NCBI GenBank assembly: GCA_964464695.1
Contig: CAYXKW010000001.1
Coordinates: 36,810 to 100,809 of the forward strand
Direction: 5' to 3'
DNA: 64,000 bases
DNA from: an uncultured Candidatus Saccharibacteria bacterium
GTDB taxonomy: Bacteria; Patescibacteriota; Minisyncoccia; Phycocordibacterales; UBA5272
Part shown: positions 1-64,000 of the stretch, piece after piece
How the letters are laid out: every line of letters starts with the position of its first letter
Position numbering within the stretch: the stretch's first letter is position 1
The notes under the pieces: model-generated
The model's database searches: none
What the model was told of the DNA's origin: nothing
The model's input: the letters and a program-made list of their open reading frames with translations, nothing else
Program-made: the position numbers and the translations under genes

Positions 1-95
1 CTTGTTGAGAACAAGTATGGATGTATCCTCATGTAAAATAGGGATATTCATATGTAATTATGATACCACGTATATATTCATCGAAACAGAATTTT

Positions 96-782
96 TTAGA
101 GAAATTCAGGTGGCGTATCAGTTGCGAAAAAGTATGTTTCGTTAAAAAGCTTAAACATTAAGGTTTTGGCGTGAAGTGTTATACGAGGGGAATCATAGGT
201 GCTTCCATACGCCTTATCTCCAACGATAGGATTTCCAATGTGTGACATATGTGCTCTCAGTTGGTGTGTACGACCAGTTTTCGGAGTGAGTTCTACAAGG
301 CTTGTGTTTTTTTCACTATCGTATGAAATAACTTTTACTTCAGTTATTGCTTCACGCAATTCTCCTCGAGGGTTAACGGGATTAACTTGTTGTTTGTAAT
401 CCTTTTTGTTACGACCAAGTGGTGCATTGATTACAAAGGTACTTGGGGTAACATTTCCCTCAACTAATGCAATATATGTTTTTGTAAGTGTGTGGCCTCT
501 AAACTGCTCCTTAAGTTCGCTAAATGTTTTTTGATTTTTAGCAATAACCATAACACCTGAAGTATCGCGGTCTAGCTTATGAACGACACCGCCAAGCTGT
601 AGAGTTCGCTTGTCTTGAAGTGTTACAAGATTTTCAATAGTGAATATTTCGGGTATATGGTTTTGTAAAAAATCTAAGAGTGTTTCTTCTGTTGAATAGT
701 CAAAAGGATGAACAACAAGACCTGACGGCTTGTTGATAATGAGTATATTGGAGTCTTCGTAAATAATTATAATTGTGTTCAT
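96..782 (-). CDS. RluA-family pseudouridine synthase
   Basis: 228 aa. HKLDRDTSGV catalytic-Asp motif typical of RluA/RluC/RluD enzymes. ATG at 780-782. Confidence 0.85.
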   Translation of the reverse strand: MNTIIIIYEDSNILIINKPSGLVVHPFDYSTEETLLDFLQNHIPEIFTIENLVTLQDKRTLQLGGVVHKLDRDTSGVMVIAKNQKTFSELKEQFRGHTLTKTYIALVEGNVTPSTFVINAPLGRNKKDYKQQVNPVNPRGELREAITEVKVISYDSEKNTSLVELTPKTGRTHQLRAHMSHIGNPIVGDKAYGSTYDSPRITLHAKTLMFKLFNETYFFATDTPPEFL

Positions 783-783
783 A

Positions 784-1413
784 TTATATAAATTGAGCAG
801 CTTGCTTATATTTTCTCTCTAAGAATATAGTTTTATCTTTATATACTGACCGTAGTATGCATATGCTGTCTTTTTTTCCATACGTGAGAACATGCCAAGA
901 TTTGTTTTTTGGAGAGTAGATCCATCCACCCACACTATCATAATCCTTCCGAATTTCATTGGAGATCCACTCAATAAATTCATAACTTGCGGACGCAAGT
1001 CTAATGCGTACTTGTTTACGAGAGCTTTCTTTATGAGTATAAATATCAATATTGCCATCTCCGTCAATACATCCACGTAAAAAATGATAAAAATATTTTT
1101 TAGGAATAAGTAATTTACCGATTGTTTTAGATTTATTCTGAGTTAAGTTAATTGACAGTAAAAAATTATAAAAATGGGTATCTCCTATCTGGAGTACAAA
1201 ATATTTTTTATCAGGATTACTTCCGCTTCCTTTTCTTCCAATTTTCAAAGAAAGGGAGAAAAATGTTTTTAAGTCTTCTAGTAATTTAACATCTTTGGAT
1301 GTGATAACTATATGTCTAACATCTGACGATAAATTTCCATCAGTTGCAATAATCCCAATGAGATATGCTAAAGTGGGTGACCATTTTGTGGGGATATGTT
1401 TTTGTTGTTTCAT
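784..1413 (-). CDS. LAGLIDADG-family homing endonuclease, free-standing
   Basis: 209 aa with two LAGLIDADG-like motifs (LAYLIGIIATDGNL and FLRGCIDGDGNI). Its stop lies 1 nt from the rluA-like start. No flanking intron or intein context is visible. Confidence 0.8.
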   Translation of the reverse strand: MKQQKHIPTKWSPTLAYLIGIIATDGNLSSDVRHIVITSKDVKLLEDLKTFFSLSLKIGRKGSGSNPDKKYFVLQIGDTHFYNFLLSINLTQNKSKTIGKLLIPKKYFYHFLRGCIDGDGNIDIYTHKESSRKQVRIRLASASYEFIEWISNEIRKDYDSVGGWIYSPKNKSWHVLTYGKKDSICILRSVYKDKTIFLERKYKQAAQFI

Positions 1414-1553
1414 TTTAACTATTTGCTAAGGCATATAGCGTATACCAAATAGTATACTACCTTTTTATTTATTAAAAATGGTGATGTATGAAGATTGCAT
1501 AAAACACACTGGTATTTTTCCTTTTTTTGTAGTAGAATTCAATGGTTAATTAT

Positions 1554-1635
1554 GCCCAGGTGGTGAAATTGGTAGACACATCAGTCTTAGGAACTGATGC
1601 CGCAAGGCGTGAAGGTTCAAGTCCTTTCCTGGGCA
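1554..1635 (+). tRNA. tRNA-Leu (anticodon TAG)
   Basis: Manual fold: acceptor GCCCAGG/CCTGGGC; D arm GTGAAATTGGTAGACAC; anticodon stem TCAGT/ACTGA with loop CTTAGGA; long variable arm; T arm GAAGG-TTCAAGT-CCTTT; discriminator A. No encoded CCA. Confidence 0.85.
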
Positions 1636-1639
1636 CATC

Positions 1640-1861
1640 ATAATAAATACCCACTCTGTAATCAGTGTGGGTATTTATTATGATGTGAGTATTAGAAGCA
1701 AGTGACCAGCTGATTAGTAAATCACGTCGGGAGACGCTAACTTGCGTAAGGACTTGAATACGGCGATTAGTAAATCGTACCGTGAGGAGGTCGCGAAACT
1801 ACTTCTAGTGAAGCTGATTAGCAAATCACGCCGAGAGGCGCTAGGAGTTTCGTGACAAAAT
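1640..1861. mobile_element. tRNA-Leu-associated mini-element (about 220 bp) with hairpin, three GCTGATTAGTAAATCACG motifs and a conserved tail
   Basis: Perfect 14-bp-stem hairpin at 1641-1680. Motif copies at 1709-1737, 1763-1794 and 1813-1841. Tail GGAGTTTCGTGACAAAAT at 1844-1861. Bounded by a 19-bp direct repeat of the tRNA 3' end (1621-1639 = 1862-1880). No ORF inside. Confidence 0.55.
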
Positions 1862-1880
1862 GTCCTTTCCTGGGCACATC
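1862..1880 (+). repeat. Direct repeat: second copy of tRNA-Leu 3' end (gtcctttcctgggcacatc)
   Basis: Exact 19/19 match to 1621-1639 (T-stem 3' half, acceptor 3' strand, discriminator, 4 nt). att-site-like duplication. Confidence 0.85.
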
Positions 1881-1884
1881 TACA

Positions 1885-1917
1885 AAAAAAGTGAAGTCAT
1901 ACGACTTCACTTTTTTA
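1885..1917. terminator. Bidirectional rho-independent terminator
   Basis: aaaaaaa-GTGAAGTC-atac-GACTTCAC-tttttt: perfect 8-bp stem flanked by A-tract and T-tract. Sits between the tRNA element and the convergent minus-strand gene. Confidence 0.6.
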
Positions 1918-1993
1918 TTTTATTAAATATAAAAAATAAAAACCCCGAAACGATTGAACGTTTGACGGGGTTCGAGTGCGGCGTGTGCCGTAC

Positions 1994-3010
1994 TTATGTT
2001 GCTTGCTGAGAAGAAGATTTCTTCTTCAGTTGACCGACGGTGTTGTATCCACCCTTGGTTACTGCATAGACAGTCAGGACGTCACTTCCTTTCGGCAGGA
2101 CGCCAACCCAGGTACCGGAATTGAGGCCGGCAGTCTGCAGTTGCTTGATGGCCGAGGTATCCTCGAACACCAAGATCTGACGTGTCTCGTTGCGCAGCGT
2201 GACGTTGCGCTGGTCGAGGGCCTCCGGCATGTCATGCGACGACTCCTTTTGCTTCGGAGTTGATGCCGACACTGGAGTTGAGTTCACCTTCTTCACCTTC
2301 GAGTTTTTCTTCCCGACGATGAAGGCTTCAATAGGTTGTCCTTCACCATTTGTCATGATGACGTACTTGCCATGTGGCAAGCACAACCACTCCGCCTCGG
2401 TGGTAACAGGGATGCCAAAGAAATGTTTTCCTTCGGCGCTCCAAGCCTCCACCGTTTTGCGAGCAAGAACACTTTCCATGAACAAGGTCCGACGCAAACG
2501 AGTTTCGTCGTTTGCTTTCTCAATTTCGGTTTGTTGCATCATTGCAGCTTCGCGAGCTGCCTGGGACCGCTTGCGAAGGATTTCTCCTTCTTCTGGCGAA
2601 TACCAATAGTCCAACTCGAGGCCGGCTGCGACCGCGATCTTGATGTCGAGCAGGACTTCGAGGGAAGATGCACCGGCAGTAATGAACTTGCCCGCAAACT
2701 TGACCGTAACCGAGTGAGCAAAGTCGTTCACCCGCATGACGGAGAAGACAACGTCATTGTCCTGGATGGTGATGACGAATTCGTCATCAAACACGATAAG
2801 ATCAGCAAACTGACCTGGCTTGGTGCCAGCAGTCTGGTAACTCCACGCAAGTTCACCCCACTTCAGAACCTTCGCAGGCCGGAAGCCGTTGGTGCCATCA
2901 CGATTGCCCGTGTACTTGCCGCTGCGGAACATTTCGATAACAATTCCGTCGACAGCCTTCACTTCGCAGACTTCACCAGCGGGAACGTTGCGATGATTTG
3001 TGGTTTCCAT
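1994..3010 (-). CDS. Hypothetical protein, GC-rich (about 55%), likely horizontally acquired
   Basis: 338-aa ORF spanning the whole GC-rich block 1976-3055. No recognisable motif. Composition contrasts sharply with about 35% GC flanks. Long ORFs on the opposite strand are shadows expected in GC-rich DNA. Confidence 0.55.
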   Translation of the reverse strand: METTNHRNVPAGEVCEVKAVDGIVIEMFRSGKYTGNRDGTNGFRPAKVLKWGELAWSYQTAGTKPGQFADLIVFDDEFVITIQDNDVVFSVMRVNDFAHSVTVKFAGKFITAGASSLEVLLDIKIAVAAGLELDYWYSPEEGEILRKRSQAAREAAMMQQTEIEKANDETRLRRTLFMESVLARKTVEAWSAEGKHFFGIPVTTEAEWLCLPHGKYVIMTNGEGQPIEAFIVGKKNSKVKKVNSTPVSASTPKQKESSHDMPEALDQRNVTLRNETRQILVFEDTSAIKQLQTAGLNSGTWVGVLPKGSDVLTVYAVTKGGYNTVGQLKKKSSSQQAT

Positions 3011-3265
3011 GGGGAACCTTTCCTTTCTTGGCTAAAAAGCCTTTGGTTTCAATGAACTAACATAGGAAGCAGTATGTAAACTGAATTCCATATATATAGT
3101 ATACATTAAATATTGATTTTGTCAAGTAATTTGTCTATTAAAAATCTTTGGTAACATTGTAGTTTAATGGTTTTTTAGTGTAGGTGTGTGATTGATACAG
3201 GAATTAGAAAGGGCGCCCGTAGGGCGCCCTTTCTAATTCCTCACTATCTTTACAGACTACATTTT

Positions 3266-3682
3266 TTAATTATCACTTAGTTCACTCTCTACCTGTTCCG
3301 TCGGTCTTGTGATTTTTGCTTGATAGTCTTCGTTTGCTTTCTTTTCTTTTCTAAGGAGTTCATCAACGTGAAGGCGGTTTTTTTCACCAAAATCAATTTC
3401 TACTTCGAAAAATGGAATCACTTTCACAGGAAGTCTCTTCATAACAAAGTGTCTCATTTCACTTCTCATGCGCTTTGCAAAGTTAATTGCTGCTTCTTCT
3501 TTATCTTCTGGAAGTACGGTAATAAAAATAGTACCGTTTTTCATATCTCGAGAAACCTCAGTTCGAGTAACGGTTATCATAGAAGCACCTGAGCTTTCAC
3601 GTTGAAAAAAGTCTTGGGTGATGCCAAGAACTTGTTGTTCTATTTGCAGCTGACGTTGTGATTTTGCAATATTCGCATCCAT
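3266..3682 (-). CDS. rbfA: Ribosome-binding factor A
   Basis: 138 aa. ITVTRTEVSRDMKNGTIFITV matches the RbfA KH-like core. Lies immediately downstream of infB, as in the conserved operon. Confidence 0.85.
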   Translation of the reverse strand: MDANIAKSQRQLQIEQQVLGITQDFFQRESSGASMITVTRTEVSRDMKNGTIFITVLPEDKEEAAINFAKRMRSEMRHFVMKRLPVKVIPFFEVEIDFGEKNRLHVDELLRKEKKANEDYQAKITRPTEQVESELSDN

Positions 3683-3686
3683 ATAA

Positions 3687-5204
3687 TTAGATTCTAAGTT
3701 TTTCTACTTTAATTGCTTCTACGATGTCTCCAGGAATAACTTCTAGTTTACTTTCTACCATAAGTCCGCATTCCGTTCCTTCCATAACGGTAGAGGTTTT
3801 AATTTTTTGTGACTGGAGTTCGATAATTTTTCCTTTCCCAAAAACCATTCCACGTCTAATGAGACGAACAACTGCTCCATTCTCAATCTTACCTGTTTCT
3901 ACACGACCTCCGATAACATGCTTATCTTTTTGTGAACTAAATGTTCGAAGTACTTTGAGTGTTCCTAAAATTGTTTCTTTCTCTTCAAATGGTAGACGGT
4001 CTGTTACAACAGTTTCGAACCATTCAGAAAGTTTGTAGATAATATCAAAAATCTGTGGAGTAATTTTAAATCTATCTGCTTGGTCACGTGCCTTTGCTTC
4101 CATTTTGACAGTGAATCCGAGAATAACTGTTTTTTCATCAGATGATGCAAGCATGATGTCTCCTTCTGAGATGTTTCCAATTCCTTCTGCGATTATCTTT
4201 ATCTTTATATCAAGGGTCTCAAATTTTTTGATTTCACTCTTCACAGCATCAAGCGTTCCAAGAGAATCTGCCTTAATAACTACAGGGATAACTACTTTTG
4301 CGTTTCGGTAGATACGTGGATCAAGAACTGATTTTATTTTTGCTTGGCGAGTTTCTTGTGCTAACTTTTCCATTTCTTTTTTATCAGAGGAAGAAATAAA
4401 AATCGCGCCAGACGCTGGGATTTCGTCAAATCCTGTAACCATGATTGGTTGTCCCGCGTGAGGGTTCTTGATTGGTTTTCCAATAAAGTTCTCAATAATT
4501 CTAATAGGGGAAAGTGCAGTACCGGCAAGAATAGATCCAGCTGAACTTAAAGTTCCATCCTTAAGGACGAGTGTTGCAGAGATGCCACGCTTTGCATCAA
4601 CGAAGCTTTCGAGCACGTATCCAGTTGCTTCAGTGTCTAGATTTGCTGTGAGTTCGTTCATTTCTACCATAAGTAGTAATGTCTCAAGCAAAAAATCAAT
4701 TCCAGTACCTACTTTTGCAGAAATTTCTACACATGGAATGTCTCCTCCGTAACCTTCAATGTAAATTGCATTCTCAACAAGTGAGTTTTTTGTTTTCTGG
4801 ACGTCTGCTCCTGGCTTATCTATTTTATTAATAGCAACAAGATATGGAAGTTTATGAGCTTCAATTGTTTTCCATGCTTCTAGAGTTTGCGGCTTCACAC
4901 CGTCTTCTGCTGAGACAATAAGAATTGCGATATCCGCAATCTCAACACCACGTTCACGCATTCCTTGGAATGCAGCGTGACCTGGAGTGTCTAGGAATGT
5001 GATCGGCTTAATCTTGCCGTCTGCTTGCTTATGTTCTACCTCATACGCTGAGATACGCTGAGTGATACCACCTGCTTCGCCATCGACGATATTGGATTTT
5101 CTAATGAAATCAAGGAGGGATGACTTTCCATGGTCAACGTGACCAAGCACAGCAATGATGGGCTGACGAGTTACAGTTCCTTGTGTTGTTTGGTTTTTCG
5201 GCAT
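3687..5204 (-). CDS. infB: Translation initiation factor IF-2 (short form)
   Basis: G-domain AVLGHVDHGKSSLLD, DTPGHAAF and NKIDK motifs begin about 20 aa after the ATG at 5204. The ORF-track start at 5237 is a TTG inside the promoter-like TTGACA and was not used. Confidence 0.9.
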   Translation of the reverse strand: MPKNQTTQGTVTRQPIIAVLGHVDHGKSSLLDFIRKSNIVDGEAGGITQRISAYEVEHKQADGKIKPITFLDTPGHAAFQGMRERGVEIADIAILIVSAEDGVKPQTLEAWKTIEAHKLPYLVAINKIDKPGADVQKTKNSLVENAIYIEGYGGDIPCVEISAKVGTGIDFLLETLLLMVEMNELTANLDTEATGYVLESFVDAKRGISATLVLKDGTLSSAGSILAGTALSPIRIIENFIGKPIKNPHAGQPIMVTGFDEIPASGAIFISSSDKKEMEKLAQETRQAKIKSVLDPRIYRNAKVVIPVVIKADSLGTLDAVKSEIKKFETLDIKIKIIAEGIGNISEGDIMLASSDEKTVILGFTVKMEAKARDQADRFKITPQIFDIIYKLSEWFETVVTDRLPFEEKETILGTLKVLRTFSSQKDKHVIGGRVETGKIENGAVVRLIRRGMVFGKGKIIELQSQKIKTSTVMEGTECGLMVESKLEVIPGDIVEAIKVEKLRI

Positions 5205-5217
5205 AATGATAAAGGCA

Positions 5218-5226
5218 ATTATACCA
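5218..5226 (-). promoter_or_regulatory. Extended -10 element (TGGTATAAT) upstream of infB
   Basis: Minus-strand ttgacattctgTGGTATAAT. The -35-like hexamer is only 8 bp away, so only the extended -10 is credible. Implies a very short leader. Confidence 0.35.
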
Positions 5227-5338
5227 CAGAATGTCAATAATTAACAGCTCTTAGCAGTTGGCTATTAGCGATTAGCTTATTTAAAATAATATTATTTTTG
5301 TGTCTATTAAATAAAAGTAAATAAAAGGTAAACTTTTT

Positions 5339-5394
5339 CTAAAGGCTAAAGGCTAAAGGCTAAAGGCTAAAGGCTAAAGGCTAAAGGCTAAAGG
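5339..5394. repeat. Perfect heptanucleotide tandem repeat (CTAAAGG) x8
   Basis: Read directly: ctaaagg repeated 8 times. A further GCTAAAGGCTA copy is at about 5488-5500. Intergenic, upstream of infB-rbfA. Confidence 0.95.
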
Positions 5395-5491
5395 TCCCTG
5401 CGACTGCTGGCTCCGCCTCCTACGTCTGCTGACTCCGGAAACCTTCGTCGCTCTTCGCTCCTTGGCATCTTCGCGGCCGAGCCGTCTCGAG

Positions 5492-5980
5492 CTAAAGGCT
5501 ACTCTTATGTTCTGCTCGAGCATCATCTAGCACCGCAAGTTCTTCCTCGGTGAGATCGTACGTACTTTCGTAGTTCTCGATTGGTTTTGCAAAGGTGCTC
5601 ATTCTATCTCGTGAGTGAAGTGATGATACGACGACGCCGTTTCCTTTTTCATTAACGAGAGCGATAGAGAAGCTTTGGTTGGAGCCACTCGCGTCGAAAG
5701 CTTTATATCGCATTGTCTGAGCATTACGAACAGCATGTGATATTTTTTCATCAAGAATCGCAGCGTGCGCGGTTATGAGTTCGTTTCTTTTTTCGATGCC
5801 TTCAGCACTCGCGATGCATGCTCGTATGACATCTTCAAGAGATGCGCCATTTTTCCCACGAGTAAGAACTACAATTTTATGATCTAAATATAATGCGTAG
5901 CAGACAACAATAAAGAGCGCTAACGCAAGAAAAAAAGTAGGAGTGTAGGAGAAGTTTTGAATATACGAAACTATTTGCAT
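5492..5980 (-). CDS. Hypothetical membrane-anchored protein (DUF4446-like)
   Basis: About 162 aa from ATG 5980 (MQIVSY...). N-terminal TM helix FFLALALFIVVCYALYL, then a soluble domain. The upstream part of the 225-aa ORF lies in GC-rich DNA and is probably not coding. Confidence 0.5.
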   Translation of the reverse strand: MQIVSYIQNFSYTPTFFLALALFIVVCYALYLDHKIVVLTRGKNGASLEDVIRACIASAEGIEKRNELITAHAAILDEKISHAVRNAQTMRYKAFDASGSNQSFSIALVNEKGNGVVVSSLHSRDRMSTFAKPIENYESTYDLTEEELAVLDDARAEHKSSL

Positions 5981-6596
5981 GCATAGATTGTAGCATGTGA
6001 AAAAGCAGGGGGTGTGAATAGAATATCTGGTGGAATCCTTGTATTTCAATAAAATAGAGAGAACTCTTAGTAAATACTTGACAAATTTCACAGGTATGCT
6101 ATACTGTATTGGTGGTTGCGTGCGTCGTTTTTTGCCTCGACCTTCGGGTGGGCGATTCGCATGCGCCATGTGGAGTGGGGACGGTTTCGAAATGCTGCCC
6201 CCGCGAAAATGTTGTTCATTTTTTCAACCATGTCATCAAGAAGGAGATTCACATGAATGATTCCATGCGACATGCCATTTCCGGCAAATCCGAGGCGTTC
6301 GGCAAACACGACCCGCCGGCACCAACTTTCACTGATTCGTTCGGGCTGGGTGTTTCGTTGGTGGTCAATGTCGGCGTCGACGGTGCGGCCGGCCAGGCTT
6401 AATTGCTGCTGGGCCCGCTGGTGTATCAACATTTGATGGTCTGAATTAAGATCATCCGCAAAGTGGAGCGTATCCTGGTCCTGAGTTAGTTCTTAATTGA
6501 ATTAATTCGGGGCTTTTTTATTTATACCTTATAGTTAGTGTTTATAATTTTAATAAAATATTTCTCTACTGTCTTAATTTCTCTGCTACTTCAGAT

Positions 6597-6636
6597 ACCT
6601 AGGTCTGGCCTGTGTATACACAGGTCAGACCTAGGT
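6597..6636. repeat. 40-bp near-perfect palindrome centred on GTATAC
   Basis: acctaggtctggcctgt-gtatac-acaggtcagacctaggt; arms are reverse complements with one mismatch. Intergenic. Possible operator or terminator hairpin. Confidence 0.7.
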
Positions 6637-6777
6637 AGTAGTATTATTCTTAAATAATTGGTGCTAGAATTATAAACGTGGAGATGTCTTCACACTTGGA
6701 GCAAGAACAACATTCATGCTACGAGGTATGTGTGTTCTTTTGTTTCAAAACTTTGTCAGCTTTTATGGAGAAAGACC

Positions 6778-7203
6778 ATGAAGAAAACACTGAGGGCGAT
6801 TGTCCTTCTTGCAGTAGCAGGCGCGGCGTTCTTGATTGGCTCAGCACAGGCAGCGGCACCGCCGGATCCGATGATGAAGACATTCTTGGTTGTGCCGACG
6901 CCTCAAGATGGGGCAACGGTGCTTACGGCCAAGGCGTCCCAAAGCGTTCCGGGCGTGGAACAAGCTGATGTCGCTGTTTTTACCAAGATGGACGGTGCCA
7001 CACTTTCGGGCGGCATGTTGGCTCCCCAAAGCGATCACGCGGGCCTCTGGCAGAAATCGGGCGTGGACAGTTGGGGTTTCGGCTCAGGTAGCATCAGTAG
7101 CTACATGGTCAGTCTGGGCGCTGGTGGAAGTTCGTGTATCACGAGTTGTCGAATGCAGGGCGGCACGTTGATGCCCTCGATTGATTTCATCAAGAAAATC
7201 TGA
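6778..7203 (+). CDS. Secreted hypothetical protein, GC-rich (about 60%)
   Basis: MKKTLRAIVLLAVAGAAFLIGSAQA signal peptide, then a Gly/Ser-rich 115-aa domain. Codon usage is GC-biased, unlike neighbours. Followed by inverted repeat cacttgtta...taacaagtg at about 7262-7302. Confidence 0.55.
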   Translation: MKKTLRAIVLLAVAGAAFLIGSAQAAAPPDPMMKTFLVVPTPQDGATVLTAKASQSVPGVEQADVAVFTKMDGATLSGGMLAPQSDHAGLWQKSGVDSWGFGSGSISSYMVSLGAGGSSCITSCRMQGGTLMPSIDFIKKI

Positions 7204-7341
7204 CGTAGGCGCCGGCCAGCTGATCGGATGAGAGTTTGGTCTCGCGATTAACGTAATCGCACGCACTTGTTATATGTTCGATTTTCGAACCGCTGTAACA
7301 AGTGCTTTTATTTTGTATGATAGAGTACTACAATAGATACT

Positions 7342-8637
7342 ATGATTTCATTTTTGAGAAAAAAATTTAATAGTGCACAACAAGGAGACGGGATTACAAG
7401 GGTGTATTTGGATAATGCCGGAGCGACGGAGATAGGAGAGCGCGCGAAGCGCGCTCTCCTTGAATCCCTCGATATATTCGGTAACCCGTCAGGTATTCAT
7501 AAAGAAGGTGCTCAAGCAGGAGTGTTGTTGGATAAAGCTCGCGCTCTATGTGCAACTGCACTAAATGCTCATGCATATGAAGTCTATTTTCTATCATCTG
7601 GTACTGAGAGTTGTAATCTTGCTGTTATGGGTGTTTATGAAGAATTCAGACGTCTGACTGTCAGACAGTCAGACAGTCAGACAATCCCGCATGTAGTTAC
7701 AAGTGCAATCGAACATCCTTCTGTACTTGAACCAATTAAGTTTCTTGAACGTACCGGAAAGATACGAGTTACCTACTTACCAGTATATGAAGATGGGGTT
7801 GTAAAAGTTCACGACCTACGGGAGGCATTGTGTGAAGAAACAATTCTAGTGAGTGTCATGTATGCAAATAATGAAATTGGAACAATCCAACCAGTAAAAG
7901 AAATTGGTCGTGCTATAGATGAATGGAAGAGGGAACATAATAAAACATTTACATCGTATCCATATTTTCATACGGATGCATGTCAGGCAGCTAACTATTG
8001 TGATCTAGATGTTCTCAGACTTAAATGTCATTTAATGACGGTAAATAGTAGTAAGGTGTACGGTCCAAAAGGATCAGCTCTACTCTATAGACGTGAAGGG
8101 ATAAAACTTGCACCAGTGTCATTAGGTGGAGGACAAGAACGAGGACTTCGAAGTGGGACTGAAGCAGTTGCATTTCATTATGCGTTTGGGGTTGCACTAG
8201 CTGAGGCGTGTGAGATGAGAGAGGAGGAGAGCGCGCGCTTGCGCGCGCTCCGTGATGAAACAGTTGAACTTCTTAAAAAAGAAATTCCATCAGTTATCTT
8301 CTATGGAGCATTTGATGAATATTTTGTATTGCCAAAAGCCAAAAGCCAAAAGCTAAAAGCTGAATTGCGTTTACCAAATAGTATTAACTGTAGAATTCCA
8401 GGAATTAGTAGTGAGGAAATGATTCTCAGATTAGATGCAAAAGGATTCGCGGTATCACACAAAAGTGCGTGCGCTTCCATGGAAACTGAAGGGAGTTATG
8501 TAGTCATGGCACTTGGTGCAACAGAAGTCGAGGCAAACGAAAATATTCGCATATCACTCGGTAGGTCTACGTCTAGGCCAGACCTAGACAGATTGGTTGA
8601 AGCTATGAAAGATATTTCTACAAAATACATCAAATAA
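7342..8637 (+). CDS. Cysteine desulfurase (class V aminotransferase, IscS/NifS family)
   Basis: SAIEHPSV, ANNEIGTIQP, HTDACQA and SSKVYGPKGSALLY motifs are consistent with PLP-dependent cysteine desulfurases. Contains two in-frame simple-repeat insertions. Confidence 0.8.
   Translation: MISFLRKKFNSAQQGDGITRVYLDNAGATEIGERAKRALLESLDIFGNPSGIHKEGAQAGVLLDKARALCATALNAHAYEVYFLSSGTESCNLAVMGVYEEFRRLTVRQSDSQTIPHVVTSAIEHPSVLEPIKFLERTGKIRVTYLPVYEDGVVKVHDLREALCEETILVSVMYANNEIGTIQPVKEIGRAIDEWKREHNKTFTSYPYFHTDACQAANYCDLDVLRLKCHLMTVNSSKVYGPKGSALLYRREGIKLAPVSLGGGQERGLRSGTEAVAFHYAFGVALAEACEMREEESARLRALRDETVELLKKEIPSVIFYGAFDEYFVLPKAKSQKLKAELRLPNSINCRIPGISSEEMILRLDAKGFAVSHKSACASMETEGSYVVMALGATEVEANENIRISLGRSTSRPDLDRLVEAMKDISTKYIK
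7654..7685 (+). repeat. In-CDS octanucleotide tandem repeat (CAGACAGT-like x4)
   Basis: ctgactgt cagacagt cagacagt cagacaat. Encodes an extra LTVRQSDSQT loop relative to typical IscS. Confidence 0.85.
8332..8359 (+). repeat. In-CDS heptanucleotide tandem repeat (CCAAAAG x3 + CTAAAAG)
   Basis: Encodes PKAKSQKLKA, inserted before the conserved active-site Cys region (HKSACAS). Confidence 0.85.
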
Positions 8638-8683
8638 GTTGTATACTTTTAGCATCATTATTTAATAAACTCATATACTAACT

Positions 8684-9256
8684 ATGCAACCATACACAGC
8701 AAAAGATTTTTCTCATTTATTAGGCACACCAGGATTTAGTGATGTACTTTTAAATAATCACTTTACGCTATACCAAGGGTATGTAAAGAATACTAATTTA
8801 CTGATTGAAAAGTTTGATAAAGGGGAAGTAGCAAGTGGGACGCCTGAGTATTCTGAGTTACAGCGACGTTTTGGTTGGGAGTGGAATGGTATGCGACTAC
8901 ACGAGCTATATTTTGAAAATATGGCACAATCTGGAGTTGCTCTCACATACGGTGCACTTAAAGAAAAAATTGAAAGAGTGTACGGATCAGTAGAGAATTG
9001 GCAGAAGACTTTTATTGCAACTGGCCTTATGCGTGGGATTGGATGGGTGGTACTTGTTCATGATAAAAGTAAAGATGAACTGTTTACTGTTTGGGTAGAT
9101 GAACACAATACTGGAAATTTAGTTGGGACAACTCCACTTCTTGTTATGGATGTGTTCGAGCATGCGTTTATGGTTGATTACGGACTCAAACGTGCAGATT
9201 ATATAACTGCTTTTATGGCAGCTATTGATTGGAAAGTGGTAGAAAGTCGAATATAA
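8684..9256 (+). CDS. Fe/Mn superoxide dismutase family protein
   Basis: C-terminal DVFEHAFMVDYGLKRADYI matches the SOD DVWEHAYYxDYxNxRxxY motif. GIGWVVLV matches GSGW. The N-terminal His pair is degenerate (NNHFTLYQ), so metal specificity and activity are uncertain. Confidence 0.65.
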   Translation: MQPYTAKDFSHLLGTPGFSDVLLNNHFTLYQGYVKNTNLLIEKFDKGEVASGTPEYSELQRRFGWEWNGMRLHELYFENMAQSGVALTYGALKEKIERVYGSVENWQKTFIATGLMRGIGWVVLVHDKSKDELFTVWVDEHNTGNLVGTTPLLVMDVFEHAFMVDYGLKRADYITAFMAAIDWKVVESRI

Positions 9257-9319
9257 ATTACATAAAAAAGTCGACACACTATTTGGTATTTGTGTGTCGA
9301 CTTTTGTTGTGAAGAGTTC

Positions 9320-9817
9320 TCATGATGTCTTGGTTACTTTTTTAGGGTGTATTTTTCTCCACAGACTGGCACCTTTTTCTTTTCCTCGTGTGATGAGAAA
9401 ATAGGGGATTCGGAAAAAAATCGTATACAGCACACCCACAAGAAAAAGGAGTAGTAAACCAAGAATGCATAACGCATTGATTACACAAGCTGTAGCAAAC
9501 TCCTCTAATAGCGAAAGAAACTTGGCTCCCAGTGAAGCTAATGTTTTTTTCATAAAATCCTCCCTTTTTTGAATAACGAACAGTAAAATCACAATATTAT
9601 AAAAGTATAATGATGTCAAGTTGACTTCGTTTTTTATTTTTGGCATTGTAAGTATATTCCCGAAATTCCAGAAATGATTGCACTCAGAATGAAATACGTT
9701 TTCTAGCTTATCCACCAGGACTGAAACCTTAAAAACTGATACACTGTAAGTACTCCTGAACACATCCTGAAACGACTGACTAAACGAAATAATCCCGTCT
9801 CGAATATGTATTAACAT
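9320..9817 (-). CDS. Hypothetical small membrane protein (start uncertain)
   Basis: ORF with hydrophobic segments. An internal MKKTLASLGAKF... start is plausible. No motif support. Confidence 0.3.
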   Translation of the reverse strand: MLIHIRDGIISFSQSFQDVFRSTYSVSVFKVSVLVDKLENVFHSECNHFWNFGNILTMPKIKNEVNLTSLYFYNIVILLFVIQKREDFMKKTLASLGAKFLSLLEEFATACVINALCILGLLLLFLVGVLYTIFFRIPYFLITRGKEKGASLWRKIHPKKVTKTS

Positions 9818-9867
9818 TATATGGGTCCGTATCTTTATTACTAACCCTTATATTCCAAAATTGACTT

Positions 9868-12570
9868 ATGCCTCCATCATTTAATAATTTTACAACCAAA
9901 GCAAAAGAGGTAATTCGTCGCGCACACGAACTTGCGATAGAGCGCGGACAGAACCAAGTTAGCCCACTTCATTTGATGGGCGCACTTCTCACACAAGAGG
10001 AGTCTCTTGTTCATGCAATATTAGAAAAACTAGAAATCGACATCATTCATTTAACAGATAGCATCATTGATGCGATAGAAGTTCCTGGTGCTTCAGCTAC
10101 CATGAGTCCGTCGTATCAGATGTATCTCACGCCAGAACTCGCTGCTACGTTAGAAGGTTCACTTAAAGTTGCTCAGTCATTTAATGATGAGTTCGTTTCA
10201 ACTGAGCACCTTTTCCTTGCTATCTTAGAATCAACAGGGCAAGTACGAGAAGTGCTTGCGCGATTCAGAATTGAAAAAGATACCGCGTATCATATTTTAG
10301 AAGAACTTCGTACACAAAACATCACAGAAGCTCAAGGTCCAAAGAAAAACAAAGCACTCGCTAAGTACACACGAAACTTCACTGACCTTGCACGTGCAGA
10401 TAAGTTAGATCCAGTAATTGGACGTGATACAGAAATTATGCGACTTATGCAAATTCTTTCTCGTCGTACAAAAAATAATCCAATACTTATTGGTGAGGCA
10501 GGAGTTGGTAAGACAGCTGTTGTAGAAGGACTTGCTATTCGAATGGCGCGCGGTGACGTGCCTGAGAGCTTGAAAGGAAAGGAGCTTGTGTCACTTGATC
10601 TAGGGATGCTTATTGCAGGAACAAAATTCCGCGGGGAATTCGAAGAACGTCTTAAAGCAATCATGAAAGAAATCGAGCGCTCAGAAGGTGGAATCATTCT
10701 TTTCATTGACGAAATTCACACAATTGTAGGAGCCGGAGCAACAGAAGGATCAGCGGACGCTGCGAACCTCCTCAAGCCTGCGCTTTCTCGTGGAGAATTA
10801 CGAGCAATCGGTGCGACAACTCTTAAGGAGTATCAGAAGCATATTGAAAAAGATCCAGCACTCGCTCGACGATTCCAGCCTGTTTTTGTAGAAGAGCCAA
10901 ATGAAGTAGATGCACTCGCTATCTTACGAGGGCTCAAAGAAAAGTACGAGCTCTTCCATGGTGTACGTATTACTGATGATGCGCTCGTTGCTTCAGTTAA
11001 TCTTTCAACACGCTACATTACCTCTCGTTTTTTACCTGATAAGGCGATCGACTTAATAGATGAAGCTGCATCGTCACTTCGTATTGCACTTGAAAACAAA
11101 CCTCCGGTACTTGAAGATGCACACCGAAGAATTATGCGTCTTGAGATCGAAAAAGAAGCCCTCACAAAAGAACTCATTGCAGATAGTGAGAAGGAAGGTG
11201 TTTCTTCGACAAAGAAGCGAATTGCTGTTATTGATGAAGAGATAGCAAATGTCCAGGAAAAAACTCGTGAGCTTGAACTCAAGTGGAAAAATGAAAAGAA
11301 GACACTTGCTGAGATTGGAGAAATAAAGAAAACTCTTGAGTCACTTCGCACAGAAAGTGAGAATGCAGAGTTGCGAGCTGACCTTACACGAGTGGCAGAG
11401 ATTCGATACGGGCAAATTCCAGAACTACAGCGTGAGCTAACCGAAAGAACAGAGAAGTTAAAGAAACTTCAGAAAGTTCGTCGTATCTTAAAAGAAGAAG
11501 TTACCGAAGAAGAAATTGCATCTGTTGTAGCACGTTGGACCGGTATCCCAGTTGTCCGCATGCTTGAAGAAGAAGAATCAAAGCTCTCACGAATGGAAGA
11601 AGAACTCGGTAAGCGTGTGATTAGTCAGCGTGATGCAATTAGTAAGATAAGTGGTGCAGTGCGTAGAAGTCGCGCAGGAATTAATGATCCAGGGCGACCA
11701 ATTGGTTCATTTATTTTCCTTGGTCCAACTGGAGTTGGAAAGACCGAACTCACTAAGGCACTTGCTGAGTTCATGTTTAATGATGAAAAAGCGCTCATCA
11801 AGGTAGATATGAGTGAATACATGGAAAAGCATAGTACAAGTAAATTAATTGGTTCACCTCCAGGATATGTTGGGTATGACGAGTCAGGCCAACTAACAGA
11901 GGCTGTGCGTCATCGGCCGTATTCAGTAATACTTTTTGACGAAGTAGAAAAAGCTCATCCGGAAGTGTTCAACCTACTTCTTCAAGTTCTTGATGAAGGA
12001 CGACTTACAGACAGTAAAGGGCGTGTTGTGAACTTTAAGAATACGATTATTATCATGACCTCTAATATCGGAAGTCAGTACATTCAGAAGATGGAACAGA
12101 TTGGATTTTCTAATCTTGAAGCTGGAGGGGAGTATGCGCAAGTAAAAGATAGAGTTATGGAAGCAGTGAAAGAATTCTTTAAACCAGAATTTTTGAATCG
12201 TCTCGACGAAACAATTATCTTTGATGTCCTCTCAAAGGATGAAGTAAAAGCAATCGTTGGACTTCAGATTGATATTCTTGCAAAGCGTCTTCTAGAAAAA
12301 GAAATTATTCTTGAGGTGACTTCTGAAGCAGTCTCACACATCAGCGAGAAGTCATATGACCCACACTACGGAGCTCGACCTATCAAGCGATTTATTCAGA
12401 CACATATTCTCAATCAAATAGCGTCACTCATGCTTTCTAAGAAGTTTGCAAAGGGAAGTATCGCAGAAGTGTCACTTGATAAGAAGGGAGCAATTCTTGT
12501 TGAAGCCAAGAAGCCACGAAAAATTCCAAGTCCTATCACAAAAGCTGAGATGATGAAGAAGAGTTCGTAG
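9868..12570 (+). CDS. clpB: ATP-dependent chaperone ClpB
   Basis: 900 aa. Clp N domain; two AAA+ modules (GEAGVGKTA; GPTGVGKTE) separated by a long coiled-coil M-domain; sensor-2 GARPIKR. Confidence 0.93.
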
Positions 12571-12667
12571 GGCACAATATCAGAAGAAGAAGCAACAAAA
12601 CGAGCGCCTACGGCGCTCGTTTTGTTGCTTCCCAACAACGCTATTTTATGCTATTATTTTCTAACTT

Positions 12668-12751
12668 GCGTCGGTGGTGGAGTGGTCAATCACAACAGAC
12701 TGTAAATCTGTCGCCCTTCGGGCTTCGCTGGTTCAAATCCAGCCCGGCGCA
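12668..12751 (+). tRNA. tRNA-Tyr (anticodon GTA)
   Basis: Manual fold: acceptor GCGTCGG/CCGGCGC (one G-U); anticodon stem ACAGA/TCTGT with loop CTGTAAA; long variable arm; T arm GCTGG-TTCAAAT-CCAGC; discriminator A. Confidence 0.85.
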
Positions 12752-12756
12752 CATGA

Positions 12757-12796
12757 AAATCTAAATGCCACAGTTACTGCTGTGGCATTTAGATTT
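12757..12796 (+). terminator. Perfect 17-bp-stem hairpin immediately 3' of tRNA-Tyr
   Basis: aaatctaaatgccacag-ttactg-ctgtggcatttagattt followed by ttta. Likely the tRNA terminator or part of the mini-element. Confidence 0.6.
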
Positions 12797-12990
12797 TTAC
12801 TGTGCATTGTGGAGATGGTTTTGAACTGCTGATTAGTAAATCACGCCGTGAGGCGATGGCCGCAGCTTGCATACTCCAAGAGTCACTCTGGTGAGCGAAG
12901 AGCGGGTGTAGGTTTCGAGCTTAGCAAAGCGAGAGACAAATCCAGTCCGGCTTTGGGGGTGTGACGAGGAGTTTTGTGACCAAATCCAGT
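12797..12990. mobile_element. tRNA-Tyr-associated mini-element related to the tRNA-Leu one
   Basis: GCTGATTAGTAAATCACGCCGTGAGGCG copy at 12828-12855. GC-rich spacer. Partial tRNA-Tyr 3'-end duplicates at 12936-12951 (acaaatccagtccggc, 14/15 match) and 12981-12990. Tail GGAGTTTTGTGACCAAAT at 12968-12985 is near-identical to the tRNA-Leu element tail. Confidence 0.5.
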
Positions 12991-13103
12991 TGCAAAGCTT
13001 GCATCCAAGTCCAAGACATAACCTTGGTAGGTTAGATGTGAATTTGGCAATTCAGAACTGCTAGTTCGCCTGCGCACAAGAAAAATACCCGTTAGGGTAT
13101 TTT

Positions 13104-14222
13104 TTAATGATGGTGATGACTGTCTCCCGTAATTTCTTTTCCGTGAAGCATGTAAGAAGCAATGAGTGTCGTAATTGGTACAGCAAGAACAAGTCCGATA
13201 CTACCTATTAATATACGAACTACTTCCGTAGCAAAGATTTCACTATTTAATATAAAGAGGGCACCAACTGTTGAGCTTTGTATAAGTAAAAGAAGTGGAA
13301 GGGATGCACCAACATAGGCAATTGCAAGTGTGTTAACTAAAGCACCGATGTGTTCTCGTCCAATACGTATCCCGCGCGTGTATACTTCTTTACGACTTAA
13401 ATGTTTTCCTGCTCTTAAAAGTTCTTCTATTACAATTGCTTGACCGATTGCTATATCATAAAGAACTCCAAGTAATCCAATCATGATTCCTCCAAATAAA
13501 AGTCCAACCATGTCAATTGCTCCACGGGTATTAAAGGTAAGATATGTTGCTTCATCTGAACTATATCCACTTAGATTTCCCGCATATACAACGTAGTATG
13601 CAGCTAGGCCTGTAAGGATAACGGTAATAATCATGCCTATTACAGCAGCTGTTGTTGTTCGGTTAAAGCCATGGGTGATATATGACCCAACTATGATGAT
13701 TAATGAGGCTACCCCAGTGCTTACTAGGATTGCATTATGTCCGCCGTATAAACCTGGAATGAGAAGATAGAAAATAAGAAAAAAACTCCCAATCAAACTA
13801 GCTAGACCTCGCACACCCTGAATGCCACCAAAAATAAATATAAGAGCAACAAAAGCAATAGTTAACCATAGAAGAATATCTAACCTGTATGGATCGGCTA
13901 CTGACCAGTAACTAGTATTCTCTAACTGGTTACTCTGATGTCTAGCATAGAAGATTTCTCCTTGCTTGAGTTGAATATAATCATTTTTAAAAGTAACTGT
14001 TTTTCCTTGATCAGGTCCACTAATTACTTCTATTTGTATTGTTTGAACTTGTCCAATTGTGTCAGTTCCTGCAACTGTCGTTGTTCCTTGCTCAATAATT
14101 TTAATTACCTTAGCTTTTTCAAAAGTCTCAGTATCTACTACGAGTGTAGCTTCTTGAGCAAACAACAAAGAAGGTATAAGAGTAATGCTAAGCAGTGAAA
14201 GTAAAAGTAGTTTCTTGAACAT
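13104..14222 (-). CDS. YibE/F-family integral membrane protein
   Basis: 372 aa. Signal/TM, then multiple TM helices with the Gly-rich YibE/F pattern. Natural His-rich C-terminus (DSHHHH). Confidence 0.7.
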   Translation of the reverse strand: MFKKLLLLSLLSITLIPSLLFAQEATLVVDTETFEKAKVIKIIEQGTTTVAGTDTIGQVQTIQIEVISGPDQGKTVTFKNDYIQLKQGEIFYARHQSNQLENTSYWSVADPYRLDILLWLTIAFVALIFIFGGIQGVRGLASLIGSFFLIFYLLIPGLYGGHNAILVSTGVASLIIIVGSYITHGFNRTTTAAVIGMIITVILTGLAAYYVVYAGNLSGYSSDEATYLTFNTRGAIDMVGLLFGGIMIGLLGVLYDIAIGQAIVIEELLRAGKHLSRKEVYTRGIRIGREHIGALVNTLAIAYVGASLPLLLLIQSSTVGALFILNSEIFATEVVRILIGSIGLVLAVPITTLIASYMLHGKEITGDSHHHH

Positions 14223-14240
14223 ATAGTAAGTATATCAATC

Positions 14241-14672
14241 CTATTTTTTACTGCAGACTTTACAAAAACCAAAGAATTCAAGGGAGTGGGAGTTAATGGT
14301 AGAAAAACCTTTTGAAGATCTAAGTACTTCTTTTTGGAGGTTAGTTTGCTCACAGTACGCTATATCTTCTATCTTTCCACATTTCTCGCATACGATATGA
14401 TGATGATGGTGATCTTTGTGCAGAAATTCATAGTACGTTGCTGTATCTTGTAGATGTATCTTTCCTACAATTTTAGATTTTGTGAAGTCTTCAAGAGCAC
14501 GATAGAGGGTAACCTTATCAATCTGACTGTTCATTCCTTTTTGTATGTCTCCTACCGTAAGTGGCTTCTTAGACTGCTTTAAGAATACAAGAAGGGATAC
14601 TCTTCCAGTTGTTACTCGATAGCCGTGTTCTTGTAGTAGCTCTTCACTAGCTAAAACATCTTTAGATTTCAT
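14241..14672 (-). CDS. Fur-family metalloregulator (Fur/Zur/PerR-like)
   Basis: 143 aa. Winged-helix N-terminus, HKDHHHHHIVCEKCG metal site and C-terminal CxxC pair typical of the Fur family. Confidence 0.8.
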   Translation of the reverse strand: MKSKDVLASEELLQEHGYRVTTGRVSLLVFLKQSKKPLTVGDIQKGMNSQIDKVTLYRALEDFTKSKIVGKIHLQDTATYYEFLHKDHHHHHIVCEKCGKIEDIAYCEQTNLQKEVLRSSKGFSTINSHSLEFFGFCKVCSKK

Positions 14673-14765
14673 GGTTGCATTAGTATATCACTAACGCAAC
14701 TCTATTGCAATAGTCTACTGTATACGGTAGTATATATGTGCAACTTAGTTGCGAAAGTAAATTGT

Positions 14766-15593
14766 ATGAAAATAGCATTCGTAGGAAAAGGAGGGAGCGG
14801 GAAAAGCTCCGTATCATGGCTAGCAGTTAAGACTATAGAAAATATGGGTTTTTCTGTGTTGGCAATAGACGCAGATCACAATATGGACTTAACATCAAAT
14901 TTAGGACTTGATCCCGATACTACTCCTTTTATGCATAAAACTGAAAAAGAGTTTATGGAGCATGTTGGTGTTGCAAAAGTAAGTGGAGTTCTTGCTAAAG
15001 ATATAAATGATCTTCCTTCGTTTACAACAAACCCACAAGACACCTATACCTCCTCTATTTCAACAAAAGTAAGTGATAAAGTTTCCCTTATTAATATTGG
15101 TCTTGGTGCACCTGATGTGATGTTCTCAGGTAAATGTGCTCATGGACTTTCTGGGCCACTTAAGTACTACCTTGGGCTTCTCAATGAGAAAGATGATTTT
15201 ATTGTGATAGATAGTGTTGCGGGGGCTGACATGCTCAACTATGGACTTTATGCAGGAATTGATGCAGTGATTGGGGTTGTGGAACCTCATCGAAATAGTA
15301 TAAAGGTGTTCGAACAAATACAAGATATTTGCAGGAAGTCTCTTATTCCATGTTTTACGATAGTAAATAAACCAACAGGCAATGACTTCTACAAAGACTT
15401 TGTTTCAAAGAATACAAGTAAGATTTTGGGAGAAATTCCATTTGATGAGAATATTATGAACTATGACTATTTAAAAGTGAAAGAGGGCACAAAAGAAAAT
15501 ATGCGTAATGTTATTGAAAAAGTTAAGAAGTTGAAGAAGCGAGGGAGTCTCTCTACTATTAAAGATTTTCAAGAGATGAAGGCAAGTAAGTAG
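14766..15593 (+). CDS. P-loop ATPase, MinD/ParA/CooC family
   Basis: Deviant Walker A KIAFVGKGGSGKSS. DADHN motif. Native low-GC composition. ORF track begins at 14736; the ATG at 14766 was used. Confidence 0.7.
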   Translation: MKIAFVGKGGSGKSSVSWLAVKTIENMGFSVLAIDADHNMDLTSNLGLDPDTTPFMHKTEKEFMEHVGVAKVSGVLAKDINDLPSFTTNPQDTYTSSISTKVSDKVSLINIGLGAPDVMFSGKCAHGLSGPLKYYLGLLNEKDDFIVIDSVAGADMLNYGLYAGIDAVIGVVEPHRNSIKVFEQIQDICRKSLIPCFTIVNKPTGNDFYKDFVSKNTSKILGEIPFDENIMNYDYLKVKEGTKENMRNVIEKVKKLKKRGSLSTIKDFQEMKASK

Positions 15594-15669
15594 TACTCAA
15601 TACGTTTTGTCTGCATGTAAGTATGCAGGTAAAACGTCAGAGTGTTCCTTATCATCATTCCAACTTTAT

Positions 15670-16035
15670 ATGGAGAAGTTCATTATGTCTTTGCCTTCAA
15701 TCGCAACTGTTGATACCAAGAACCTGAAGCCAGAACAGCTGGAAGATCTGCTGTTTGAGGCTATCAAGAAAGACCTTCCTTTAGCATTCGCATGGTTCAA
15801 AGGTCTGAGCCTTGGAATTCACCACAAGGAAGATCCTGCGAGCCCACTTGCGGCTCAAATCAAGCGTGTTGTTGCCGACGGCATGCGTCACGTTCTGGAG
15901 AAGAAGCTGTTTAACGGTAAGCGAATTGTTTTCGCAAACTGCTGTGACGTGATTGTTGACCCTCCTAAAGGATTCAACTCTGTCCTGTTTCAGTTCGAGA
16001 CACAGAACGGGAGGCTCAACTATGTCGATTGCTGA
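15670..16035 (+). CDS. Hypothetical protein, gene 1 of GC-elevated overlapping pair
   Basis: About 121 aa. GC about 47%, versus about 32% in the preceding ATPase gene. Start codon ambiguous (15670 or 15685). No known motif. Confidence 0.45.
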   Translation: MEKFIMSLPSIATVDTKNLKPEQLEDLLFEAIKKDLPLAFAWFKGLSLGIHHKEDPASPLAAQIKRVVADGMRHVLEKKLFNGKRIVFANCCDVIVDPPKGFNSVLFQFETQNGRLNYVDC

Positions 16036-16393
16036 GAAGTCATTCAGTGCTTTTCTACTTGAGAACGCAGGTCATCTCCTCGAGCATTGTCTCAAGGAAG
16101 GATTTACTTTCTCAGTTAAGGAAGGATCACAATGCATAACGGTAAAGTGTATACTTCCAAGTGGGTATGTTCGATTTGTCATCTTTGATGATCATCGCAC
16201 TGAGAACCCGCATGGTGGGAAACCTCATGTGTGCAATCAGTGGCACAAAGCAGTAGGTGACCCTATTTCATTTACAATGGGGAAAGAGGTCAGCAGTGAT
16301 TTACAACTTCAAAGCGTGCTACAAGCTACAGCTGTAATGTGCCTTACTCAAAGCGATGCATACAGTGATATGAAATCAAAAATTTTTATTTAA
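16022..16393 (+). CDS. Hypothetical protein, gene 2 of overlapping pair
   Basis: ATG at 16022 overlaps the upstream stop by 14 nt (ATGtcgattgcTGA), implying translational coupling. 123 aa, Cys/His-rich. No known motif. Confidence 0.45.
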   Translation: MSIAEKSFSAFLLENAGHLLEHCLKEGFTFSVKEGSQCITVKCILPSGYVRFVIFDDHRTENPHGGKPHVCNQWHKAVGDPISFTMGKEVSSDLQLQSVLQATAVMCLTQSDAYSDMKSKIFI

Positions 16394-16396
16394 TAA

Positions 16397-16420
16397 AAGC
16401 GTCTAGGTGACGCTTTTTAG
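16397..16420 (+). terminator. Rho-independent terminator after the two-gene cassette
   Basis: aagcgtc-taggt-gacgctt followed by T-run. Confidence 0.6.
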
Positions 16421-16534
16421 TATTAAATGAATCAGAAAAATGGTTTATGGCTGCTATGTAGTGTATTACGCTGTACCTAGCTATTTTTTATGCATACAGT
16501 AAACTTTGCTCAGTAGATTCACACAGGAGCATCT

Positions 16535-16714
16535 ATGCTGAAATTTCCTTGGTATTTTGATCCATTAATAGTTCACAGAATGGTAAATGAACGGCCATTC
16601 CATACATACAACCCGATGATGTTTGCAGGAGTGCTCATGGGGAGACCACTTGTAGCTGGAATAGCAATGATGGTGCCATTCGCATCTCTCTTTTTATTCC
16701 CAACGAGGAAGTGA
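16535..16714 (+). CDS. Small hydrophobic protein (59 aa)
   Basis: Not in the ORF track (under 60 aa). AGGAGC Shine-Dalgarno 5 nt upstream of the ATG. Strong terminator immediately downstream. MLKFPWYFDPLIVHRMVNERPFHTYNPMMFAGVLMGRPLVAGIAMMVPFASLFLFPTRK. Confidence 0.4.
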   Translation: MLKFPWYFDPLIVHRMVNERPFHTYNPMMFAGVLMGRPLVAGIAMMVPFASLFLFPTRK

Positions 16715-16727
16715 TATTGTTTCAAAC

Positions 16728-16754
16728 GGCGCAACTGCAAGTTGCGCCTTTTTT
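16728..16754 (+). terminator. Rho-independent terminator
   Basis: ggcgcaac-tgcaa-gttgcgcc followed by tttttt. Confidence 0.7.
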
Positions 16755-16811
16755 AGCACTCTACGAATTAAGTCTGTTGCATTTCATATTAGTATATGCT
16801 AATATTAATAC

Positions 16812-17075
16812 ATGATCGATAAACATAAAGAAGAGGGTCTTTTTAAAGCAATTGGAAATCGTGAGCGAGTACAACTAATCTGTTGTCTTGCAAAGACCCA
16901 AAGTGTCACTGAGCTACTAGATAAGTGCGAGTTATCACAATCCGCATTGTCACAGCATCTAAAGATTTTAAAAGATGTAGGAATCATAGAGTGTGTTCGT
17001 GACGGCAAAAAACAAATGTATTCGGTCGTGAATACTGAGATACTTAAAGTTGCCCGAATACTATTACAACAATAA
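16812..17075 (+). CDS. ArsR/SmtB-family transcriptional regulator
   Basis: 87 aa. HTH LSQSALSQHLKILKDVGII. Cys pair in QLICCLAK at the ArsR metal/redox-sensing position. Confidence 0.8.
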   Translation: MIDKHKEEGLFKAIGNRERVQLICCLAKTQSVTELLDKCELSQSALSQHLKILKDVGIIECVRDGKKQMYSVVNTEILKVARILLQQ

Positions 17076-17105
17076 TAATTAGTACAAACATTTAATTTCA
17101 AATAT

Positions 17106-17627
17106 ATGAAACATATCAACATTAGTGCATTCAAAGAAGTCCTTACTGCTGAGAAAAACAATTCTACAGTAGATTTTATTAACGTATGTACGCCTGTAGA
17201 GTACAAAGAGAAACATATCCAAGGGGTTAGGAGTGTTCCGCTAGACGAAATTGCATCGCATCTAAGTGAATTCAAAAACAAAGAAACAATTTATGTACAT
17301 TGTCGCTCAGGAAATAGAAGCAGAAAGGCAATTGAAAAATTGGAAGAATTAGGAATCAAGGCGGAGCTTGTAAATGTCGAGGGAGGAATTATGGCATGGG
17401 ATGAGGCAGGTCATAGCACTATGTCGCTAACAAAGAAAATGCCGCTGATGCGACAAGTATTCCTAGCTGCGGGGGTTCTCGTTGTGGTAAGTCATATACT
17501 GGCGTCTATGGTCAATGGTAACTTCATTCTACTCTCGTTATTTGTTGGTCTTGGTCTGACTCTATCTGGTCTAACTGGATGGTGTGGAATGGCTCTTATC
17601 TTATCAAAAATGTCCTGGAATAAATAA
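17106..17627 (+). CDS. Rhodanese-domain sulfurtransferase fused to a YgaP-like (DUF2892) membrane anchor
   Basis: Active-site loop CRSGNRS. C-terminal two-TM segment, as in E. coli YgaP. Confidence 0.75.
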   Translation: MKHINISAFKEVLTAEKNNSTVDFINVCTPVEYKEKHIQGVRSVPLDEIASHLSEFKNKETIYVHCRSGNRSRKAIEKLEELGIKAELVNVEGGIMAWDEAGHSTMSLTKKMPLMRQVFLAAGVLVVVSHILASMVNGNFILLSLFVGLGLTLSGLTGWCGMALILSKMSWNK

Positions 17628-17650
17628 AGAATAAATAACTATAATAAACT

Positions 17651-18547
17651 ATGGATTTTACAAAATCTTCTCCACACTCACCATCAGTAAAAAGTTTTTT
17701 TGATACAGAAACTAATACTATTAGTTATGTTGTGTCTGATTCGGTAACAAAAAAATGTGCAGTAATAGATAGTGTCATGAACTATGAGCCGCATAGCGGA
17801 ACAGTAACATATATAGGGGCAGATGAAATTATTTTGTACATACAAGAAAATAATTTTATTGTTGAATGGATACTAGAAACACATGTTCATGCTGATCATT
17901 TATCGGCAGCTGTCTACATTAAGGAAAAGCTTGGTGGCAAACTGGCTATTAGTAGAGCAATTACACATGTCCAGGATTTTTTTGGAAACGTATTTGATGA
18001 AAGTGAACAATTCTTGCGTGACGGCAGTCAGTTCGATGTTTTATTTGAGCCTGACGAGGAGTTCACTATTGGATCTATTCCTTCTGTAGCACTTTTTGTT
18101 CCAGGGCATACACCTGCAGATATTGCATACGTAGTTGGAGATTCGGTTTTTGTCGGGGACACTATATTTATGCCTGATTATGGATCTGCACGATGTGATT
18201 TTCCCGGAGGTAGTGCTACTATGTTATATAATTCAGTACAAAAATTGTTCACTTTGCCGAATGATACAAAACTGTATATGTGTCATGACTATTTACCAGA
18301 AGGAAGAAGTGAGTATCTGTGGCAAACAACAATAGCTGAAGAAAAAGAAAAAAATATACACTTAGCAGGTACGATTACAGAAAAAGAGTTTGCTGATATG
18401 CGTACAAAGCGGGATGAACATTTAGGAATGCCTAGACTTATCATTCCATCACTTCAAGTAAACATGAGAGCTGGCAAATTGCCAATTGATAAGAAAGGGA
18501 AAATTTTTCTTAAACTACCAATAAATAGCATACTTTCAAAAAAATAA
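17651..18547 (+). CDS. Metallo-beta-lactamase-fold protein, persulfide dioxygenase (ETHE1)-like
   Basis: THVHADH metal-binding motif. Sits between a rhodanese and a TauE/SafE exporter, consistent with cst-type sulfide-detoxification operons. Confidence 0.6.
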   Translation: MDFTKSSPHSPSVKSFFDTETNTISYVVSDSVTKKCAVIDSVMNYEPHSGTVTYIGADEIILYIQENNFIVEWILETHVHADHLSAAVYIKEKLGGKLAISRAITHVQDFFGNVFDESEQFLRDGSQFDVLFEPDEEFTIGSIPSVALFVPGHTPADIAYVVGDSVFVGDTIFMPDYGSARCDFPGGSATMLYNSVQKLFTLPNDTKLYMCHDYLPEGRSEYLWQTTIAEEKEKNIHLAGTITEKEFADMRTKRDEHLGMPRLIIPSLQVNMRAGKLPIDKKGKIFLKLPINSILSKK

Positions 18548-18550
18548 TAC

Positions 18551-19333
18551 ATGGAATCTCTTGGGTACATAATAGCAATTGGAATAGGCGTAGCGCTCAG
18601 TACCTTTGGAAGTGGTGGCTCTATTTTAGCTGTGCCAACGCTCGTGTATGTTATGCATATTGCACCACCTCTTGCGATACTGTATTCTCTTTTTATTGTT
18701 GGGGTTACATCGCTTGTAAGTATTCTTGTAGTCAAAAAATTCTTTGACTACAAGATTGTTTTTACATTTGGTATACCATCAATCGCTGGAGTTTTCGTTA
18801 TGAGAAGCATGATTATTCCATTGCTTCCTCAAGAAGTAACTTTGGTTGGTCATGTTTTTAGTTATGACAAAATTATTTTGATACTTTTTGCATGTAGTAT
18901 GTTGCTCGCGTCTGTGCGATTACTTTTTGAAAATACATCAGTTATTCATGAGTCAAAGGAGTCCAATATATTTAAACTTATTATTGTTGGATTTGTAACA
19001 GGTATGGTAACAGGTCTACTTGGAGTCGGTGGTGGCTTTCTTATTATCCCTGCACTCATGTACTTCACGCGAATGAGTATGCAGGCCGCGGCCGGTGTCT
19101 CACTCATTCTTATAGCTGTGAATACCTTGTCTGGATTTTTCTTATCATTACATCAATTAACAAATCCAGACTGGAAGTTATTAGTAATTTTTACAATGTT
19201 TTCATTACTCGGGGTTGTGGTTGGAGGGGGAATTAAAAAAACAATTTCCCCTATAAAACTACAACGTTACTTTGGTTGGTTTATTGGAAGTGTTGCACTA
19301 TGTGTTTTGTTTGCAGAACTATTTAGTCTTTAA
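18551..19333 (+). CDS. TauE/SafE-family sulfite/organosulfonate exporter (DUF81)
   Basis: 260 aa, about 8 TM. Duplicated Gly-rich GSGGS / GVGGGFL motifs typical of TauE/SafE. Confidence 0.8.
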   Translation: MESLGYIIAIGIGVALSTFGSGGSILAVPTLVYVMHIAPPLAILYSLFIVGVTSLVSILVVKKFFDYKIVFTFGIPSIAGVFVMRSMIIPLLPQEVTLVGHVFSYDKIILILFACSMLLASVRLLFENTSVIHESKESNIFKLIIVGFVTGMVTGLLGVGGGFLIIPALMYFTRMSMQAAAGVSLILIAVNTLSGFFLSLHQLTNPDWKLLVIFTMFSLLGVVVGGGIKKTISPIKLQRYFGWFIGSVALCVLFAELFSL

Positions 19334-19346
19334 TTTAGCACAACAA

Positions 19347-19380
19347 AAAACTACCCCTCTGGTAAGTGGGTAGTTTTTTT
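19347..19380. terminator. Bidirectional terminator between convergent genes
   Basis: aaaactaccc-ctctggtaagt-gggtagtttttttt. Shares the loop sequence cccctctggtaagt with the hairpin at 50233-50264. Confidence 0.6.
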
Positions 19381-19397
19381 TATTGTACTAACTTACT

Positions 19398-19652
19398 TTA
19401 GTTTGTGACGTTAACAGTCCCCGAAGGGATATCTTGCTGATCAACAGGTTGAGTGTTTTGTTGCGCCCCTCGTTGGTACATACCATTTTGTGATCCATTT
19501 GACCCGCCTCGCCCCTCCATCATCATTCCTTGTCCACCACGGTTATTTTGTAGGCGTTTACCACCAATTCCTGCTCCAACCAAGCCACCGATAATTCCGG
19601 CGGTAAGTGTGCAAATAAGTAGTATGGTAATCGTTTTTTTATCTAGATGCAT
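19398..19652 (-). CDS. Small Gly/Gln-rich secreted or membrane protein
   Basis: 84 aa. N-terminal hydrophobic helix, then low-complexity G/Q/N-rich tail. Weak call. Confidence 0.3.
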   Translation of the reverse strand: MHLDKKTITILLICTLTAGIIGGLVGAGIGGKRLQNNRGGQGMMMEGRGGSNGSQNGMYQRGAQQNTQPVDQQDIPSGTVNVTN

Positions 19653-19830
19653 TGTATATATATGTTAATTTAGTAAGTTGCACAATCTATTACAACGTAA
19701 GTATGATTATTATTTCATAAAATCTAAGGAACTGTACAGATTCTTAAGAAAAATGAAATAAAATGTGTCATCTGGTTGTAGTAGTGGGTAATGATGCTTA
19801 CCAAATCATGGTAGTATACATACTATACAT

Positions 19831-21672
19831 ATGAAACAACGTTTTTTACCTCTACTCAGTACCCTCAATAATGGGTTTATTTTTATTAAAGAAAAAGCAT
19901 TCGAATACAAAAAAGTTTCTATAATTGTTGTCCTGGTTATCTGTGGAGCACTAGGATATCAGTTCTTTTTTAAAAAAGCAGCAACCTCTACCGTGTATCA
20001 ATATGCAACAGTAACACGAGGTACGCTTACTTCAACTGTGTCTGCAACTGGCCAAGTTACTCCAAATAGTCAGGTTGATCTTAAGCCGAAAGTTAACGCT
20101 AACGTAGTAGGAGTAAACGTACGAGCTGGAGATAGAGTAAAAGCAGGACAAGTGTTGTTTAGACTTGATGCAACAGATGCATATAAGCAAGTTCGTGATG
20201 CAAAAACATCTTTAGCCTCTGCAAATCTTTCACTTGAGAAATTACGAAATCCGAAAACTATTGATGTGATGTCAATTCAAAACTCGATTGAGTCAGAAGA
20301 ACAAGCAATTAAAAATCAGGACACCAAGGTGGCTACCGCATATAGAAATTTATTAAATAGCGGTATTCAGGCTGTTCCTGAAGTTGCTTTCACAACTGAA
20401 ACAGCCCCAACGGTCTCTGGGAGTTATTCAAAAGGAGTAGAAGGCCAACTTAAAATAGTGGTCTATCAAGGAGGACCTACTGGGTATAGTTTTGGTCTAA
20501 GTGGTTTGGCGACTGGTACTGGAAATGTAAACACAAGTGTAGCTCAACCACTCGGGGACACAGGGCTATACATTAAATGGAACGGGAGTAATCCAACAAC
20601 TAATTGGATTATTAATATTCCAAACAAAGAATCAAGTAGCTATCTTTCAAATTACAACACATACCAAAACGCACTTACTGATAGAGATAGTGCAAATGAT
20701 GCATCAACTAGAAATCTTGCCAGTCTTAATCAAAAATTAGCAGACCTAACACCTGGTAATGATAATCTTGATGTTCAGAGTGCGCTTTTGACAGTACAGC
20801 AGCGACAAAACTCTTTAACTGACGCTGAGCAAGCACTTTCAAATTACACACTCACAGCACCTTTTGATGGCGTTATGGCATCCGTGTCCGTTGATATCGG
20901 CTCGTCTGCAGTTATGGCATCTGCAAATAGTAGTGCGGCGCTTGGGACTATTGTTACCGATAAGAAACTTGCTCAAATAACACTCAACGAAACAGATGTT
21001 GTAAAAGTAAAACTCGGACAAAAGGCTATTATTACGTTTGATGCAATCGAGGGGCTTTCACTTGATGGTTCTGTCGTTGAGATGAACACTCTTGGAACAG
21101 TAACCTCCGGTGTCGTTACCTATAAAGTTAAGGTCGCGTTTAATGCAGACGATATTCGTATTCTTCCTAACATGAGCGTCTCTGTCGATATTGTAACTGA
21201 TAGTAAAGACGGTGCATTGTATGTACCAAGTCAAGCAGTTAAAAAAGATACTGCGGGGTATTATGTTGAAGAAAATGTAGCCGGACAATTATCTACAACT
21301 ACAGGTACCTCTACTAGATTTGCAAATGCCTCATCTACACTTGGTCGGCCGTTTGCAACATCCTCTGCATCTTCAACACGTCAGAGAACTGGTAATGGTT
21401 CTTCAACATTTGCACAAACAAGAGGAACAGCATCACAAGCCGTAGCAACTACTGGAGCCACTGCAACAACACTCAGGAGGGTCCCTGTCACAATTGGTAT
21501 ACAAACTGATACTCAAACAGAAATTACAAGCGGACTTCGAGAGGGTGATCAGGTTGTAACAAAAAAGACAACCGTTACAGGGTCGACTGCTACTACTGCG
21601 GCTCCATCAGTAACTTCATTACTTAGACCGACACGAACAACTACTGGAGGTGGAACGGCTCGTCCACAATAA
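19831..21672 (+). CDS. Efflux transporter periplasmic adaptor (HlyD/MacA-like membrane fusion protein) with Thr/Ser-rich C-terminal extension
   Basis: N-terminal TM. Biotinyl/lipoyl-like beta hairpins (VNANVVGVNVRAGDRVKAGQVLFRLD) and a coiled-coil region. Precedes a MacB-like ABC pair. Unusually long at 613 aa. Confidence 0.7.
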   Translation: MKQRFLPLLSTLNNGFIFIKEKAFEYKKVSIIVVLVICGALGYQFFFKKAATSTVYQYATVTRGTLTSTVSATGQVTPNSQVDLKPKVNANVVGVNVRAGDRVKAGQVLFRLDATDAYKQVRDAKTSLASANLSLEKLRNPKTIDVMSIQNSIESEEQAIKNQDTKVATAYRNLLNSGIQAVPEVAFTTETAPTVSGSYSKGVEGQLKIVVYQGGPTGYSFGLSGLATGTGNVNTSVAQPLGDTGLYIKWNGSNPTTNWIINIPNKESSSYLSNYNTYQNALTDRDSANDASTRNLASLNQKLADLTPGNDNLDVQSALLTVQQRQNSLTDAEQALSNYTLTAPFDGVMASVSVDIGSSAVMASANSSAALGTIVTDKKLAQITLNETDVVKVKLGQKAIITFDAIEGLSLDGSVVEMNTLGTVTSGVVTYKVKVAFNADDIRILPNMSVSVDIVTDSKDGALYVPSQAVKKDTAGYYVEENVAGQLSTTTGTSTRFANASSTLGRPFATSSASSTRQRTGNGSSTFAQTRGTASQAVATTGATATTLRRVPVTIGIQTDTQTEITSGLREGDQVVTKKTTVTGSTATTAAPSVTSLLRPTRTTTGGGTARPQ

Positions 21673-21674
21673 GT

Positions 21675-22346
21675 ATGATGATGATCGATTGCAAAAAAAT
21701 TACAAAAGACTACGTAAACGGGGACAATGTTACTCGTGTTCTCAAAGGGGTAGACTTCCATATTAAGAAAGGAGAGTTTGTGGCAATTATGGGACCCTCT
21801 GGTTCAGGGAAATCTACCATTATGAACATAGTTGGATTGCTTGATACTCCAACAAAAGGAACATATATTCTTGATGGAAAAGATGTTTCAAAACTTACTG
21901 ATGATGAACAAGCAGAAATCAGAGCGAATAAAATAGGTTTTGTATTTCAGTCTTTTAACTTGCTCCCTCGGACGACGGTGCTGCGTAATGTTATGTTGCC
22001 ACTCCTGTACTTAGATATTCCTGTGAAAGATAGGGAAGCAAAAGCAAAACAGGCACTCATATCTTCCGGTTTTCCAGAAGATAAATGGGATAATTTGTCC
22101 AACCATTTGTCTGGTGGACAAATTCAACGTGTTGCAATAGCTCGCGCGCTTGTTAATGATCCAAGTATTATTTTGGCTGATGAACCAACAGGAAATCTTG
22201 ATTCAAAGACTGGAGAAATAGTACTTGCAACATTTAAGAAATTGAATAAGGAAGACGGAAGAACTATTATACTTATTACTCACGAACCAGAAGTCGCCAA
22301 GCACGCTGATCGTACAATTCATGTTCGTGACGGGGATATTATCTAA
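21675..22346 (+). CDS. ABC transporter ATP-binding protein (MacB/LolD-type)
   Basis: Walker A GPSGSGKST, signature LSGGQIQRVAIARAL, Walker B ILADEPTGNLD. Confidence 0.92.
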   Translation: MMMIDCKKITKDYVNGDNVTRVLKGVDFHIKKGEFVAIMGPSGSGKSTIMNIVGLLDTPTKGTYILDGKDVSKLTDDEQAEIRANKIGFVFQSFNLLPRTTVLRNVMLPLLYLDIPVKDREAKAKQALISSGFPEDKWDNLSNHLSGGQIQRVAIARALVNDPSIILADEPTGNLDSKTGEIVLATFKKLNKEDGRTIILITHEPEVAKHADRTIHVRDGDII

Positions 22347-22350
22347 ACAT

Positions 22351-23577
22351 ATGACCATACAAGACCTCCTCCAAGAAACAGTTACTTCAATTAATACTAA
22401 CCGTGCTCGCACAGGACTTACTATTTTAGGTATAGTCATTGGTATTGCTTCGGTTATTATAATGCTTGCCATTGGGAATGGTGCTCAAGCTTCGATTTCT
22501 TCGAGTATTAGCGCACTCGGGTCAAATATTCTTACTATTTCAGGTGGAGGTGGTGGAAATGCTAGAACTGCAGGAGTGAGTGCTGGTAGAGCAAACCAGC
22601 AGACACTTACCTTAGAAGATGCAAAAGCAATTGAAGACAAACTTGATATTGTGAAAGATGTTTCTCCAGAATTAAATTCACGTGTTCAAATTATTGCGGA
22701 AGGAAACAATACAAATACAACGGTTATAGGTGCAGCCCCAGCGTATGAATCTGCTCACTCGATAACAGTAGATGACGGAGCTTTTATTTCTGATTCACAA
22801 TATAGAAGTGGTGCAAAAGTTGTGGTACTTGGCCCAACGACGCGGGACGATTTATTTGGTGTCGGAGGAGATTCAGTTGGGAAAGAAATTAAGATAAATG
22901 GAAATAGATTTATTGTTATTGGAGTAACAAAAAGTAAAGGTGGAACTGGTTTTGGAAACGCTGATGATAGAATTTTTATACCACTCACCACATCACTTAG
23001 ATACATTGCGGGAGGGGAATATGTAAGTAGTATTGCTGTTACAACAGAAAATCAAGAAGATATAGCACAAATGCAAACAGAAGTGACGGAGTTGCTACTA
23101 GAGCGTCATAATAAAAAGTCACTAGCTGAAGCAGATTTTAGTGTTATTAATCAGGCAGACCTTGCGAGTACCGCCCAGTCGATTACGAGTATATTTACAA
23201 TAATGCTTTCATCCGTCGCGTCAATTTCACTTATTGTTGGTGGAATTGGAATTATGAACATGATGTTAACAACAGTACGAGAAAGAACTAGAGAAATAGG
23301 ATTACGAAAAGCAATTGGTGCAAAGCGTCGGGACATTAGTAATCAATTTTTAATTGAGTCGATTATCATAACATTGATTGGAGGAATAATTGGAGTGCTC
23401 TTTGGCGTGGCGGTTGCATTTGGTATTTCTTCCCTCGGTGTTTTACAAACCTCAGTGACAGCAGGGCCAGTCTTACTTGCGTTTGGTGTTTCGGCGGCAA
23501 TCGGAATTATTTTCGGCTATTACCCAGCTAAGAAAGCTTCAGAGCTCAATCCAATAGAAGCACTCAGGTATGAGTAA
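22351..23577 (+). CDS. ABC transporter permease, FtsX/MacB-like
   Basis: N-terminal TM, large periplasmic domain, C-terminal FtsX-type 3-TM bundle. The ATG at 22351 follows the ATPase stop. Confidence 0.85.
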   Translation: MTIQDLLQETVTSINTNRARTGLTILGIVIGIASVIIMLAIGNGAQASISSSISALGSNILTISGGGGGNARTAGVSAGRANQQTLTLEDAKAIEDKLDIVKDVSPELNSRVQIIAEGNNTNTTVIGAAPAYESAHSITVDDGAFISDSQYRSGAKVVVLGPTTRDDLFGVGGDSVGKEIKINGNRFIVIGVTKSKGGTGFGNADDRIFIPLTTSLRYIAGGEYVSSIAVTTENQEDIAQMQTEVTELLLERHNKKSLAEADFSVINQADLASTAQSITSIFTIMLSSVASISLIVGGIGIMNMMLTTVRERTREIGLRKAIGAKRRDISNQFLIESIIITLIGGIIGVLFGVAVAFGISSLGVLQTSVTAGPVLLAFGVSAAIGIIFGYYPAKKASELNPIEALRYE

Positions 23578-23625
23578 CATTCGGTAGTCTAGACTGATTG
23601 TGAACGCAACTATATACTAAAATAT

Positions 23626-24189
23626 ATGACAAAATCTTTAATTGTAGCTGGTGGATGTTTCTGGTGTGTAGAACATGATTTACGAGAAGCTCATGGAGTA
23701 ACACTTGTAACTTCGGGGTATTCAGGTGGTGATGGGCACGTTCTAGGAATAGAACATGCTAGTGTACCGACATATGAAAATCATAAAGGATACAAAGAAG
23801 TAGTTCTTGTGGAATACGATGAAGAAAGAACAACCTTCAAAAAACTTATACAATTTTTTATTGACCATATTGATCCAACAGATAATGGTGGACAATTCGG
23901 CGACAGAGGTGAAAGTTATATGACCGCTATCTATTATGAAAATGAAGATGAGAGATTAACGGCACAATTAGTTATTAAGGAGTTGGATGAAAGTCATGTG
24001 TATGATTCTCCTTCTGCTATTCAAATTCTAGAAAGAAAACATTTTTATCCAGCAGAAGAGTATCACCAACAGTATGCAGATAAAAATCCACTGAGATATG
24101 ATTTATACAGAAAAGGTTCAGGGCGTGAGGCTTTTGTTAATAAAACATGTCAGATCAGGGATGAGAAAAAAATAGCTTGGAAAGACTAA
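23626..24189 (+). CDS. msrA: Peptide methionine sulfoxide reductase MsrA
   Basis: Catalytic GCFWC motif at the N-terminus. Confidence 0.9.
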   Translation: MTKSLIVAGGCFWCVEHDLREAHGVTLVTSGYSGGDGHVLGIEHASVPTYENHKGYKEVVLVEYDEERTTFKKLIQFFIDHIDPTDNGGQFGDRGESYMTAIYYENEDERLTAQLVIKELDESHVYDSPSAIQILERKHFYPAEEYHQQYADKNPLRYDLYRKGSGREAFVNKTCQIRDEKKIAWKD

Positions 24190-24204
24190 TCTTTTTCAGT
24201 TCGA

Positions 24205-24822
24205 ATGTCAGATTTATTTGTGATTGGAATTGATGAAGTCGGAAGAGGTCCTATTGCAGGGCCTGTAGTTGTGTGCGCATGTGCAATACAAGCAGGAACT
24301 GACGTTATCCAATATTTTCCTAAACAACAATTACGAGATAGTAAAAAACTTACTGAGAAACATCGTCAAGAAATTTTACATAAAGTAGCACCGCTCAAGG
24401 AATCTCGAGAGGTTCTCTTTGGTATCGGAGAAGTTTCAGCTTCTCAAATAGATGAAGTGGGAATTAGCCAGGCAATTAGAGATGCAATGCAAATTGCGTT
24501 AACATCACTTCATGTGCAAAAGGTTCCTCAAGAGTCTTTTGTGTTTTTAGATGGCTCCTTGCACGCTCCTGAAACATATAATCAGGAAACAATTATTAAA
24601 GGTGATGAAAAAGTAAAAGAGATTTCCCTTGCTTCTATTTTTGCAAAAGAATACCGGGACACTATAATGAAAAATTACGCAAAAGAGTTTCCAGAATATT
24701 CTTTTGAGAATCATGTTGGATACGGTACAAAGGCTCATTATGAAGCAATTAGTAAACATGGTTTTACAGATTTACATCGTAAAAGTTTCTTAAGAAACTT
24801 ACATAAAGATATACAGTTATAG
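24205..24822 (+). CDS. rnhB: Ribonuclease HII
   Basis: GIDEVGRGP active-site motif and a DSK motif. Confidence 0.9.
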   Translation: MSDLFVIGIDEVGRGPIAGPVVVCACAIQAGTDVIQYFPKQQLRDSKKLTEKHRQEILHKVAPLKESREVLFGIGEVSASQIDEVGISQAIRDAMQIALTSLHVQKVPQESFVFLDGSLHAPETYNQETIIKGDEKVKEISLASIFAKEYRDTIMKNYAKEFPEYSFENHVGYGTKAHYEAISKHGFTDLHRKSFLRNLHKDIQL

Positions 24823-24860
24823 TATTGCTACACCCCCAGTACAAGGGTATACTGAAACAT

Positions 24861-25244
24861 ATGTCTAGTATATTTACAAAAATTATCTCAGGGGAGGTGT
24901 CAGGGTATAAAGTGTACGAAGATGATTACGTTTGCGCTATTTTAGATATTAATCCTATCCAAAAAGGACACGTACTTGTTATCCCAAAACAAGAAGTAGA
25001 CCAGCTCTTTGAACTTGAAGAAAAAACATTTGATCATATGATGCATCGCGTACGATACTTAGCACAAGTTATGCAAGCACAGCTAAAATGTAAGCGAGTC
25101 TGTGTCTTTGTAGAAGGATATGGCATTCCTCATGTACATGTGCATCTTGTTCCTACTAATGTTCCAGCTGATTTTGATAAAGCTCTTGTCTACACTGCCA
25201 CAGAAGAAGAGCTTAAGGAAATGCAGAATCTTCTGCAGTCATAA
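24861..25244 (+). CDS. HIT-family (histidine triad) nucleotide hydrolase
   Basis: Histidine triad HVHVHLVP. The ATG at 24861 (MSSIF) is preferred over the ORF-track start. Confidence 0.85.
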   Translation: MSSIFTKIISGEVSGYKVYEDDYVCAILDINPIQKGHVLVIPKQEVDQLFELEEKTFDHMMHRVRYLAQVMQAQLKCKRVCVFVEGYGIPHVHVHLVPTNVPADFDKALVYTATEEELKEMQNLLQS

Positions 25245-25245
25245 T

Positions 25246-25599
25246 ATGAAATATCTCGCAATCCGAACAATTGCTGTTTTAGTCGCTAGTTACATTACAA
25301 GAGTTGGTGTACCACTTGCATTTAGTACTGTGCCACTTGCCTTTGGTACAACTGGTCTTGCCTTTATTGTTGCAATTGTTTTAGCAATCATTAACCATAC
25401 GATTAAGCCTTTGTTTATGATTATTTCAATTCCTATAAATCTTGTAACGCTCGGTCTCTTTTCTTTTGTTATCAATGGATTAATGGTCTTACTTGCCGGT
25501 TATTTGGTGACTGGGTTTGCCATTCCGTCGCTACTTATGGCAATTTATTTTGCAATTGTACTTTCACTCGTAAACTGGATTCTTCATATGTTTGAATAG
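25246..25599 (+). CDS. DUF360/YvlD-like membrane protein (phage-holin-4 superfamily)
   Basis: About 117 aa with 3-4 TM helices. Pattern similar to the YvlD family. Confidence 0.55.
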   Translation: MKYLAIRTIAVLVASYITRVGVPLAFSTVPLAFGTTGLAFIVAIVLAIINHTIKPLFMIISIPINLVTLGLFSFVINGLMVLLAGYLVTGFAIPSLLMAIYFAIVLSLVNWILHMFE

Positions 25600-25608
25600 T
25601 TGGAGATT

Positions 25609-26391
25609 ATGTGTAGACTTTTTGCTTTTTCATTTTGTGATAAGACAACAAAAGAATCACGTGTACGGTATGTTAATTTGTTTAAGGCACTTTCATTGCA
25701 TGGAGCAGTATTACCATCATCAGTGCCGGGACATATGGATGGGTGGGGAATATCTGCATATTATAATCACACAGTTCAACCGGAGTGTTATAAGTCTACG
25801 AGCCCTGCTCACTTGGATATTTTTTTTAATGAAAACTCTTTTTTCTCAAATAGGACTTTCGTAAGTGGCGTAGCACACATAAGAAAAAAGACAGTCGGGG
25901 ATACATTGTTGGTGAATACGCACCCTTTTGTTTCTAGTCAGTACTCATTCATCCATAATGGAAACATAGATTCAATTGATTTTTATTCCGGACTCTCAAA
26001 AGATTGTGATGGTCAAACTGATTCCGAACGACTTTTCAAAAGATTTTTAGAAATCAAGAATCAGGAAGGTCTTTCTTCAGAAAATGCATTTATTGCAATG
26101 CTTGAGGAAATTAAAAAACTATATCCAATGTATTCAGCTATTAATGCTATTTTACATGACGGGGAACATATGTTTGTGTCACGAATAGTAAATGAAAGCA
26201 GCCTGTGTTATTCTGCAACTGAATTACTTGAGTACTTTACACTGTATGTTGGAAGAACTAAAGAAGGGAGTGTCATTATTTCTTCTGAAAAAATACCTGA
26301 TTCAGATATTTCGTACTACTTACTCCCAAATGATTCAGTTTCAACAGTTAATCTTTCAAGAGGTGAAGTGGCAACTCAATTACTTTTTTAA
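25609..26391 (+). CDS. Class II (Ntn-type) glutamine amidotransferase domain protein
   Basis: N-terminal MCRLFA with the nucleophile Cys directly after Met. GWGI and an HNG motif (IHNGNI) typical of GATase-2/YafJ-like proteins. Confidence 0.65.
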   Translation: MCRLFAFSFCDKTTKESRVRYVNLFKALSLHGAVLPSSVPGHMDGWGISAYYNHTVQPECYKSTSPAHLDIFFNENSFFSNRTFVSGVAHIRKKTVGDTLLVNTHPFVSSQYSFIHNGNIDSIDFYSGLSKDCDGQTDSERLFKRFLEIKNQEGLSSENAFIAMLEEIKKLYPMYSAINAILHDGEHMFVSRIVNESSLCYSATELLEYFTLYVGRTKEGSVIISSEKIPDSDISYYLLPNDSVSTVNLSRGEVATQLLF

Positions 26392-26925
26392 GTTACTCTC
26401 TTTGTCTGTTGTTCCTTCAGCCTCGTCCTGGATATCATCGATATCTTCTTGCATACCCTCCACATCTTCTGCAATTTCCTCAACATCTTCCTGAATCTCA
26501 TCGACGTCCTTTTGGATATCATCGACGTCTTCAGCAATTTCCTCAACGTCTTCCTGGATACCTTCTACATCTTCCTGGATTTCATCAACATCCTTTTGAA
26601 TACCATCTACATCTTCAGCAATTTCCTCAACGTCTTCTTGGATACCTTCTACATCTTCTGCGATTTCATCAATTTCTTTTTCAACACTTGCAAGAGCTCG
26701 TCCTTGGTAGTTCACGCTCATTTGAATGAATATAGAAAGATAGATTGCCTCTAGGGATACAATTGTTGTAAGAACAAGTAGTACACGATCAAGGTCAACA
26801 CCAAGGAGGACTAATGTAAAAGCACCTAAAAAAAGGACTGTGTGGATGACAACCGATGTAATTGACCCAATAGCTTGAGTTACTGTCAAAGCAAGGATTT
26901 CAGCCTTATTTAAAGGAGTTTTCAT
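26380..26925 (-). CDS. DUF1003-like two-TM membrane protein with acidic heptad-repeat tail
   Basis: N-terminal two TM helices, then about 11 tandem EDVEGIQ/EDVEEIA heptads encoded by 21-bp repeats. Confidence 0.55.
   Translation of the reverse strand: MKTPLNKAEILALTVTQAIGSITSVVIHTVLFLGAFTLVLLGVDLDRVLLVLTTIVSLEAIYLSIFIQMSVNYQGRALASVEKEIDEIAEDVEGIQEDVEEIAEDVDGIQKDVDEIQEDVEGIQEDVEEIAEDVDDIQKDVDEIQEDVEEIAEDVEGMQEDIDDIQDEAEGTTDKESNLKK
26415..26685 (-). repeat. 21-bp tandem repeat array (about 11 units) encoding acidic heptads
   Basis: Periodicity visible in the nucleotide sequence (gatatcttc / gacgtcttc variants). In frame. Confidence 0.8.
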
Positions 26926-26964
26926 GATATTCCTACTATATCATGAAAATGCTAGAATAGAGGT

Positions 26965-28098
26965 ATGGTAGTAACAATAGTAACGATGATTGCTCTTTTG
27001 TTTTTCGTAGGTATTGTTTTAGTTTCTCGGTTTCTTTATTTACTCATTTCATCACACAATAAAAACTCTATGTTAGCAGATGTAAAAACAAAAGCACTAG
27101 ATGTATTCATCTATCTCGGAATTGGTATATCACTTGTTGTAAGTGTAACAAATTTTCTTCAAGTAATTTTTGCTGCGGTTAATCGAAAGTATGTTGACGC
27201 ACTTAGTTATGGAGGATATGTGGATGCTTCACAGAGTGACGTTCGCTTCGCAATTGCATCACTTGTTGTTATGTTCCCAATTTATATTGGGCTCTCATGG
27301 TATGTAGCAAATGATATTAAAAAGTTTTTATATAAACAAGATATTACCATTCGTAAGATAATGATATATCTTACAATGTTTGTTACAATTCTTACGCTTA
27401 TCGGAACACTGGTCACTGTTATTTATACGTATTTAGGAGGTGAGTTATCTGTTCGTTTTGAATTAAAAGCACTAGCCGTATTTCTTGTGGCACTTTCTGT
27501 TTTTGGGTATTACTATTACTCACTTAAACGTAATTACTCAAAAGCAACATTTGTGCCAATACTGGTGACACTTTTTTCAGTTGCAGTAGTTACTGGAGCA
27601 GTTGTCTGGAGTATTTCTGTAATCGGAACTCCAGAAGAAATGAGAGCTAAAAAAATCGACAGCACTCGATTAAGTGATATTTCTAGAATTCAACAGGAAA
27701 TTTTCAATCGTGTACAAATGACCGATAAATTACCAATGACATTAACTGATCTAGATAATGCTTTCCAGGGTTATCAAGTACCAACCGATCCAATCACTAA
27801 TGAGAAATATGTTTACAAGGTTGTACAACAGCCAGTTGTCAAAATGAATTTTACAACTAATAGAAAAGAAATGACAACGCCAGCTGTGTTCGAGCTTTGT
27901 GCAACTTTTGATACCGTTCGAATGATTGACTCACGAGGTCAGGCAATTCCAGTTAAAGGAGAGCTGTCATCAGCTGATGCTTTTTACTCAGCTTCTAACT
28001 ATTATTACGAAGGAGATCAGTCACCATTTTGGAATCATCAAAATGAGCTAACTTGTTTCAAGAGAATCATATCTACGGATATGTATTACGGAAGATAA
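26965..28098 (+). CDS. DUF5671-like polytopic membrane protein with extracytoplasmic C-terminal domain
   Basis: 377 aa. About 6 N-terminal TM helices, then a soluble domain. A family common in CPR genomes (recognition from memory). Confidence 0.5.
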   Translation: MVVTIVTMIALLFFVGIVLVSRFLYLLISSHNKNSMLADVKTKALDVFIYLGIGISLVVSVTNFLQVIFAAVNRKYVDALSYGGYVDASQSDVRFAIASLVVMFPIYIGLSWYVANDIKKFLYKQDITIRKIMIYLTMFVTILTLIGTLVTVIYTYLGGELSVRFELKALAVFLVALSVFGYYYYSLKRNYSKATFVPILVTLFSVAVVTGAVVWSISVIGTPEEMRAKKIDSTRLSDISRIQQEIFNRVQMTDKLPMTLTDLDNAFQGYQVPTDPITNEKYVYKVVQQPVVKMNFTTNRKEMTTPAVFELCATFDTVRMIDSRGQAIPVKGELSSADAFYSASNYYYEGDQSPFWNHQNELTCFKRIISTDMYYGR

Positions 28099-28122
28099 GT
28101 AGACTACTGTTTATATTACAAA

Positions 28123-28152
28123 AAGGCGGTCGCGTAGCGACCGTCTTTTTGA
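28123..28152 (+). terminator. Rho-independent terminator
   Basis: ggcggtcgc-gta-gcgaccgtc followed by ttttt. Confidence 0.65.
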
Positions 28153-28212
28153 CTGCTACTTGATAAAAGGGTAGAGTACATAAAGTTGTAATTTCCATTA
28201 AAAGGTATCACC

Positions 28213-28884
28213 ATGAATTCAATTCAATTGAAAAGCCTTCTGTCTGCCAGTGAAGCACTCTCTGTGCACGGTCCTAAAGGTTTTACTCTGGCTGTTAACT
28301 TAGTCGGGCATGAGACAGCCTTTGTGCTTCTCGTACATGAAGTAGCAAGAAGTATGCGGAACAAAAGCATGGCTTCAATCATTGATGAACTTTCAATGCA
28401 CGTAGAGCCTCGAGGGCTCTACGTGCACATAAAGGAACATTTGTTCTTTTATATAACAGAAGAAATGGCACTCGATACTTTCTCAGCTCACAGTATCGAA
28501 TGGAACGGTGTTTTGTGGCAAACATGCGAACATGCGTACCAAGCTGCAAAGTTTGATTATGAAGGTGGACACAGTGATATTGTTGACCAAATTAAAGCTG
28601 CACGTTCTCCATTTGTGGCAAAACGAATTGCTCGTGAGCACAAAAACAAAGTAAAGAAAAACTGGAGTAAAGAAAAAGTTGGAGTAATGAGGCAATTCAT
28701 TCGTCTCAAAATAAAACAGCATTATGACGTTAAATCCTACCTTGTGGCAACAGGTAGCAAGATTCTCGTAGAGAATTCTAGAACTGACAGATTCTGGGGA
28801 AGCGGTCATGATTTCACAGGACTTAATCATACAGGGATACTCTGGATGGAAGCCAGAGATGACACAAGGTCGGGGGTAATCTAA
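28213..28884 (+). CDS. NADAR-domain (YbiA-like, DUF1768) protein with about 70-aa N-terminal extension
   Basis: WQTCEHAYQAAKF, SPFVAKRIAREH and DRFWGSGHDFTGLNHTGILWMEAR match the YbiA/NADAR core, including the DxxWGxG-like motif. Directly upstream of leuS. Confidence 0.75.
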   Translation: MNSIQLKSLLSASEALSVHGPKGFTLAVNLVGHETAFVLLVHEVARSMRNKSMASIIDELSMHVEPRGLYVHIKEHLFFYITEEMALDTFSAHSIEWNGVLWQTCEHAYQAAKFDYEGGHSDIVDQIKAARSPFVAKRIAREHKNKVKKNWSKEKVGVMRQFIRLKIKQHYDVKSYLVATGSKILVENSRTDRFWGSGHDFTGLNHTGILWMEARDDTRSGVI

Positions 28885-28968
28885 GAGTTCCTCAATTCGT
28901 AAAACAGCGCCAATTTCGGCACTGTTTTTTCTTTGTTATCTTCTTATCTTTTGATAGTATAGAGAGAT

Positions 28969-31818
28969 ATGAAGCTGTACGATTATAAAAAATGTGATGC
29001 ATATTGGCAGGCAAAATGGGAAGAAGATAAGTTATATGAGACTCCAAAACTGCCAGGTGAGAAGAAAGTCTATGTGTTAGACATGTTCCCATACCCATCA
29101 GGTGAAGGGCTCCATGTCGGTCACCCAAAGGGATATATCGCTACAGATATCTATTCTCGGTTCAAGCGAATGAACGGGTATGATGTACTCCATCCAATGG
29201 GGTGGGATGCTTTTGGTTTACCTGCGGAACAGTTTGCGCTCAAACATAAAGTACAACCACGAGTTGCTGTTGAGAAAAATATAGCAAATTTTAAGCAACA
29301 ACTTTCTCATCTTGGTCTTGATTATGATTGGAAGCGAGAGATTAATACAACTGATTCGGAATTTTATAAGTGGACTCAATGGATTTTTACGAAGCTCTAC
29401 GAGAAAGGTTTAGCATATGAAAGTAATGAGCCGATTAATTGGTGTCCAACATGTAAGACAGGTCTCGCTAATGAAGATCTGAATGGAATTCTTTGTGAAC
29501 GATGTGATAGTGTTGTCGAGAAAAAACCACTCAGGCAGTGGGTGCTTAAGATTACTGACTATGCAGACAGGATGATTAAGGATTTAGATCTACTTAAGTG
29601 GCCAGAAGGTATCAAGACAGCACAGAAAAATTGGATAGGAAGAAGTGAAGGTGCAGAATTTGAATTCAAGCTCACTGATGTAAAAGACCATACAGATGGA
29701 CAGATGTCAGTAAAGGTATTCACAACACGAGCGGATACATTATTTGGCGTAACGTTTGTGGCTATATCTGCAGAAATGGCAAAAACATGGCTAGACGCTG
29801 GATGGGAAACAAATAAAGATGTGACAGAGTATGTTACTAACACACTTGAAGAACAGAAAAAAGAAAATGACTATTCTGTCATTCCAGAAAAAACTGGAGT
29901 ATATTCTGGAGTTAACGCGCTACATCCAGCAACAGGGGAGAAAGTTCCTGTATGGATTGCCAACTATGTGGTTGGGGGTGTTGGAACTGGTGCGCTTATG
30001 GGTGTACCTGCGCACGATGAGCGTGATAATGAATTTGCTAAAAAATATGATTTGCCGATTACCCAAGTTATTCTTCCTGAAACAGGTATTCCTCAGCAAA
30101 ATCCTGAATTACGGAAAAGTATTGTTGCAATTCTTTGGAATAAAAAAGATGATACTTTTTTAAGTATTGATTGGGGCAAGGAAATGGGGGGAAATCTTTT
30201 TATTGGTGGCGGTTTGGAAAATAATGAAGACGTTATAGATTGTGCTATAAGAGAAATTCGTGAAGAAACTGGCTACACCACATTTTTAAACCTTGCGACA
30301 ACATCTGTAATTTATCACAATTATTTTGCGCACTCAAAAAATGTAGGAAGAAGGATAGAAGCAACTGGGTTACTCTTTGAACTTACAGGAGATGAGCAAG
30401 TTCCTCTAGAGCTTGAAGAAAATGAGAAGAATAAGTTTACTGTTACATGGTTATCACGCAACCAAGTCAAAGCACAGATACAAGATGAACTGCACGCACT
30501 TGTGTTTGCTATCATGGTAAACGATACAATTTATACGGGAAACGGCATACTCACTAATTCAGTTACTTGTGATGGGCTAACAAGTGATGAAGCGAAGGTA
30601 AAAATAGTTGAAAAGTTTGGTGGTAAAAAAGTGGTGCGGTATAAATTACAGGATTGGGTTTTTGCACGTCAAAGATATTGGGGAGAACCTTTCCCAGTTG
30701 TTCGGGACAAAGAAGGAAAGGTGTACATGGTAGATGAAAGCGAGTTACCAGTACTCTTGCCTCAAGTAGAGCAATACGAGCCAACAGGAACAGGAGAATC
30801 ACCTCTTGCCGCAATAACTGATTGGGTAAACGTAAAGGGTGTCATCACTGAAAAAGGAACCTTCAAACAAGATCCAAACGGGGAAGTGTTTACTCGCGAA
30901 ACAAATACCATGCCACAGTGGGCGGGTTCATCATGGTACTATCTCAGATTCCTTGATCCTCATAATGAAAAAGCACTTGTTGATAAAGAGATAGAAAAAG
31001 CGTGGGGAGAAGTTAACGTCTATGTTGGAGGGGATCATGCAACACGACATCTTATTTACGCACGCTTCTGGCATAAGTTTTTATATGACATCGGTGTTGT
31101 GAGCACAGAAGAGCCATTTTCTCGACTTGAATTCTTAGGATTTATTCTTGCCGAAGATGGGAGAAAGATGAGTAAGCGTTGGGGGAATATCATCAATCCA
31201 GACGATGTTGTAAATGAGTATGGAGCAGACACACTTAGAGTCTATGAGATGTTCATGGCACCATTTGACCAAACAGCAAGTTGGAGTACTTCGAGTATCA
31301 AGGGGTCAGATAAGTTTTTGGATAAGGTGTACGCACTCTCAAAGAAAATAAGTGATACGAGTACTGTAGAATCAGACCTTCATAAGACAATTAAAAAAGT
31401 AGGGGAGGATATCGAGAATTTTAAGTTTAATACGGTGGTTTCATCGATGATGATACTCCTTAATTCGATGGAATCTGGGAGTTTTACAAAGAGTGACTAT
31501 CTGGTATTTCTGCAATTATTAGCTCCATTTGCCCCTCATGTTACGGAACAGTTATGGAACGATCAGGGTCAAGCTGGGTCTATTCATAAGTCTCCGTGGC
31601 CAACATACGATGAAAGTAAATTACTAGACTCTGTTGTCACTATGGCAATTCAAATTGCAGGGAAGATGCGAGGAACCATTGAAATACAAAGAGATTCTGA
31701 GGATTCGCAAGTTGTAGAGGTTGTAAAAAATCACGAAATGTATAAGAAATATGTTGGGGAAATTGAACCAAAAAAGGTCATCGTTGTGAAGAATAAAATA
31801 GTAAATATCGTCATTTAG
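28969..31818 (+). CDS. leuS: Leucyl-tRNA synthetase containing an inserted Nudix hydrolase domain
   Basis: HIGH-type PYPSGEGLHVGHPKGY. Editing motifs TTRADTLFGV and GTGALMGVPAHDERD. YKLQDWVFARQRYWGEPFP. KMSKRWGN. 949 aa. Confidence 0.95.
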   Translation: MKLYDYKKCDAYWQAKWEEDKLYETPKLPGEKKVYVLDMFPYPSGEGLHVGHPKGYIATDIYSRFKRMNGYDVLHPMGWDAFGLPAEQFALKHKVQPRVAVEKNIANFKQQLSHLGLDYDWKREINTTDSEFYKWTQWIFTKLYEKGLAYESNEPINWCPTCKTGLANEDLNGILCERCDSVVEKKPLRQWVLKITDYADRMIKDLDLLKWPEGIKTAQKNWIGRSEGAEFEFKLTDVKDHTDGQMSVKVFTTRADTLFGVTFVAISAEMAKTWLDAGWETNKDVTEYVTNTLEEQKKENDYSVIPEKTGVYSGVNALHPATGEKVPVWIANYVVGGVGTGALMGVPAHDERDNEFAKKYDLPITQVILPETGIPQQNPELRKSIVAILWNKKDDTFLSIDWGKEMGGNLFIGGGLENNEDVIDCAIREIREETGYTTFLNLATTSVIYHNYFAHSKNVGRRIEATGLLFELTGDEQVPLELEENEKNKFTVTWLSRNQVKAQIQDELHALVFAIMVNDTIYTGNGILTNSVTCDGLTSDEAKVKIVEKFGGKKVVRYKLQDWVFARQRYWGEPFPVVRDKEGKVYMVDESELPVLLPQVEQYEPTGTGESPLAAITDWVNVKGVITEKGTFKQDPNGEVFTRETNTMPQWAGSSWYYLRFLDPHNEKALVDKEIEKAWGEVNVYVGGDHATRHLIYARFWHKFLYDIGVVSTEEPFSRLEFLGFILAEDGRKMSKRWGNIINPDDVVNEYGADTLRVYEMFMAPFDQTASWSTSSIKGSDKFLDKVYALSKKISDTSTVESDLHKTIKKVGEDIENFKFNTVVSSMMILLNSMESGSFTKSDYLVFLQLLAPFAPHVTEQLWNDQGQAGSIHKSPWPTYDESKLLDSVVTMAIQIAGKMRGTIEIQRDSEDSQVVEVVKNHEMYKKYVGEIEPKKVIVVKNKIVNIVI
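30106..30528 (+). other. Nudix hydrolase domain embedded in LeuS (about aa 380-520)
   Basis: Complete Nudix box GGGLENNEDVIDCAIREIREETGY (GX5EX7REUXEEXGU), preceded by a VAILWNKKDDTFLSIDWGK beta strand typical of Nudix folds. Inserted between the editing-domain motif and the NGILTNS...YKLQDW segment. Confidence 0.75.
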
Positions 31819-31891
31819 ATTTTTACAGTATCTAGGCTTGACGTTTTTGGCAAGTTCTGGTAGAATAGATATATTAACTTAATAATTTCAT

Positions 31892-32920
31892 ATGTCAGGA
31901 ATCACCTTTAAACCTAAAGCCGTTTCTAAAAAGCTTCTTACGACGCTTAACCCACGAACACGAGAGATCGTGGTTAATCGTTATGGTCTCGAAAAAGAGA
32001 ACAGAATGACTCTTGAGGCAATCGGTAAGACATATGATATTACTCGTGAACGTGTTCGTCAGATTGAGAACTTCGCTCTTACTTCTATTAAGAAGTCAAA
32101 GGAGTATAAGGAGCATCTTTTTATTTTTGATGAATTACGAAAGACGGTTTCTGAGCTTGGATCTGTTGTTTCTGAGGATCATCTCATGAGACACATCTCA
32201 AAGGATCCTGTAATTCAAAATCATATTAATCTATACTTAGCTCTTGGTGAAGATTTTAAGAAGCATAAGGAAGACGATCATTTCTACTCTCACTTTACAA
32301 CAGATGACAAGACGGCAATGCATGTTCGTGAAGCGCTTTCAAAGCTCTACGGTTCAATTAATGAAGAAGACCTAGTAACTGAAGAAGAAGTGTTCTCACG
32401 TTTTATGGGACACCTTACAGAACTTATTTCAGAGTACAAGGATAACAAGGATATTATCTATAGATATCTAGCGCTCTCAAAAGTTATTGGTAAAAACCAA
32501 CTAAGTGAATGGGGAAGAACATCTTCTCCGCATGTTAAAGCTCGTGGCATCAAAGACTATGCATATCTTATTATGCGTCGAGCTAACAAGCCAATGCACT
32601 TCAAGGATGTTGCACAAGAAATTAATAAAACATTTGGTAAAAAGGCGCATGTAGCAACTTGTCACAATGAACTCATTAAGGACTCACGTTTTGTACTAGT
32701 TGGACGAGGGATGTATGGTCTTAAGGACTGGGGTCACACTGGAGGAGTAGTTCGTGATGTTATCACCGAAGTTCTTAAAGAATCAGGACGACCACTTCCA
32801 AAAGATGAAGTTATCAAACGAGTTCTTGCAAAGAGAATTGTAAAACCAAACACTGTTCTCGTTAATCTTCAAAATACAAAATACTTCCGAAAGGTTGCTG
32901 GAGATTACACTTTGGCGTAA
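31892..32920 (+). CDS. Sigma-70 region-4 HTH / HARE-HTH domain protein
   Basis: N-terminal TLEAIGKTYDITRERVRQIENFAL resembles sigma-70 region 4. C-terminal KDSRFVLVGRGMYGLKDWG resembles the HARE-HTH of RNAP delta-like proteins. Confidence 0.55.
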   Translation: MSGITFKPKAVSKKLLTTLNPRTREIVVNRYGLEKENRMTLEAIGKTYDITRERVRQIENFALTSIKKSKEYKEHLFIFDELRKTVSELGSVVSEDHLMRHISKDPVIQNHINLYLALGEDFKKHKEDDHFYSHFTTDDKTAMHVREALSKLYGSINEEDLVTEEEVFSRFMGHLTELISEYKDNKDIIYRYLALSKVIGKNQLSEWGRTSSPHVKARGIKDYAYLIMRRANKPMHFKDVAQEINKTFGKKAHVATCHNELIKDSRFVLVGRGMYGLKDWGHTGGVVRDVITEVLKESGRPLPKDEVIKRVLAKRIVKPNTVLVNLQNTKYFRKVAGDYTLA

Positions 32921-32967
32921 TAGAAGCTTTTAGCCTTTGGCTATGAGCCGTTAGCCTAAATACAATA

Positions 32968-33000
32968 CAAAAGCGACCTCCAGAGGAGGCCGCTTTTGTG
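32968..33000 (+). terminator. Hairpin terminator within a GCTAA-repeat-rich intergenic region
   Basis: aaaagcgacctcc-agag-gaggccgctttt. Flanked by ttagcc/ggcta motifs (32925-32960) and gctaacagctaacagctaaatgctaag (33010-33037). Confidence 0.5.
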
Positions 33001-33054
33001 TTTGCTAACAGCTAACAGCTAAATGCTAAGTGCTGTTCATGTTATACTTTTCTC

Positions 33055-34602
33055 ATGCAATTTCTTATTGATATAGCACTCGCGGCACTATATTTTAGCC
33101 TGTTTCTTTTGATATGTGCGTGGTCATGGAGGTTTTGGATGATGTATATTAATCAGAAGTATTTGGCTTCACTTGATTGGATAATGCTTGAAGTTAAACT
33201 ACCAAGAGAAATAACAAAGTCTCCTTTAGCCACACAAATAGCCATTACTGGATTTTTACAGTCAGCTGGAGCAAGTACGGTGTATGCAAGAAACTTTGAA
33301 GGCAAGGTTCCACACTTTGGTTCTCTTGAGATAGCTTCTATTGAAGGAGTGATTCATTTTTATATTAGAGTTCAGCGTAGATTTAGAGTTCTTATGGAAA
33401 CTAATTTTTATGCACAATATCCAGAAATAGAAATAATAGAAGCAGAGGACTATACAAAATTAATTCATTTCAACCATTTATCAAAGGACGTTAAATTGTG
33501 GGGGATGACTTATAGAACAAATGAAAAGTGGAAACCAACTAATCCAGATACTGGAAAAGAATACGGAACAAAAGAGAAACCTGTAACAATGAGGGCAGAT
33601 TTTTTGCCAATCAAAACCTATGTTGATTTCGGATTAGACAAAGATCCTGATGAAGAGTTTAAAACAGACCCACTAACACAGATACTTGAAGCGATGGGAA
33701 GTATTGGGAAAGGGGAACATATGTGGTATCAAGTGCTCATCCAGGACGAATCTGTATATGATGGTAAAAAAATGCCAAAATTATACGTGAACTCAGAGAC
33801 TCATGAACACAAAAGTTTACGAGAAATGTTAGATGAACGAAAGAAGCAGATTCGAACATCTCACTTTATTAAACATGGAGATCAAGTATATGATGATTAT
33901 GGGTATGAAAGAGATCCACGAAAAGTAAAAACAGAAGAAGTGGATAAAGATGGTAAGCCGATATTTAAAGAAGTTCCATTGACCTATAACTTAGCTAAAG
34001 ATGGTGTGCTTGAAAAAAATGTAAAAGCAGTCGGTAAAAAAGAGATAGAACTAACACAGGAAGACAAAGATGAATTAGAGGTACTAAACTCTAAACTTAA
34101 TTCACCACTAGCTGTAAGTGTTATACGATTAATTTATGTTGCGAAAAGTGAAAATTTTAATGGTGGCCAAACAGCTACAACCCTTTCGTTTTCTAAACTT
34201 TTTAGTGGTGCAAATAAATTTGCTCCTAACCCTACCGATCCTTATGATTACCCATGGCAAAGGCAAGGAGGGAATCGCGTCTACTGGAGATCAGAGGAAG
34301 CTTTTGAAGCGTATGTTGAACGTGAAGGATTCTTCCCTCACATTAAAGAAAGAAAGAGCCTTGATGAGTGGGAAGACAGATTCTTTTGGTCATCAACGAT
34401 GAAGCAGAGGCGGTTGTTTAGAATGATATACGAAGCAATCTTCTATCCATTCGAACATCCTAGTTCTGAAGGTGTTGCGATGACTCTTAATCTAGAAGAA
34501 ATAGCAACACTTTGGCATCTACCAGGGCTGGTTGCGGCAACACCTACACTTCCTCGTATTGACAGCACTAAAGGTATTGCACCGGTTAATCTTCCTATTT
34601 AA
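33055..34602 (+). CDS. Hypothetical membrane-anchored protein (515 aa), function unknown
   Basis: N-terminal TM helix. Lys/Glu-rich central region. C-terminal EEIATLWHLPG motif. No P-loop or other catalytic motif recognised. Confidence 0.5.
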   Translation: MQFLIDIALAALYFSLFLLICAWSWRFWMMYINQKYLASLDWIMLEVKLPREITKSPLATQIAITGFLQSAGASTVYARNFEGKVPHFGSLEIASIEGVIHFYIRVQRRFRVLMETNFYAQYPEIEIIEAEDYTKLIHFNHLSKDVKLWGMTYRTNEKWKPTNPDTGKEYGTKEKPVTMRADFLPIKTYVDFGLDKDPDEEFKTDPLTQILEAMGSIGKGEHMWYQVLIQDESVYDGKKMPKLYVNSETHEHKSLREMLDERKKQIRTSHFIKHGDQVYDDYGYERDPRKVKTEEVDKDGKPIFKEVPLTYNLAKDGVLEKNVKAVGKKEIELTQEDKDELEVLNSKLNSPLAVSVIRLIYVAKSENFNGGQTATTLSFSKLFSGANKFAPNPTDPYDYPWQRQGGNRVYWRSEEAFEAYVEREGFFPHIKERKSLDEWEDRFFWSSTMKQRRLFRMIYEAIFYPFEHPSSEGVAMTLNLEEIATLWHLPGLVAATPTLPRIDSTKGIAPVNLPI

Positions 34603-34614
34603 TAAATACTAACA

Positions 34615-35520
34615 ATGAAAGAAACGAAACAAAGTACGGTTGTAGGGATTGTTGTGGTCATTTTTCTATTGAGTATTTTTTACGTATATCAGCAACTTTA
34701 CAGAGTTCCTGATAATTTTCCAACTGGAAAAAACTTTACTATTAATGAAAATGAAAGTTTGAAAAGTATTAGTGAAAGATTAGAAGAAGAAAAATTTATT
34801 TCCTCACCAATATTATTTAGAGCAGGAATTTCATTTTTAGGAAAGGATACATCAATTCAACTGGGAGGGTATACTTTTAGCTCACCTCTTTCTTTGTTTG
34901 GTGTTATGACTACCTTTGTACAAGGGAAACCACATTTTCCACTCTTGTCTGTCACTATTCCGGAAGGAACGACCTCGTTTGATATAGCAAAAATTGTACA
35001 TAAAGCACTTCCTGGAATAAATATAGATATTTTCGGGGAGACTGTTTCAAAGCATCTTGCCGATGGTAAGTTATTTCCATCAACATATTATCTATTACCA
35101 TCACATACCGCTGAAGATATAGTTACGCTGATGGTTAAGACGTATGTGAGAAAAACAGAAGCGCTCGGCATAGCATCTAATGTACAAAAACCTCTTACGG
35201 ATGAAAATGATGTACTTACGTTAGCTTCAATCTTAGAAGGTGAAGCAAATACTGAAGTTGATATGAAAATTGTTGCAGGCATACTTCTTAAAAGAATGTC
35301 TATTGGAATGCCGCTTCAGGTGGACGTTGCAATGGAGACATACAAGAAAAAAGGTTTACCGTTTCAACCAATTAATAATCCTGGACTTGTAGCAATTACC
35401 GCAGTTCTTGAGCCAACATCAAGTGATTTTCTGTACTATATAACAGGACGTGACGGTAAGATGTATTATTCAAAAACGTTTGATGAGCATAAGAAAAATA
35501 TTCAAAAATATTTAAAGTAA
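34615..35520 (+). CDS. mltG: Endolytic murein transglycosylase MltG (YceG-like)
   Basis: N-terminal TM. YceG-like domain with LASILEGEA and the conserved catalytic-region pattern. Confidence 0.8.
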   Translation: MKETKQSTVVGIVVVIFLLSIFYVYQQLYRVPDNFPTGKNFTINENESLKSISERLEEEKFISSPILFRAGISFLGKDTSIQLGGYTFSSPLSLFGVMTTFVQGKPHFPLLSVTIPEGTTSFDIAKIVHKALPGINIDIFGETVSKHLADGKLFPSTYYLLPSHTAEDIVTLMVKTYVRKTEALGIASNVQKPLTDENDVLTLASILEGEANTEVDMKIVAGILLKRMSIGMPLQVDVAMETYKKKGLPFQPINNPGLVAITAVLEPTSSDFLYYITGRDGKMYYSKTFDEHKKNIQKYLK

Positions 35521-35590
35521 TTATTTGGTAATCACTTTTGTATCAGATATACTAAACTACTACTATAATAACTAAACAGCAGATCTGACT

Positions 35591-36142
35591 ATGAAATCAC
35601 ACAACCTCGCATTTATCGACACAGAAACAACAGGAACTGATCCAGATACTCACGAAATAATTGAACTTGCGGTTATTGTTGTGAAGCAAACTCCAAGAGA
35701 GGGGCGTGGCCCAAAAATTGAGATTATTGAAGAGTGCGAATGGAAAATTAAGCCGCAGCACATTGAAAGAGCTGAAGAACAAGCCCTTCGAGTGAATGGG
35801 TACAACGAAGTTGACTGGATGTTTGCTATTGATAGAAAGAAAGCTATGCAAGAATTTGCCAAAAAAACAGAGAGCTGTAGCTTCGTGTCTCACAACCTCG
35901 TTTTCGATTACGCTTTCGTTAAAAAAGCATTTGAAGAAACAGAAGTAGAAAGTCGCATGCATTATGCGAAGTTAGATACCATTTCTATGGCGTTCGCACG
36001 TTTATATGACGCTCCACAAGCAGACAAGTTTTCTCTGCGTGCGCTCTGTGAACTTTTGAAGGTAGAAAATAGTAAGGCTCACACTGCGCTTGCTGATACG
36101 AGAGCCCTTGTCGCTGTTTATAGAAAAATGATGAATGCTTAG
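35591..36142 (+). CDS. DEDDh 3'-5' exonuclease (DnaQ/epsilon-like domain)
   Basis: Exo I FIDTETTG, Exo II NLVFDYAF, Exo III HTALADTRAL. Confidence 0.8.
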   Translation: MKSHNLAFIDTETTGTDPDTHEIIELAVIVVKQTPREGRGPKIEIIEECEWKIKPQHIERAEEQALRVNGYNEVDWMFAIDRKKAMQEFAKKTESCSFVSHNLVFDYAFVKKAFEETEVESRMHYAKLDTISMAFARLYDAPQADKFSLRALCELLKVENSKAHTALADTRALVAVYRKMMNA

Positions 36143-36179
36143 AAAGTATTTCACAGCTTTTGAAAAAAGTTGTCAAATA

Positions 36180-36188
36180 TGGTATAAT
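36180..36188 (+). promoter_or_regulatory. Extended -10 promoter element TGGTATAAT upstream of uvrA
   Basis: gttgtcaaatatggtataat. The -35-like TTGTCA is only 7 bp away, so only the TGn-extended -10 is called. Confidence 0.35.
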
Positions 36189-36239
36189 CCGAGAATTGAC
36201 CTAATTTACTTATATGGTTTTTAGGTACTTTGTAACCTA

Positions 36240-38876
36240 TTGCCACACAACTTATTACCTTATATTATGGCCCCAAAGAAAATTGATCACCTACAGAGCA
36301 TCATTGTTAAAGGTGCACGAACTCATAACCTTAAGAACATTACGGTTGAGATGCCTCGTCATAAGATGATTGTGTTCACAGGGTTGTCAGGATCAGGTAA
36401 GTCTTCGCTTGCGTTTGACACAATTTTCGCAGAAGGGCAGAGACGTTATGTGGAGTCACTTTCTGCATATGCACGGCAATTCCTGACACAACTTCAGAAG
36501 CCTGATGTTGACGAAATAGTTGGCCTTTCTCCTGCTATTTCTATTGACCAAAAGTCAGCTGGACGTAATCCTCGCTCAACTGTAGCTACTATTACAGAAA
36601 TTTATGATTATTTGCGTGTTCTCTATGCACGTGTCGGTAAGCCATACTGTGTTGACTGTGGTTCAAAAATCCAAAAGCTGACCAATGAAGAAATTATGCG
36701 CTTCATCTTAGATAAAGTAAAAGATGTTGATTATAAGAAAATAAAAACAGAAATGATGGGGGTTGAATTTTCTCATGCTGAAGTTCATATCATGTCACCA
36801 CTTGTACGAGGACGAAAGGGTGAGTACTACCAAATGCTCTATGACATGCTTGGACGTGGGTATACAGAGGCTGTGATTGATGGAGAAAGAAAGAGTCTTC
36901 GTGAACAAATTGTTTTATCTAAGAATAAAAAGCATGAGATTTCTGTTGTAGTTGACTCAATTGCATTAGATGAGCTTAGAAATCTTAAGTCACAAAAAGA
37001 TGCACTTACTCGTCTTGCAGAGGCCATTGAACGCGCTCTCGAAGAGTCTCAAGGTCTTCTTGAAGTGGAAATTCTTGGTGAGAAAACAATCATGAGTAAC
37101 AAATTCTCATGTGCTAACTGCGGGTTTTCATTTCCAGAAATTGAACCACGACTTTTCTCTTTTAACTCACCATACGGAGCGTGCCCCACCTGTAACGGGC
37201 TCGGTACTAAGTACTTTGGGGGCTTGGATGAATGTGATGATTGTCACGGGAAGAGACTTAGACCTGAAGCGTTGCATGTATATTTAGACGACACATCAAA
37301 AATAAATATTGTGGATATTGTTGCACTTTCGATTGAAGAAGCTCAGAAATATTTTGAGAGTATTCCACTAACTCCAAAGGAGCAAGAGATTGCTTCTGTG
37401 GTGATTAAAGAAATTCAATCTCGTCTTTCTTTTATGTTAAATGTTGGACTTAATTATCTAGCTTTAAATCGTAAAGCAGACACGCTGTCTGGTGGGGAGG
37501 CGCAACGTATACGTCTTGCTTCACAACTCGGGAGTCAGCTCGTGGGAGCTCTTTATGTACTTGATGAGCCGACAATTGGACTACATCAGCGAGACAATGA
37601 ACGACTTATCAAAACTCTGACTCATTTAAGAGATATTGGCAACACTATTATTATTGTTGAACATGATGAAGATACTATCTACGCATCTGATTTCCTCGTT
37701 GATATTGGGCCGCTCGCAGGAGTGCACGGTGGGGAGGTTGTTGTATCTGGGTATCTAGATGAACTACTCACAGCTCCAAAAAATAAATCAGGAAGTCTAA
37801 CACTTGCGTATCTACGAGGAGAGAAATCTATCCCTGTGCCTGCTCGAAGACAGACTGACAAAGGAACAATTAGGGTGACAGGAGGGAATATTTTTAATAT
37901 TCAAAATCTCTCAGCGAATGTGCCACTTGGAAAAATGAATGTTATCACAGGAGTATCAGGATCAGGTAAGAGCTCTTTTATGTATGAAATTTTGTACAAG
38001 AACTTACAAGCACGACTTGAGAAGAGATACAGAACGGTAAAAATTTATAATTGTGAAACTTTTTCTGGAACTGAATATGTATCACGAGTAGTTATGATTG
38101 ACCAGGGTGCTATCGGACGTACACCACGTTCAAACCCTGCGACATACACTGGTGCGTGGACTCACATTCGTGACCTTTTTGCAGAATCAGAAGAAGCGAG
38201 AATCCGTGGATGGAAGGCATCGAGATTCTCCTTTAACGTAAAAGGTGGCAGATGTGAGGCGTGTCAAGGAAATGGAGAGATTGCAGTTGAGATGCACTTT
38301 TTACCTACGGTGTATGTTGAGTGTGATGTATGTCTCGGAAAGAGATTTATGAAAGAGACGCTTGAAGTGAAGTGGAAAGGAAAAAGTATTTACGATATTT
38401 TGAAAATGACTGTAGAAGAAGCACTCACGTTCTTTTATGATATTCCTGCTATTCATGACCGAATTAAGACTCTTAATGATGTTGGACTTTCGTATCTTGA
38501 GCTTGGACAATCAGCTACTACTTTGTCAGGTGGAGAAGCTCAGCGTGTAAAGATTTCTTCAGAGCTTTATCGTCCACATGTTGAAAAAACTATTTATCTT
38601 TTAGATGAGCCTTCAATTGGACTTCATTATGAAGATATTGCAAAGTTAATTGAAATTCTTAACCGTTTGGTTGATAAAGGTAACACAGTTGTACTTATTG
38701 AACACAACTTAGATATCATAAAGTGCGCAGATCATATTATTGATATTGGTCCAGAAGGTGGTGTTGGGGGTGGGAAAGTCGTAGCAACGGGAACTCCTGA
38801 GCAAGTGGCAACTAATCCGAATAGTTATACGGGGCAGTATCTTAAAAAAGTATTAAAGAAAGATAAAACAAAGTAA
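36240..38876 (+). CDS. uvrA: Excinuclease ABC subunit A
   Basis: Two ABC modules (GLSGSGKSS; GVSGSGKSS; LSGGEAQR twice). Zinc-finger Cys clusters (CANCGFSF...CPTCNGLG; CEACQGNGE...CDVCLGKRF). An alternative ATG at 36267 is possible. Confidence 0.93.
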   Translation: MPHNLLPYIMAPKKIDHLQSIIVKGARTHNLKNITVEMPRHKMIVFTGLSGSGKSSLAFDTIFAEGQRRYVESLSAYARQFLTQLQKPDVDEIVGLSPAISIDQKSAGRNPRSTVATITEIYDYLRVLYARVGKPYCVDCGSKIQKLTNEEIMRFILDKVKDVDYKKIKTEMMGVEFSHAEVHIMSPLVRGRKGEYYQMLYDMLGRGYTEAVIDGERKSLREQIVLSKNKKHEISVVVDSIALDELRNLKSQKDALTRLAEAIERALEESQGLLEVEILGEKTIMSNKFSCANCGFSFPEIEPRLFSFNSPYGACPTCNGLGTKYFGGLDECDDCHGKRLRPEALHVYLDDTSKINIVDIVALSIEEAQKYFESIPLTPKEQEIASVVIKEIQSRLSFMLNVGLNYLALNRKADTLSGGEAQRIRLASQLGSQLVGALYVLDEPTIGLHQRDNERLIKTLTHLRDIGNTIIIVEHDEDTIYASDFLVDIGPLAGVHGGEVVVSGYLDELLTAPKNKSGSLTLAYLRGEKSIPVPARRQTDKGTIRVTGGNIFNIQNLSANVPLGKMNVITGVSGSGKSSFMYEILYKNLQARLEKRYRTVKIYNCETFSGTEYVSRVVMIDQGAIGRTPRSNPATYTGAWTHIRDLFAESEEARIRGWKASRFSFNVKGGRCEACQGNGEIAVEMHFLPTVYVECDVCLGKRFMKETLEVKWKGKSIYDILKMTVEEALTFFYDIPAIHDRIKTLNDVGLSYLELGQSATTLSGGEAQRVKISSELYRPHVEKTIYLLDEPSIGLHYEDIAKLIEILNRLVDKGNTVVLIEHNLDIIKCADHIIDIGPEGGVGGGKVVATGTPEQVATNPNSYTGQYLKKVLKKDKTK

Positions 38877-38883
38877 AGAAGTA

Positions 38884-38912
38884 AAAAAGCGAACGGTTAC
38901 CGTTCGCTTTTA
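38884..38912 (+). terminator. Rho-independent terminator after uvrA
   Basis: aaaagcgaacgg-tta-ccgttcgctttt. A second hairpin (aagccgcatc-tcg-gatgcggctt) follows at about 38931-38958. Confidence 0.7.
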
Positions 38913-38959
38913 GTTTGTGTTTCAGTAACAAAAAAGCCGCATCTCGGATGCGGCTTGAG

Positions 38960-39530
38960 GAGAATGCGTGGAGTTAAATTCCAGCGACTCTTTCATTGTC
39001 TGATCTTTTTTTTGTCACCCCTTCATTTATTTTCTTGATTTCTGAGGGCCTGCCCTGAGTGTAACCTCGCAGCTGAGCATTTGGGTGACATGCAGGCAGT
39101 ATTGCAAAATGAACAGCACCGCTAACGACCTTTTCCTCGTGTTTGAGAGGTGTGTCATAATTGCAGGGTTTGCACCCATGAATACATGACATTAGGCACC
39201 TCCTCGTAGAGCTTCGAGGCATTCATTCGGAAGGGCACTTTCGTAACCCAAATCTTCCACACGGTAGGTGTGAATCGTTTGAACGGTCGGAGGTTTGCCG
39301 CCTTGACCAAAAAACTTTGCCGAAATTTTGAGCATTGCTGCTCCAAGTGGGCTGTGCCCATTTTTTTTCTGTGTGAGCTGTTGGCTCATCGTCTTCTCCT
39401 GCCAATGTAAAGAACTATTATTCCTCAGGGTGTACTCACTATTTTGTGAGATTCCTTTGGTCGTTGTGTCGTCATAATCTGCCGGTACGGTCGCACCAGA
39501 TTGAATTAGGCGAATATTTATTGTACAATA
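38960..39530. other. GC-rich (about 50%) non-coding patch between uvrA and uvrC: possible decayed foreign gene or structured RNA
   Basis: No ORF over 82 aa. Three short minus-strand ORFs in different frames could be pieces of one frameshifted gene. Composition is unlike its surroundings. Confidence 0.35.
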
Positions 39531-39536
39531 GATTCA

Positions 39537-40754
39537 ATGAAAAAGCAAGACCTCGAAAAATGTGGATTACCTGACACTCCCGGAGTGTATTTTTTCCGCG
39601 ATAAAGAGGGAACTATTCTCTATATTGGAAAAGCAACTTCCTTGCAAGATAGAGTCAGAAGTTACTTCAACCCGGACCTTATGGAATCAAGAGGTCTTCG
39701 ACTGGTGACCATGGTCACACTGGCCACTACGGTAACGTATCAGGAAACAGGCAGTGTACTTGAGGCGCTCTTACTTGAAAGTAAGCTCATCAAAGAGAAT
39801 GACCCAATGTACAATGCAAAAGAAAAAGATGACAAAAGTTTTACGTGTGTTGTTATAACAAAGGAACTATTTCCAAGAATTTTTACGATGAGAATACGAG
39901 ATTACGAAAAGAAATTCACTAAAAAAGACGTAGCGTATGTATACGGACCTTTTGCATCACTGCCTCAATTACGAAGTGCGATGAAGATAATTAGGAAGAT
40001 GTTTCCTTATAGAGATACCTGTGAACTTGGGAGTGCTAAAAAATGTTTTAATGCAGAAATTAAGCTTTGTCCAGGAGTTTGTATAGGACAAATATCAGAG
40101 GAGGATTATAAGAAAAATATTACAAATATCAGGAAGCTGTTTGACGGTAAAAAGACAGAAATAAAAAAATCACTTGAAAAGGACATGAAGGAGTATGCTA
40201 AAGGACATTTGTTTGAGCGAGCTGCATTAGCTAGAAACACATTATTTGCACTTGATCATATAAAAGACATAAGTCTTATCAAGGAAGACAGAGTGCTCTC
40301 TTTTAAAGATAAGAGCTTCAGAATCGAGGCATATGATGCTGCTCATATATCAGGGACATCTAGAGTTGGTGTTATGGTTGTTATTGATGGAGGAAGTCTT
40401 GAAAAAAGTGAATACCGAAAGTTTAAACTAGAAGAGGATATTAACGATGACTATGAAGGATTACGTCAAATTATGTTACGGCGCTTCTCGCGTAAAGAAT
40501 GGAGGTGCCCTGACCTCATTGTCATCGATGGTGGATTAGTACATAAGCAAACTGCCGAAAAAGTACTAACTTCTTTAGGGTTACTTATTCCTTGCGTATC
40601 TGTTGTTAAGGACGAACGTCACAAACCAAAGGACATTTTGGGAGATAAAGTACATGTGGATTACCATAAAAAGGATATTCTTTTAGCGAACCAAGAGGCT
40701 CACAGATTCGCTATTACGTATCACAAGACCTTACGTAACAAGCTTCTAAAATAG
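39537..40754 (+). CDS. uvrC: Excinuclease ABC subunit C lacking the C-terminal (HhH)2 domain
   Basis: GIY-YIG PGVYFFRDKEGTILYIGKA. Cys-rich and UVR regions. RNase-H-like endonuclease domain (IEAYDAAHISG...LIVIDGG). Ends at 405 aa with no HhH pair. Confidence 0.85.
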   Translation: MKKQDLEKCGLPDTPGVYFFRDKEGTILYIGKATSLQDRVRSYFNPDLMESRGLRLVTMVTLATTVTYQETGSVLEALLLESKLIKENDPMYNAKEKDDKSFTCVVITKELFPRIFTMRIRDYEKKFTKKDVAYVYGPFASLPQLRSAMKIIRKMFPYRDTCELGSAKKCFNAEIKLCPGVCIGQISEEDYKKNITNIRKLFDGKKTEIKKSLEKDMKEYAKGHLFERAALARNTLFALDHIKDISLIKEDRVLSFKDKSFRIEAYDAAHISGTSRVGVMVVIDGGSLEKSEYRKFKLEEDINDDYEGLRQIMLRRFSRKEWRCPDLIVIDGGLVHKQTAEKVLTSLGLLIPCVSVVKDERHKPKDILGDKVHVDYHKKDILLANQEAHRFAITYHKTLRNKLLK

Positions 40755-40877
40755 CATAGAAAATCTACTGTCAAGACTAACTATTGACATCAATGTGAGG
40801 GACAAAAATTATGGCTTTTAGTTCATAAACGGTACAATCTATGTATTAACAAATGATGTAAAAATATTAGAAACGTT

Positions 40878-43865
40878 ATGGCTATTCTACAGATAATTAA
40901 GAAAAGAAATGGGGAGATAGTTCCTTTCGAGGTAACTAAAATTGAGTCTGCTGTAAAAAAGGCTTTTGTGAGTATAACTCGTGACGAGAAGGCTGCGGTC
41001 GCAAAACACATTTCTGAACTTGTTGGCAAGGAACTTGAACTGGAAGCGCTCACTCGAGAGGGTTATGTTCCGAGTGTTGAACATACACAAGATCTTGTGG
41101 AAAAGCACATCATGGGGGCAGGTTTTTTTGACGTTGCTAAAGCTTACATCATTTATCGCTACGAACGAACAAAGGAACGACAAGTCGAAAAAATTGAGAC
41201 TCTTGAAAAGGTTGAAGAAGGTGGTTTGTTCATCACAAAGAAAAGTGGCAAGAAAGAAAGATTTGATATTCTTAAGATTAAAAAATCTGTCACCTATGTA
41301 ATCCATGGGTATGAAAAAGATGTGAATATTGAGCAAATCGTTAACCAGGTAAAGTTGGAAGTGTACGAAGGGATGTCTACAAAAGAAATCAGTAAGGCTC
41401 TCATCATGACATTGCGTTCTATGATTGAGCAGGACCCTATTTATTCATATGTTGCGTCTCGTATGATTCTTGCGCAGATTAACAGTGACCTATTTGGTAA
41501 TGCACTTAATCACACAACTTTAGATACACAATATAAAGAAGCGTTTATATCAGGTATTAAGACTGGAGTAGAAAAAGGTATTCTTGATGCACGGATGACG
41601 AATTTTGATTTAACTCGTCTTTCAAGTGCATTGGTCCGTTCACGTGATGAATTATTCATGTATCTGGGATCTCAGACATTATATGAGAGATACCTTGTTC
41701 GTGATGTTGAAGGTGATGGGAAGATTATGGAACACATCCAAGGATTCTGGATGCGTGTTGCGATGGGGGTTGCGCTTGCTGAGAAGGAGCTTGATAGAAC
41801 AACTCGCGCAATCGAGTTTTATGAAGCGATGTCACAACTTCGCTTTGTGCCGTCTTCTCCAACACTCTTCCACTCAGGAACAAAGCATGCACAACTCTCA
41901 AGCTGTTACCTAAACACAGTAGGAGATTCTCTCGAGTCTATCTTTAAGGTGTATTCAGATAACGCACAGCTTTCTAAGTGGGCAGGAGGGATTGGTACTA
42001 ATTGGACATCGGTCCGTGCATCAGGTTCACTTGTCAAGAAATCAGGTATTAAGTCAAATGGTATTATTCCATTCCTTAAGATTGCAAATGATGTAACGGT
42101 TGCTATTAACCGTTCAGGTCGCAGACGAGGTGCGACATGTGCATACCTTGAGAACTGGCATTTTGATGTAGAAGAATTTTTGGAACTCCGAAAAAACACA
42201 GGTGATGAACGTCGTCGTACTCATGACATGGATACTGCGCTTTGGATTTCGGATCTTTTCATGAAGCGTGCACAGACAGATGGTGACTGGACACTCTTCT
42301 CACCGGATGAAGTGCATGAACTTCCTGAGTCATATGGAGACGCTTTTGAAAAGCATTATGAACGATACGAGTCACTCGCTAAGGAAGGAAAAATAAAAAT
42401 TTTCAAAACAATCAAAGCGCGTGAGCTATGGCGAAAGATGGTTACTATGCTGTATGAGACTGGTCACCCATGGATTACCTGGAAAGATCCTTCTAACATC
42501 CGTTCACCACAAGATCATGTTGGTGTCGTTCATAACTCAAACCTCTGTACTGAAATTACACTTAACAACAGTGAAGAAGAGACTGCTGTATGTAACTTAG
42601 GTTCACTTAACTACCAGAGACTTATGAGAAATGGTAAGTTCGATGTTGATCTCGTTGCAGCAACAACACGAACTGCAATCAGAATGCTCGATAATGTTAT
42701 CGACGTTAACTTCTACCCAACCATAGAAGCGGAGCGAAGTAACATGAAGCATCGCCCAATTGGACTTGGGCTTATGGGCTTCCATGACGCACTCTATATG
42801 ATGGATATCAATTTTGATTCTGATGCCGCAGTTTCGTTTGCAGATGAGTCAATGGAACTTATCTCATACCACGCTATTCTTGCATCATCTGAACTTGCTC
42901 GTGAGCGAGGATCATACACAAGTTATAAGGGAAGTAAGTGGGACCGCGGCATTTTCCCAGTGGATACTATTGATCTTCTTGAAAAGAATCGTGGGGTTGA
43001 AATCCCTGTTTCAAAAGCAGGTAAGCTCAATTGGGCTCCTGTACGCGCGTCTGTTACAGAATTTGGTATGCGTAACTCAAACACAATGGCAATGGCACCA
43101 ACAGCAACCATTTCTAATATTGTAGGTTCTGTTCCGTGTATCGAGCCTATTTATAAAAATATTTATGTGAAGTCAAACATGAACGGGGAATTCATCATCG
43201 TGAATCCATACCTCGTTAATGACTTGAAGGCACTTAATCTTTGGGATTTCGAAATGATCGGTCTTCTTAAGTACAATGATGGTTCTGTAAAAGATATTCC
43301 GTCAATTCCTTCACACCTTAAGGATAAGTACAAGGAAGTGTTTCAGATTGATCCATCGTGGCTTCTTAAGAGTGCTGCACACCGAGGAAAGTGGGTAGAC
43401 CAATCACAGTCACTTAATATTTACTTCGCAGGAACTTCAGGAAAAGAACTTGCAAATATTTATGAGTACGCGTGGTCACTTGGTCTTAAGACTACATATT
43501 ATCTACGTTCACTCGGAGCTTCTCAGGTTGAGAAGAGTACAGTGAATGCTTCTGAGTTTGGTTCTACACATAAGCGTGACGCTGGTGCTGATGCACAGTT
43601 TGGTTCTGTTGCTTCTGGAATTGCTGCAAGCACTGTAGCTTCGTCTATTTCAGTTGCGTCTACTCCTGTTACCATTTCAGCAGTAGTTAATCCAGCTCCT
43701 ATTGTAGCTCTATCTACTCCAGTCATGTCGATGACTTCTCCAATTCCATCAATGATTTCGAAAGTATCTTCTGAAACATCAATGGCAACAGTAGCGGCTA
43801 AAGCTCCTCAGACAAAGTACAAGATTACGGTTATGCCCGAGGCAACTTGCGACGGGTGTCAGTAG
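40878..43865 (+). CDS. nrdA: Class I ribonucleotide reductase alpha subunit with two ATP-cones and a long low-complexity C-terminal linker
   Basis: Two ATP-cone modules at the N-terminus. Catalytic-core motifs (SNLCTEI, PTATIS). About 110-aa Ser/Ala/Thr/Val-rich stretch before the terminal CDGCQ redox tail. Confidence 0.92.
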   Translation: MAILQIIKKRNGEIVPFEVTKIESAVKKAFVSITRDEKAAVAKHISELVGKELELEALTREGYVPSVEHTQDLVEKHIMGAGFFDVAKAYIIYRYERTKERQVEKIETLEKVEEGGLFITKKSGKKERFDILKIKKSVTYVIHGYEKDVNIEQIVNQVKLEVYEGMSTKEISKALIMTLRSMIEQDPIYSYVASRMILAQINSDLFGNALNHTTLDTQYKEAFISGIKTGVEKGILDARMTNFDLTRLSSALVRSRDELFMYLGSQTLYERYLVRDVEGDGKIMEHIQGFWMRVAMGVALAEKELDRTTRAIEFYEAMSQLRFVPSSPTLFHSGTKHAQLSSCYLNTVGDSLESIFKVYSDNAQLSKWAGGIGTNWTSVRASGSLVKKSGIKSNGIIPFLKIANDVTVAINRSGRRRGATCAYLENWHFDVEEFLELRKNTGDERRRTHDMDTALWISDLFMKRAQTDGDWTLFSPDEVHELPESYGDAFEKHYERYESLAKEGKIKIFKTIKARELWRKMVTMLYETGHPWITWKDPSNIRSPQDHVGVVHNSNLCTEITLNNSEEETAVCNLGSLNYQRLMRNGKFDVDLVAATTRTAIRMLDNVIDVNFYPTIEAERSNMKHRPIGLGLMGFHDALYMMDINFDSDAAVSFADESMELISYHAILASSELARERGSYTSYKGSKWDRGIFPVDTIDLLEKNRGVEIPVSKAGKLNWAPVRASVTEFGMRNSNTMAMAPTATISNIVGSVPCIEPIYKNIYVKSNMNGEFIIVNPYLVNDLKALNLWDFEMIGLLKYNDGSVKDIPSIPSHLKDKYKEVFQIDPSWLLKSAAHRGKWVDQSQSLNIYFAGTSGKELANIYEYAWSLGLKTTYYLRSLGASQVEKSTVNASEFGSTHKRDAGADAQFGSVASGIAASTVASSISVASTPVTISAVVNPAPIVALSTPVMSMTSPIPSMISKVSSETSMATVAAKAPQTKYKITVMPEATCDGCQ

Positions 43866-43990
43866 GTAGACTTTGGCTATTTGTCTGTAGCTTGTAGCTT
43901 ACAATGCAAACTCACACCAAAACGATGTTATAATTATTACATCACCAAAACAATCGTATACAGTATTATTTATTAGTCAATTTACCAATT

Positions 43991-45076
43991 ATGCAACCAC
44001 AACAAACAACTAATTCAAATGTTCCCCAAGCGGTGAATCCTAAGCCTATCATTGATAGAAACGCTGGTCGTGTTGACGTTAATCAACGTAAGATCATCAA
44101 TGGGCGCGCGGATGTTGTTCAGTTGTGGCCGATCAAGCATAAGTTCGCATGGGATGCATATAATGTTGGTAACGCAAATCACTGGCTTCCGACAGAAATC
44201 AGTATGCAGTCAGATATTGAACAGTGGAGGTCATCATCTGTACTTACAGATGATGAGCGTCACGCGTTTAAGATGGTTCTTGGCTTTTTTACAACAGCAG
44301 ACTCTATAGCTGCGAATAATCTTGTACTTGCATTCTATAAGCACATCACGTCTCCTGAGGCGAGACTCTATCTTCTTCGTCAGGCGTACGAAGAGGCTAT
44401 TCATACACAAGCGTATCAGTATATGGTGGAGTCGCTTGGACTAGATGGTACTGAGATTTACAACATGTATCGTGAAGTAGATGCAATCTATAACAAAGAA
44501 GAGTTTATCCTTTCTTTTAATGATGGAATTTTCAAGGATGATTTTAAGACAGGTACATTTGAATCAGACCAGAAATTCCTAGAGAATATGTGTGTCTTCT
44601 CTCTTATTCTAGAAGGGGTCTTCTTCTACTCGTCATTTGCTGTAATATTTGGATTCCAGCGTCAGAACAAACTTGTTGGAAGTGCAGAGCAAATTCAATA
44701 CATCATGCGTGATGAGAGTACTCATATGAACTTCGGTATTGATATGATTAATACTATCAAGCAGGAACAGCCAGAATTGTGGACACCGGCATTCGTAGAA
44801 AGAATCACCAATCTTATGAAGAAGGCTGTTGTACTAGAATACCAGTTCGCGGTGGATGTATTTCCAAAAGGAATTTTTGGACTAAATGCTGAAGGGTTCA
44901 AGCAATATATTGAACATATTGCAGACAGACGACTTGCACGTGTTGGGATAGACGCAGTGTACGGAAGTGCGAATCCGTTCCCGTGGATGTCAGAAGCTGT
45001 AGACCTTAACAAAGAAAAAAACTTTTTTGAAACTCGCGTAACAGAGTACAAAACTGGAGGGACGTTGAGTTGGTAA
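43991..45076 (+). CDS. nrdB: Ribonucleotide reductase beta subunit
   Basis: Di-iron ligand motifs EEAIHTQAY and DESTHMNFG. Radical-site Tyr (YxxxF) present. Confidence 0.92.
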   Translation: MQPQQTTNSNVPQAVNPKPIIDRNAGRVDVNQRKIINGRADVVQLWPIKHKFAWDAYNVGNANHWLPTEISMQSDIEQWRSSSVLTDDERHAFKMVLGFFTTADSIAANNLVLAFYKHITSPEARLYLLRQAYEEAIHTQAYQYMVESLGLDGTEIYNMYREVDAIYNKEEFILSFNDGIFKDDFKTGTFESDQKFLENMCVFSLILEGVFFYSSFAVIFGFQRQNKLVGSAEQIQYIMRDESTHMNFGIDMINTIKQEQPELWTPAFVERITNLMKKAVVLEYQFAVDVFPKGIFGLNAEGFKQYIEHIADRRLARVGIDAVYGSANPFPWMSEAVDLNKEKNFFETRVTEYKTGGTLSW

Positions 45077-45088
45077 ATTTCTTAATTA

Positions 45089-45487
45089 TTGTTATATATG
45101 CAATTAGATTATTTAATCGCCGCAGAAACAGCTTTTTTTAGTGAAGAAGGGAGAATTAGTATAATAAAAATATTTGAAAAAATAAATTTATCAGGTGGTG
45201 ACGAAAAGTCAACCCCACCTGTAATCAATTTTTCTTTAACTGGAAAGGTAACTGGGGATTACGGAAAAGGGGTAAGAGTTACAATTTTAGATAAGAACCT
45301 AAAAATAGTTATGCAAGAAGTTACTGTCGATGCGAAAGAATTAAATAAAGATTTTTTAAATTTTATTGTTATTGTTAACGGTGTTATTCTCGAAAATGAT
45401 GGGGACTATACAGCCACAATTAGAAATTACGAAGGAGATTTAATTGTAAGCGAAAATAAAAGACTTTTTTCAGTGACTAGAAACTAG
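45089..45487 (+). CDS. Hypothetical protein (132 aa)
   Basis: Follows nrdB with a 12-nt gap. No NrdI/NrdH/NrdR features. No known motif. Confidence 0.45.
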   Translation: MLYMQLDYLIAAETAFFSEEGRISIIKIFEKINLSGGDEKSTPPVINFSLTGKVTGDYGKGVRVTILDKNLKIVMQEVTVDAKELNKDFLNFIVIVNGVILENDGDYTATIRNYEGDLIVSENKRLFSVTRN

Positions 45488-45489
45488 GT

Positions 45490-45936
45490 ATGTCTTCACA
45501 GGACATAAAATTTTCAATAGAGAGTAAGGCTAAGAGTGTGTCTAAGGATCCCTCTAAACTTAAAGTAATTCCTGAAACTCAAGGTTCATCTTCAGGACCA
45601 TCAAAAAAAACAAGTGAAATTGTTAAAGAGCAGGGTACTCGACTTGAAAAATTAGAAATAGAAGCAAGCGAGCTTATAAATAAAGCTAATAGACTTATAA
45701 AAAAAGCTGAAAATATTAATACAGCAACAATAGGGATTCTGTTCGCAATTATAGTTGTTTTTCTTGTGTCTTTTCTTGGGGTTGCCTCAGACTATATGCA
45801 AAACAATGATGAAAATAGGAAATATTTTTCAAGTCTTTTAGAAAAGTACCAGACGAAAGAAAATTCAAAAGAAGTCCAAGAAATCTTTAAAGATTGCATC
45901 AATACGTACGGATTAAAGTTTTGTGTTAGTAGATAG
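45490..45936 (+). CDS. Hypothetical single-TM protein with coiled-coil (148 aa)
   Basis: Starts 2 nt after the previous stop. Coiled-coil-like Lys/Glu stretch, then TM helix GILFAIIVVFLVSFLGV. Confidence 0.45.
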   Translation: MSSQDIKFSIESKAKSVSKDPSKLKVIPETQGSSSGPSKKTSEIVKEQGTRLEKLEIEASELINKANRLIKKAENINTATIGILFAIIVVFLVSFLGVASDYMQNNDENRKYFSSLLEKYQTKENSKEVQEIFKDCINTYGLKFCVSR

Positions 45937-45983
45937 TGATATTAAAAATAAAACTAAGGGTTTTCCCCTTAGTTTTTGTTTTG

Positions 45984-46565
45984 TTAGATTGTTGGTTTTG
46001 ATTGTTGCAGGTGTTGTGAGGCTTTCTTCCAGTCTTCGTAGAAACAGGCGAGGACGGTCATGTCTTCCCAAGCACCCTCATGAAATAATTCTTCCTTGAG
46101 AGTTGCCTCGATAGCATACCCGCAACGCTTACTGTATTCGATACTTTTTGTATTCTTGGCGAATGCATAAGAAATAATCTTATGCATGCCGAGAGTTTCA
46201 AAAGCATACTTTAGAAGTGTCATCTTGGCATCACTTGCGTAGCCTTTTCCATGAAACTTCTTTTCACCAAGAATTGTCCCAGTAACAGCATTTCTGTCTA
46301 CCCAGTTTATAGAGTGAAGACCCATTGTTCCAATTGGGCACTTGTCTTCTTTTGATTCTATAATCATGACAATATCACTAGGTGCTCGTGAGAGGACACA
46401 TGATTTTTCTACCCACGCTTTTTCATCAAGGTCGGCGAGTGGGAATCTGCGGTTAAGATACCTTCTTGTCTCTTCATTATTTATCCACTTGGTGAGTAAA
46501 GGGACATCATCGACTGAAAGCGGACGAAGGGTGGTTGTGTTTCCAGTAAGGAATACGTTTGACAT
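45984..46565 (-). CDS. GNAT-family N-acetyltransferase (RimJ/RimL-like)
   Basis: Acetyl-CoA-binding pattern HGKGYASDAKMTLLKYAFETLGMHKI. Start at MSNVF (46565). The ORF track extends to 46577. Confidence 0.75.
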   Translation of the reverse strand: MSNVFLTGNTTTLRPLSVDDVPLLTKWINNEETRRYLNRRFPLADLDEKAWVEKSCVLSRAPSDIVMIIESKEDKCPIGTMGLHSINWVDRNAVTGTILGEKKFHGKGYASDAKMTLLKYAFETLGMHKIISYAFAKNTKSIEYSKRCGYAIEATLKEELFHEGAWEDMTVLACFYEDWKKASQHLQQSKPTI

Positions 46566-46841
46566 GAGTAACTCCAAGGTTGTAGTAAAAGAACAAATGC
46601 ATCACATTATGTGATGCATTGTAATTCCTTATTTATTTATCGTAGGTGTTATAACGACGTACCCAGCATCACACAATGAGAAAATCCCGAAAGGACGAAG
46701 GTCCCTCGCGCGATTGACTGCATATTGCAATGTGGTTTATGATAGTAAGCCATATTTTATTTATAACCTGTATATAATTGCTTGTCAAGTTTTACTATTT
46801 GTCGTGTTTATTGTAGAGTAGTATTGACGCTCCTTCATACT

Positions 46842-46896
46842 AGTAGTCACAGCTATAAGTTCCTTACACAATAAGGCTTTTATAGCTGTGACTACT
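46842..46896. repeat. Long hairpin: perfect 17-bp inverted repeat with 21-nt loop
   Basis: agtagtcacagctataa ... ttatagctgtgactact. Intergenic, upstream of the 46950 gene. A second palindrome (atgcatcaca-ttat-gtgatgcat) is at 46597-46621. Confidence 0.75.
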
Positions 46897-46949
46897 TAGG
46901 ATTTCTTCCAAGTTCATGCAGAAGCAACTACTCGTCATAAGGAGATTTC

Positions 46950-47402
46950 ATGTCTACAAAAAACCAGTCCATAACATACGTTGAAGTACTGCGTGGAAAA
47001 CATGTGCTTGATCGTATGGTTGATGAAATACTGTCAGTCTATTCTTTGCTCCAGTATCTGACAAAGCCGAAGATTGAAGAAATATTTGAATCCAGAGGGT
47101 CAGAGCCAACAGTTGTTCATTGGATTGATGCTATGGACTTTCAGTGGAGAGTTACTCTCTATCATCCAGAAAAATCAAATGGTATGGAAGTTGATTTCAT
47201 AGCAGGTCCAGCCCTTGTTGCAGAACTAAAGGGAGACGGTCTGTTAATACAAAGAACAGCCTACCAAATTGTCCCGTTGATGCACAGTCAACTACAAGCG
47301 CTCCTCGATGGAATGGTGAAGATTGTTCCGGAGCTTGCTCAGGATTTAGTCGGGTATCAAACCCTTGGTAATGAACTCAGTTTTATGCAAATCGAAACTT
47401 GA
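46950..47402 (+). CDS. Hypothetical protein (150 aa)
   Basis: Clean ORF with a terminator immediately downstream. No known motif. Confidence 0.45.
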   Translation: MSTKNQSITYVEVLRGKHVLDRMVDEILSVYSLLQYLTKPKIEEIFESRGSEPTVVHWIDAMDFQWRVTLYHPEKSNGMEVDFIAGPALVAELKGDGLLIQRTAYQIVPLMHSQLQALLDGMVKIVPELAQDLVGYQTLGNELSFMQIET

Positions 47403-47411
47403 ATGTCAGTG

Positions 47412-47441
47412 GCCCGAGTACTCAAAACTCGGGCTTTTTTT
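47412..47441 (+). terminator. Rho-independent terminator
   Basis: gcccgagt-actcaaa-actcgggc followed by ttttttt. Confidence 0.75.
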
Positions 47442-47512
47442 ATATCATAATTTAATTTAGCTCACTTTATAAAAGTACGCTATAATGGCATGCATATATA
47501 TTATTTAAAACT

Positions 47513-47848
47513 ATGGAAACAACACAATTACAGATAGAAGATGAAGAAGTGGGAACAGGGGCAGAAGCCGTAGCTGGTGCTGAAGTAACCGTGCATTATA
47601 TCGGTACTCTCACTGACGGGACAGTTTTTGACGCTTCACGAAATCGTGGAGATGAGGGGTTTTCTTTTAAGCTTGGCGCAGGACAGGTCATCAAAGGATG
47701 GGACCAAGGTGTCGCAGGTATGAAAATTGGAGGCAAGCGAAAGCTTACAATTCCATCTGATCTTGCATATGGGGATCGTGCTGTCGGTGGGGTTATTCCA
47801 GCTAAGGCTACGCTTATTTTTGAGGTTGAGTTACTGGAGGTTAGGTAG
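47513..47848 (+). CDS. FKBP-type peptidyl-prolyl cis-trans isomerase
   Basis: [43 protein letters not shown] and LAYG match the FKBP core. Confidence 0.88.
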
Positions 47849-47876
47849 AGAAGGGGGGGTAGGGAAGAATATAACA

Positions 47877-47906
47877 AAGCGCAGCCGTAGGCTGCGCTTT
47901 GTTATT
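47877..47906 (+). terminator. Rho-independent terminator
   Basis: aaagcgcagc-cgtag-gctgcgcttt followed by gttatttt. Confidence 0.7.
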
Positions 47907-47969
47907 TTACTGTGCCTTGTGTGTTAACAATGAAGTGCGAGTACATTTTCAGTGATATACTTGTTGCAT

Positions 47970-49022
47970 ATGAACTGGAATACATTTGTAGAAAATTGGA
48001 AGTCGTTTTCTTTAGTAAGAAAAATTATTTTGTGTGTTGTTGGAGTGGTTATTGCTGTTGTCGTTTTACTAGTTATCTCTTTTATTAAGGCATCTTTTGG
48101 GCATTCTATGAACCTTTCTCAAGGCGGAATGGTGCCATCAATGTCTTTGCCGGCATCAAGACAGCCTTCTTATGAAGGAGCAAGCAGTATGGCGTATTCT
48201 AAAGTCGCTTACGATTCATATGGTGGCACTATCGGTAGTAGTCCGATTGTATATGATCAAGCAGTGGCAACATCCGATGCTGAACTATTTGAAGTAACTT
48301 CGTATCAAGCAACAATCGAGTCACGAACAATGGAGGAAGATTGTCTAACGGTTCAAAATCTTAAAGCAGATGATGCTATTATTTTCCTCTCTTCAAATGT
48401 TGGAAAGACATCGTGCTCATTTACTTTTAAAGCAAAGAAATCCTCTACACAAAAAGCTCTCGATGCAATTAATGGACTTGATCCAAAACAGTTAACAGAA
48501 AATGTTCACACTATTGAAGATACGCTTATTAATTACGACAGAAGAAAAGTGATCTTAGAGAATAAACTAAAAACTATCGATAGTATTTTGACAGAAGCAG
48601 TAGCGTCGTATCAGGAGGTATCGCGTCTTGCTATTCAGACAGGAAGTGTGACAAATCTCCGCCAAGCTATCAATGATAAAGTAGATATTGTTGAACGACT
48701 TACACAAAAGAAACTTGCGATAGAACAAGAGCTCTCGTCTATTAGTAATTCAAGTTCTTCAGATTTGGACGAGACGAATTACGCGCAATTTAGTGTCTAT
48801 ATTGTAAAAGATACGTACATTGATAAAGATGGTCTTGTTAGTTCATGGAAGAGTGAGATAAAGAGACTTGTGAGAGAAATAAATAATTCAATACAAGCAA
48901 TTACTATTGGCTTCTTGAGTATATTATTTGTTATTGTTAAGTACATCTTGTACTTGTTAGTAACGGTGGTACTACTTAAATATCTTAAGAAGATAATTGT
49001 CATGATTTGGAATAAGGAGTAA
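47970..49022 (+). CDS. DUF4349-like envelope protein (N-terminal TM, coiled coil, C-terminal TM)
   Basis: ATG at 47970; the ORF-track start at 47952 is GTG. Architecture resembles DUF4349 proteins. Confidence 0.45.
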   Translation: MNWNTFVENWKSFSLVRKIILCVVGVVIAVVVLLVISFIKASFGHSMNLSQGGMVPSMSLPASRQPSYEGASSMAYSKVAYDSYGGTIGSSPIVYDQAVATSDAELFEVTSYQATIESRTMEEDCLTVQNLKADDAIIFLSSNVGKTSCSFTFKAKKSSTQKALDAINGLDPKQLTENVHTIEDTLINYDRRKVILENKLKTIDSILTEAVASYQEVSRLAIQTGSVTNLRQAINDKVDIVERLTQKKLAIEQELSSISNSSSSDLDETNYAQFSVYIVKDTYIDKDGLVSSWKSEIKRLVREINNSIQAITIGFLSILFVIVKYILYLLVTVVLLKYLKKIIVMIWNKE

Positions 49023-49173
49023 ATCTAGAGTAAACAAAAAAACAAGGAAAATATTCCTTGTTTTTTTGTTTATGCATATTTGGCAAAAGCTCAATATGTG
49101 GTAATTCCTATAGGAATGTCTGGAAAGCTTTGTACCACTACCACTAACTACAAGCCACTGGTATACTATCCAT

Positions 49174-50118
49174 ATGATGAAAGTCTCACAAAGTCTACCA
49201 GACATTGCCGTACTTCGTGGAGGTGCAAAAAATTTTAAACAATCTCTGCAAGAAGGAGCAGAGGTATTGTCGTCACTTACAAAAATAGGGTATGAACCAG
49301 TTGATGTTCTTATTGATAAAGAAGGGGGGTGGACTTCACACGGTGCACCAACAGACGCACATAAAGTGTATACAAAGGCTCATACTATTATTGACACCAC
49401 AAGAATGAGAGGTGAAGAATATCAAGCTCTTGCAAAAAAAATGCAGATAAGTTTAATCTTTTCTGAAGATCAGACCATGTCGCTTAATCGTGAAGATCTG
49501 TACAGAATTTTACGTCAACAAGATATTAAAGTTCCTGACACGTTCGTTGTCCGTGCAAAAGCACCGCTGGAATCTTCAGTGTTTCGTGAATTATGGACTC
49601 GATTCCATACACCACTACTCATTAGACCACTTCATCAAAATGGTAACATGCCGTCAAAAATAGTACGCATGTTCCATGACCTTGAAAAAGCATTAACGGA
49701 ATATCATGAACAAGGAATAGATACTCATGTTCTTACGTACAGGAAGTTGCCAACAACTTCTCTTGCAGTGTTGCCTAACTTTAGAAATCAAAAAGTGTAC
49801 ACTCCGATGTGGGTTGATACATTCCCAGAAGATGGAAGTTTACCAAACAAGGAAGCCCGTATGCAACCGCATATGCAAGCCCCAGAATTTAGAAAAGAAA
49901 ACATGAGGTCTTTGGCAACCAAAGTCTATACTGCGCTCGGATTAACTACTCCTGCATGTATTGATTTTATACATCACAACAATGAGTTCGTTGTTGTGAA
50001 CATTGATCTTAATCCTTCGCTTCGAAAAGATGGGAGATTTGCACAGTCACTCAACACAACTGGAGTTGATGTTGGACACTACGTGCATGAGTGTATTAAA
50101 AGAGACAATGAATTCTAG
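49174..50118 (+). CDS. Divergent D-alanine--D-alanine ligase-like (ATP-grasp) protein
   Basis: N-terminal IAVLRGGAKNFKQSLQEGAEVLSSLTKIGYEPV resembles the Ddl N-domain. C-terminal VVNIDLNPSL...GVDVGHYV resembles the Ddl C-domain. Central ATP-grasp motifs are poorly conserved, so it may be inactive or divergent. Confidence 0.5.
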   Translation: MMKVSQSLPDIAVLRGGAKNFKQSLQEGAEVLSSLTKIGYEPVDVLIDKEGGWTSHGAPTDAHKVYTKAHTIIDTTRMRGEEYQALAKKMQISLIFSEDQTMSLNREDLYRILRQQDIKVPDTFVVRAKAPLESSVFRELWTRFHTPLLIRPLHQNGNMPSKIVRMFHDLEKALTEYHEQGIDTHVLTYRKLPTTSLAVLPNFRNQKVYTPMWVDTFPEDGSLPNKEARMQPHMQAPEFRKENMRSLATKVYTALGLTTPACIDFIHHNNEFVVVNIDLNPSLRKDGRFAQSLNTTGVDVGHYVHECIKRDNEF

Positions 50119-50232
50119 AGATAAAAGATTAGTAAGTTTGATTCTAGGGTTACCGGTGATAATACTTGTTGTAATGTACTGTGTTCAGTATTTCTTAGCG
50201 TAATTACAAATATTTTAAAACATAGCAAAGTA

Positions 50233-50264
50233 AAAACCGCCCCTCTGGTAAGTATGGCGGTTTC
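50233..50264 (+). terminator. Hairpin terminator sharing loop motif with 19347-19380
   Basis: aaaccgcc-cctctggtaagtat-ggcggttt. Confidence 0.45.
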
Positions 50265-50703
50265 TACTGTTTCTTATTACTAAAAGTTTTAAGAGACGTC
50301 TTTGTTTGATGCGCACGGTTGCTTCCTAAGCTTAATCGCGACAACTTTTTGAGCTATCTTTGTTTAAGACCTGAGACGAACCCGTCTTGTCAGTCCTACA
50401 TTTCTTGTTACAGAAGCATAGTACCTTACAGTTGTTTTTGAAGCCGCATCTGCTTTTTATCGGCATCGATATTGTAGTTATATTAATCATATAAAGTTAA
50501 TAAGGCTTTATATTTTCATAAAACTCATCGTATCTATAGACTTCAAGGATTGTCGTTTATGACACTCTCTTTCTATATAAAATTGCTGATAATGAAACAA
50601 CTGCCTACGGATAAGTGTAACAACACTGCGTGATATACTCAAGTGATAAAGTGTAAGTTATTCACACTTTCTGAATTTTATATACAAAGTCTATTTTCGT
50701 ACA

Positions 50704-51552
50704 ATGAAAGCATTAGGAGAAGAAAAACTGCCAATAAGAAAAAATAGTACAACTACGAGAAAATTAAAGGAAGATTTGGAGTTTATAAATGACGTCATTG
50801 CTTACTACCAAAATCACGGTAGACATGAACTAGTATGGAGGAAAAAAATCTCAGCATATAAAATACTTGTTAGTGAGGTAATGTTACAACAAACACAAGT
50901 ATCTCGAGTTACACCAAAATTCATTGAGTGGATGAAAAAATATCCAACCCTCACTTCATTTGCAAAAACAAATTTAAGAGAAGTGTTACTACTATGGCAA
51001 GGACTGGGGTATCAAAGACGAGCAAAAGCATTACTTCAGATAGCTATAACTACAAAAAAATTACCTCAAACGTACGAAGCATTATTATTACTTCCAGGTA
51101 TTGGGCCATACACCGCGTCTGCAATCTGTGCTTTTGCATACGATACATTTAGTCATCCTGTTTTAGAAACAAATATACGAACTGCTCTCATTGAGTATTT
51201 TTATCAGAGTGAAGATGCTGTTCATGATGGTTTGCTGTATGATACATTGTCACGATTAGAAAAAAATAAAAAAGTAAGATCCCTAGGTGCTAGGGATTGG
51301 TATTATGCGCTTATGGATTTTGGAGCTTATCTTAAGTCTCAAAAAATTTCTCATAATAAAAAAAGTCTACATCACGTCACCCAGTCACCATACAAAGGGT
51401 CGTCACGAGAACTGCGAGCAAAAGTGTTATTTGCAATTACACATAACGTTGCATTGCCAGCTGACGAAAGACTCGCTAGCGTACTTCAAGAATTAACTAT
51501 AGAAAAATTTATTATCATTAAAAATAAAAAGTACCAGTTGGTGGACTTTTAA
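50704..51552 (+). CDS. HhH-GPD superfamily DNA glycosylase (MutY/Nth-like) without Fe-S cluster cysteines
   Basis: HhH-GPD motif LLLLPGIGPYTASAICAFAYD with catalytic Asp. No C-x6-C-x2-C-x5-C cluster in the C-terminus. Confidence 0.75.
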   Translation: MKALGEEKLPIRKNSTTTRKLKEDLEFINDVIAYYQNHGRHELVWRKKISAYKILVSEVMLQQTQVSRVTPKFIEWMKKYPTLTSFAKTNLREVLLLWQGLGYQRRAKALLQIAITTKKLPQTYEALLLLPGIGPYTASAICAFAYDTFSHPVLETNIRTALIEYFYQSEDAVHDGLLYDTLSRLEKNKKVRSLGARDWYYALMDFGAYLKSQKISHNKKSLHHVTQSPYKGSSRELRAKVLFAITHNVALPADERLASVLQELTIEKFIIIKNKKYQLVDF

Positions 51553-52238
51553 GCTAGTTCACAATCCTTAAGAAGGGTGTCGATTTGTTTTGGAGTTAAT
51601 GTGTGAACAGCTTTTGCTTTTAGGCCATGAATCACAAAGGACATAATTCGTACACGTTTAAGTGAGACCACTGTTAAGTTAAGTGCATTAAGCATTCTAC
51701 GAATTTCATGCTTCTTACCCTCAGTAAGAATAATCTTAAGAGAGTAACCTTCATTGTAGATAGTGACTGCCTTTACAGGAGCATATTGAGCTTCCTGAGT
51801 CTTAATACCTTTTTTAAGGAGTGTGATTACTCGAGGGGTTGCTTTCTCTCGAATAACGACATCATACTCTTTCTCTCGGGCAAATTTTGGGTTAAGAAGG
51901 GCATCAACAACTCGATAGTCATTACTGTATAAGAGTAAACCTTCACTTTCTTTGTCGAGTCTTCCAAGAGGTTCGCATCCTGGTAACTCAGGGATCCTTC
52001 CAGTAACTGCCCCACGTGGTTTATGGTACAGAGCGTAGACTTTATCTTTTTCTACAACCTTAACAGTTATGATGTCTTTTGCTCTTACTTTACTTCCGAG
52101 CGTTGCTACTACTTTGTTGATAGTTACGTAACCTTTTGAGATGTAGTCATCAATTGTTCTTCGTGACCCGATACCCTCATCTCTGAGAAGTACATTGATA
52201 CGTATTGGTTCTTTATTTGTTGGTTTAATTTCGATCAT
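51549..52238 (-). CDS. RsuA/RluB-family rRNA pseudouridine synthase with S4 domain
   Basis: N-terminal S4 RNA-binding domain. GRLDKESEGLLLYSNDYRV catalytic motif. Confidence 0.8.
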   Translation of the reverse strand: MIEIKPTNKEPIRINVLLRDEGIGSRRTIDDYISKGYVTINKVVATLGSKVRAKDIITVKVVEKDKVYALYHKPRGAVTGRIPELPGCEPLGRLDKESEGLLLYSNDYRVVDALLNPKFAREKEYDVVIREKATPRVITLLKKGIKTQEAQYAPVKAVTIYNEGYSLKIILTEGKKHEIRRMLNALNLTVVSLKRVRIMSFVIHGLKAKAVHTLTPKQIDTLLKDCELA

Positions 52239-52242
52239 ATTT

Positions 52243-53412
52243 TTAACGGGTATCTTTCATAGGAAGGACATACGATATACTCCATAATATAGCACATCCT
52301 AAGACAACAAACATCAGTTGAGGTCTCTCTCCAACAAATGGAGCTATGATTACTCCGACTGTTCCGACAATAAGAGTTCCTGCTCCTTGCATGTTTATAA
52401 AGAGAGCTGTGAGAGATGGATCTTCAACACCTACTTTTTTGAAATAGTAACTAAATGACATTGTCTCAACAAAGGTTGCTCCAATTCGTGATACAAAAAG
52501 AAGAAGCGCCCATACCCATAATGCCGTAGTAGAAACGGTAACAAAAAGGAAAGTTGTGACTGTGAGAATAAGCAATCCAATTATAAGCATTTCTTTTTCA
52601 CCAAATTTTTTATCAGCAAGGTATCCAAGTTCATACGGCAAAACAACAAGAGGAATTAACGCGATAGGCAGAATAATCATCATGTAACTTGTAAGTGGTA
52701 TACCTATAGCCGATAAGTAGAGCGGAGAATAAATAACCATGGTTGCGTAGAATGATTGGACAACAAGTTCACCAATCATAGCGGCTCGTAAATTTTTATT
52801 TCTAAAGGCCTCTTTTGCAGCCCCGATTATGTTTACCTGATGATAAGCAGGTTCTTTCATGTGGTGCAAGTATCGATGTAAAAAGTAGAGATACGGTATA
52901 AGCATACAAGCAGAAACCGTATATAGTACTGAAAATGAATAGTAGCGTAGTATTGCTCCTCCAATAAAAGGAGAGATAAGAATCGCTAAATTAAATATTG
53001 CCAAAAATAGCCCTCTTACACTTCCAACTCGTGCGTGTATTGTGAAGTTCTCAATAAATATATTGAGAGTAATATTGAGTAAGACTTGGAGAACAAAGTG
53101 AACTACAAAGAATACAGGTATTAAATATATGTTTTGAGTGTATCCAAAGATGGTAATGATTACCATCTCAGCAATGGCTATACCAAATGTAAATCCATAT
53201 GTGTGAAATTTTTTAACTGAACGCGCTATGTTGACTGAAGCAATGAGAGCTAAGATACTTCCAATCATGTAGATTGCACTTACGATGGATGAATTAAAGT
53301 ATGTGTGAAGATATGAGGAAGTTGCATACACTGGAATTGCATAATGTAATGCAAATAAAAAGGTCATTACATAGGTGACCATGAGTAGTTTGTTTCTAAG
53401 AATAGAATGCAT
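52243..53412 (-). CDS. MFS-family transporter
   Basis: 389 aa, about 12 TM helices in two 6-TM halves. Gly-rich loop motifs. Confidence 0.7.
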   Translation of the reverse strand: MHSILRNKLLMVTYVMTFLFALHYAIPVYATSSYLHTYFNSSIVSAIYMIGSILALIASVNIARSVKKFHTYGFTFGIAIAEMVIITIFGYTQNIYLIPVFFVVHFVLQVLLNITLNIFIENFTIHARVGSVRGLFLAIFNLAILISPFIGGAILRYYSFSVLYTVSACMLIPYLYFLHRYLHHMKEPAYHQVNIIGAAKEAFRNKNLRAAMIGELVVQSFYATMVIYSPLYLSAIGIPLTSYMMIILPIALIPLVVLPYELGYLADKKFGEKEMLIIGLLILTVTTFLFVTVSTTALWVWALLLFVSRIGATFVETMSFSYYFKKVGVEDPSLTALFINMQGAGTLIVGTVGVIIAPFVGERPQLMFVVLGCAILWSISYVLPMKDTR

Positions 53413-53565
53413 AGATGTTTACATTATATCAGTCTATAGAGGAGATACGTAGGTAGTTCTGTTGATAGGAGGCAGACAGTAAAGTCTTTGTTAAATAATA
53501 TATCCGAATCTAAAAAGTGACCACGTTGTGATCACTTTTTAGATTCTTTAGATTACAAAGAAGGC

Positions 53566-55488
53566 TTACACACTAATAATCACAGGAATAATTACTGGAC
53601 GTTTAGCGGTTTTCTGAAGAAGGAATTTAGTTGTTGCTTCCGCGACATCTTGCTTCATTTGATCAAGATTGGTATAGCCACCGTGAGCAAGTGAGTCATC
53701 AATTACTTTTTTAGTGAGAAGACGAGTCTGGTAGAGTAGGTCTTGAGATTCTTTAAGGTATACAAAACCACGAGAGATAAGGTCAGGTGATTTTTTGAGG
53801 GTATGTGTGTGGCTGTCGATAACACCAATCACAACAAACATCCCGTCTTCTGCAAGCGTTTGTCTGTCACGCATAACAACATCTTGAATTTTACCAACTG
53901 AAGTACCGTCAACCACAATCATTTCACTAGGAGCTTTTTCTTTTATTGCGACAATTGCATTTCCTTCATTTCTAATTTCTATTACCATACCATTATCTGG
54001 GATGACAATATTTTCTTCACTCATACCAAGTTTACGCTCTAAGTCAGCGTGCACTCGGAGCATATAGTGATATCCGTGAACAGGTATGAAAAACTTAGGA
54101 TGAATTTTTCGGTGAATCCAATTGAGCTCGTCTGCGTTAGCGTGACCTGAAGAGTGGACATCGGATGTTTTGTAGTGAATAAGGTGGGCACCTTGTCTTG
54201 ATAGTTTATCTTTAAGATTTTGAACGGCTCGTTCATTTCCTGGAACAACAGAAGAAGACATGAGAATCGTGTCACGAGGGGTCAGACGAATAAACTTGTG
54301 AGTCTTACTTGCAATTCTTCCTAGAGCAGCAAATTCCTCTCCTTGTTGTCCTGTTGCAAGGATAATTAATTTATTCTCAGGGTATCTAACAATATCTTCA
54401 AGAGTGATGAGTGTCTCAGGTTTAACTTTAAGCATGTCTGCGAGTTTAGCGATCTCGACGTTAGTCTTCATACTTCTTCCTTCGACAACAACCTTTTTAC
54501 CGTATCTTTCAGCTGTTTCTAACATGAAAAGCATACGCTCAACCTGAGATGCAAAAGTACTAATAATAAGTCTTCCAGGAGTTTCTCTAATAATAGTTTC
54601 AATATTTTTATAAACAACGGTATCTGAAATCGAAAAGCCAGGATTTTCACAGTTAGTTGAGTCTGCCATTAAAAGAAGAGTCTTTCGGTCTTCAAATACT
54701 TTATAGCGTTCTACTTCATCATCAGTAGGTATTCCTTCATTATGTTCTAGTCGAAGGTCTCCCGTGTGAACGATATCTCCGTATGGAGTTTCAATCATGA
54801 TTCCCATTGAGTCTGGAATAGCATGTGTTACACCGAAAAAACGTACTTTTAAGTCACCGAAAGTTATTGCATCACCTTTTTCAACAACGTTGATAGTAAG
54901 CGGCGCTAAATGGGGGAATTCCTCTTGACGCTTCTTTATCATAAGTGATGTGAAAAGTCGTGCGTAAATCTGAGGGTTACCAATACGAGGCATGATGTAA
55001 GGAATAGACCCGATATGATCAAGGTGACCATGAGTAACTAGCACTCCTTTAATCTTATGCTTGTGTTCTTCAAGGTAGCGAGTGTTTGGCAAAATGAAAT
55101 CAATCCCAGGAGTACTTGTTTCTGTAAATTGAACACCACAATCCACCATGATGATAGTATCCTTATATTCAACAAGACTCATATTTCTTCCAATTTCTTC
55201 AACACCACCAAGATGAATGATACGGATGTCACCATCTTTTAAAGGAGGGATGTGGTCGGTCTCTCTCTTTCCTGTGACGGTAGTGTCAAATTTAGGGCCA
55301 ACCATTGATCGTGGAGGGCGGCTATTGCGTGACCTGTTGTTACCACCTGTGCGAGGGAAGCGGTCTCCTTGTCGTTTAAATGGAGCTGAAGATGGACCAG
55401 TTTCAGGTGTCTCGCTTGTAGTGACCTCTGAAGTATTTGTAGCTTCAGGTACTATTTCATTTGTTGTGTCTTGTGTAATTGGGTTCAT
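53566..55488 (-). CDS. rnj: Ribonuclease J (beta-CASP metallo-beta-lactamase) with disordered N-terminal extension
   Basis: HGHLDHIG. beta-CASP and C-terminal domain. About 90-aa Thr/Pro/Arg-rich N-terminal leader. Confidence 0.9.
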   Translation of the reverse strand: MNPITQDTTNEIVPEATNTSEVTTSETPETGPSSAPFKRQGDRFPRTGGNNRSRNSRPPRSMVGPKFDTTVTGKRETDHIPPLKDGDIRIIHLGGVEEIGRNMSLVEYKDTIIMVDCGVQFTETSTPGIDFILPNTRYLEEHKHKIKGVLVTHGHLDHIGSIPYIMPRIGNPQIYARLFTSLMIKKRQEEFPHLAPLTINVVEKGDAITFGDLKVRFFGVTHAIPDSMGIMIETPYGDIVHTGDLRLEHNEGIPTDDEVERYKVFEDRKTLLLMADSTNCENPGFSISDTVVYKNIETIIRETPGRLIISTFASQVERMLFMLETAERYGKKVVVEGRSMKTNVEIAKLADMLKVKPETLITLEDIVRYPENKLIILATGQQGEEFAALGRIASKTHKFIRLTPRDTILMSSSVVPGNERAVQNLKDKLSRQGAHLIHYKTSDVHSSGHANADELNWIHRKIHPKFFIPVHGYHYMLRVHADLERKLGMSEENIVIPDNGMVIEIRNEGNAIVAIKEKAPSEMIVVDGTSVGKIQDVVMRDRQTLAEDGMFVVIGVIDSHTHTLKKSPDLISRGFVYLKESQDLLYQTRLLTKKVIDDSLAHGGYTNLDQMKQDVAEATTKFLLQKTAKRPVIIPVIISV

Positions 55489-55505
55489 ATTTGTAATGTT
55501 ATTTT

Positions 55506-57233
55506 TTAATGGATACTATTTTGAATTGTTTCTAATAATGGTTTGTAATATGCTTTTGGCCAAACGTTATCTGTATACCTATACCAACTTTCAACAAGCA
55601 TAAAACGAGAAGCGTTATCGTAACTATAAAGTGGTAGAGTCGAAATATTTTTATCATTTGTTATGTAAATGAGTGAAGGTGCAAATAGAAATATCCCAGG
55701 GATTTCTTCATTGAATTCTGTTCGAACAGCTTCATAGGCAGTTAAGCGCTCCTCCTCGCTATTACTTGCTCGTAAAATTTCAAGATTTTTATCAAGCTCT
55801 TTACTAACATAATTAGATATATTTAATCCCGGGTATGATCGTTGTGAAGAGTGCCAGAAAGCGTAAAGATCAGAAGGAGACTCAGTAATTGCTCCGAAAA
55901 GTAAAACCTGGAAATCTCTCTCTTTGATAATATTTTGGTTAAGATCAGAAACATCGTAGATAGCAATTGTTGCAGTCACTCCAATTTTTTCCCAATCAGC
56001 TTTTATCATCTCAGCTACTTTTTTCATCTCATCTGTATTTGCGGTTGCAAGAGTGATTTCTAGAGTGCTCGAAGCGGCCTTGATTGCTTTACTTTTTACA
56101 AGCAGGGTACGAGCACCTTCTGTGTTGTACTCTGATGGGGTTTCTTCAGGGTCAAAAGGGTATGGAGTATTGATAACTTTTCCATATTTAAATAAAACAT
56201 TATCAACAATTGCTTGCTTGTTGATCGCCATTTGTAATGCTGCCCTGACATTCTTGTCAGCTAGAGGTGTTGATTTATTTGGGTTGAAAAAAATAGCAAA
56301 TGTTCGAGGTAGAAGAGATGTTTGAATTGAGCTTGTAGCAAGTCCAAGAGTGCTTACTTTTTCTGGGGATATCCCGTGTATTCTTGTGATATCTCTGTCA
56401 GTTAAAGCTTTCATCATGTACTTTTCGTTTTGGTATGTGAGTATAACGATGCTATCTATGTATGGTCTACCAAGAGTGTAGCTTTTATGTGATTTAAGAG
56501 TGAAGACTGTGGGAATACCAGACTGTGTTGAAATGTTTTCAATTTTATAAGGACCGCTTCCAATTGCGTGTATATTTAAATCACTCAAACTAATTTGGTC
56601 ATCAGTTAAATTTTTCCAGATATGTTTCGGTAAAATCCCGAGGGACAATGTTTCCATGAAAAGTGGGTAAGGTTTTTTTAGAGTAAACGTAACTTCAAAG
56701 TCATTATTTTTTTCGATAGTGATACCTTCCCATTCAATTTTATGAGGACTCTTGATTGTTGGGTTTTGTACTGCGTTAACTGTATAAATAATATCATCAG
56801 CAGTAACTTGTTCACCATCATGAAATTCTGCAGTTTTTTTGAGGATAATTGCATACCTAAGCCCATCTTCACTTTTTTCTATATTTTCAGCCATATTAAG
56901 TGAAATACTACCGTCGATATTTTTCCTCGTTAATCCTGCAAATAATAAAGCCGTAAGATCTTTATCTTGTTCAGATGAAGCAAGTATTGGGTTGATAAAA
57001 CGAGGAGTACCTATGATTCCCTCACGAATTACACCCCCATAGATTGGAACTTGTATGAGAAAACGCTTATTAAAAACAACTAATGCTGCAAAAAATAAAC
57101 AGAAACCAATACCAAACAGTACCCAAAAAGTAATAACTTTTTCAGGTGAAAGCGATCGGTAGACTACTGATATTTTTTCTTTAAAAGTAGTTATTTTTAC
57201 TTTATAGTTTGAGTTGTCCATAGTGAATTTCAC
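55506..57233 (-). CDS. ABC transporter substrate-binding protein, family 5 (peptide/nickel type)
   Basis: N-terminal TM/signal anchor, then SBP_bac_5-like fold (about 570 aa). Confidence 0.75.
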   Translation of the reverse strand: MKFTMDNSNYKVKITTFKEKISVVYRSLSPEKVITFWVLFGIGFCLFFAALVVFNKRFLIQVPIYGGVIREGIIGTPRFINPILASSEQDKDLTALLFAGLTRKNIDGSISLNMAENIEKSEDGLRYAIILKKTAEFHDGEQVTADDIIYTVNAVQNPTIKSPHKIEWEGITIEKNNDFEVTFTLKKPYPLFMETLSLGILPKHIWKNLTDDQISLSDLNIHAIGSGPYKIENISTQSGIPTVFTLKSHKSYTLGRPYIDSIVILTYQNEKYMMKALTDRDITRIHGISPEKVSTLGLATSSIQTSLLPRTFAIFFNPNKSTPLADKNVRAALQMAINKQAIVDNVLFKYGKVINTPYPFDPEETPSEYNTEGARTLLVKSKAIKAASSTLEITLATANTDEMKKVAEMIKADWEKIGVTATIAIYDVSDLNQNIIKERDFQVLLFGAITESPSDLYAFWHSSQRSYPGLNISNYVSKELDKNLEILRASNSEEERLTAYEAVRTEFNEEIPGIFLFAPSLIYITNDKNISTLPLYSYDNASRFMLVESWYRYTDNVWPKAYYKPLLETIQNSIH

Positions 57234-57261
57234 AAAAGGACTATCTATGAAGGTGCTCTGA

Positions 57262-57486
57262 CTAACGAATTACAAGTGGGTAGAGAATGGAGGCAACAAA
57301 CAATATCGCAACAACAATAGTTAAGCGATGCAGAGTTTTCTCTACTCCTCGTTTTTCGAGCGCTGCCCCTGATCCACCATCTGCACCAAAAGCGCCTGAA
57401 GCATCAGTGTTCGCTCTTTGTACTAGAACAAGAGTGGTGAGGAGAATCGCTAATAATACTCGCACAATAGATAGCAATTGAAACAT
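57262..57486 (-). CDS. secG: Preprotein translocase subunit SecG
   Basis: 74 aa, two TM helices flanking a Gly-rich loop (SGAFGADGGSGAALE). LVLVQRA motif. Confidence 0.75.
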   Translation of the reverse strand: MFQLLSIVRVLLAILLTTLVLVQRANTDASGAFGADGGSGAALEKRGVEKTLHRLTIVVAILFVASILYPLVIR

Positions 57487-57589
57487 GTAGAATATTCTAT
57501 CATATTATTAAAAGTTCTGCAAAATGGTAAGAAAACAACTTTTTAGGTTTATGTATTTAGTAAATTCTCTGCACCTTTTTATGCTGTAA

Positions 57590-60500
57590 CTAAGTAGCTA
57601 CTTCCAATTTTTTAACCTCATCAATTACAAGGGTCTTCTCGTTATTTCTTGTTGAAACCTTACCGCGGACAACTAAGGGTATATCAATAATTAAAAGCTC
57701 TCTATATTTTTTGTAAGTTTCTGGGAAAATAGCAACCTCAATGTATCCTGTGTAATCGCGTAATTTAAGTAACCCCATCTTGTCTCCTTTTTTTGTGACA
57801 GTTACTTTAATTGCCTCAATAATAACCGCTAAGGAGACCTCTTTGCCATCAGGGGTCGCAGTGTGCACTTTTTCAATGTCGATATTTCTTGCAATAATTT
57901 TTTCTTTCCAAGGGTCAAGAGGAAACCCAGAAACAAAAAGTCCAAGCAGATCCTTTTCCCAAATTAGTTTTTGCTTCTGAGTAGCAGAGGCTACTTTTTT
58001 CATTGTAAATGATGCATCAACACTAATTTCAAAAAGACTATTCTGTAACATATTGTCTTTAACGACATGTTTATGAAACTCAAGAATACTTTCTACGTTT
58101 GCAAGAATTTCATTTCGTTCTGCAAATTGATCGAGTGCCCCACACATAGTAAGTGCCTCCAAAGATTTTTTGTTTAAATTCTTATGAGTGATTCTTCTTA
58201 TAAAATTTTCAAATGATATAAATTCACCAGAAGTTTTTCTTTCAGTAATAATGGCATCAGCAATATCAACCCCGAGATTTTTAATAGTATACAAACCAAA
58301 GCGAATTTCTTCTTTTCCATTTTTATCAAGCACTATACTAAATCCACCCTCACTAAAGTTCACATTAGGCGGTAGGATTGCAATTCCCATTCTTTTGCAC
58401 TCTGTAACAATCTCAGAGATCTTATCTATGTCGCCACTTTCATTTGTTAAGATTGCTGTCATGTAGGCAACTGGAAAATTAGCTTTCATGTAGGCTGTTT
58501 GGTAGGCAACTCGACCATAACTTGCAGCGTGAGCTTTATTGAAGCCGTATGCAGCAAATGGCTCGATGAGTGACCAGAGTTGTTGCCCTTTCTTTGTAGA
58601 CAAACCGTGTTCTTGGAAACCTTGTAAAAGTTTTTCCTTTTGAGCTTGCATTTCTGCGGGAATTTTTTTACCCATAGCTTTTCTCAGTTTGTCTGCTTCA
58701 AGCCATGAGTAACCAGCTAAGTGAATAGCAATAAGCATCACATCATCTTGGTACACAATAACACCGAAAGATTGATCGAGAATAGGTTCGAGGCGGGGGT
58801 CAAGATAGGTAACTAGTTCCGGGTTATGTTTTCGTTGAATGTAATCAGGTATCATTTCAAGTGGGCCAGGACGGTACAGCGCCACCATCGCATTAATGTC
58901 GAAAATTGTACTAGGTTTTAGTTCTTTCAAAAACCTAGTCATCCCAGAGCCGTTTAGTTGGAAGAGACCCATAGTCTCTCCTCGCGCTAACATTGAAAAA
59001 GTTTTCTCATCAGATAAGGAGACGGTCTCTATATCAACAGTGATATCGTAACGCTCTTTAGTAAGAGAAATGGCGTCACCTAAAATAGTTAAGTTTCGTA
59101 TTCCTAGGAAGTCAAATTTAAGTAACCCCGCATCTTCAATCGTGTACATGTCATACTGAGTGATCACTTTCCCTCCTTTAGGGTCTTTTTGAATGGGAGT
59201 AAAGTCCCATAACGGTGAAGGGGATATTACAGTTCCTGCCGCATGAACTGAGATGTGTCTAGCACACCCTTCCACCTTTTGTGCCATATCTAGAATTTCT
59301 TGAGTTTCTCGGTCAGTGTCATAGAGTTCCTTTAGTTCAGGAATTTCAAGAAGAGCTCCTGCAATGGTTACAGGAAAGCCTTGCTTTGGAGGTGGTATCA
59401 TTTTACTAATTCGGTCACCCACCATATATGGATACTTCATGGCTCGTGCGACATCCCTTACTGCACCACGAGCCATCATGGTACCAAAAGTTCCAATTTG
59501 AGCAACGTTATCAATGCCGTATTTTCTTCTAGCATAGTCAATTACTTCATCTCTTCTGGTGTCAGCATAGTCCATATCTATATCAGGTGCAGATGGCCGT
59601 TCAGGGTTTAGGAAACGCTCAAAGGGGAGCTTGTAAGCTAGTGGGTCACACTTAGTAACTTGAAGAAGATACGTAACTAATGACCCTGCCACAGATCCTC
59701 GAATATTCGTCAAGATATTATTTTCTCGAGCATATCTTAGTAAGTCGTATACAACAAGAAAATAAGGTGAGTAGCCTTTATCTGCAATAACTTTTAGTTC
59801 GTAGTCTAAGCGTTTTTTTACAACATCAGTTAACTCAAGGTTACGAACAGAAAGTCCAGAGTAAGCAAGTTCAGTAAGATCCTCGTTATAACTTTTTACA
59901 AATTCAATTGCAGGGAACACCCACTGGCCCAAAGGAATCTCTAGGTTACAGAGTTCCGAAATTTTAATTGTATTTTCAAGAGCCTCAGGAATATCTTGAA
60001 ATTCACTTAAAGTAGAATCAGTCTCAAATGAAAAGTTATCCTTTAGAAAGAAGTGGTTGTACTCATCAAGAGAGTGTTCTTCTCCACTAACCAAGTAAAG
60101 AATTTTTTGAGCCGGTTTATCTTGTTTGTTAAGGTAATGAGTATTCCATGTTGCGACAAGAGGGGTGTTGGATTTTTTCGCTAAAGCAATTGTCCTCGAT
60201 CTAATTTCTGAGTAGTCTTCAAAATTAGTTTGAGGGTTAATTTCAAGATAGTAGAAGTCTGGAAAGTGTGTCTTATAAAATTGAAGTCTTTGCTCAGCTA
60301 ATCTTTCATCAATGAGCAAAAGACTACTCACATCTCCCCACAAGCCACCAGAAAGAATAATTAATCCATCTTTATGATTCAAAAGAATTTCATCTGTTAA
60401 AACAGGATCAACCGGGTTATCTATGTTTACAAGTGACGTAATCCTCATTAAGTTCTTATACCCTGAAAGATCTTTCGCTAGAATCACTATTTGAAAACGT

Positions 60501-60718
60501 CTTTCATTATAGAAAATAGAAAATTCGACACCAATTATTGGCTTAATTTTTTCCTTAAGACAGGTACTAAAAAAATCAATTGTCCCATACATGTTACTGT
60601 AATCAGTTAATGCCACAGCAGACATGCCGGCACTTTTTGCCTCTTTAATTAAATCTGGGATTTTAGGTAGGGCTCTTAATAAAGAAAAATGGGAGTGATT
60701 TCGTAGGTGAACAAACAT
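57590..60718 (-). CDS. dnaE: DNA polymerase III alpha subunit
   Basis: PHP domain HLRNHSHFSLL. Polymerase palm, fingers and OB domains. Start taken at MFVHLRNHSHF (60718); the ORF track extends to 60754. Confidence 0.95.
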   Translation of the reverse strand: MFVHLRNHSHFSLLRALPKIPDLIKEAKSAGMSAVALTDYSNMYGTIDFFSTCLKEKIKPIIGVEFSIFYNERRFQIVILAKDLSGYKNLMRITSLVNIDNPVDPVLTDEILLNHKDGLIILSGGLWGDVSSLLLIDERLAEQRLQFYKTHFPDFYYLEINPQTNFEDYSEIRSRTIALAKKSNTPLVATWNTHYLNKQDKPAQKILYLVSGEEHSLDEYNHFFLKDNFSFETDSTLSEFQDIPEALENTIKISELCNLEIPLGQWVFPAIEFVKSYNEDLTELAYSGLSVRNLELTDVVKKRLDYELKVIADKGYSPYFLVVYDLLRYARENNILTNIRGSVAGSLVTYLLQVTKCDPLAYKLPFERFLNPERPSAPDIDMDYADTRRDEVIDYARRKYGIDNVAQIGTFGTMMARGAVRDVARAMKYPYMVGDRISKMIPPPKQGFPVTIAGALLEIPELKELYDTDRETQEILDMAQKVEGCARHISVHAAGTVISPSPLWDFTPIQKDPKGGKVITQYDMYTIEDAGLLKFDFLGIRNLTILGDAISLTKERYDITVDIETVSLSDEKTFSMLARGETMGLFQLNGSGMTRFLKELKPSTIFDINAMVALYRPGPLEMIPDYIQRKHNPELVTYLDPRLEPILDQSFGVIVYQDDVMLIAIHLAGYSWLEADKLRKAMGKKIPAEMQAQKEKLLQGFQEHGLSTKKGQQLWSLIEPFAAYGFNKAHAASYGRVAYQTAYMKANFPVAYMTAILTNESGDIDKISEIVTECKRMGIAILPPNVNFSEGGFSIVLDKNGKEEIRFGLYTIKNLGVDIADAIITERKTSGEFISFENFIRRITHKNLNKKSLEALTMCGALDQFAERNEILANVESILEFHKHVVKDNMLQNSLFEISVDASFTMKKVASATQKQKLIWEKDLLGLFVSGFPLDPWKEKIIARNIDIEKVHTATPDGKEVSLAVIIEAIKVTVTKKGDKMGLLKLRDYTGYIEVAIFPETYKKYRELLIIDIPLVVRGKVSTRNNEKTLVIDEVKKLEVAT

Positions 60719-60769
60719 ATATGCAATAGTGTAACAAAACAGCGACTTTTGCACACATAATAACTTTAG

Positions 60770-61445
60770 GTTAAATAAATCGCAATATTCTAAGGCAACA
60801 TGATTACTTTTAGTAAAATGCTTAAAAATTTCTTTAGATTTTAAATATTGTGTTAGTTAAAATAATTTAAATTAAATAATATAATACAATACTATTTTAA
60901 TAATTAGATAAAACAGAATGTATAAATATTGAAAAAAATATCAAAATAAAATCACAAAAATGGGGGAATATTTCATTCATCAAGGATCTATTGGATCACT
61001 CGCTTAGTAGTTGCGTATTTCTTACAGTTTACAGTAATCTCTGTAAACATTTTGTTATTTTAAAGGTTTGTATCTATTTTTAAACAGATAAGGTTAGTCA
61101 ATATTATTTTGCATATACGCATGCAATATAAGCATATTTAACTATTAGAATATAATTAATAGTTAAATATTATAAAGTTAATTTTAATTTTTATCTTAAT
61201 TATTTTATAGATAATCGCCTTTGTTTTTATTTAATTTAAGCTATTTATTTTGATCTATTTTTTTTATGATTTTTTTATCATTTTTATTTTTATTTTTAAA
61301 TTTGTATTTTTAATTTTATAATCATTTTTTTAACAAAATAGCTTTTTATTACATGGTTTTTTTAATTGTACTTTATCCACAATTTAATATGATTTTGATA
61401 TGTACTTAGCTTGTATATTTACTATACTGAAGAGCATAAAACTTC
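60770..61445. promoter_or_regulatory. About 690-bp extremely AT-rich (about 85%) intergenic region at a divergent strand switch: candidate replication origin / divergent promoter region
   Basis: Genes to the left are all minus-strand (51549-60718) and the gene to the right is plus-strand. Contains a perfect DnaA box TTATCCACA at 61373-61381. A second box is 140 bp further at 61521-61529. Confidence 0.35.
61373..61381 (+). promoter_or_regulatory. Perfect DnaA box (TTATCCACA)
   Basis: Exact 9-mer match. A second exact copy is at 61521-61529. Confidence 0.4.
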
Positions 61446-64000
61446 ATGCAAGATCTTCGATCACGAATTGTTCGAAAATTGTATATGGCTGTAGCCCTGT
61501 ACCTCATACAAGCTCTTTCTTTATCCACAGTTTATGCAGCTGTTATTAGCGGTGATTTTGTTGCCTTTCAGGATATTAGAACTGCTAGGATTGCTTCTTT
61601 CCAAACTGAGCCGTACTCTCTACACAAAATAGCTTCTAAGTTAGCTGATCTTTTCAAAGGGGTTTCCAGTGAAGTTGCTTCGGGTAAAAATTTGAATAAT
61701 ATAAATGATGAGTACAGACTCCTGCGGTCACTAAAAAGTAAAGGTTCTTTTTCTGGTTATGGAGCTGACCTCAATCTATTAAAAAGTGAAAGTAGGACTT
61801 TTGATGTTGTTGGTGGTGGATTAGTTTCCTCGGCTTTTATTTCAAATATTTCAAACCTGACAAGTTTTTTTTCAAGTGAGGTATTTTCAAAAAACTTATA
61901 TATAAATAATGATGGGAAAGTATCTGCCCATTATTTTGTTACTCCTTTGATTTCAAAACTAAAACTAGAGTATTCAAGAAACTATGGGCCATTTATTGTT
62001 GGTGCTACAAATGTTGAGGCGTACGGCGGAACACCTAGTCGCCAGTTTGCTTTTTTTGATAAAGCTTCTTTATCGCTCTACTGTAAATCTACTTCTCTCT
62101 TTTCTAGCTTAATCAGTGAGAGATGTGACTATCTTAAAGTAGTCGCAGGACTTTCAGAGAACTCCATTAACAATGATAATCTTTTGGCTGAAGTTATTCC
62201 TACTTCAACCTCTACTCAATCAGTTGTTATACAACCCCAGACTATTTACATTTCAACAAGTACAGTTACCTACATTACGAGGTATGTTTCAGTTCCTGGG
62301 GCAGCCGGTAAGGACGGACGTGATGGAGTTGATGGTAAGGATGGACGTGATGGTTCTGGAGGTGTATTTTTTGCAGTATCTAACAGTACGCCTACTGTAA
62401 CTTCAGGGGGTACTTTTACTACTGGTAATAATGTGACTCTTTCAAGTTCAACGTTAAATGGCTTGAGTGTGTTTAACGGTGATGCCATCTTCAACAGTAA
62501 CTTAACAGTGAACGGTAGCTCTACTTTTGCAACTACGACTTTCTCTGGTTTGGCAACATTTAACGGAGACGCGCTCTTCGGAGGTAATGTTACTGTTAAT
62601 AATATTACCGTAACAGGTGTAGCTACTATTGCTACTTCTACTATTGATAGTCTTAAATTGAATGGTTCACTTTATGACGTAGATAATAGCGCTGGTTCAT
62701 TGGGGCAAGTTCTCACTAGTAATGGTACTTCGACATATTGGGCACATGTCACTAAAACTATTATAGGTGGTTCTGCTACTGGATCTACATTCTACTGGAA
62801 CGGTTCAACTTGGATGGAGAATTTAAATGTATTAACAGATGCTTCTGGCAATGTGACCACAAACGGTAATTTGGTTGTGAATGGCAACTTTACAGTTGGA
62901 AGTAGTACTATTGGTAATTTAACTGTTGGGACTTCTTCAATTAACAATGCATTAATTACGAATTTAGATGTTACAAATGCTACTGCAACAAATCTTTTTG
63001 TCCAAAACTTTACTGCAGCTACGGGGACAATATCTGAACTTACTGTTAGTTCTAGTAGTATCTCTAATTTGTTTGGGCAAACAGCAACTTTCGGCAACTT
63101 ACTAAGTACTAACAGCACTTCAACTAATGGATTTTTCACTAACTTAGTTGCGACTGCTCTTAATGCTGTCACTGCAATATTTACGTCTCTTACGGCAACT
63201 AATGCAATATTCACCAACGCAACATCTACCAACCTCTTTTCAACTAGTGGGATATTTAACAGCTTAGTTTCTGGGTTGGCAAATTTTACTAATCTTATAG
63301 TTGGAAACTCAACCACTACTAATGCAATAGTTACCAATTTAACGTCTTCGTCCACTCTCACAAATAGTTTAACGGCAGGAAGTATTCTCACTACTGATTT
63401 TATTAGTACAAATTCTACAAACACAAATTTTGTGGCAACTAATAGTACTAGTTCTAATTCCTATATTTCAACTGGAACAATTTCAAATTTGATTAGCGCC
63501 AATGCTAATCTAACAAATCTCATAAATACTAACGCAACCTCTTCTAATTTGTTTACTACACTTTTGCAAGCGGTAAGTATTATTACTGCTAATTTAACTG
63601 CAACAAATGCAGTTTTAACAAACGCCACTGCAACAAATTTCTACTCCGCAAATGCTTCTTTTGGGGGTATTATTTCTACACTCGCTAACATCACAGATCT
63701 CATTGTAGGAAACTCTACTACTACTAATGCAGTAGCTACCTATCTAACAGCTAACACAGCTACTGTAGGTACTTCTACTATCACAGGTAACCAAACAGTA
63801 GGGGGAACTCTAGGAGTAACAGGTACTTCTACTCTCGCTACTACTACAGCTACTAACCTTGCTGTATCAGGACAAACAACACTTAACACAGCTTCTGCTA
63901 CTAGTATTACTGCTACTAATGCATACCTTACCACTGCTTCTACTACTAACCTTACAGCGGTAAATGCTACTGCTACTAATGCTGCAGTAACTAACCTAAC
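61446..64000 (+). CDS. Giant repetitive surface / tail-fibre-like protein with collagen-like GXY run (5' partial, runs off the window)
   Basis: Open frame from ATG 61446 to the window end, hand-checked with no stops. Absent from the ORF track because unterminated. N-terminal signal anchor. GAAGKDGRDGVDGKDGRDGSGG collagen-like triplets (aa about 282-303). Then hundreds of residues of T/N/A/S-rich quasi-repeats (TNAxxTNL). Confidence 0.7.
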   Translation, partial: MQDLRSRIVRKLYMAVALYLIQALSLSTVYAAVISGDFVAFQDIRTARIASFQTEPYSLHKIASKLADLFKGVSSEVASGKNLNNINDEYRLLRSLKSKGSFSGYGADLNLLKSESRTFDVVGGGLVSSAFISNISNLTSFFSSEVFSKNLYINNDGKVSAHYFVTPLISKLKLEYSRNYGPFIVGATNVEAYGGTPSRQFAFFDKASLSLYCKSTSLFSSLISERCDYLKVVAGLSENSINNDNLLAEVIPTSTSTQSVVIQPQTIYISTSTVTYITRYVSVPGAAGKDGRDGVDGKDGRDGSGGVFFAVSNSTPTVTSGGTFTTGNNVTLSSSTLNGLSVFNGDAIFNSNLTVNGSSTFATTTFSGLATFNGDALFGGNVTVNNITVTGVATIATSTIDSLKLNGSLYDVDNSAGSLGQVLTSNGTSTYWAHVTKTIIGGSATGSTFYWNGSTWMENLNVLTDASGNVTTNGNLVVNGNFTVGSSTIGNLTVGTSSINNALITNLDVTNATATNLFVQNFTAATGTISELTVSSSSISNLFGQTATFGNLLSTNSTSTNGFFTNLVATALNAVTAIFTSLTATNAIFTNATSTNLFSTSGIFNSLVSGLANFTNLIVGNSTTTNAIVTNLTSSSTLTNSLTAGSILTTDFISTNSTNTNFVATNSTSSNSYISTGTISNLISANANLTNLINTNATSSNLFTTLLQAVSIITANLTATNAVLTNATATNFYSANASFGGIISTLANITDLIVGNSTTTNAVATYLTANTATVGTSTITGNQTVGGTLGVTGTSTLATTTATNLAVSGQTTLNTASATSITATNAYLTTASTTNLTAVNATATNAAVTNL

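Follow-up and report, generated by a model that had tools for sequence, protein, structure and literature searches.

What occupies the 222 nt that separate a complete tRNA-Leu(TAG) gene from a second, exact copy of its own 3′ end? The question arises in a window of 64 kb, the whole stretch of DNA analysed here, taken from contig CAYXKW010000001.1 (GCA_964464695.1) of an uncultured Candidatus Saccharibacteria bacterium. The original prediction made from this sequence saw in the arrangement an integration into a tRNA gene and proposed two origins for it, the footprint of a large element now excised or degraded, or a non-autonomous miniature element mobilised in trans.

The tRNA-Leu(TAG) site and the parts of its unit

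The direct repeat GTCCTTTCCTGGGCACATC occurs exactly twice in the 64 kb (1621-1639 and 1862-1880), also when up to three mismatches are allowed, against a chance expectation of 0.01. The 3′ part of tRNA-Leu from T-loop C56 (1618) onward provides copy A of the repeat, while the downstream copy A′ is read as a displaced, older tRNA-Leu 3′ end. With a direct repeat on both sides of the insert and a reconstituted tRNA gene, the locus looks like an insertion at the 3′ end of a tRNA gene, as had been proposed. The arrangement is 100% identical in Logan contig L002 and 99.5% identical in the NCBI metagenome assembly L066 (GCA_020049755.1). The predicted 19-bp duplicate, whose absence from other assemblies would have pointed to an artefact, is thus present in both, and an assembly artefact is ruled out by the agreement of at least three independent assemblies (the window, L002 and L066). 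Also in line with the prediction, no ORF reaches 50 aa within the 222 nt between the two copies. A weak likeness to the repeat at 3018-3034 was judged to be due to chance, because this segment is the purine-rich ribosome-binding site of a GC-rich ORF on the other strand. The features of the locus are as follows.

1554-1635/6, plus strand: complete tRNA-Leu(TAG) (ARAGORN; Rfam RF00005, 58.6 bits)
1621-1639, plus strand: copy A of the 19-nt direct repeat, from T-loop G59 to 4 nt past the discriminator (exact match)
1634-1687, plus strand: H1, an AT-rich hairpin with arms of 25 nt (1634-1658 and 1663-1687), 96% complementary
1698-1745, plus strand: S1 stem, GCAAGT (1698-1703) with ACTTGC (1740-1745) (covariation)
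1709-1726 and 1725-1736, plus strand: M module, copy 1, in the S1 loop, made of GCTGATTAGTAAATCACG and CGTC-GGGA-GACG, respectively (motif search)
1748-1758, plus strand: anti-T, AAGGACTTGAA, the perfect complement (11 nt, 100%) of tRNA positions 54-64 (TTCAAGTCCTT, 1616-1626)
1764-1787, plus strand: M-like module, copy 2, CGATT-AGTA-AATCG then CC-GTGA-GG (63% identity to copy 1)
1790-1856, plus strand: P2 closing stem, GTCGCGAAACTACT (1790-1803) with AGGAGTTTCGTGAC (1843-1856) (inverted-repeat search; covariation)
1813-1840, plus strand: M module, copy 3, inside P2, GCTGATTAGCAAATCACG and CGCC-GAGA-GGCG (module structure)
1862-1880, plus strand: A′, the second copy of the 19-nt repeat, with the linker AAAAT (1857-1861) on its 5′ side (exact match)
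1885-1916, plus strand: H2, an intrinsic terminator 3′ of A′ (terminator scan)

The hairpin H1 consists of an A-tract, a GC core (CCCACTCTG/CAGTGTGGG) and a T-tract, and its foot CACATC/GATGTG extends into the 3′ end of tRNA-Leu. It is the hairpin for which a perfect 14-bp stem had been predicted; the hairpin itself stands, whereas its size does not, since it has 25-nt arms, imperfectly paired, and begins within the tRNA. Equivalents of H1, unrelated in sequence, are found in every unit of the family described below. Its shape, as read from the sequence, resembles that of a terminator. The terminator scan does not call H1, nor does it recognise hairpins of this type at the loci scanned, so that termination at H1 is suggested by a reading of the sequence; the sole plus-strand call within 1400-2000 is H2. 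A promoter scan of the locus made no call, not even for the tRNA itself.

The three motif copies that had been noticed were recovered by repeat search at 1708-1739, 1761-1792 (63% identity to the first) and 1812-1843 (88%), and in the stem of the second, M-like copy a compensatory change from U-A to C-G can be read from the sequence. The conserved tail, likewise noticed earlier, is GGAGTTTCGTGACAAAAT at 1844-1861. Both the anti-T segment (1748-1758) and the closing stem (1790-1803 with 1843-1856) were absent from the prediction.

Cassettes behind other tRNA genes

The only other tRNA gene in the window, tRNA-Tyr(GTA), is a second host of the same element family and is followed by a compound cassette copy at 12753-13078. 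The 18-mer GCTGATTAGTAAATCACG recurs here at 12828-12845, just 3′ of the tRNA, as does the tail at 12968-12985 with two mismatches. This copy was not listed in the original prediction; the degenerate consensus given there for the tail suggests that the tail had been seen. The array comprises the following parts.

12668-12751/2, plus strand: tRNA-Tyr(GTA) (ARAGORN; Rfam)
12756-12797, plus strand: H1 of the Tyr array, AAAATCTAAATGCCACAG / CTGTGGCATTTAGATTTT (sequence reading; aligned with the Leu unit)
12815-12951, plus strand: type X unit (motif search, sequence reading and comparison of units)
12815-12825, plus strand: anti-T of the type X unit, 9/11
12828-12855, plus strand: M module of the type X unit
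3′ of this M module, plus strand: ATGGCCGCA and a variable hairpin, then GTAGGTTTCGAG
12919-12930, plus strand: AGCA hairpin of the type X unit, GCTT-AGCA-AAGC, then GAGAGA
12937-12951, plus strand: partial tRNA-Tyr 3′ copy, CAAATCCAGTCCGGC
12952-13078, plus strand: older remnants of the array (motif search, sequence reading)
12968-12980, plus strand: truncated type Y 3′ arm, GGAGTTTTGTGAC
12981-12989, plus strand: T-loop piece, CAAATCCAG
about 13055-13078, plus strand: distal piece, gaactgctagttcgcctgcgcaca
13082-13105: terminator after the array

The stem of the type X AGCA hairpin co-varies between units (GCCT/AGGC, GCAC/GTGC, GGCA/TGCC and GCTT/AAGC), and the distal piece gaactgctagttcgcctgcgcaca also ends the arrays of L037 (Tyr) and L075 (Leu-TAA). 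The Tyr array is identical in all four contigs compared from one species, with no strain polymorphism among them.

Beyond the window, a genome scan gave 14 loci (10 true units and 4 chance matches) and a JGI metagenome scan 15 loci, 3 of which hold true units. Units are present at about 15 of the 28 tRNA genes sampled in other Patescibacteria contigs, and roughly half of the sampled tRNA loci bear one to three cassettes of 200-250 bp. The family is thus one of gene-less, modular, hairpin-rich cassettes of ∼240 bp (about 200-250 bp), each matched to its own tRNA, which lie on the 3′ side of tRNA genes and also of orphan tRNA-like 3′ fragments. A search of other genomes for the motif had been proposed, and a ubiquitous repeat unrelated to tRNAs would have spoken against the integration reading; the family recurs behind tRNAs, and all copies lie at tRNAs or at tRNA-like 3′ fragments. 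A MITE is rejected on the same distribution and on the variable, tRNA-anchored repeat of 19-22 nt. A target-site duplication of fixed length is likewise rejected, as the repeats vary over this range and end at tRNA landmarks.

The order of parts within a unit is its own tRNA 3′ copy (from C56), H1, S1, anti-T, P2 ending in YGTGAC, and then the displaced older tRNA 3′ end; in type X the closing end is GAGAGG in place of YGTGAC. In every unit, the copy at the start opens at T-loop C56 and stops 1-4 nt beyond the discriminator. Because each unit starts with its own tRNA 3′ copy and H1, the tRNA gene stays intact. Anti-T is 11 nt long and complements the cognate T-loop together with the 3′ strand of the T-stem, and many units also hold a complement of the acceptor 3′ strand. 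According to sequence reading, the closing end is joined directly to the older tRNA 3′ copy, through the junction GTGAC|C-R-A or GAGAGG|C-A-A. The left limit of tRNA homology is fixed at C56 in the units examined. This fixed T-loop start, common to all units, does not appear in the original prediction.

Units stack head to tail, with the intact copy adjoining the tRNA and the distant copies progressively decayed, as in the arrays of L037 Tyr, L006 Leu-GAG, L016 Met, L022 and L075 Leu-TAA. In related genomes, the same tRNA is followed by different unit types or by none. For example, tRNA-Tyr carries type X and a partial Y in the window, tandem Y units in L037 and X in L012, while an identical tRNA-Leu(TAG) allele is followed by units in L010 and L075 but stands without them in L001 and L077, in rearranged contexts. 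A search for an isogenic empty site through homologues of YibE_F, RbfA, RluA, LAGLIDADG and the GC-rich ORF gave no clean pair of empty and filled sites because synteny is rearranged. In L075, units at different tRNAs of one genome share near-identical S1 and H1 frameworks, and near-identical sequence modules occur across MAGs with different lineage labels. A composite island lies behind tRNA-His in L015: first a unit, then an ORF of 476 aa, and last a type X unit that closes with a His 3′ copy. An orphan type X unit is ∼90% conserved between L015 and L007, with compensatory changes and unrelated flanks.

Single-strand structure and its possible origins

Compared across 12 units, the closing stem P2 has 88% of its cells paired and compensatory changes in 8 of 14 pairs, a result matched by none of 500 shuffles. 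Its fourth pair is G.U in 11 of the 12 units, and this conserved wobble places the structure on the tRNA-sense strand. S1 is 98.9% paired, with compensatory changes in 7 of 9 pairs. The M module, which had been interpreted as an integrase arm-type site, turns out instead to be a pair of hairpins, UGAUU-AGYA-AAUCA and CGYC-GNGA-GRCG, whose stems co-vary, whose AGYA and GNRA loops are conserved and which are found in different apical loops. These compensated helices and strand-specific wobble pairs identify a conserved structured single-strand element, either RNA or ssDNA. The anti-T segment complements its cognate tRNA at 11/11 positions in 8 of 20 tRNAs and at 9-10 of 11 in three more; a score of 11/11 is reached in only 2 of 368 non-cognate comparisons. 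A minus-strand tRNA, or a tRNA-like gene with the downstream copy as its acceptor, was considered and rejected, as the anti-acceptor segment is retained even in units whose downstream copy has lost its acceptor part to decay, and as anti-T ends in GAA, the counterpart of TTC in the real T-loop, which the downstream copy does not contain. Rfam 15 at gathering threshold, applied to the window and 20 loci, returned only tRNA, plus LOOT elsewhere in L035, and permissive scans only generic miRNA-like hairpin noise.

As had been predicted for the element, no integrase is encoded in the 222 nt, and none of the window ORFs of 110 aa or longer looks like an integrase or transposase (first 160 residues read by eye, with only a few ORFs scanned against Pfam). 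On neighbour ORFs Pfam gave LAGLIDADG and nothing else, and it gave no integrase in the lists of the fetched loci, and Pfam, PHROGs and PADLOC gave no match for the neighbouring GC-rich ORFs. In IMG/VR, neither the 18-mer nor a gapped pattern of the closing stem matched anything beyond chance hits in GC-rich coding DNA, and blastn against INPHARED phages and PLSDB plasmids yielded tRNA-Leu matches only. In the genome, metagenome, viral, phage and plasmid searches, no autonomous relative was found.

The explanation favoured, tentatively and with slightly less than even confidence, is that positions 1618-1861 are one unit of a non-autonomous family of cassettes which accrete site-specifically at tRNA genes and possess single-strand structure, as RNA or ssDNA. 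The tRNA 3′-end copy of the unit would act as attP in site-specific recombination with the T-loop of the tRNA gene, with a crossover at or after position 55/56. Entry would replace the 3′ end and terminator of the gene and push the old ones downstream, in a replacement of the kind seen in integrative islands and cis-mobilizable elements; the recombinase would act in trans and be encoded outside the window. The conserved sense-strand hairpins and the target-complementary segments would form the cis-acting single-strand structure of the cassette, which could be a co-transcribed RNA or ssDNA folded into a recombination site, rather than double-strand protein-binding arm sites. An empty-site junction should then read GGTTCAAGTCCTTTCCTGGGCACATCTACAAAAAAAGTG, and a circle or tandem junction GTGACAAAATGTCCTTTCCTGGGCACATCATAATAAATACCC. 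Mobility is inferred from comparative patterns alone, because no recombinase, excised circle or isogenic empty and filled pair was found. A classical integrase model leaves two observations unexplained: the perfect complement of its own tRNA T-loop kept in each unit, and the near-identity of the S1 and H1 frameworks among units of a single genome that lie at different tRNAs (L075), which needs either easy retargeting or gene conversion together with selection.

Of the two origins initially proposed, a non-autonomous miniature element is the better fit, as the architecture recurs behind many tRNAs, in tandem and with varying types. The other, a larger prophage or genomic island at tRNA-Leu that was later deleted or imprecisely excised and left attL- and attR-proximal scraps, is quite improbable. 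It would explain why the tRNA 3′ end is directly repeated, and larger composite islands do exist at such sites (tRNA-His of L015), but the same compact and complete architecture is seen at 15 or more tRNAs, which independent deletions would not repeatedly produce. Moreover, both P2 strands are paired across the supposed deletion point, ends and internal stems are intact across genomes, the closing stem abuts the duplicate, and the phage and plasmid searches brought up no relative. A group I-like intron or ribozyme element within the T-loop, or an artefact of assembly or duplication, is scarcely credible: a 241-bp unit bounded by repeats is formally compatible with an intron of ambiguous borders, yet the first copy already completes the tRNA, downstream copies are usually decayed, three assemblies agree, no Intron_gpI or ribozyme match appears even at E up to 10, and the tRNA introns of Patescibacteria are known from the anticodon loop (PMC13011429).

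A functional RNA would be just as compatible with the strong structural conservation, the GNRA loops and the G.U pairs. Some weight, although clearly that of a minority reading, is left to a structured RNA serving the host, which could be a small RNA or the 3′ external spacer or trailer of the tRNA, and which would be co-transcribed with the tRNA by read-through of H1. Its anti-T and anti-acceptor segments could pair with the tRNA 3′ third or with the downstream copy and control maturation, decay or folding, and the tRNA-end duplicates would be structural partners or by-products of local duplication rather than integration scars. Such an RNA agrees with the sense-strand-specific structure (G.U in P2), the GNRA tetraloops and AGYA loops, the strong covariation and the conservation of the orphan type X unit, as well as with near-identical modules in MAGs of different lineage labels. 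Anti-T also remains perfect though the acceptor part of the downstream copy decays, and the terminator scan makes no call between tRNA-Leu and H2. However, units are sporadic (about half of the tRNAs), differ in type at the same tRNA and are missing from L001 and L077; decaying tandem arrays resemble accretion rather than a maintained gene; and the likeness of H1 to an efficient intrinsic terminator implies that the body may be poorly transcribed. In addition, it is the trailer nucleotides of the gene (CACATC), and not the CCA end of the mature tRNA, that the anti-acceptor segment complements, the GAA mini-hairpins with stems of 2 bp (GCGAAGC type) are more usual in ssDNA, and no Rfam family matches.

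The ssDNA form could in principle spread with no dedicated recombinase, through natural transformation or a lagging-strand template and homologous or homology-facilitated insertion, with the conserved tRNA as left arm and the terminal tRNA-end copy as right arm. The fold-back, extending from copy A as far as anti-T by way of H1, the anti-acceptor segment and S1, would then mask the first copy or mimic a double-stranded target, like the folded att sites of CTXphi or of integron attC. Natural transformation has been demonstrated in cultured Saccharibacteria; no recombinase is seen in the window or beside units, the structure is strand-specific and mini-hairpins of the ssDNA type occur inside P2. 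The H1-centred palindrome reaches 6-17 nt into the tRNA end and, since it takes in trailer or CCA nucleotides, matches DNA or precursor rather than mature tRNA. This route is nevertheless judged improbable; it is purely inferential, a right arm of 19-22 nt is short for RecA, and the route alone explains neither the sharp C56 boundary nor the origin of new tRNA-specific versions. Somewhat more credit, though still little, goes to a previously undescribed tRNA-targeting selfish element or tRNA-locus RNA programmed by nucleic-acid complementarity, in which each unit would bear both a copy and a complement of the 3′ third of its target tRNA; one framework at different tRNAs of a genome implies easy retargeting. 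Its fold-back would run from the tRNA end through H1, the anti-acceptor segment and S1 to anti-T. In the form of ssDNA, this structure could mask the target or imitate it and so allow spread without a dedicated integrase, for example by way of the DNA uptake that is constitutive in Patescibacteria; in the form of RNA, it could guide some recombinase.

The genomes of Patescibacteria are among the smallest of bacteria. Cassettes at about half of the sampled tRNA loci despite such small genomes mean that something selects them or spreads them efficiently. If the cassettes are mobile, as in the favoured reading, we know of no smaller tRNA-site integrative elements, and their target-matching design (a copy and a complement of the target), which classical integrase systems do not need, would speak for a mechanism that uses a folded single strand or a guide, and for an enzyme yet to be named. 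If they are RNAs, they would constitute a new class of structured RNA, abundant and linked to tRNAs, within a phylum whose RNA biology is barely explored. In practice, cassettes break short-read assemblies within tRNA T-arms and create pseudo-att sites that may mislead genomic-island and prophage callers.

Relation to known tRNA-site and hairpin elements

Small, structured, ORF-less elements that favour tRNA genes are already represented in the same phylum by group I introns, which interrupt the anticodon loop and self-splice (PMC13011429). Unlike these, the cassette lies 3′ of an intact tRNA and has no group I signature (E up to 10). With IS110 bridge RNA and the omega/reRNA of IS200/605, the cassettes share a structured non-coding part containing target-matching sequence; they differ by a continuous complementarity of 11-23 nt and a flanking repeat of 19-22 bp, with no recombinase or TnpB ORF in the window or beside units and no Rfam match. 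Like tRNA 3′ETS RNAs (3′ETS-leuZ of E. coli) and the ornate RNAs GOLLD and ROOL, they are non-coding, tRNA-adjacent and possibly co-transcribed, but they have no sequence or Rfam relation to these RNAs, carry the tRNA 3′ part both as a copy and as a complement and form decaying tandem arrays.

Among hairpin elements, REP/BIME (REPIN) sequences are also short, ORF-less, hairpin-forming, located after genes, strand-specific and trans-mobilised, as the cassettes would be. In contrast to them, the cassettes are strictly tied to tRNA 3′ ends and carry target-derived and target-complementary segments, and no RAYT-type gene is seen with them. Integron attC sites and CTXphi attP(+) offer another parallel, in that structure is kept over sequence, in a strand-specific manner, in an imperfect palindrome whose stem reproduces the target duplex. 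Yet the cassettes have no R′/R″ core motifs and show no link to IntI or Xer, their target is the tRNA T-loop and not attI or dif, and they have extra modules (S1, P2 and M).

The nearest parallels of organisation are found in tRNA-site islands, for which Williams reportedly defined, in 2002, a T-loop sublocation class among tRNA/tmRNA-site genomic islands, and in the CIMEs of streptococci, which are integrase-less derivatives of such islands. As in both, a direct repeat of the tRNA 3′ end is present, its identity block extends from the T-loop to just past the gene end, and the cassette supplies a new 3′ end, contains no recombination genes and accretes in tandem at one site. As in CIMEs in particular, attL and attR are kept and recombination and transfer genes are absent; unlike in CIMEs, no related autonomous ICE or IME with the same att site was found in the genome, metagenome, viral, phage and plasmid searches, and to our knowledge no autonomous element related to the cassettes has been described. 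In contrast to tRNA-site islands, no integrase gene is apparent within or beside the cassettes (window and fetched loci), which are only ∼240 bp long, cargo-free and present at about half of the sampled tRNAs rather than at one site. What sets them apart from islands and CIMEs alike is that they hold co-varying sense-strand hairpins and a complement of the cognate T-arm.

The duplicated tRNA-Leu end and its surroundings

The original prediction of a duplicated 19-bp tRNA-Leu 3′ end is borne out, since GTCCTTTCCTGGGCACATC occurs at exactly two sites in the 64-kb window (1621-1639 and 1862-1880) with up to three mismatches tolerated, a double occurrence for which 0.01 is expected by chance. The enclosed segment holds three copies of a motif of about 30 nt and, as predicted, no ORF (threshold of at least 50 aa). 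It is no assembly artefact: Logan contig L002 reproduces the arrangement exactly, and L066, a metagenome assembly from NCBI (GCA_020049755.1), does so at 99.5% identity. Handles with L denote related contigs or loci fetched for comparison.

Features around the Leu unit
96-782, RluA-like ORF, 1 nt from the end of the LAGLIDADG ORF
784-1413, minus strand, free-standing LAGLIDADG homing-endonuclease-like ORF, 209 aa (Pfam LAGLIDADG_3, E 1.7e-10)
1554-1635/6, plus strand, complete tRNA-Leu(TAG) (ARAGORN, Rfam)
1621-1639, plus strand, first 19-mer copy, beginning at T-loop G59 and ending 4 nt beyond the discriminator
1634-1687, plus strand, hairpin H1 between the 19-mer copies, 25-nt arms, its foot being CACATC of the tRNA itself
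1748-1758 against 1616-1626, plus strand, anti-T, perfectly complementary over 11 nt to the T-loop and the 3′ strand of the T-stem
1790-1803 / 1843-1856, plus strand, inverted repeat P2 between the 19-mer copies
1994-3010 (segment 1971-3045), minus strand, GC-rich ORF, 338 aa, 53% GC against about 37%

Strain variation is visible at this locus. Strain variant L067 (GCA_020054605.1) matches the window exactly except within the P2/M3 part of the cassette, at the equivalent of 1798-1830 (gaaaCcacttcGAGCAACgctgattagTaaatcacgt), and its contig ends thereafter; either cassette copies have exchanged modules or the repeated module has given rise to a chimera. Logan contigs from the same sample terminate within the T-arms of both window tRNAs (1599/1627 and 12736), so the assembly graph branches there, through strain variants or cassette repeats. 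The LAGLIDADG ORF accompanies tRNA-Leu and the cassette in the other assemblies that reach far enough (L066, L067) and is absent from L001, a strain otherwise about 98% identical. In place of window 750-1930 (RluA N-terminus, LAGLIDADG ORF, tRNA-Leu and cassette), L001 has 163 bp (3808-3970) in which another tRNA-Leu(TAG) allele, oppositely oriented, lies directly against the start codon of RluA. As L077 is of the L001 type and L075 of the window type, the tRNA-Leu/RluA junction has two inverted forms in the lineage.

The GC-rich ORF has no match in Pfam, PHROGs or PADLOC. Its homologues are 22 unnamed proteins, found in a variable block of uncharacterised genes after IF2-RbfA in L075 and L077, and the same slot in L001 carries an unrelated 327-aa GC-rich ORF with the same upstream flank and terminator hairpin; the slot looks like a gene-swap hotspot. 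Between the upstream region of this ORF and rbfA lies a perfect 20-bp palindrome (3199-3241, AGGAATTAGAAAGGGCGCCC / GGGCGCCCTTTCTAATTCCT), kept in L001 and probably a bidirectional terminator. Elsewhere, on a related Paceibacterota contig (L035, 581-707, plus strand), an Rfam LOOT RNA (92 bits) adjoins a superinfection-immunity-like gene.

Two pieces of the Leu unit, the 18-mer GCTGATTAGTAAATCACG and the tail GGAGTTTYGTGACMAAAT, recur in the window at 12828-12845 and 12968-12985, downstream of its sole other tRNA:

12668-12751, plus strand, tRNA-Tyr

There, the tRNA is followed by H1, a 9/11 complement of the Tyr T-arm, the 30-nt motif and a body of another kind (type X); the latter ends in GAGAGA, after which CAAATCCAGTCCGGC repeats part of the Tyr 3′ end. 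Further out come a truncated Leu-type 3′ arm, CAAATCCAG, more remnants and a terminator. A conserved piece, (T)TCGAACTTGCTRGTTCGCYTGGNCACA, containing a 6-bp hairpin (CGAACT-TGCT-AGTTCG) with the acceptor 3′ strand of the local tRNA after it, is kept at the far end of three arrays located at different tRNAs (window, about 13055-13078; L037, about 5175-5205, minus strand; L075, 3′ of tRNA-Leu(TAA)).

A family of tRNA-tailored cassettes in Patescibacteria

A scan with the 18-mer, covering one genome per species, returned 14 loci, and all 10 true ones show cassette context; they belong to MAGs labelled Paceibacterota, Taylorbacteria, Saccharibacteria or ‘bacterium’ (deposited labels, some of which may be loose). 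The other four, from unrelated phyla and in coding-looking DNA, were rejected as chance matches. Three more true copies came from a JGI scan. Once the sequence 3′ of every tRNA in the fetched loci is read, the 18-mer proves to be no more than an optional module, and the architecture itself turns out to be much commoner.

A unit starts within the tRNA with copy A (C56 to about N75), followed by H1 (A-tract, GC core and T-tract, of unconserved sequence) and often by an anti-acceptor segment, complementary to the acceptor 3′ strand, that adds 6-17 nt to the H1 palindrome. S1, a 9-bp hairpin whose loop is CTGC or is replaced by the 30-nt motif (M module), precedes G-N-N, anti-T (11 nt), TAG or TAC, GG, and P2 with variable apical modules. 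The unit closes with YGTGAC (GAGAGG in type X), copy A′ from C56 and the next hairpin. A script covering up to 320 nt downstream found a perfect 11/11 complement of the tRNA's own positions 54-64 in 8 of 20 tRNAs, and a 9-10/11 complement in three more; non-cognate 11/11 complements occurred in only 2 of 368 comparisons. With L069, L075 and L077 added to these 20, about 15 of 28 tRNAs bear units. Hosts include Leu(TAG, TAA, GAG), Tyr, Val, Met (two genes), Arg(TCT, CCT), His and Lys, and units also follow orphan T-arm and acceptor fragments with no intact gene upstream (L022/L008, L015/L007). In place of one possible integration scar stands a whole family of structured cassettes, tailored to tRNAs and recurring in Patescibacteria.

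Homology to the tRNA always starts at T-loop C56 and ends 1-4 nt past the discriminator, so that the repeat measures 19-22 nt and is anchored to tRNA landmarks; a fixed-length target duplication was rejected on these grounds. Behind tRNA-Tyr of L037, a species whose YibE_F protein shares 85% identity with that of the window, a perfect unit is followed by a perfect second tRNA-end copy with its own hairpin, then by a second unit (one anti-T mismatch), a decayed third copy and more scraps. The same decay gradient is seen at L006 Leu-GAG, L016 Met, L022 and L075 Leu-TAA. Contents of the tRNA-Tyr site differ between genomes: the window has type X plus partial type Y (the Leu type, ending YGTGAC), L037 has Y units in tandem and L012 has type X. 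One and the same tRNA-Leu(TAG) allele, in rearranged contexts, is followed by units in L010 and L075 and lacks them in L001 and L077, the RluA ORF there beginning 1 nt after it. L015 700-2745 is a composite island of about 2 kb bounded by tRNA-His 3′ ends, comprising tRNA-His with its unit, a 476-aa ORF (a secreted repeat protein with a peptidoglycan-binding domain) and a type X unit that closes with a copy of the His 3′ end. The latter cassette occurs in L007 in a different gene context. These patterns are those that site-specific integration at the tRNA T-loop with tandem accretion would produce: the newest element would adjoin the gene, and displaced old 3′ ends would be free to decay.

Complement pairing and single-strand structure

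Anti-T always ends in GAA, the complement of T54-T55-C56, and copy A′, being preceded by GTGAC or GAGAGG, lacks the TT. Anti-T also stays perfect where the T-loop part of A′ is lost or interrupted (L010, L016 Met, L006 Arg). The anti-acceptor extends the H1 palindrome through post-discriminator bases (CACATC in the window, CCA in L010 and L016 Met2), hence a match to the gene or precursor rather than to mature tRNA. S1 sits at the exact meeting point of positions 65 and 66; in a tRNA, the D and anticodon domain departs from the acceptor/T-stem stack at this junction. The conserved feature is thus a long fold-back joining the 3′ third of the tRNA itself to sequence downstream, S1 forming a side branch. 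In some orphans (L015/L007) the downstream copy fits the complement better, so pairing with A′ may also occur. The L075 units at Leu-TAA, Leu-TAG and Lys have near-identical S1 (GTAYGAYAC), each with its own cognate complements, and the two Leu units also share H1 flanks; this calls either for gene conversion combined with selection acting on the parts specific to each tRNA, or for a copying mechanism by which those parts are taken from the target.

Alignment of P2 from 12 units, its two arms concatenated through an added GAAA linker, gave 88% of cells paired and changes on both sides in 8 of 14 pairs, a score reached by none of 500 shuffles; slid registers reached only 36-51%. Of the 12 units, 11 have G.U at pair 4, and pair 6 varies among G.U, A-U and G-C. 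Since these G.U pairs would be C.A mismatches on the opposite strand, the structure is that of the tRNA-sense strand. S1 is 98.9% paired with 7 of 9 pairs compensatory (10 units), and the type X hairpin NNNN-AGCA-NNNN has four different co-varying stems. The M module consists of two adjacent hairpins (UGAUU-AGYA-AAUCA and CGYC-GNGA-GRCG, with stem variants CGAUU/AAUCG and GAAUU/AAUUC), located in the S1 loop (window copy 1, L010, L016, L024, L005), in the P2 loop (window copy 3, L006, L009, L022, L028) or, in type X, straight after anti-T. Such a shuffled module in differing positions refutes the idea that the repeated motifs are integrase arm-type sites. Many units carry inside P2 a 2-bp mini-hairpin with a GAA or AAA loop (GCGAAGC, ACGAAGT, GCAAAGC); motifs of this kind have marked stability as ssDNA. 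GNRA loops and G.U pairs are features more characteristic of RNA. The two strands fold with equally extreme energies (z about -5.9), a measure that does not discriminate.

Proposed mechanism of entry and known systems

The architecture, the specificity of anti-T for its own tRNA, the constant boundary at C56, the accretion and decay of units, their turnover from genome to genome and the strand-specific co-varying helices are direct observations. The most likely mechanism, put forward tentatively, is site-specific recombination of the unit's own copy of the tRNA end with the T-loop of the gene, by which the unit would enter and supply a replacement 3′ end and terminator. The enzyme would be provided in trans, and the hairpin set and target complement would be the folded single-strand form in which the cassette acts in cis. 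The main rival is a functional RNA, co-transcribed with its own tRNA and acting on it; this reading accounts better for selection on anti-T and worse for accretion, decay and sporadic distribution, and is on balance rather unlikely.

No integrase, transposase, TnpB, reverse transcriptase or HUH protein was recognisable by eye among the window ORFs of at least 110 aa (ClpB, LeuRS, UvrA/C, RNR, DnaE, RNase J and similar), the Leu unit being flanked by the LAGLIDADG ORF and the GC-rich ORF of no assigned family. Precomputed Pfam lists of about a dozen related loci contain none of these protein types either. A recombinase-free ssDNA route would account for the absent enzyme and the fold-back, and is considered improbable. 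From the original insertion-scar interpretation, the signs of insertion at a tRNA site stand and the arm sites fall; the deletion footprint of a large island fits poorly and is still less probable. Group I introns sit in the anticodon loops of Patescibacteria tRNAs (PMC13011429). For the cassettes, an intron or artefact is a poor fit and highly implausible.

Cassette copies were absent from IMG/VR, INPHARED and PLSDB at the sensitivity used, and no Rfam 15 family matches them. A non-exhaustive literature search found no published description, yielding only the PMC13011429 introns and general studies of integrative elements, and the family is apparently undescribed. There is a real, if minor, chance that its mechanism is of a new kind; the cassettes are classed here with CIME-like integrative elements of tRNA sites.

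Follow-up and report, generated by a model that had tools for sequence, protein, structure and literature searches.

A family of structured cassettes behind tRNA and tmRNA genes of Patescibacteria carries sense and antisense copies of the host gene's own 3' end

Why should two different tRNA genes of one bacterium be followed by the same architecture, each with a duplicate of its own 3' end? The Patescibacteria (CPR) have tiny genomes and are thought to hold very little repetitive or selfish DNA. In the window, by which we mean the whole 64-kb stretch of DNA analysed here, tRNA-Leu and tRNA-Tyr raise precisely this question, and a preliminary description took the two sites for one family of tRNA-targeting elements or att sites and saw the adjoining GC-rich DNA as consistent with cargo delivery. 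The window's two elements do belong to one family behind tRNA genes, each with a duplicate of the 3' end of its own tRNA. Below, X denotes the T-loop-to-3'-end segment of a tRNA gene and X' its reverse complement, which ends at T54. The parts of the Tyr locus are as follows.

12668..12752, plus strand: tRNA-Tyr(GTA) (ARAGORN; Rfam tRNA, 59.3 bits)
about 12732-12753, plus strand: X, the T-loop-to-3'-end segment of tRNA-Tyr, copied in the Tyr cassette
12756..12797, plus strand: terminator-like hairpin, arms 12756-12773 / 12780-12797 (inverted repeat I1)
12814..12826, plus strand: X'2, antisense to the tRNA-Tyr T-loop and T-stem 3' strand and decayed (GATGGTTTTGAAC) (inverted repeat I2, alignment A2)
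12827..12859, plus strand: double-hairpin 'unit' (covariance model R1, 52.4 bits, E=5e-19)
12860..12936, plus strand: remaining type-2 interior (ATGGCCGCA ... GGTTTCGAGCTTAGCAAAGCGAGAGA) (blastn, alignments A2 and A3)
12937..12951, plus strand: first direct copy of the tRNA-Tyr end (CAAATCCAGTCCGGC) (direct repeat D3, 93%)
12965..12990, plus strand: type-1 cassette fragment, the 3' strand of an H2 stem (CGAGGAGTTTTGTGAC) and then the start of an X copy (CAAATCCAGT) (blastn, direct repeat D1)
12991..13065, plus strand: putative filler that would split the second X copy
13066..13104, plus strand: tRNA-Tyr 3'-end remnant (CGCCTGCGCACAAGAAAA), then a terminator hairpin at 13081-13104 (D2, I3)

The features listed for this locus in the preliminary description are all present, give or take one or two bases. 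The perfect hairpin behind tRNA-Tyr is there, with a stem of 18 bp (12756-12797) in place of the 17 bp (12757-12796) first given, 100% complementary and with a 6-nt loop. It is prolonged onto the last bases of the tRNA by TGTGC (12801-12805), which pairs with GCACA (12749-12753) and is the remnant of an antisense segment, X'1; the same layout with a long X'1 occurs in L021, L012, L030, L017 and L010. Ahead of the tRNA lies a promoter-like site (12629-12657). X'2 is complementary to the T-arm at 10 of 11 positions (12816-12826 against 12731-12741, 91%), and its intact form, GGCAGGATTTGAAC, is found in L031. The unit, with its module GCTGATTAGTAAATCACGCCGTGAGGCG (12828-12855), consists of a YGATT/AATCR stem with an AGYA loop and then a CGYC-GNRA-GRCG hairpin. 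Blastn aligns 12820-12864 and 12895-12943 with L031 at 92-93%, on either side of an insertion of some 30 nt (about 12865-12894) that L031, L032 and L016 lack, and alignments A2 and A3 contain compensatory pairs and conserved U.G pairs in the type-2 interior. The partial duplicates of the tRNA end were also correctly seen: the copy at 12937-12951 matches 12734-12748 at 14 of 15 positions, stopping before GCGCACA, where the homologous position in L031 keeps the full CAAATCCTGCCCGACGCACA, and a 10-nt copy stands at 12981-12990. What had been missed, besides TGTGC, the X' antisense copies and the fold described below, is a third remnant (13069-13084 against 12744-12759, 14 of 16, 88%, direct repeat D2) and the mixed origin of the locus. 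In blastn the stretch 12965-12989 is 96% identical to L028 and, over 19 nt, 100% identical to L014, and the filler has no significant blastn match in any locus fetched; the terminator 13081-13104 (inverted repeat I3) is common to the convergent YibE/F gene (13104-14222, minus strand; Pfam). The region 12753-13105 is a decayed composite of two cassette subtypes, and its fold has a z of 0.1 against shuffles.

A better-preserved sister, cassette A, follows tRNA-Leu.

1554..1636, plus strand: tRNA-Leu(TAG), host of cassette A (ARAGORN; Rfam tRNA)
1637..1880, plus strand: cassette A (fold z=-6.7, repeats, covariance model)
1634-1687, plus strand: hairpin of cassette A
1698-1703/1740-1745, plus strand: H1 stem, around unit 1 (1708-1740)
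1748-1758, plus strand: X'2 AAGGACTTGAA, an antisense copy of the tRNA-Leu T-arm (11/11)
1761-1793, plus strand: unit 2
1790-1803/1843-1856, plus strand: H2 stem, around unit 3 (1812-1844)
1862-1880, plus strand: second X, a perfect 19-nt tRNA-Leu end identical to 1621-1639
1885..1916, plus strand: canonical terminator after the second X

The three units of cassette A are 63-88% alike and spaced 53 and 51 nt apart. Since the first hairpin lacks a T-run and a terminator follows only after the second X, cassette A is probably co-transcribed with tRNA-Leu on one transcript. The GC-rich DNA at the two sites (53% in 1976-3055 and 50% in 12840-13100, for 38% in the window) does not bear out the suggested delivery of cargo: 12840-13100 is the structured cassette itself, and the GC-rich ORF at 1994-3010 lies beyond the terminator, outside the repeat-bounded element.

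Might the likeness of the two tails be coincidence, or a terminator consensus common to both? Both regions are intergenic and hairpin-rich, and the tails are as similar as had been described, GGAGTTTTGTGAC (12968-12980) differing by one base from GGAGTTTCGTGAC (1844-1856), with no further copy at one mismatch or fewer in the window. However, the tail is no terminator: it is the 3' strand of a conserved, G.U-containing stem (GGTCGCGAAAC...GTTTTGTGACC) upstream of the second X, a role that had gone unnoticed. A covariance model (43 copies) finds exactly four units in the 64 kb, at 1708, 1761, 1812 and 12827, all behind tRNA-Leu or tRNA-Tyr, with E-values of 1e-16 to 1e-19. With the genome matches and controls that follow, the chance that coincidence accounts for the resemblance is negligible.

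A 25-nt unit pattern (about 39 bits) was searched in 185,579 species genomes (596 Gb), where by our own estimate roughly 2 matches would be expected by chance. It retrieved 35 loci, and all 35 are from Patescibacteria, mostly 36-530 nt 3' of a tRNA or tmRNA gene and on its strand. The genes concerned are those of tRNA Val, Leu, Ser, Thr, Pro, Ile, Tyr, Met and Asp and of tmRNA; most loci carry a single unit by the covariance model, and the unit modules are kept across Saccharibacteria, Gracilibacteria and Paceibacteria. The tail together with a copy of the cognate tRNA end recurs, for example, behind tRNA-Ile (L028), tRNA-Met (L033, L041), tRNA-Thr (L024) and tmRNA (L036, L017), the opposite of the outcome that would have refuted the preliminary description. 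The proposal of one family thus holds, and more broadly than it was made: the family is restricted to the CPR and its flanks are enriched for the cognate tRNA.

The cassettes are non-coding and about 80-280 nt long. On the tRNA strand they follow the order X, terminator-like hairpin, X', a conserved modular interior and a second direct X, which begins in the T-loop. X' is often split at the junction of acceptor and T-stem by a hairpin, H1, with a CUGC loop, and the interior is assembled from the GATTAGYAAATC plus GNRA 'unit', hairpins with UAGCAA loops and the G.U stem. Whereas interiors are common to different tRNAs, X and X' are invariably those of the local tRNA. Downstream of 29 of 45 tRNAs/tmRNA there is an exact antisense match to the gene's own 3' end over 9 nt or more, as against 2 of 48 in the upstream control and 1.6% for non-cognate ends; direct copies of 11 nt or more follow 17 of 45, with 0 of 48 upstream and 0.4% non-cognate. 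The type-2 interior is common to Tyr copies (the window, L031) and His-type copies (L032, L016), each with the X' and X that suit its own tRNA, and in L012 the Ser-ACT and Ser-GCT genes are followed by interiors that look about 90% alike by eye. The junctions of the cassettes fall in the T-loop (TTCRA), and the left end is tRNA-specific.

Several simple accounts of X' and of the repeats were tried and rejected. X' is not a plain copy of the 5' half of the T-arm, since non-palindromic T-loops show the antisense (TTCAAGT to ACTTGAA; TTCGATT to AATCGAA), and a fixed target-site duplication in the T-loop fits TTCGAA loops but fails for TTCAAGT loops. A retrovirus-like model with a mature tRNA at a primer-binding site was dropped because X' complements the gene trailer, not CCA, where CCA is unencoded. 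The cassettes are not MITEs either, as the inverted terminal segments X'/X change with each tRNA and the direct repeats range from 15 to 36 nt (15 nt at the window's Tyr, 19 nt at its Leu, 36 nt in L024).

It is conceivable that the whole arrangement is a mutational by-product, in which hairpin-primed or template-switch synthesis at the terminator and at T-arm (TTCGAA) palindromes would carry palindromes on over the tRNA end, with small functionless hairpin modules then accreting in the loops. X, hairpin and X' do make up one long, perfect palindrome with the terminator loop at its centre, the T-loop is where breakpoints concentrate, the complementarity of X' extends to the trailer in place of CCA, and one locus (L063) has a plain tRNA-end duplicate without any interior. 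However, neutral palindrome growth would not be expected to conserve interior modules and loops, with covariation, across CPR classes, nor to make G.U pairs strongly more frequent on the sense strand, and we give such an origin only a slim chance.

This structural evidence is considerable. In 25 of 25 segments the fold of the sense strand is better than that of the antisense strand (Wilcoxon p=1e-5; mean z=-5.6 against shuffles), and it is still better in 24 of 24 segments once the tetraloop bonus is removed; G.U pairs number 79 in 980 bp on the sense strand and 30 in 906 bp on the antisense strand. Among the 43 copies of the unit, pair 4-17 is UA in 24, CG in 18 and UG in 1, and pair 20-27 is CG in 30, UA in 12 and GC in 1. 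X'2 is predicted to pair with the second X and so to close the interior into a multi-branched sense-strand fold. The structure is strand-specific and appears RNA-like, an RNA and a single-stranded DNA fold being indistinguishable at the level of sequence. No promoter-like site was found inside the cassettes.

Such a structure could be that of a host-beneficial, immobile non-coding RNA released from the 3' trailer of tRNA and tmRNA transcripts, with X':X serving as a processing stalk (compare the RNase III stems on either side of rRNAs) or as a mimic of acceptor and T-stem, and the interior having a cellular role. The strand-specific fold, its conserved loops on covarying stems, the G.U pairs, the conservation across CPR classes and the probable co-transcription with the tRNA would all suit this explanation, as would the solo copies in L016, L032 and L019, which retain X':X pairing even though the left X has decayed. 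However, a processing stalk need not copy the local tRNA's own sequence, decayed copies exist (the window's Tyr copy among them), and the cassettes are patchy at orthologous tRNAs, where close relatives carry different subtypes behind the same tRNA and copy number varies at strain level. We regard a host RNA as unlikely.

The turnover is evident from genome to genome. Presence/absence polymorphism was found between L033 and L041, which differ in cassette content at tRNA-Met and tRNA-Asp. Their intergenic DNA is too diverged for a base-level empty-site comparison, and no pair of a filled and an empty site was similar enough to place the insertion boundaries to the base. In L058, the closest relative, a single tRNA-Tyr is followed by two different cassettes, and there is only a terminator behind the tRNA-Tyr of L064, L065 and L083 and behind the tRNA-Leu of L139-142. 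At a site with one copy in L143, L145 has 3.1 in tandem, and tandem arrays are also present in L012, L042 and L040. Variable GC-rich ORFs lie near cassette-bearing tRNAs; they show no homology to one another, to PHROGs or to Pfam.

Turnover at tRNA ends brings to mind integrase islands or prophages, of which the cassettes could be att-flanked, internally deleted scars (CIME-like) at the T-loop sublocation of tRNA and tmRNA genes, the modules being arm-type protein-binding sites. T-loop-to-3'-end repeats, tmRNA targets and tandem accretion are said to be the classic signature of tRNA-integrating tyrosine integrases. Like tRNA/tmRNA islands and CIMEs, the cassettes show all three, the direct repeat bracketing an insert while the tRNA stays intact: 1621-1639 equals 1862-1880 (19/19), the Tyr pair agrees at 14/15 and many other loci are alike. 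The interior-less duplicate in L063 and the variable GC-rich ORFs would also be in keeping with scars. Unlike islands and CIMEs, however, the cassettes measure only 80-280 nt, have neither integrase nor cargo, and contain an internal antisense tRNA segment and an RNA-like, strand-specific interior, one type of which serves many tRNAs (more than ten different targets). An antisense X' and a strand asymmetry in G.U pairs and GNRA loops are not expected of double-stranded protein-binding sites.

Nor did searches for partners and relatives supply the missing machinery. Neither a Pfam scan of 19 window ORFs nor the comparison of the loci found an integrase or other recombinase, transposase, reverse transcriptase or TnpA/TnpB (the window neighbours are RluA, LAGLIDADG, ClpB, YibE/F, RbfA and IF-2), and all-against-all blastp of the ORFs of 37 regions found no protein family common to the 35 loci and the window beyond syntenic housekeeping genes. 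An exact look-up of the ClpB protein found no record of it. Three patterns (loose unit, H2 stem, junction) had only chance matches in 2.9 million viral contigs, in GC-rich or coding DNA and outside any hairpin context, and a phage-borne origin was dropped on that account; against 50,697 phage and 72,556 plasmid records, blastn matched the tRNA part alone. With neither an integrase or common protein family in the loci and the scanned window ORFs nor a phage or plasmid counterpart, the earlier reading as integrase att sites is not supported, and we consider scars of this kind very unlikely. The Rfam 15 scan at gathering thresholds passed only the two tRNAs, and E-value scans of both cassette regions returned only sub-threshold chance matches, with no group I match, so that a group I intron was rejected. 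CRISPR arrays were rejected as well, the units being 63-88% alike and mostly one per locus, with no cas genes in the scanned ORFs, and so were IS110 bridge RNAs and retron ncRNAs, as no recombinase or reverse transcriptase adjoins and no neighbour is common. The LAGLIDADG ORF (784-1413) fails as a general driver: it is absent near cassettes at other tRNAs, and the adjacent tRNA-Leu can lack a cassette (L139-142, L009). No description of the cassette family was found in Rfam or in a full-text literature search. As a separate matter, homologues of the LAGLIDADG ORF are always found beside a tRNA-Leu.

A nuclease or recombinase encoded elsewhere might use the cassette as a guide RNA that homes to tRNA ends, the interior forming the scaffold and X (at the 3' end, in sense) or X' (in antisense) a 20-nt guide, by analogy with TnpB right-end RNAs and IS110 bridge RNAs. 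A structured scaffold with a strand-specific fold is indeed followed directly by a target-identical 3' segment, and interiors are kept while the target-matching segments are exchanged. However, pairing of X' with X in cis would mask the guide, both segments cover one target segment where bridge RNAs cover adjacent halves, and neither a TnpB, IscB, IS110 or Cas gene nearby nor an Rfam match was found. We find a guide function highly doubtful.

The likeliest reading, to which we assign about an even chance, is a selfish, non-autonomous cassette that encodes a structured RNA and recombines at tRNA ends. Mobility, the route of recombination, transcription and any enzyme are what we infer, and the steps might be these. 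The cassette would enter, or be exchanged, by recombination inside the T-loop-to-3'-end segment of tRNA and tmRNA genes and would itself supply a replacement tRNA end and a terminator, so that the tRNA stays intact, while the displaced end would persist as the downstream repeat. The variable length of the repeat (window Leu against L024) is easier to reconcile with recombination within a common segment than with a fixed staggered cut. Tandem arrays would arise by unequal crossing-over between X copies. The cassette would be transcribed as the 3' trailer of the tRNA, and its RNA fold, or an equivalent fold of single-stranded DNA, would be under selection, presumably for processing or propagation. 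Against a selfish cassette stand the lack of any recombinase, transposase or reverse transcriptase linked to the cassettes in the loci and window ORFs covered and the fact that no standard mechanism makes both X' and X cognate to a new tRNA, and a host function could explain the conservation and covariation of the modules across CPR classes equally well. A bolder possibility, which strikes us as distinctly unlikely, is a new mobile RNA-encoding element that retargets itself: the scaffold would gain, on both sides, copies in sense and antisense of the tRNA or tmRNA end at which it had landed, either by self-templated, hairpin-primed copying or with X/X' guiding an enzyme that acts in trans, and tRNA-processing enzymes would cut the RNA from the tRNA precursor. 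This would amount to programmable, protein-less and CPR-specific homing to tRNAs.

A selfish cassette of this type would have partial parallels. REP/BIME and Correia elements, the RPE of Rickettsia and the PATEs of IS200/IS605 are likewise short, non-coding, hairpin-forming and multi-copy, in variable number and with no internal transposase, and PATEs and REPs also fold strand-specifically; unlike the cassettes, they have fixed ends and no target-derived flanks, and none is limited to the 3' ends of tRNAs or includes the end of a neighbouring gene in both sense and antisense. Integron attC sites and the attP(+) of CTX-phi may offer an analogy, in that a hairpin of one strand recreates a duplex target and structure is recognised over sequence, whereas in the cassettes the stem has the sequence of the local tRNA end and a domain of several hairpins, large and conserved, forms the loop. 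Group I introns within the tRNA genes of the same phylum are also selfish structured RNAs, mostly without endonuclease genes, but they are bona fide ribozymes in the anticodon loop (including position 35/36), while the cassettes lie after the tRNA, match no Rfam model and are flanked by duplicated exon sequence. Among host RNAs, 3'ETS-leuZ of E. coli is a functional tRNA 3' external transcribed spacer. It too derives from the trailer of a tRNA transcript, but it has no duplicated tRNA end, no modular family and no sign of turnover.

In the loci examined, cassettes stand behind roughly 60% of tRNA/tmRNA genes, which is an upper bound because the sample was selected for carriage of the unit. In practice they break assemblies, several contigs ending inside them, give spurious partial tRNA matches and mark recombination hot spots beside tRNAs, where unrelated GC-rich ORFans sit. 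If the cassettes are mobile, they would represent a new way to colonise tRNA genes, in which a common structured core is flanked in sense and antisense by sequence matched to the target; should they be functional RNAs, a major bacterial radiation would possess a large RNA family, so far unannotated, that is linked to tRNA expression.

Behind both tRNA genes of the window, and at loci of other genomes compared with it (labelled L plus a number), the sequence follows one common plan. Read on the tRNA strand, X, which spans the tRNA from its T-loop to its 3' end and sometimes extends into the trailer, is followed by a terminator-like hairpin, the reverse complement of X (X'), an interior of interchangeable hairpin modules and a second direct copy of X that begins at T-loop position 56-61. 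X' ends at T54; it is contiguous in L010 and L020, and elsewhere it is split at the acceptor/T-stem junction by a hairpin with a CUGC loop (H1) into an anti-acceptor part (X'1) and an anti-T-arm part (X'2). X' is a true antisense copy; the non-palindromic loops (TTCAAGT becomes ACTTGAA, and TTCGATT becomes AATCGAA) rule out duplication of the 5' half of the T-arm. The interiors fall into at least four recurrent types: type 1, a stem GGTCGCGAAAC...GTTTTGTGACC whose 3' strand is the "tail" of the preliminary description; type 2, a double-hairpin module (the unit) with GGTCGCA... and GGTTTCGAG-(TAGCAA loop)-CGAGAGG; type 3, two long hairpins (L012, L030, L041, L042); and a compact 120-nt type (L143-145). 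Two extra bases (AT) lie within the T-loop part at the start of the second X in L010 (CGA-AT-CTCC), L033 (CGAT-AT-TCC) and L058 (CAAAT-AT-CC), and such additions at X-copy junctions may be the footprint of a joining reaction.

The preliminary description had proposed a family of tRNA-3'-end-associated elements, and every feature that it listed behind tRNA-Tyr is present in the sequence: a perfect hairpin, here of 18 bp (arms 12756-12773 and 12780-12797), one copy of GCTGATTAGTAAATCACGCCGTGAGGCG (12828-12855), partial duplicates of the tRNA-Tyr end (14/15 at 12937-12951, and a 10-nt copy at 12981-12990) and the tail GGAGTTTTGTGAC at 12968-12980, one base different from 1844-1856 behind tRNA-Leu. 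It had overlooked that the first hairpin reaches onto the tRNA's final bases, that both regions carry an antisense T-arm copy of their own tRNA (AAGGACTTGAA at 1748-1758, 11/11; 12816-12826, 10/11), and that a third tRNA-Tyr end remnant (13069-13084, 14/16) stands directly before the terminator at 13081-13104. The stretch 12753-13105 is a decayed composite, listed here with the two tRNA genes found in the window:

1554-1636, tRNA-Leu(TAG)
12668-12752, tRNA-Tyr(GTA)
5'-most part of the composite, hairpin and TGTGC remnant of X'1
next, degraded X'2, then an intact unit
type-2 interior, plus an additional insertion of ~30 nt (~12865-12894)
12937-12951, truncated X
12965-12990, tail of a type-1 cassette (from H2, the second hairpin stem) and start of another X
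following 75 nt, no match in the fetched loci
3' end of the composite, end of X, then terminator

The X'2-to-X segment of the Tyr copy folds no better than shuffles (z=0.1), and cassette A, the copy behind tRNA-Leu (1637-1880), is well preserved (z=-6.7). A 20-bp hairpin at 12589-12631, between clpB (end 12570) and the promoter-like site of tRNA-Tyr, is a probable clpB terminator, which a simple terminator scan scores on the minus strand only.

The flanks match the tRNA that they adjoin. Among 45 tRNAs/tmRNA with enough downstream sequence in the fetched loci and the window, 29 are followed within 600 nt by an exact antisense match, 9 nt or longer, to their own last 26 nt, and 17 have a direct copy of 11 nt or more; the upstream controls gave 2/48 and 0/48. 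With the conserved T-loop left out (last 18 nt only), the cognate rates are 42% and 36%, compared with 1.6% and 0.4% in 2,072 non-cognate pairs. The tRNAs of mostly non-CPR loci, reached via ClpB, lack such copies, save for weak two-mismatch antisense matches in L118 and L134. An alignment shows the type-2 interior to be nearly identical in Tyr copies (window, L031) and His-type copies (L032, L016), whereas X'2 (GGCAGGATTTGAAC versus TTCGGGATTTGAAC) and X (CAAATCCTGCCCGACGCACA versus CAAATCCCGATAGCCACAC) track the tRNA. In L012, tRNA-Ser(ACT) and tRNA-Ser(GCT) are followed by type-3 interiors that are, by eye, about 90% alike, each with a cognate flank pair. A guide-RNA-like system remains a rival explanation for such cassettes, as does neutral palindrome growth.

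The four window copies of the unit read [Y-GATT-AGYA-AATC-R][CGYC-GNRA-GRCG]; two-sided changes in its two stems keep pairing, and the loop is GNRA in every one. Pairing holds in 96.6% of cells across 43 copies (window plus other genomes), and the covariation score was reached by none of 500 shuffles. Pair 20-27 is CG in 30, UA in 12 and GC in one, and pair 4-17 is UA in 24, CG in 18 and UG in one; since column 4 lies outside the search pattern, the latter tests the structure independently. Searching the 64-kb window with a covariance model yields four matches and no more (E 1e-16 to 1e-19), each behind one of the two tRNAs. The unit is optional in cassettes; where present, it occupies the loop of H1 or of H2, or the stretch between X'2 and H2. 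Further copies interrupt tRNA fragments: immediately 5' of an intact tRNA, L018 (3100-3270, stopping in the T-loop), L023 (3853-3945, 3998-4066) and L037 (2270-2400) carry truncated 5' copies of tRNA-Ser or tRNA-Glu, each with the unit in or after the D-loop.

A scan of a 185,579-species genome collection with a 25-nt unit pattern, for which we estimate ~2 chance matches from its information content, returned 35, all 35 in Patescibacteria (candidate phyla radiation, CPR) assemblies: Saccharibacteria, Paceibacterota, Nomura-, Taylor- and Gracilibacteria. Most lie on the same strand, 36-530 nt 3' of a tRNA (Val, Leu, Ser, Thr, Pro, Ile, Tyr, Met or Asp) or tmRNA (L036, L017). Against 2.9 million viral contigs, three pattern scans found chance matches in coding DNA only; in phage and plasmid records, blastn picked up the tRNA part alone. 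Cassettes away from any intact tRNA occur in L016 (3020-3260), L032 (2520-2760), L019 (6075-6645) and, on a loose reading only, L013 (~1000-1300); in the first three the left X is degenerate, with X' and the right X still paired. The His-type copy in L032 lies 1.8 kb from tRNA-His, past an ORF for a 476-aa secreted protein. A tRNA-Ser with the unusual anticodon ACT (ARAGORN) adjoins cassette arrays in L012 (2629-2716, minus strand) and L018 (3274-3362, plus strand).

The fold is strand-specific. In all 25 X'2-to-X segments the sense strand gives the better fold (mean -45.9 kcal/mol versus -38.1 for the reverse complement; Wilcoxon p=1.2e-5), with a mean z of -5.6 against dinucleotide shuffles and the X'2:X helix closing almost all. 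Sense remains better in 24/24 once the special-hairpin bonus is removed, and it has 79 G.U pairs in 980 bp versus 30 in 906 bp for antisense. Over the first part (tRNA end, hairpin, H1) the two strands fold almost equally well, sense being better in 18/31, which is what bidirectional terminators should give. Compensatory pairs and invariant U.G pairs are seen among type-2 copies, and the conserved loops (AGYA, GNRA, CUGC, UAGCAA) on variable stems look RNA-like, although the structure may instead be a single-stranded DNA fold. Neither window cassette region has a promoter-like site; since, moreover, the first hairpin of cassette A lacks a T-run and a canonical terminator (1885-1916) follows its second X, cassette A is probably co-transcribed with tRNA-Leu. 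Rfam has no family for either region. Another reading of the cassettes is a host non-coding RNA that has a processing stalk.

The cassettes also come and go between genomes. The Saccharibacteria loci L033 and L041 share gene order, yet the tRNA-Met(+) cassette is found only in L033 and the tRNA-Asp cassette only in L041. Behind tRNA-Tyr, two type-1 cassettes different from the window's occur in its closest relative, L058 (86% identity in the ClpB C-terminus), L063 has X'2-X without an interior, and the more distant L064, L065 and L083 have a terminator only. tRNA-Leu(TAG) lacks a cassette in L139, L141 and L142. After tRNA-Leu(TAA), L145 (1781-2156) carries 3.1 tandem copies (99% identical) of a 120-nt cassette, versus one in L143, which shares with L145 gene order and an identical LAGLIDADG protein. 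L012, L040 and L042 also hold tandem arrays, and in several cases contig ends fall inside cassettes.

The two-domain LAGLIDADG protein (209 aa; window 784-1413, minus strand; L009 6294-6971; L139-L145 2501-3133) is widespread in CPR and always has a tRNA-Leu gene alongside, in an order and orientation that vary by genome; its gene, absent from L014 despite synteny, behaves as a free-standing homing-endonuclease gene linked to tRNA-Leu would. GC-rich ORFans adjoin tRNA genes in 38%-GC genomes (window 1943-3010, minus strand, ~53% GC; L142 984-2183; L058 3737-4273), with no Pfam or PHROG match and no mutual relationship. The terminator hairpin AACCCCGAAACGATTGAACGTTTGACGGGGTT is common to the window and L139-142 despite differing ORFs. 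Since contigs with an identical LAGLIDADG protein differ in their neighbours beside the tRNA, the ORFan site marks a strain-level recombination hot spot. L140 lacks tRNA-Leu(TAG), unlike the near-identical L139, L141 and L142, and diverges from them (~2400-2420) exactly at the tRNA's final bases (...GCACA), so that the breakpoint lies at the tRNA 3' end.

The observations themselves extend to the anatomy of the cassettes, their cognate flanks and strand-specific structure, their restriction to CPR and their turnover. Beyond these, the scenario that we favour, at about an even chance, is a selfish non-autonomous cassette. It would recombine in tRNA/tmRNA genes, between the T-loop and the 3' end, bringing a replacement tRNA end and terminator; unequal crossing-over between X copies would amplify it; and it would be transcribed as a tRNA trailer, its fold being selected for processing or propagation. 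Priming by mature tRNA is disfavoured because X' is complementary to the gene's trailer and not to CCA. Integrase scars remain a further rival. No enzyme could be connected with the cassettes: no neighbouring protein common to the loci was found, and Pfam scans of 19 window ORFs revealed no recombinase, transposase or reverse transcriptase.

Islands that integrate into tRNA/tmRNA genes (T-loop sublocation) and their att-flanked derivatives have the same repeat geometry, REP, RPE and PATE elements a similar size and hairpin nature, and attC and CTX attP(+) likewise a hairpin that recreates the target, but none of these joins a shared structured interior to sense and antisense copies of the adjacent tRNA end. 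Full-text literature searches found no description of the family, the nearest paper concerning group I introns in anticodon loops of Patescibacteria tRNAs (PMC13011429). There is a real chance that the cassettes are something more unusual than a variant of known element types.

Follow-up and report, generated by a model that had tools for sequence, protein, structure and literature searches.

An exchangeable predicted Nudix hydrolase module nested in the editing domain of leucyl-tRNA synthetase in Patescibacteria

A leuS gene with a nested Nudix module

The window, the whole 64-kb stretch of DNA that was analysed, carries a leuS gene on its forward strand, preceded by a NADAR-domain gene, with the following features.

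28213–28884, forward strand: NADAR-domain gene immediately preceding leuS, 84 nt away, in a variable slot (PF08719, 91 bits)
28969–31818, forward strand: leuS open reading frame, 949 aa, bacterial-type LeuRS with nested Nudix module (matches to TIGR00396 and 1h3n)
29113–29124, forward strand: HIGH signature H49-V-G-H52, class I catalytic site (translation)
29626–30081, forward strand: CP1 editing domain, part 1, aa 220–371, including TTRADT and D350/D353 (PF13603)
30082–30525, forward strand: nested predicted Nudix hydrolase module, aa 372–519, a "type 9" cassette
30208–30276, forward strand: Nudix box, predicted metal-binding catalytic helix, AlphaFold2 (AF2) helix 422–434 (motif match, AF2)
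30526–30639, forward strand: remainder of CP1 and return strand, aa 520–557, IYTGNGILTNS ... GGKKVVR (T. thermophilus position 376 onward, AF2)
30640–31818, forward strand: catalytic domain, second half (YKLQDW...), then the anticodon-binding domain (aa 801–912) and the C-terminal domain
31165–31179, forward strand: KMSKR, aa 733–737

An earlier sequence-only reading of this DNA had assigned the open reading frame to LeuS, and the coordinates it gave are exact. In a profile search the 949-residue product scores 890.4 bits against TIGR00396 leuS_bact (cutoff 548.4), in two stretches with the insert between them, and it matches Thermus thermophilus LeuRS (1h3n) with an E-value of 1e-180. All the LeuS motifs quoted earlier are found in the translation, namely PYPSGEGLHVGHPKGY (aa 41–56), the editing motifs TTRADTLFGV (aa 252–261) and GVPAHDERD (aa 345–353), YKLQDWVFARQRYWG (aa 558–572) and KMSKRWGN (aa 733–740), as is the textbook Nudix box. 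H49, G51 and H52 are invariant among 73 LeuRS relatives, in which the HIGH and KMSKS signatures are invariant or nearly so. Together with the ZN-1 cysteines, the threonine-rich motif and editing aspartate of CP1, and the anticodon-binding and C-terminal domains, these signatures are common to the T. thermophilus (1h3n/2byt) and E. coli (4aq7) enzymes. Unlike T. thermophilus LeuRS, the query lacks the leucine-specific domain (T. thermophilus 577–634; query residues 728–734 cover 579–638 in the alignment to 1h3n). Since this domain is not universal among bacterial LeuRS, its absence leaves membership of the family unaffected. These comparisons show a complete LeuRS of a Patescibacteria (CPR) bacterium that looks editing-competent. 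A promoter and terminator scan near leuS gave consensus-level matches only.

CP1 is a textbook case of a domain inserted within the Rossmann fold. The insertion had been described as lying in the LeuS core, in the loop between the editing motif and the YxLxDW segment; the insertion and the loop stand, but on the alignments the host is the editing domain, CP1, in a loop on its surface, and not the catalytic core proper. PF13603 matches residues 220–374 with model positions 1–146 of 185 (180 bits), which places the insertion point at about position 146. Query residues 3–378 align with T. thermophilus 3–371 and residues 521–728 with 376–579, so that about 142 residues stand in place of 4. The 148-residue Nudix module starts 19 residues past the editing residue Asp353, between the HDxRD editing motif and YxLxDW, at a site where close LeuRS relatives without an insert have a loop of 3–33 residues. 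Beyond it, AF2 predicts a strand (526–528), a helix (539–549) and a second strand (553–557). T252, T253, R254, D256, T257, H349, D350, R352 and D353 are invariant across the 73 relatives with or without an insert, so the Nudix is an additional module beside a retained editing domain, as had been proposed. A survey of domain insertions classed LeuRS PF13603 as 100% "insert", with zero host instances in 213 events (PMC13114784, Protein Sci 2026); in the query, unlike the cases in that survey, CP1 itself receives an insert, so that one domain is nested within another nested domain.

A Nudix fold had been placed at about residues 380–520, in agreement with the Pfam NUDIX match (PF00293) to residues 382–501, which scores 39.2 bits within the full protein; the excised segment alone gives 43.3 bits (cutoff 21.1). 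The box segment, GGGLENNEDVIDCAIREIREETGY (aa 413–436, nt 30205–30276), fits GX5EX7REUXEEXGU exactly (G414, E420, R428-E429-I430, R431, E432-E433, T434, G435-Y436), and a six-frame scan of the whole window revealed no second Nudix box. Residues 380–516 form a canonical Nudix alpha/beta/alpha unit in the full-length AF2 model (pLDDT 80–96), and the module modelled alone reached a mean pLDDT of 93.6 and a pTM of 0.87, bearing out the suggestion of an independently folded lobe. The models show a predicted Nudix pyrophosphohydrolase of 148 residues that would fold by itself and keeps its catalytic residues.

Among the known Nudix subfamily models searched, none passes its own cutoff on the module. 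RppH/NudH models of NCBIfam (PRK00714 among them) score 14–17 bits (cutoffs 116–139), MutT 8-oxo-dGTPase models 16.8 bits (TIGR00586, cutoff 97.9) and 15.8 bits (PRK10776, 148), and ADP-ribose pyrophosphatase models 19.4 bits (NudE, 169) and 15.6 bits (TIGR00052, 79.6). The best structural neighbour is 2azw, a structure without known function, and others include RppH, decapping Nudix enzymes, small ApnA hydrolases, MutT1 and NadM-Nudix.

Across 22 type-9 sequences the box residues R57, E58, E61 and E62 (module numbering) are invariant; type 9 has 30 invariant positions, those outside the box including R11, S13, W31, H79, Y81, S85-K86, R90, E115 and H138. Between the query and its nearest homologue (P0001, 88% identical), dN/dS is 0.115 for the insert (dS about 1.0), 0.041 for the N-terminal core and 0.034 for the C-terminal core. 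The strict box is kept in 77 of 87 inserts, query included, and is degenerate in a minority of relatives (P0025, with RK; P0120, with EK; P0072). These comparisons confirmed that the nested Nudix appears intact and under selective maintenance, and Mg2+/Mn2+-dependent pyrophosphohydrolase activity is supported indirectly by the catalytic-residue conservation and the dN/dS of 0.115.

Distribution and exchange of the nested modules

Surveying LeuS orthologues, as had been advised, we found a Nudix-sized insert at the site in 86 of the 120 closest LeuRS. A word-indexed search with the insert alone matched only P0121 and was replaced by an exhaustive profile search of 1.84 billion representatives, in which 108 of the best 149 matches were LeuRS-flanked. 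The type-9 signature was found at 67 GTDB species loci, all nested in LeuRS, spanning groups labelled Saccharibacteria, Paceibacterota, Kaiser-, Giovannoni-, Adler- and Lloydbacteria. Hundreds of further database proteins have the nested architecture, and nested Nudix LeuRS proteins already bear Pfam labels in databases. On this distribution the nested Nudix is a lineage-wide Patescibacteria feature, not a singleton. A chimeric assembly, the refutation foreseen earlier, is ruled out by independent contigs and by the 67 species genomes with the same architecture; P0001 lies on an independent NCBI MAG contig with the same architecture and a syntenic locus. The module is, as these comparisons indicate, dispensable over short time scales, since 33 of the 120 close LeuRS are without it and some of these are 94–96% core-identical to carriers.

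The inserts sort into 11 types with between-type identities of 17–37%, and insert identity is uncorrelated with core identity (Spearman −0.01). Query and P0112 share 63% of the insert and 56% of the core, whereas query and P0007 share 23% and 85%, respectively. Among pairs with core identity of at least 95%, 2 of 5 have different cassette states, as do 8 of 11 at 90–95%. P0004 and P0029 are 99–100% identical per 100-residue block outside the site and about 20% inside it. At the DNA level, L001, an insert-less locus, and its orthologue L003, which carries a type 2 insert, are 85–90% identical in the flanks, and the breakpoints are sharp. These two, the closest relative L079 and the window share the order DUF5671, leuS, sigma70_r4/HARE-HTH, a protein of about 500 aa, YceG and RNase_T, a synteny that rules out insert-less LeuRS being paralogues. 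In another state found among relatives, the same CP1 loop is filled by an ANT(2'')-like nucleotidyltransferase module.

The alignments show the loop to behave as a site of cassette exchange, occupied by at least 11 distant Nudix types, the ANT(2'')-like module or a short loop. Cassette states are uncorrelated with the LeuRS phylogeny and are swapped between near-identical leuS alleles, in a tract that takes in about 20 flanking CP1 residues. Type 9 is the oldest and most widespread type; within it, mean identity is 54% for the insert and 61% for the core. It is 47% and 39–40% identical to free-standing Nudix proteins and 22–36% identical to other nested types. Uniformly fast divergence of a single ancestral insert cannot by itself explain this pattern: the type-9 insert is no faster than the core, cores 85–98% identical hold inserts about 20% identical, and type 9 is nearer to free-standing Nudix proteins than to other nested types.

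Nesting extends to other sites, folds and hosts. In some relatives a single LeuRS has as many as three Nudix modules; at least three sites are used, including positions before CP1 and at about residues 637–670 in the catalytic domain, and there are also relatives with ASCH, methyltransferase or Ser_hydrolase inserts. Nudix modules related to the query's are also nested in RNase PH and M17 peptidase. A DPANN archaeal ProRS has its nested Nudix after the anticodon-binding domain and before the C-terminal domain, a region without an editing domain. Other nested folds are GNAT, in an M17 peptidase, and a histidine phosphatase (His_Phos_1), in an IleRS. The nesting of other enzyme classes in the same LeuRS, and of related Nudix modules in RNase PH and M17 peptidase, speaks against a synthetase-linked substrate and fits a non-specific "permissive carrier".

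NCBIfam model NF040702, "ileS_w_GNAT", is a curator-recognised case of a class Ia synthetase with an extra small-molecule-modifying enzyme domain. The query resembles it in this respect, but differs in the synthetase and the inserted fold and is not a member (70 bits, cutoff 1999); we know of no cassette polymorphism in that family. Nudix domains are also covalently joined to a functionally related enzyme in NadM-Nudix (NMNAT/ADPRase) and mycobacterial MutT1 (Nudix plus histidine phosphatase). There the domains are fused end to end and the pairing makes defined metabolic sense, whereas the query has internal nesting in a translation enzyme, at a site with many non-orthologous Nudix alleles.

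Free-standing relatives and neighbouring genes

Six free-standing Nudix relatives, picked by the extent of surrounding sequence, were examined for their neighbourhoods, a small sample in which four lie within two genes of a synthetase gene. One, P0129 (47% identical to the insert), is 4 bp upstream of valS; another is 12 bp downstream of argS with ileS nearby; at the P0165 locus, a standalone Nudix gene sits 1 bp upstream of a Nudix-bearing leuS; and a further one is two genes away from a ProRS with its own nested Nudix. To our knowledge ArgRS makes no Ap4A. The standalone Nudix of L004 is not a frameshifted LeuRS, having its own ATG and stop, with TsaD and ValRS as neighbours. Two of the six adjoin DNA glycosylase genes (fpg or UDG-like), a MutT-like context.

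The NADAR gene, a member of an ADP-ribose-related hydrolase family, also precedes leuS in L079. It is not found upstream of leuS in L001 or L003 and is absent from most related leuS loci; at the P0165 locus, the standalone Nudix gene occupies its slot.

Possible functions of the module

The best explanation overall, to which we give about an even chance, is that LeuRS carries an exchangeable Nudix cassette which clears synthetase-related nucleotide pyrophosphates. Homologous recombination between leuS alleles would move the cassettes, and the module, though tethered to LeuRS, would be a Mg2+-dependent Nudix hydrolase in its own right, with aminoacylation and editing continuing unchanged beside it. 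In what is the weakest step of the proposal, it may clear nucleotide pyrophosphates that aminoacyl-tRNA synthetases generate or are disturbed by. Dinucleoside polyphosphates arise when ATP or NTP attacks the aminoacyl-adenylate, and our best guess is that the likeliest substrates would be Ap3A, Ap4A or Np4N, or related nucleotide by-products or analogues. The overall role would be on-site nucleotide housecleaning in minimal-genome organisms. In known systems, synthetase-made Ap4A (for example from LysRS or LysU) is cleared by NUDT2 in animals or RppH/ApaH in bacteria, an axis covered by the reviews PMC10148737 and PMC7705103. By analogy, the query may likewise pair a dinucleoside-polyphosphate-capable synthetase with a Nudix-type pyrophosphohydrolase, although these are separate proteins there and one polypeptide here, and RppH/NudH models score far under cutoff on the module.

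Somewhat unlikely, in our estimate, is that LeuRS, like RNase PH, M17 peptidase or ProRS on occasion, simply serves as a permissive, constitutively expressed carrier of a Nudix uncoupled from leucylation and tRNA-Leu. The module would then serve general nucleotide-pool sanitation or salvage (MutT-like, ADP-ribose or NTP-to-NMP), its nesting a side effect of the streamlining that the genomes of ultra-small symbionts undergo. This would account for the many unrelated Nudix types, up to three per LeuRS at three or more sites, for the ASCH, methyltransferase, Ser_hydrolase and ANT(2'')-like enzymes on the same scaffolds, for the RNase PH and M17 peptidase hosts, and for the frequent loss of the module in close relatives. 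The fpg or UDG-like neighbours of two of six standalone relatives and the independent ProRS fusion in DPANN archaea, also a reduced-genome group, point the same way. It fits less well with the strong host bias (LeuRS in 108 of the best 149 matches and in all 67 type-9 loci) and the reuse of one loop by at least 11 Nudix types. Also against it, four of six free-standing relatives lie at most two genes from a synthetase gene, compared with a rough chance estimate of about 5% per gene for an 800-gene genome with 20 synthetases.

CP1 handles the tRNA 3'-CCA end, which adjoins the 5' end of the acceptor stem, and for this reason we considered a tRNA-directed repair or decapping activity, which we judge unlikely. 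The module would strip a pyrophosphate-linked modification from tRNA-Leu before or during charging, candidates being a 5' NAD or Np4N cap, 3'-pyrophosphorylation and ADP-ribosylation. Its position within the editing domain, 19 residues past Asp353, is consistent with this, as are a related Nudix in RNase PH, a tRNA 3'-end processing enzyme, the ASCH (RNA-associated) and methyltransferase modules that co-occur in sister LeuRS, the NADAR gene upstream of leuS in the window and its closest relative, and the RppH and decapping enzymes among the structural neighbours. Yet Nudix modules also occur before CP1 and in the catalytic domain at about residues 637–670, the ProRS module sits in a protein region with no editing domain, the module has no evident RNA-binding extension, and most related loci are without NADAR.

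We think it quite unlikely that the CP1 loop of Patescibacteria LeuRS, along with comparable permissive sites that ultra-small symbionts have in other housekeeping enzymes, is a defence-island-like recombinational cassette locus within an essential translation enzyme, where target-embedded detoxification or immunity enzymes (diverse Nudix, ANT(2'')-like, elsewhere GNAT, methyltransferase and hydrolase) are swapped between strains under pressure from nucleotide-type toxins or synthetase inhibitors made by hosts or competitors. Very unlikely is the related view of the loop as a recombinational hot spot that swaps target-embedded resistance enzymes under diversifying selection, imposed by nucleotide-type synthetase inhibitors of the host or competitors (aminoacyl-adenylate mimics) or by toxic nucleotides. 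Classic resistance enzymes that modify small molecules belong to the Nudix, GNAT, NTase, methyltransferase and hydrolase families. Unrelated cassettes do occur within 98–100% identical LeuRS backgrounds, an ANT(2'')-like enzyme at the same site, GNAT domains in M17 peptidase and under "ileS_w_GNAT", and a histidine phosphatase in IleRS. LeuRS is the target of agrocin 84/TM84 (PMC5059758). Selection within a type is, however, purifying and not positive, random sets of inserts should also hold the most abundant small enzyme folds, and type 9 is vertically stable across the family's deepest splits.

A chimera, a selfish in-frame insertion, an intein or a non-catalytic relic can be dismissed as extremely improbable: the slightly lower GC of the insert (0.36 against about 0.40) and the minority of degenerate boxes are outweighed by the same architecture in independent contigs from many projects, an intact box, a dN/dS of 0.115 and a fold predicted at high confidence, while no flanking repeats were found around the insert, the segment domain search detected NUDIX alone and no Hint or endonuclease domain, and the junctions (QVI/LPETG and VND/TIYTG) do not fit what we take to be intein splice-junction residues.

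Aminoacyl-tRNA synthetases rank with the most conserved of enzymes, and those of bacteria rarely have extra domains. The sequence-only reading knew of no synthetase with an embedded Nudix, and our literature searches found no description of one; a swappable Nudix inside LeuRS appears not to have been described before. For annotation, some nested-Nudix LeuRS are named merely "class I tRNA ligase family protein", and where LeuRS serves as a phylogenetic marker, recombinant cassettes can distort alignments. For engineering, the CP1 loop offers a permissive site, validated in nature, at which domains can be inserted into LeuRS. An active-looking hydrolase sits in the proofreading domain of an essential synthetase across a phylum-level radiation and is swapped like an allele between near-identical genes. 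Should the module's substrates be dinucleoside polyphosphates made by the synthetase, it would be a natural fusion of Ap4A/Np4N synthesis and breakdown and would give an experimental handle on the decades-old question of their role as "alarmones". As a passenger or a defence cassette, it would represent a so far undescribed way in which minimal genomes carry and exchange accessory enzymes.

A Nudix module within the CP1 domain of LeuRS

28969–31818 (+): leuS ORF, 949 aa

The sequence-only reading had assigned this ORF to leucyl-tRNA synthetase (LeuRS), an identity borne out by a score of 890 bits against the NCBIfam bacterial LeuRS equivalog TIGR00396 (cutoff 548); every motif quoted in that reading was found in the ORF. 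Pfam matches comprise tRNA-synt_1, the LeuRS editing domain PF13603, Anticodon_1 and NUDIX (PF00293). Alignment to T. thermophilus LeuRS (1h3n) pairs query residues 3–378 with 3–371 and 521–728 with 376–579, placing ~142 query residues opposite four. The alignment upholds the proposed insertion into LeuRS but not its location in the core of the synthetase, as the insert lies inside CP1, the editing domain, 19 residues past the editing-site Asp353. The editing domain is retained around it, as had been suggested: PF13603 covers aa 220–374 (model positions 1–146 of 185) and the rest of CP1 resumes after the insert (aa 520–557). In the same 1h3n alignment, the leucine-specific domain (T. thermophilus 577–634) is absent from the query, which has ~6 residues in its place (aa 728–734, window 31150–31170).

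NUDIX PF00293 matches aa 382–501 with 39.2 bits in the full protein and 43.3 bits in the excised segment (gathering score 21.1). The Nudix box, described from the sequence as textbook, fits the consensus GX5EX7REUXEEXGU exactly (G414, E420, R428-E429-I430, E432-E433, G435-Y436), and no second such box is present in the six frames of the whole window. No NCBIfam Nudix equivalog came close to its cutoff with the query, and sequence and profile searches of the PDB returned weak matches only, centred on the box. In the AlphaFold2 model of the full-length query (73-sequence alignment; mean pLDDT 87.6, pTM 0.77), residues 380–516 form a complete Nudix alpha/beta/alpha unit with pLDDT 80–96. Modelled alone, from 22 sequences of its own class of nested module (type 9), the insert reached a pLDDT of 93.6 and a pTM of 0.87, consistent with an independently folded Nudix lobe.

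Thirty positions are invariant among type 9 inserts, many beyond the Nudix box (outside the box: R11, S13, W31, H79, Y81, S85-K86, R90, E115, F119, W123 and H138). At the junction, T372-G373 and R382/S384 of the query are invariant. Between the query and its nearest homologue, P0001 (locus L079), dN/dS was 0.115 for the insert, with an insert dS of ~1.0, and 0.041 and 0.034 for the N- and C-terminal core, respectively. The LeuRS is complete in other respects, and its CP1 carries a real, folded Nudix module that is under constraint and is very probably an active enzyme.

A survey of related LeuRS, covering the 120 closest in 5.8 billion proteins, found a Nudix-type insert of 139–160 aa at the same site in 86, a different module in one and only a 3–33-aa loop in 33, with source names from Patescibacteria groups (Nomurabacteria, Pacebacteria/Paceibacterota, Parcubacteria). 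When the query-type insert was searched as a profile against 1.84 billion cluster representatives, 850 matches reached E ≤ 1e-3 and 222 reached E ≤ 1e-10; LeuRS flanks were present in 108 among the best 149 new representatives matched. In GTDB contigs (one genome per species), all 67 loci with the type 9 signature had it nested in LeuRS: 63 with both flanks contiguous, two cut at contig ends and two with extra material after the module. These loci are labelled Saccharibacteria/Saccharimonadales, including the complete genomes CP025011 and OZ246411, Paceibacterota, and Kaiser-, Giovannoni-, Adler- and Lloydbacteria. Readings of the segment as an artefact, an intein or a relic are excluded. The two loci with extra material, L024 (4001–5005) and L041, have LeuRS ORFs of 1138 and 1198 aa; the Nudix tblastn matches of L024 spread over ~1 kb, which suggests a second module in tandem.

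The CP1 loop as a cassette site

Across the family, this loop is a cassette site at which modules are replaced and lost between near-identical alleles. Insert identity does not correlate with LeuRS core identity (Spearman −0.01; 772-column core): the query and P0112 share 56% of the core and 63% of the insert, and the query and P0007, P0009, P0014 and P0020 share 80–85% and 22–28%, respectively. Inserts sort into at least 11 types, with identities of 17–37% between types and 54–92% within a type. Type 9 accounts for 34 of the 87 insert sequences and is the sole type across the deepest core splits. Within it, mean identity is 54% for the insert and 61% for the core, a parallel divergence that gives type 9 the appearance of an ancestral insert passed on vertically. 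At shallower splits of the tree, proteins that lack an insert are interleaved with other insert types, and insert state is unlike in two of five pairs at core identity ≥95% and in eight of 11 at 90–95%.

The clearest example is the pair of LeuRS proteins P0004 (type 9) and P0029 (type 6), which match at 99–100 positions in every block of 100 residues to either side of the insert and have unrelated Nudix modules (~20% identity) between ‘...KKYGIEIK’ and ‘...EEAKKKIT’. Some 20 right-hand flanking CP1 residues are replaced as well, a pattern in the protein sequences that points to homologous recombination, the partner being a divergent leuS allele, rather than naked gene insertion. Exchange of cassettes would occur through homologous recombination of one leuS allele with another. 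In their DNA, L001, which lacks the insert, and L003, which has type 2, show 85–90% identity right up to sharp breakpoints. All insert types share their junctions, after ‘LPIxQ-V(I/V)’ and before ‘(Y/F)TxxG(I/V)-LxNS’, and no flanking repeats were found around the insert in the window. L001, L003, L079 and the window have a common gene order (DUF5671, leuS, sigma70_r4/HARE-HTH protein, ~500-aa protein, YceG, RNase_T); leuS with the insert and leuS without it (L001) are orthologues.

Type 9 is 47% identical to the free-standing Nudix protein P0129 and 39–40% to P0158 and P0177, and less so to other nested types. This proximity suggests that modules passed from a nested to a free state or the reverse, unless capture took place more than once.

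Nested modules and gene surroundings

Pfam mapping of relatives identified further nested modules.

P0136: two Nudix modules, aa 236–535, before CP1 only
P0201: one Nudix module, aa 245–357, before CP1 only
P0141: Nudix before CP1 (aa 257–360) and after CP1 (aa 548–685)
P0122, P0123: three Nudix modules in each LeuRS
P0008, P0011 and other 1123–1124-aa forms: second Nudix, ~aa 668–786
P0005, P0073: nested ASCH domain
P0058: nested methyltransferase
P0081, P0218: nested serine hydrolase
P0057 (LeuRS, 966 aa): aminoglycoside-2''-adenylyltransferase-like ANT(2'') module (PF10706) replacing Nudix in the CP1 loop, aa 391–475
P0270/P0283 (RNase PH; L005/L006 4001–5560): related Nudix between RNase_PH and RNase_PH_C; six near-identical cluster members, contigs up to 74 kb
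P0184 (1318 aa, ENA): M17 leucyl aminopeptidase with two GNAT acetyltransferase domains and one related Nudix domain, ahead of the catalytic domain
L080 2762–4693: archaeal-type ProRS with a related Nudix at aa 418–515, between the anticodon-binding and ProRS-C_1 domains

Only five of the 120 closest ProRS carry the nested Nudix, and their neighbours are labelled Nanoarchaeota/Woesearchaeota, pointing to an independent fusion in DPANN archaea. In L007–L009 (5386–8498), an IleRS-like protein of 1167 aa has a histidine phosphatase (PF00300) nested between two tRNA-synt_1 segments; its gene adjoins argS and a free-standing relative of the Nudix insert in the window. NCBIfam already contains a model of IleRS that carries a GNAT domain (NF040702). 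In the eight large window ORFs scanned, no nested extra enzyme domain was found; the large ORFs of the window encode ordinary housekeeping proteins (IF-2, ClpB, UvrA-like, class I RNR with ATP cones, RNase J, DnaE).

28213–28884 (+): NADAR-domain gene (PF08719, 91 bits), 84 nt upstream of leuS
31892–32920 (+): 342-aa protein with Sigma70_r4 and HARE-HTH domains, downstream neighbour of leuS
32967–32999: strong hairpin with a 15-bp stem, terminator-like on both strands, directly after the preceding gene
1554–1636: tRNA-Leu gene, anticodon TAG
12668–12752: tRNA-Tyr gene, anticodon GTA

The Sigma70_r4/HARE-HTH gene is conserved and syntenic in all related loci examined. The NADAR gene is also found in the closest relative, L079 (2247–2918), and is absent from L001 and L003. 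NADAR has a link to NAD/ADP-ribose chemistry, possibly but not necessarily related to the Nudix module. In L001 (200–583) and L003 (2760–3143), leuS is preceded at a distance of a few genes by a HIT-family gene (PF01230/DcpS_C); nucleotide-linked compounds are substrates of HIT enzymes as well.

Six free-standing relatives of the Nudix module, a small sample picked by the length of their contigs, were placed in gene context.

P0129: between tsaD and valS, with valS 4 bp downstream
P0271: follows argS by 12 bp, with ileS nearby
P0165: 1 bp ahead of a leuS with its own nested Nudix, between DUF5671 and leuS, the slot of NADAR in the window
P0158: two genes away from ProRS-Nudix
P0172: adjoins fpg
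P0171: adjoins a UDG-like gene and another Nudix

Synthetase genes lie near four of these six, in this small sample well above our own rough chance expectation. This Nudix clade is repeatedly associated with synthetases.

Possible functions and novelty

The module would hydrolyse a nucleoside-diphosphate-X compound, independently of leucylation, and its substrate would be connected with synthetase chemistry. The leading candidates, tentatively, would be dinucleoside polyphosphates: synthetases make them, and small ApnA/cap/DIPP-type Nudix enzymes dominate the structural neighbours. The main rival explanation is that LeuRS is merely a permissive carrier of housecleaning enzymes in streamlined genomes. 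This would account for the abundance of types and copies, for the range of enzyme classes and hosts, and for the frequent loss of the module, but leaves unexplained why LeuRS, and one loop in it, should be so strongly favoured, as well as the gene-neighbourhood signal. A role in tRNA-end repair or decapping is possible, as is one in conflict or detoxification.

The architecture is present in hundreds of database entries with automatic Pfam labels. The sequence-only reading knew of no described aminoacyl-tRNA synthetase with an embedded Nudix; full-text literature searches likewise found no paper on such nesting or on the cassette behaviour. A 2026 survey of domain insertions reported the LeuRS editing domain as always the insert and never the host (PMC13114784); the Nudix-bearing LeuRS family is an exception, as here the editing domain is the host. 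Synthetases with accessory domains and domain insertions are both known kinds; what is unusual in this family is the evolutionary dynamic.
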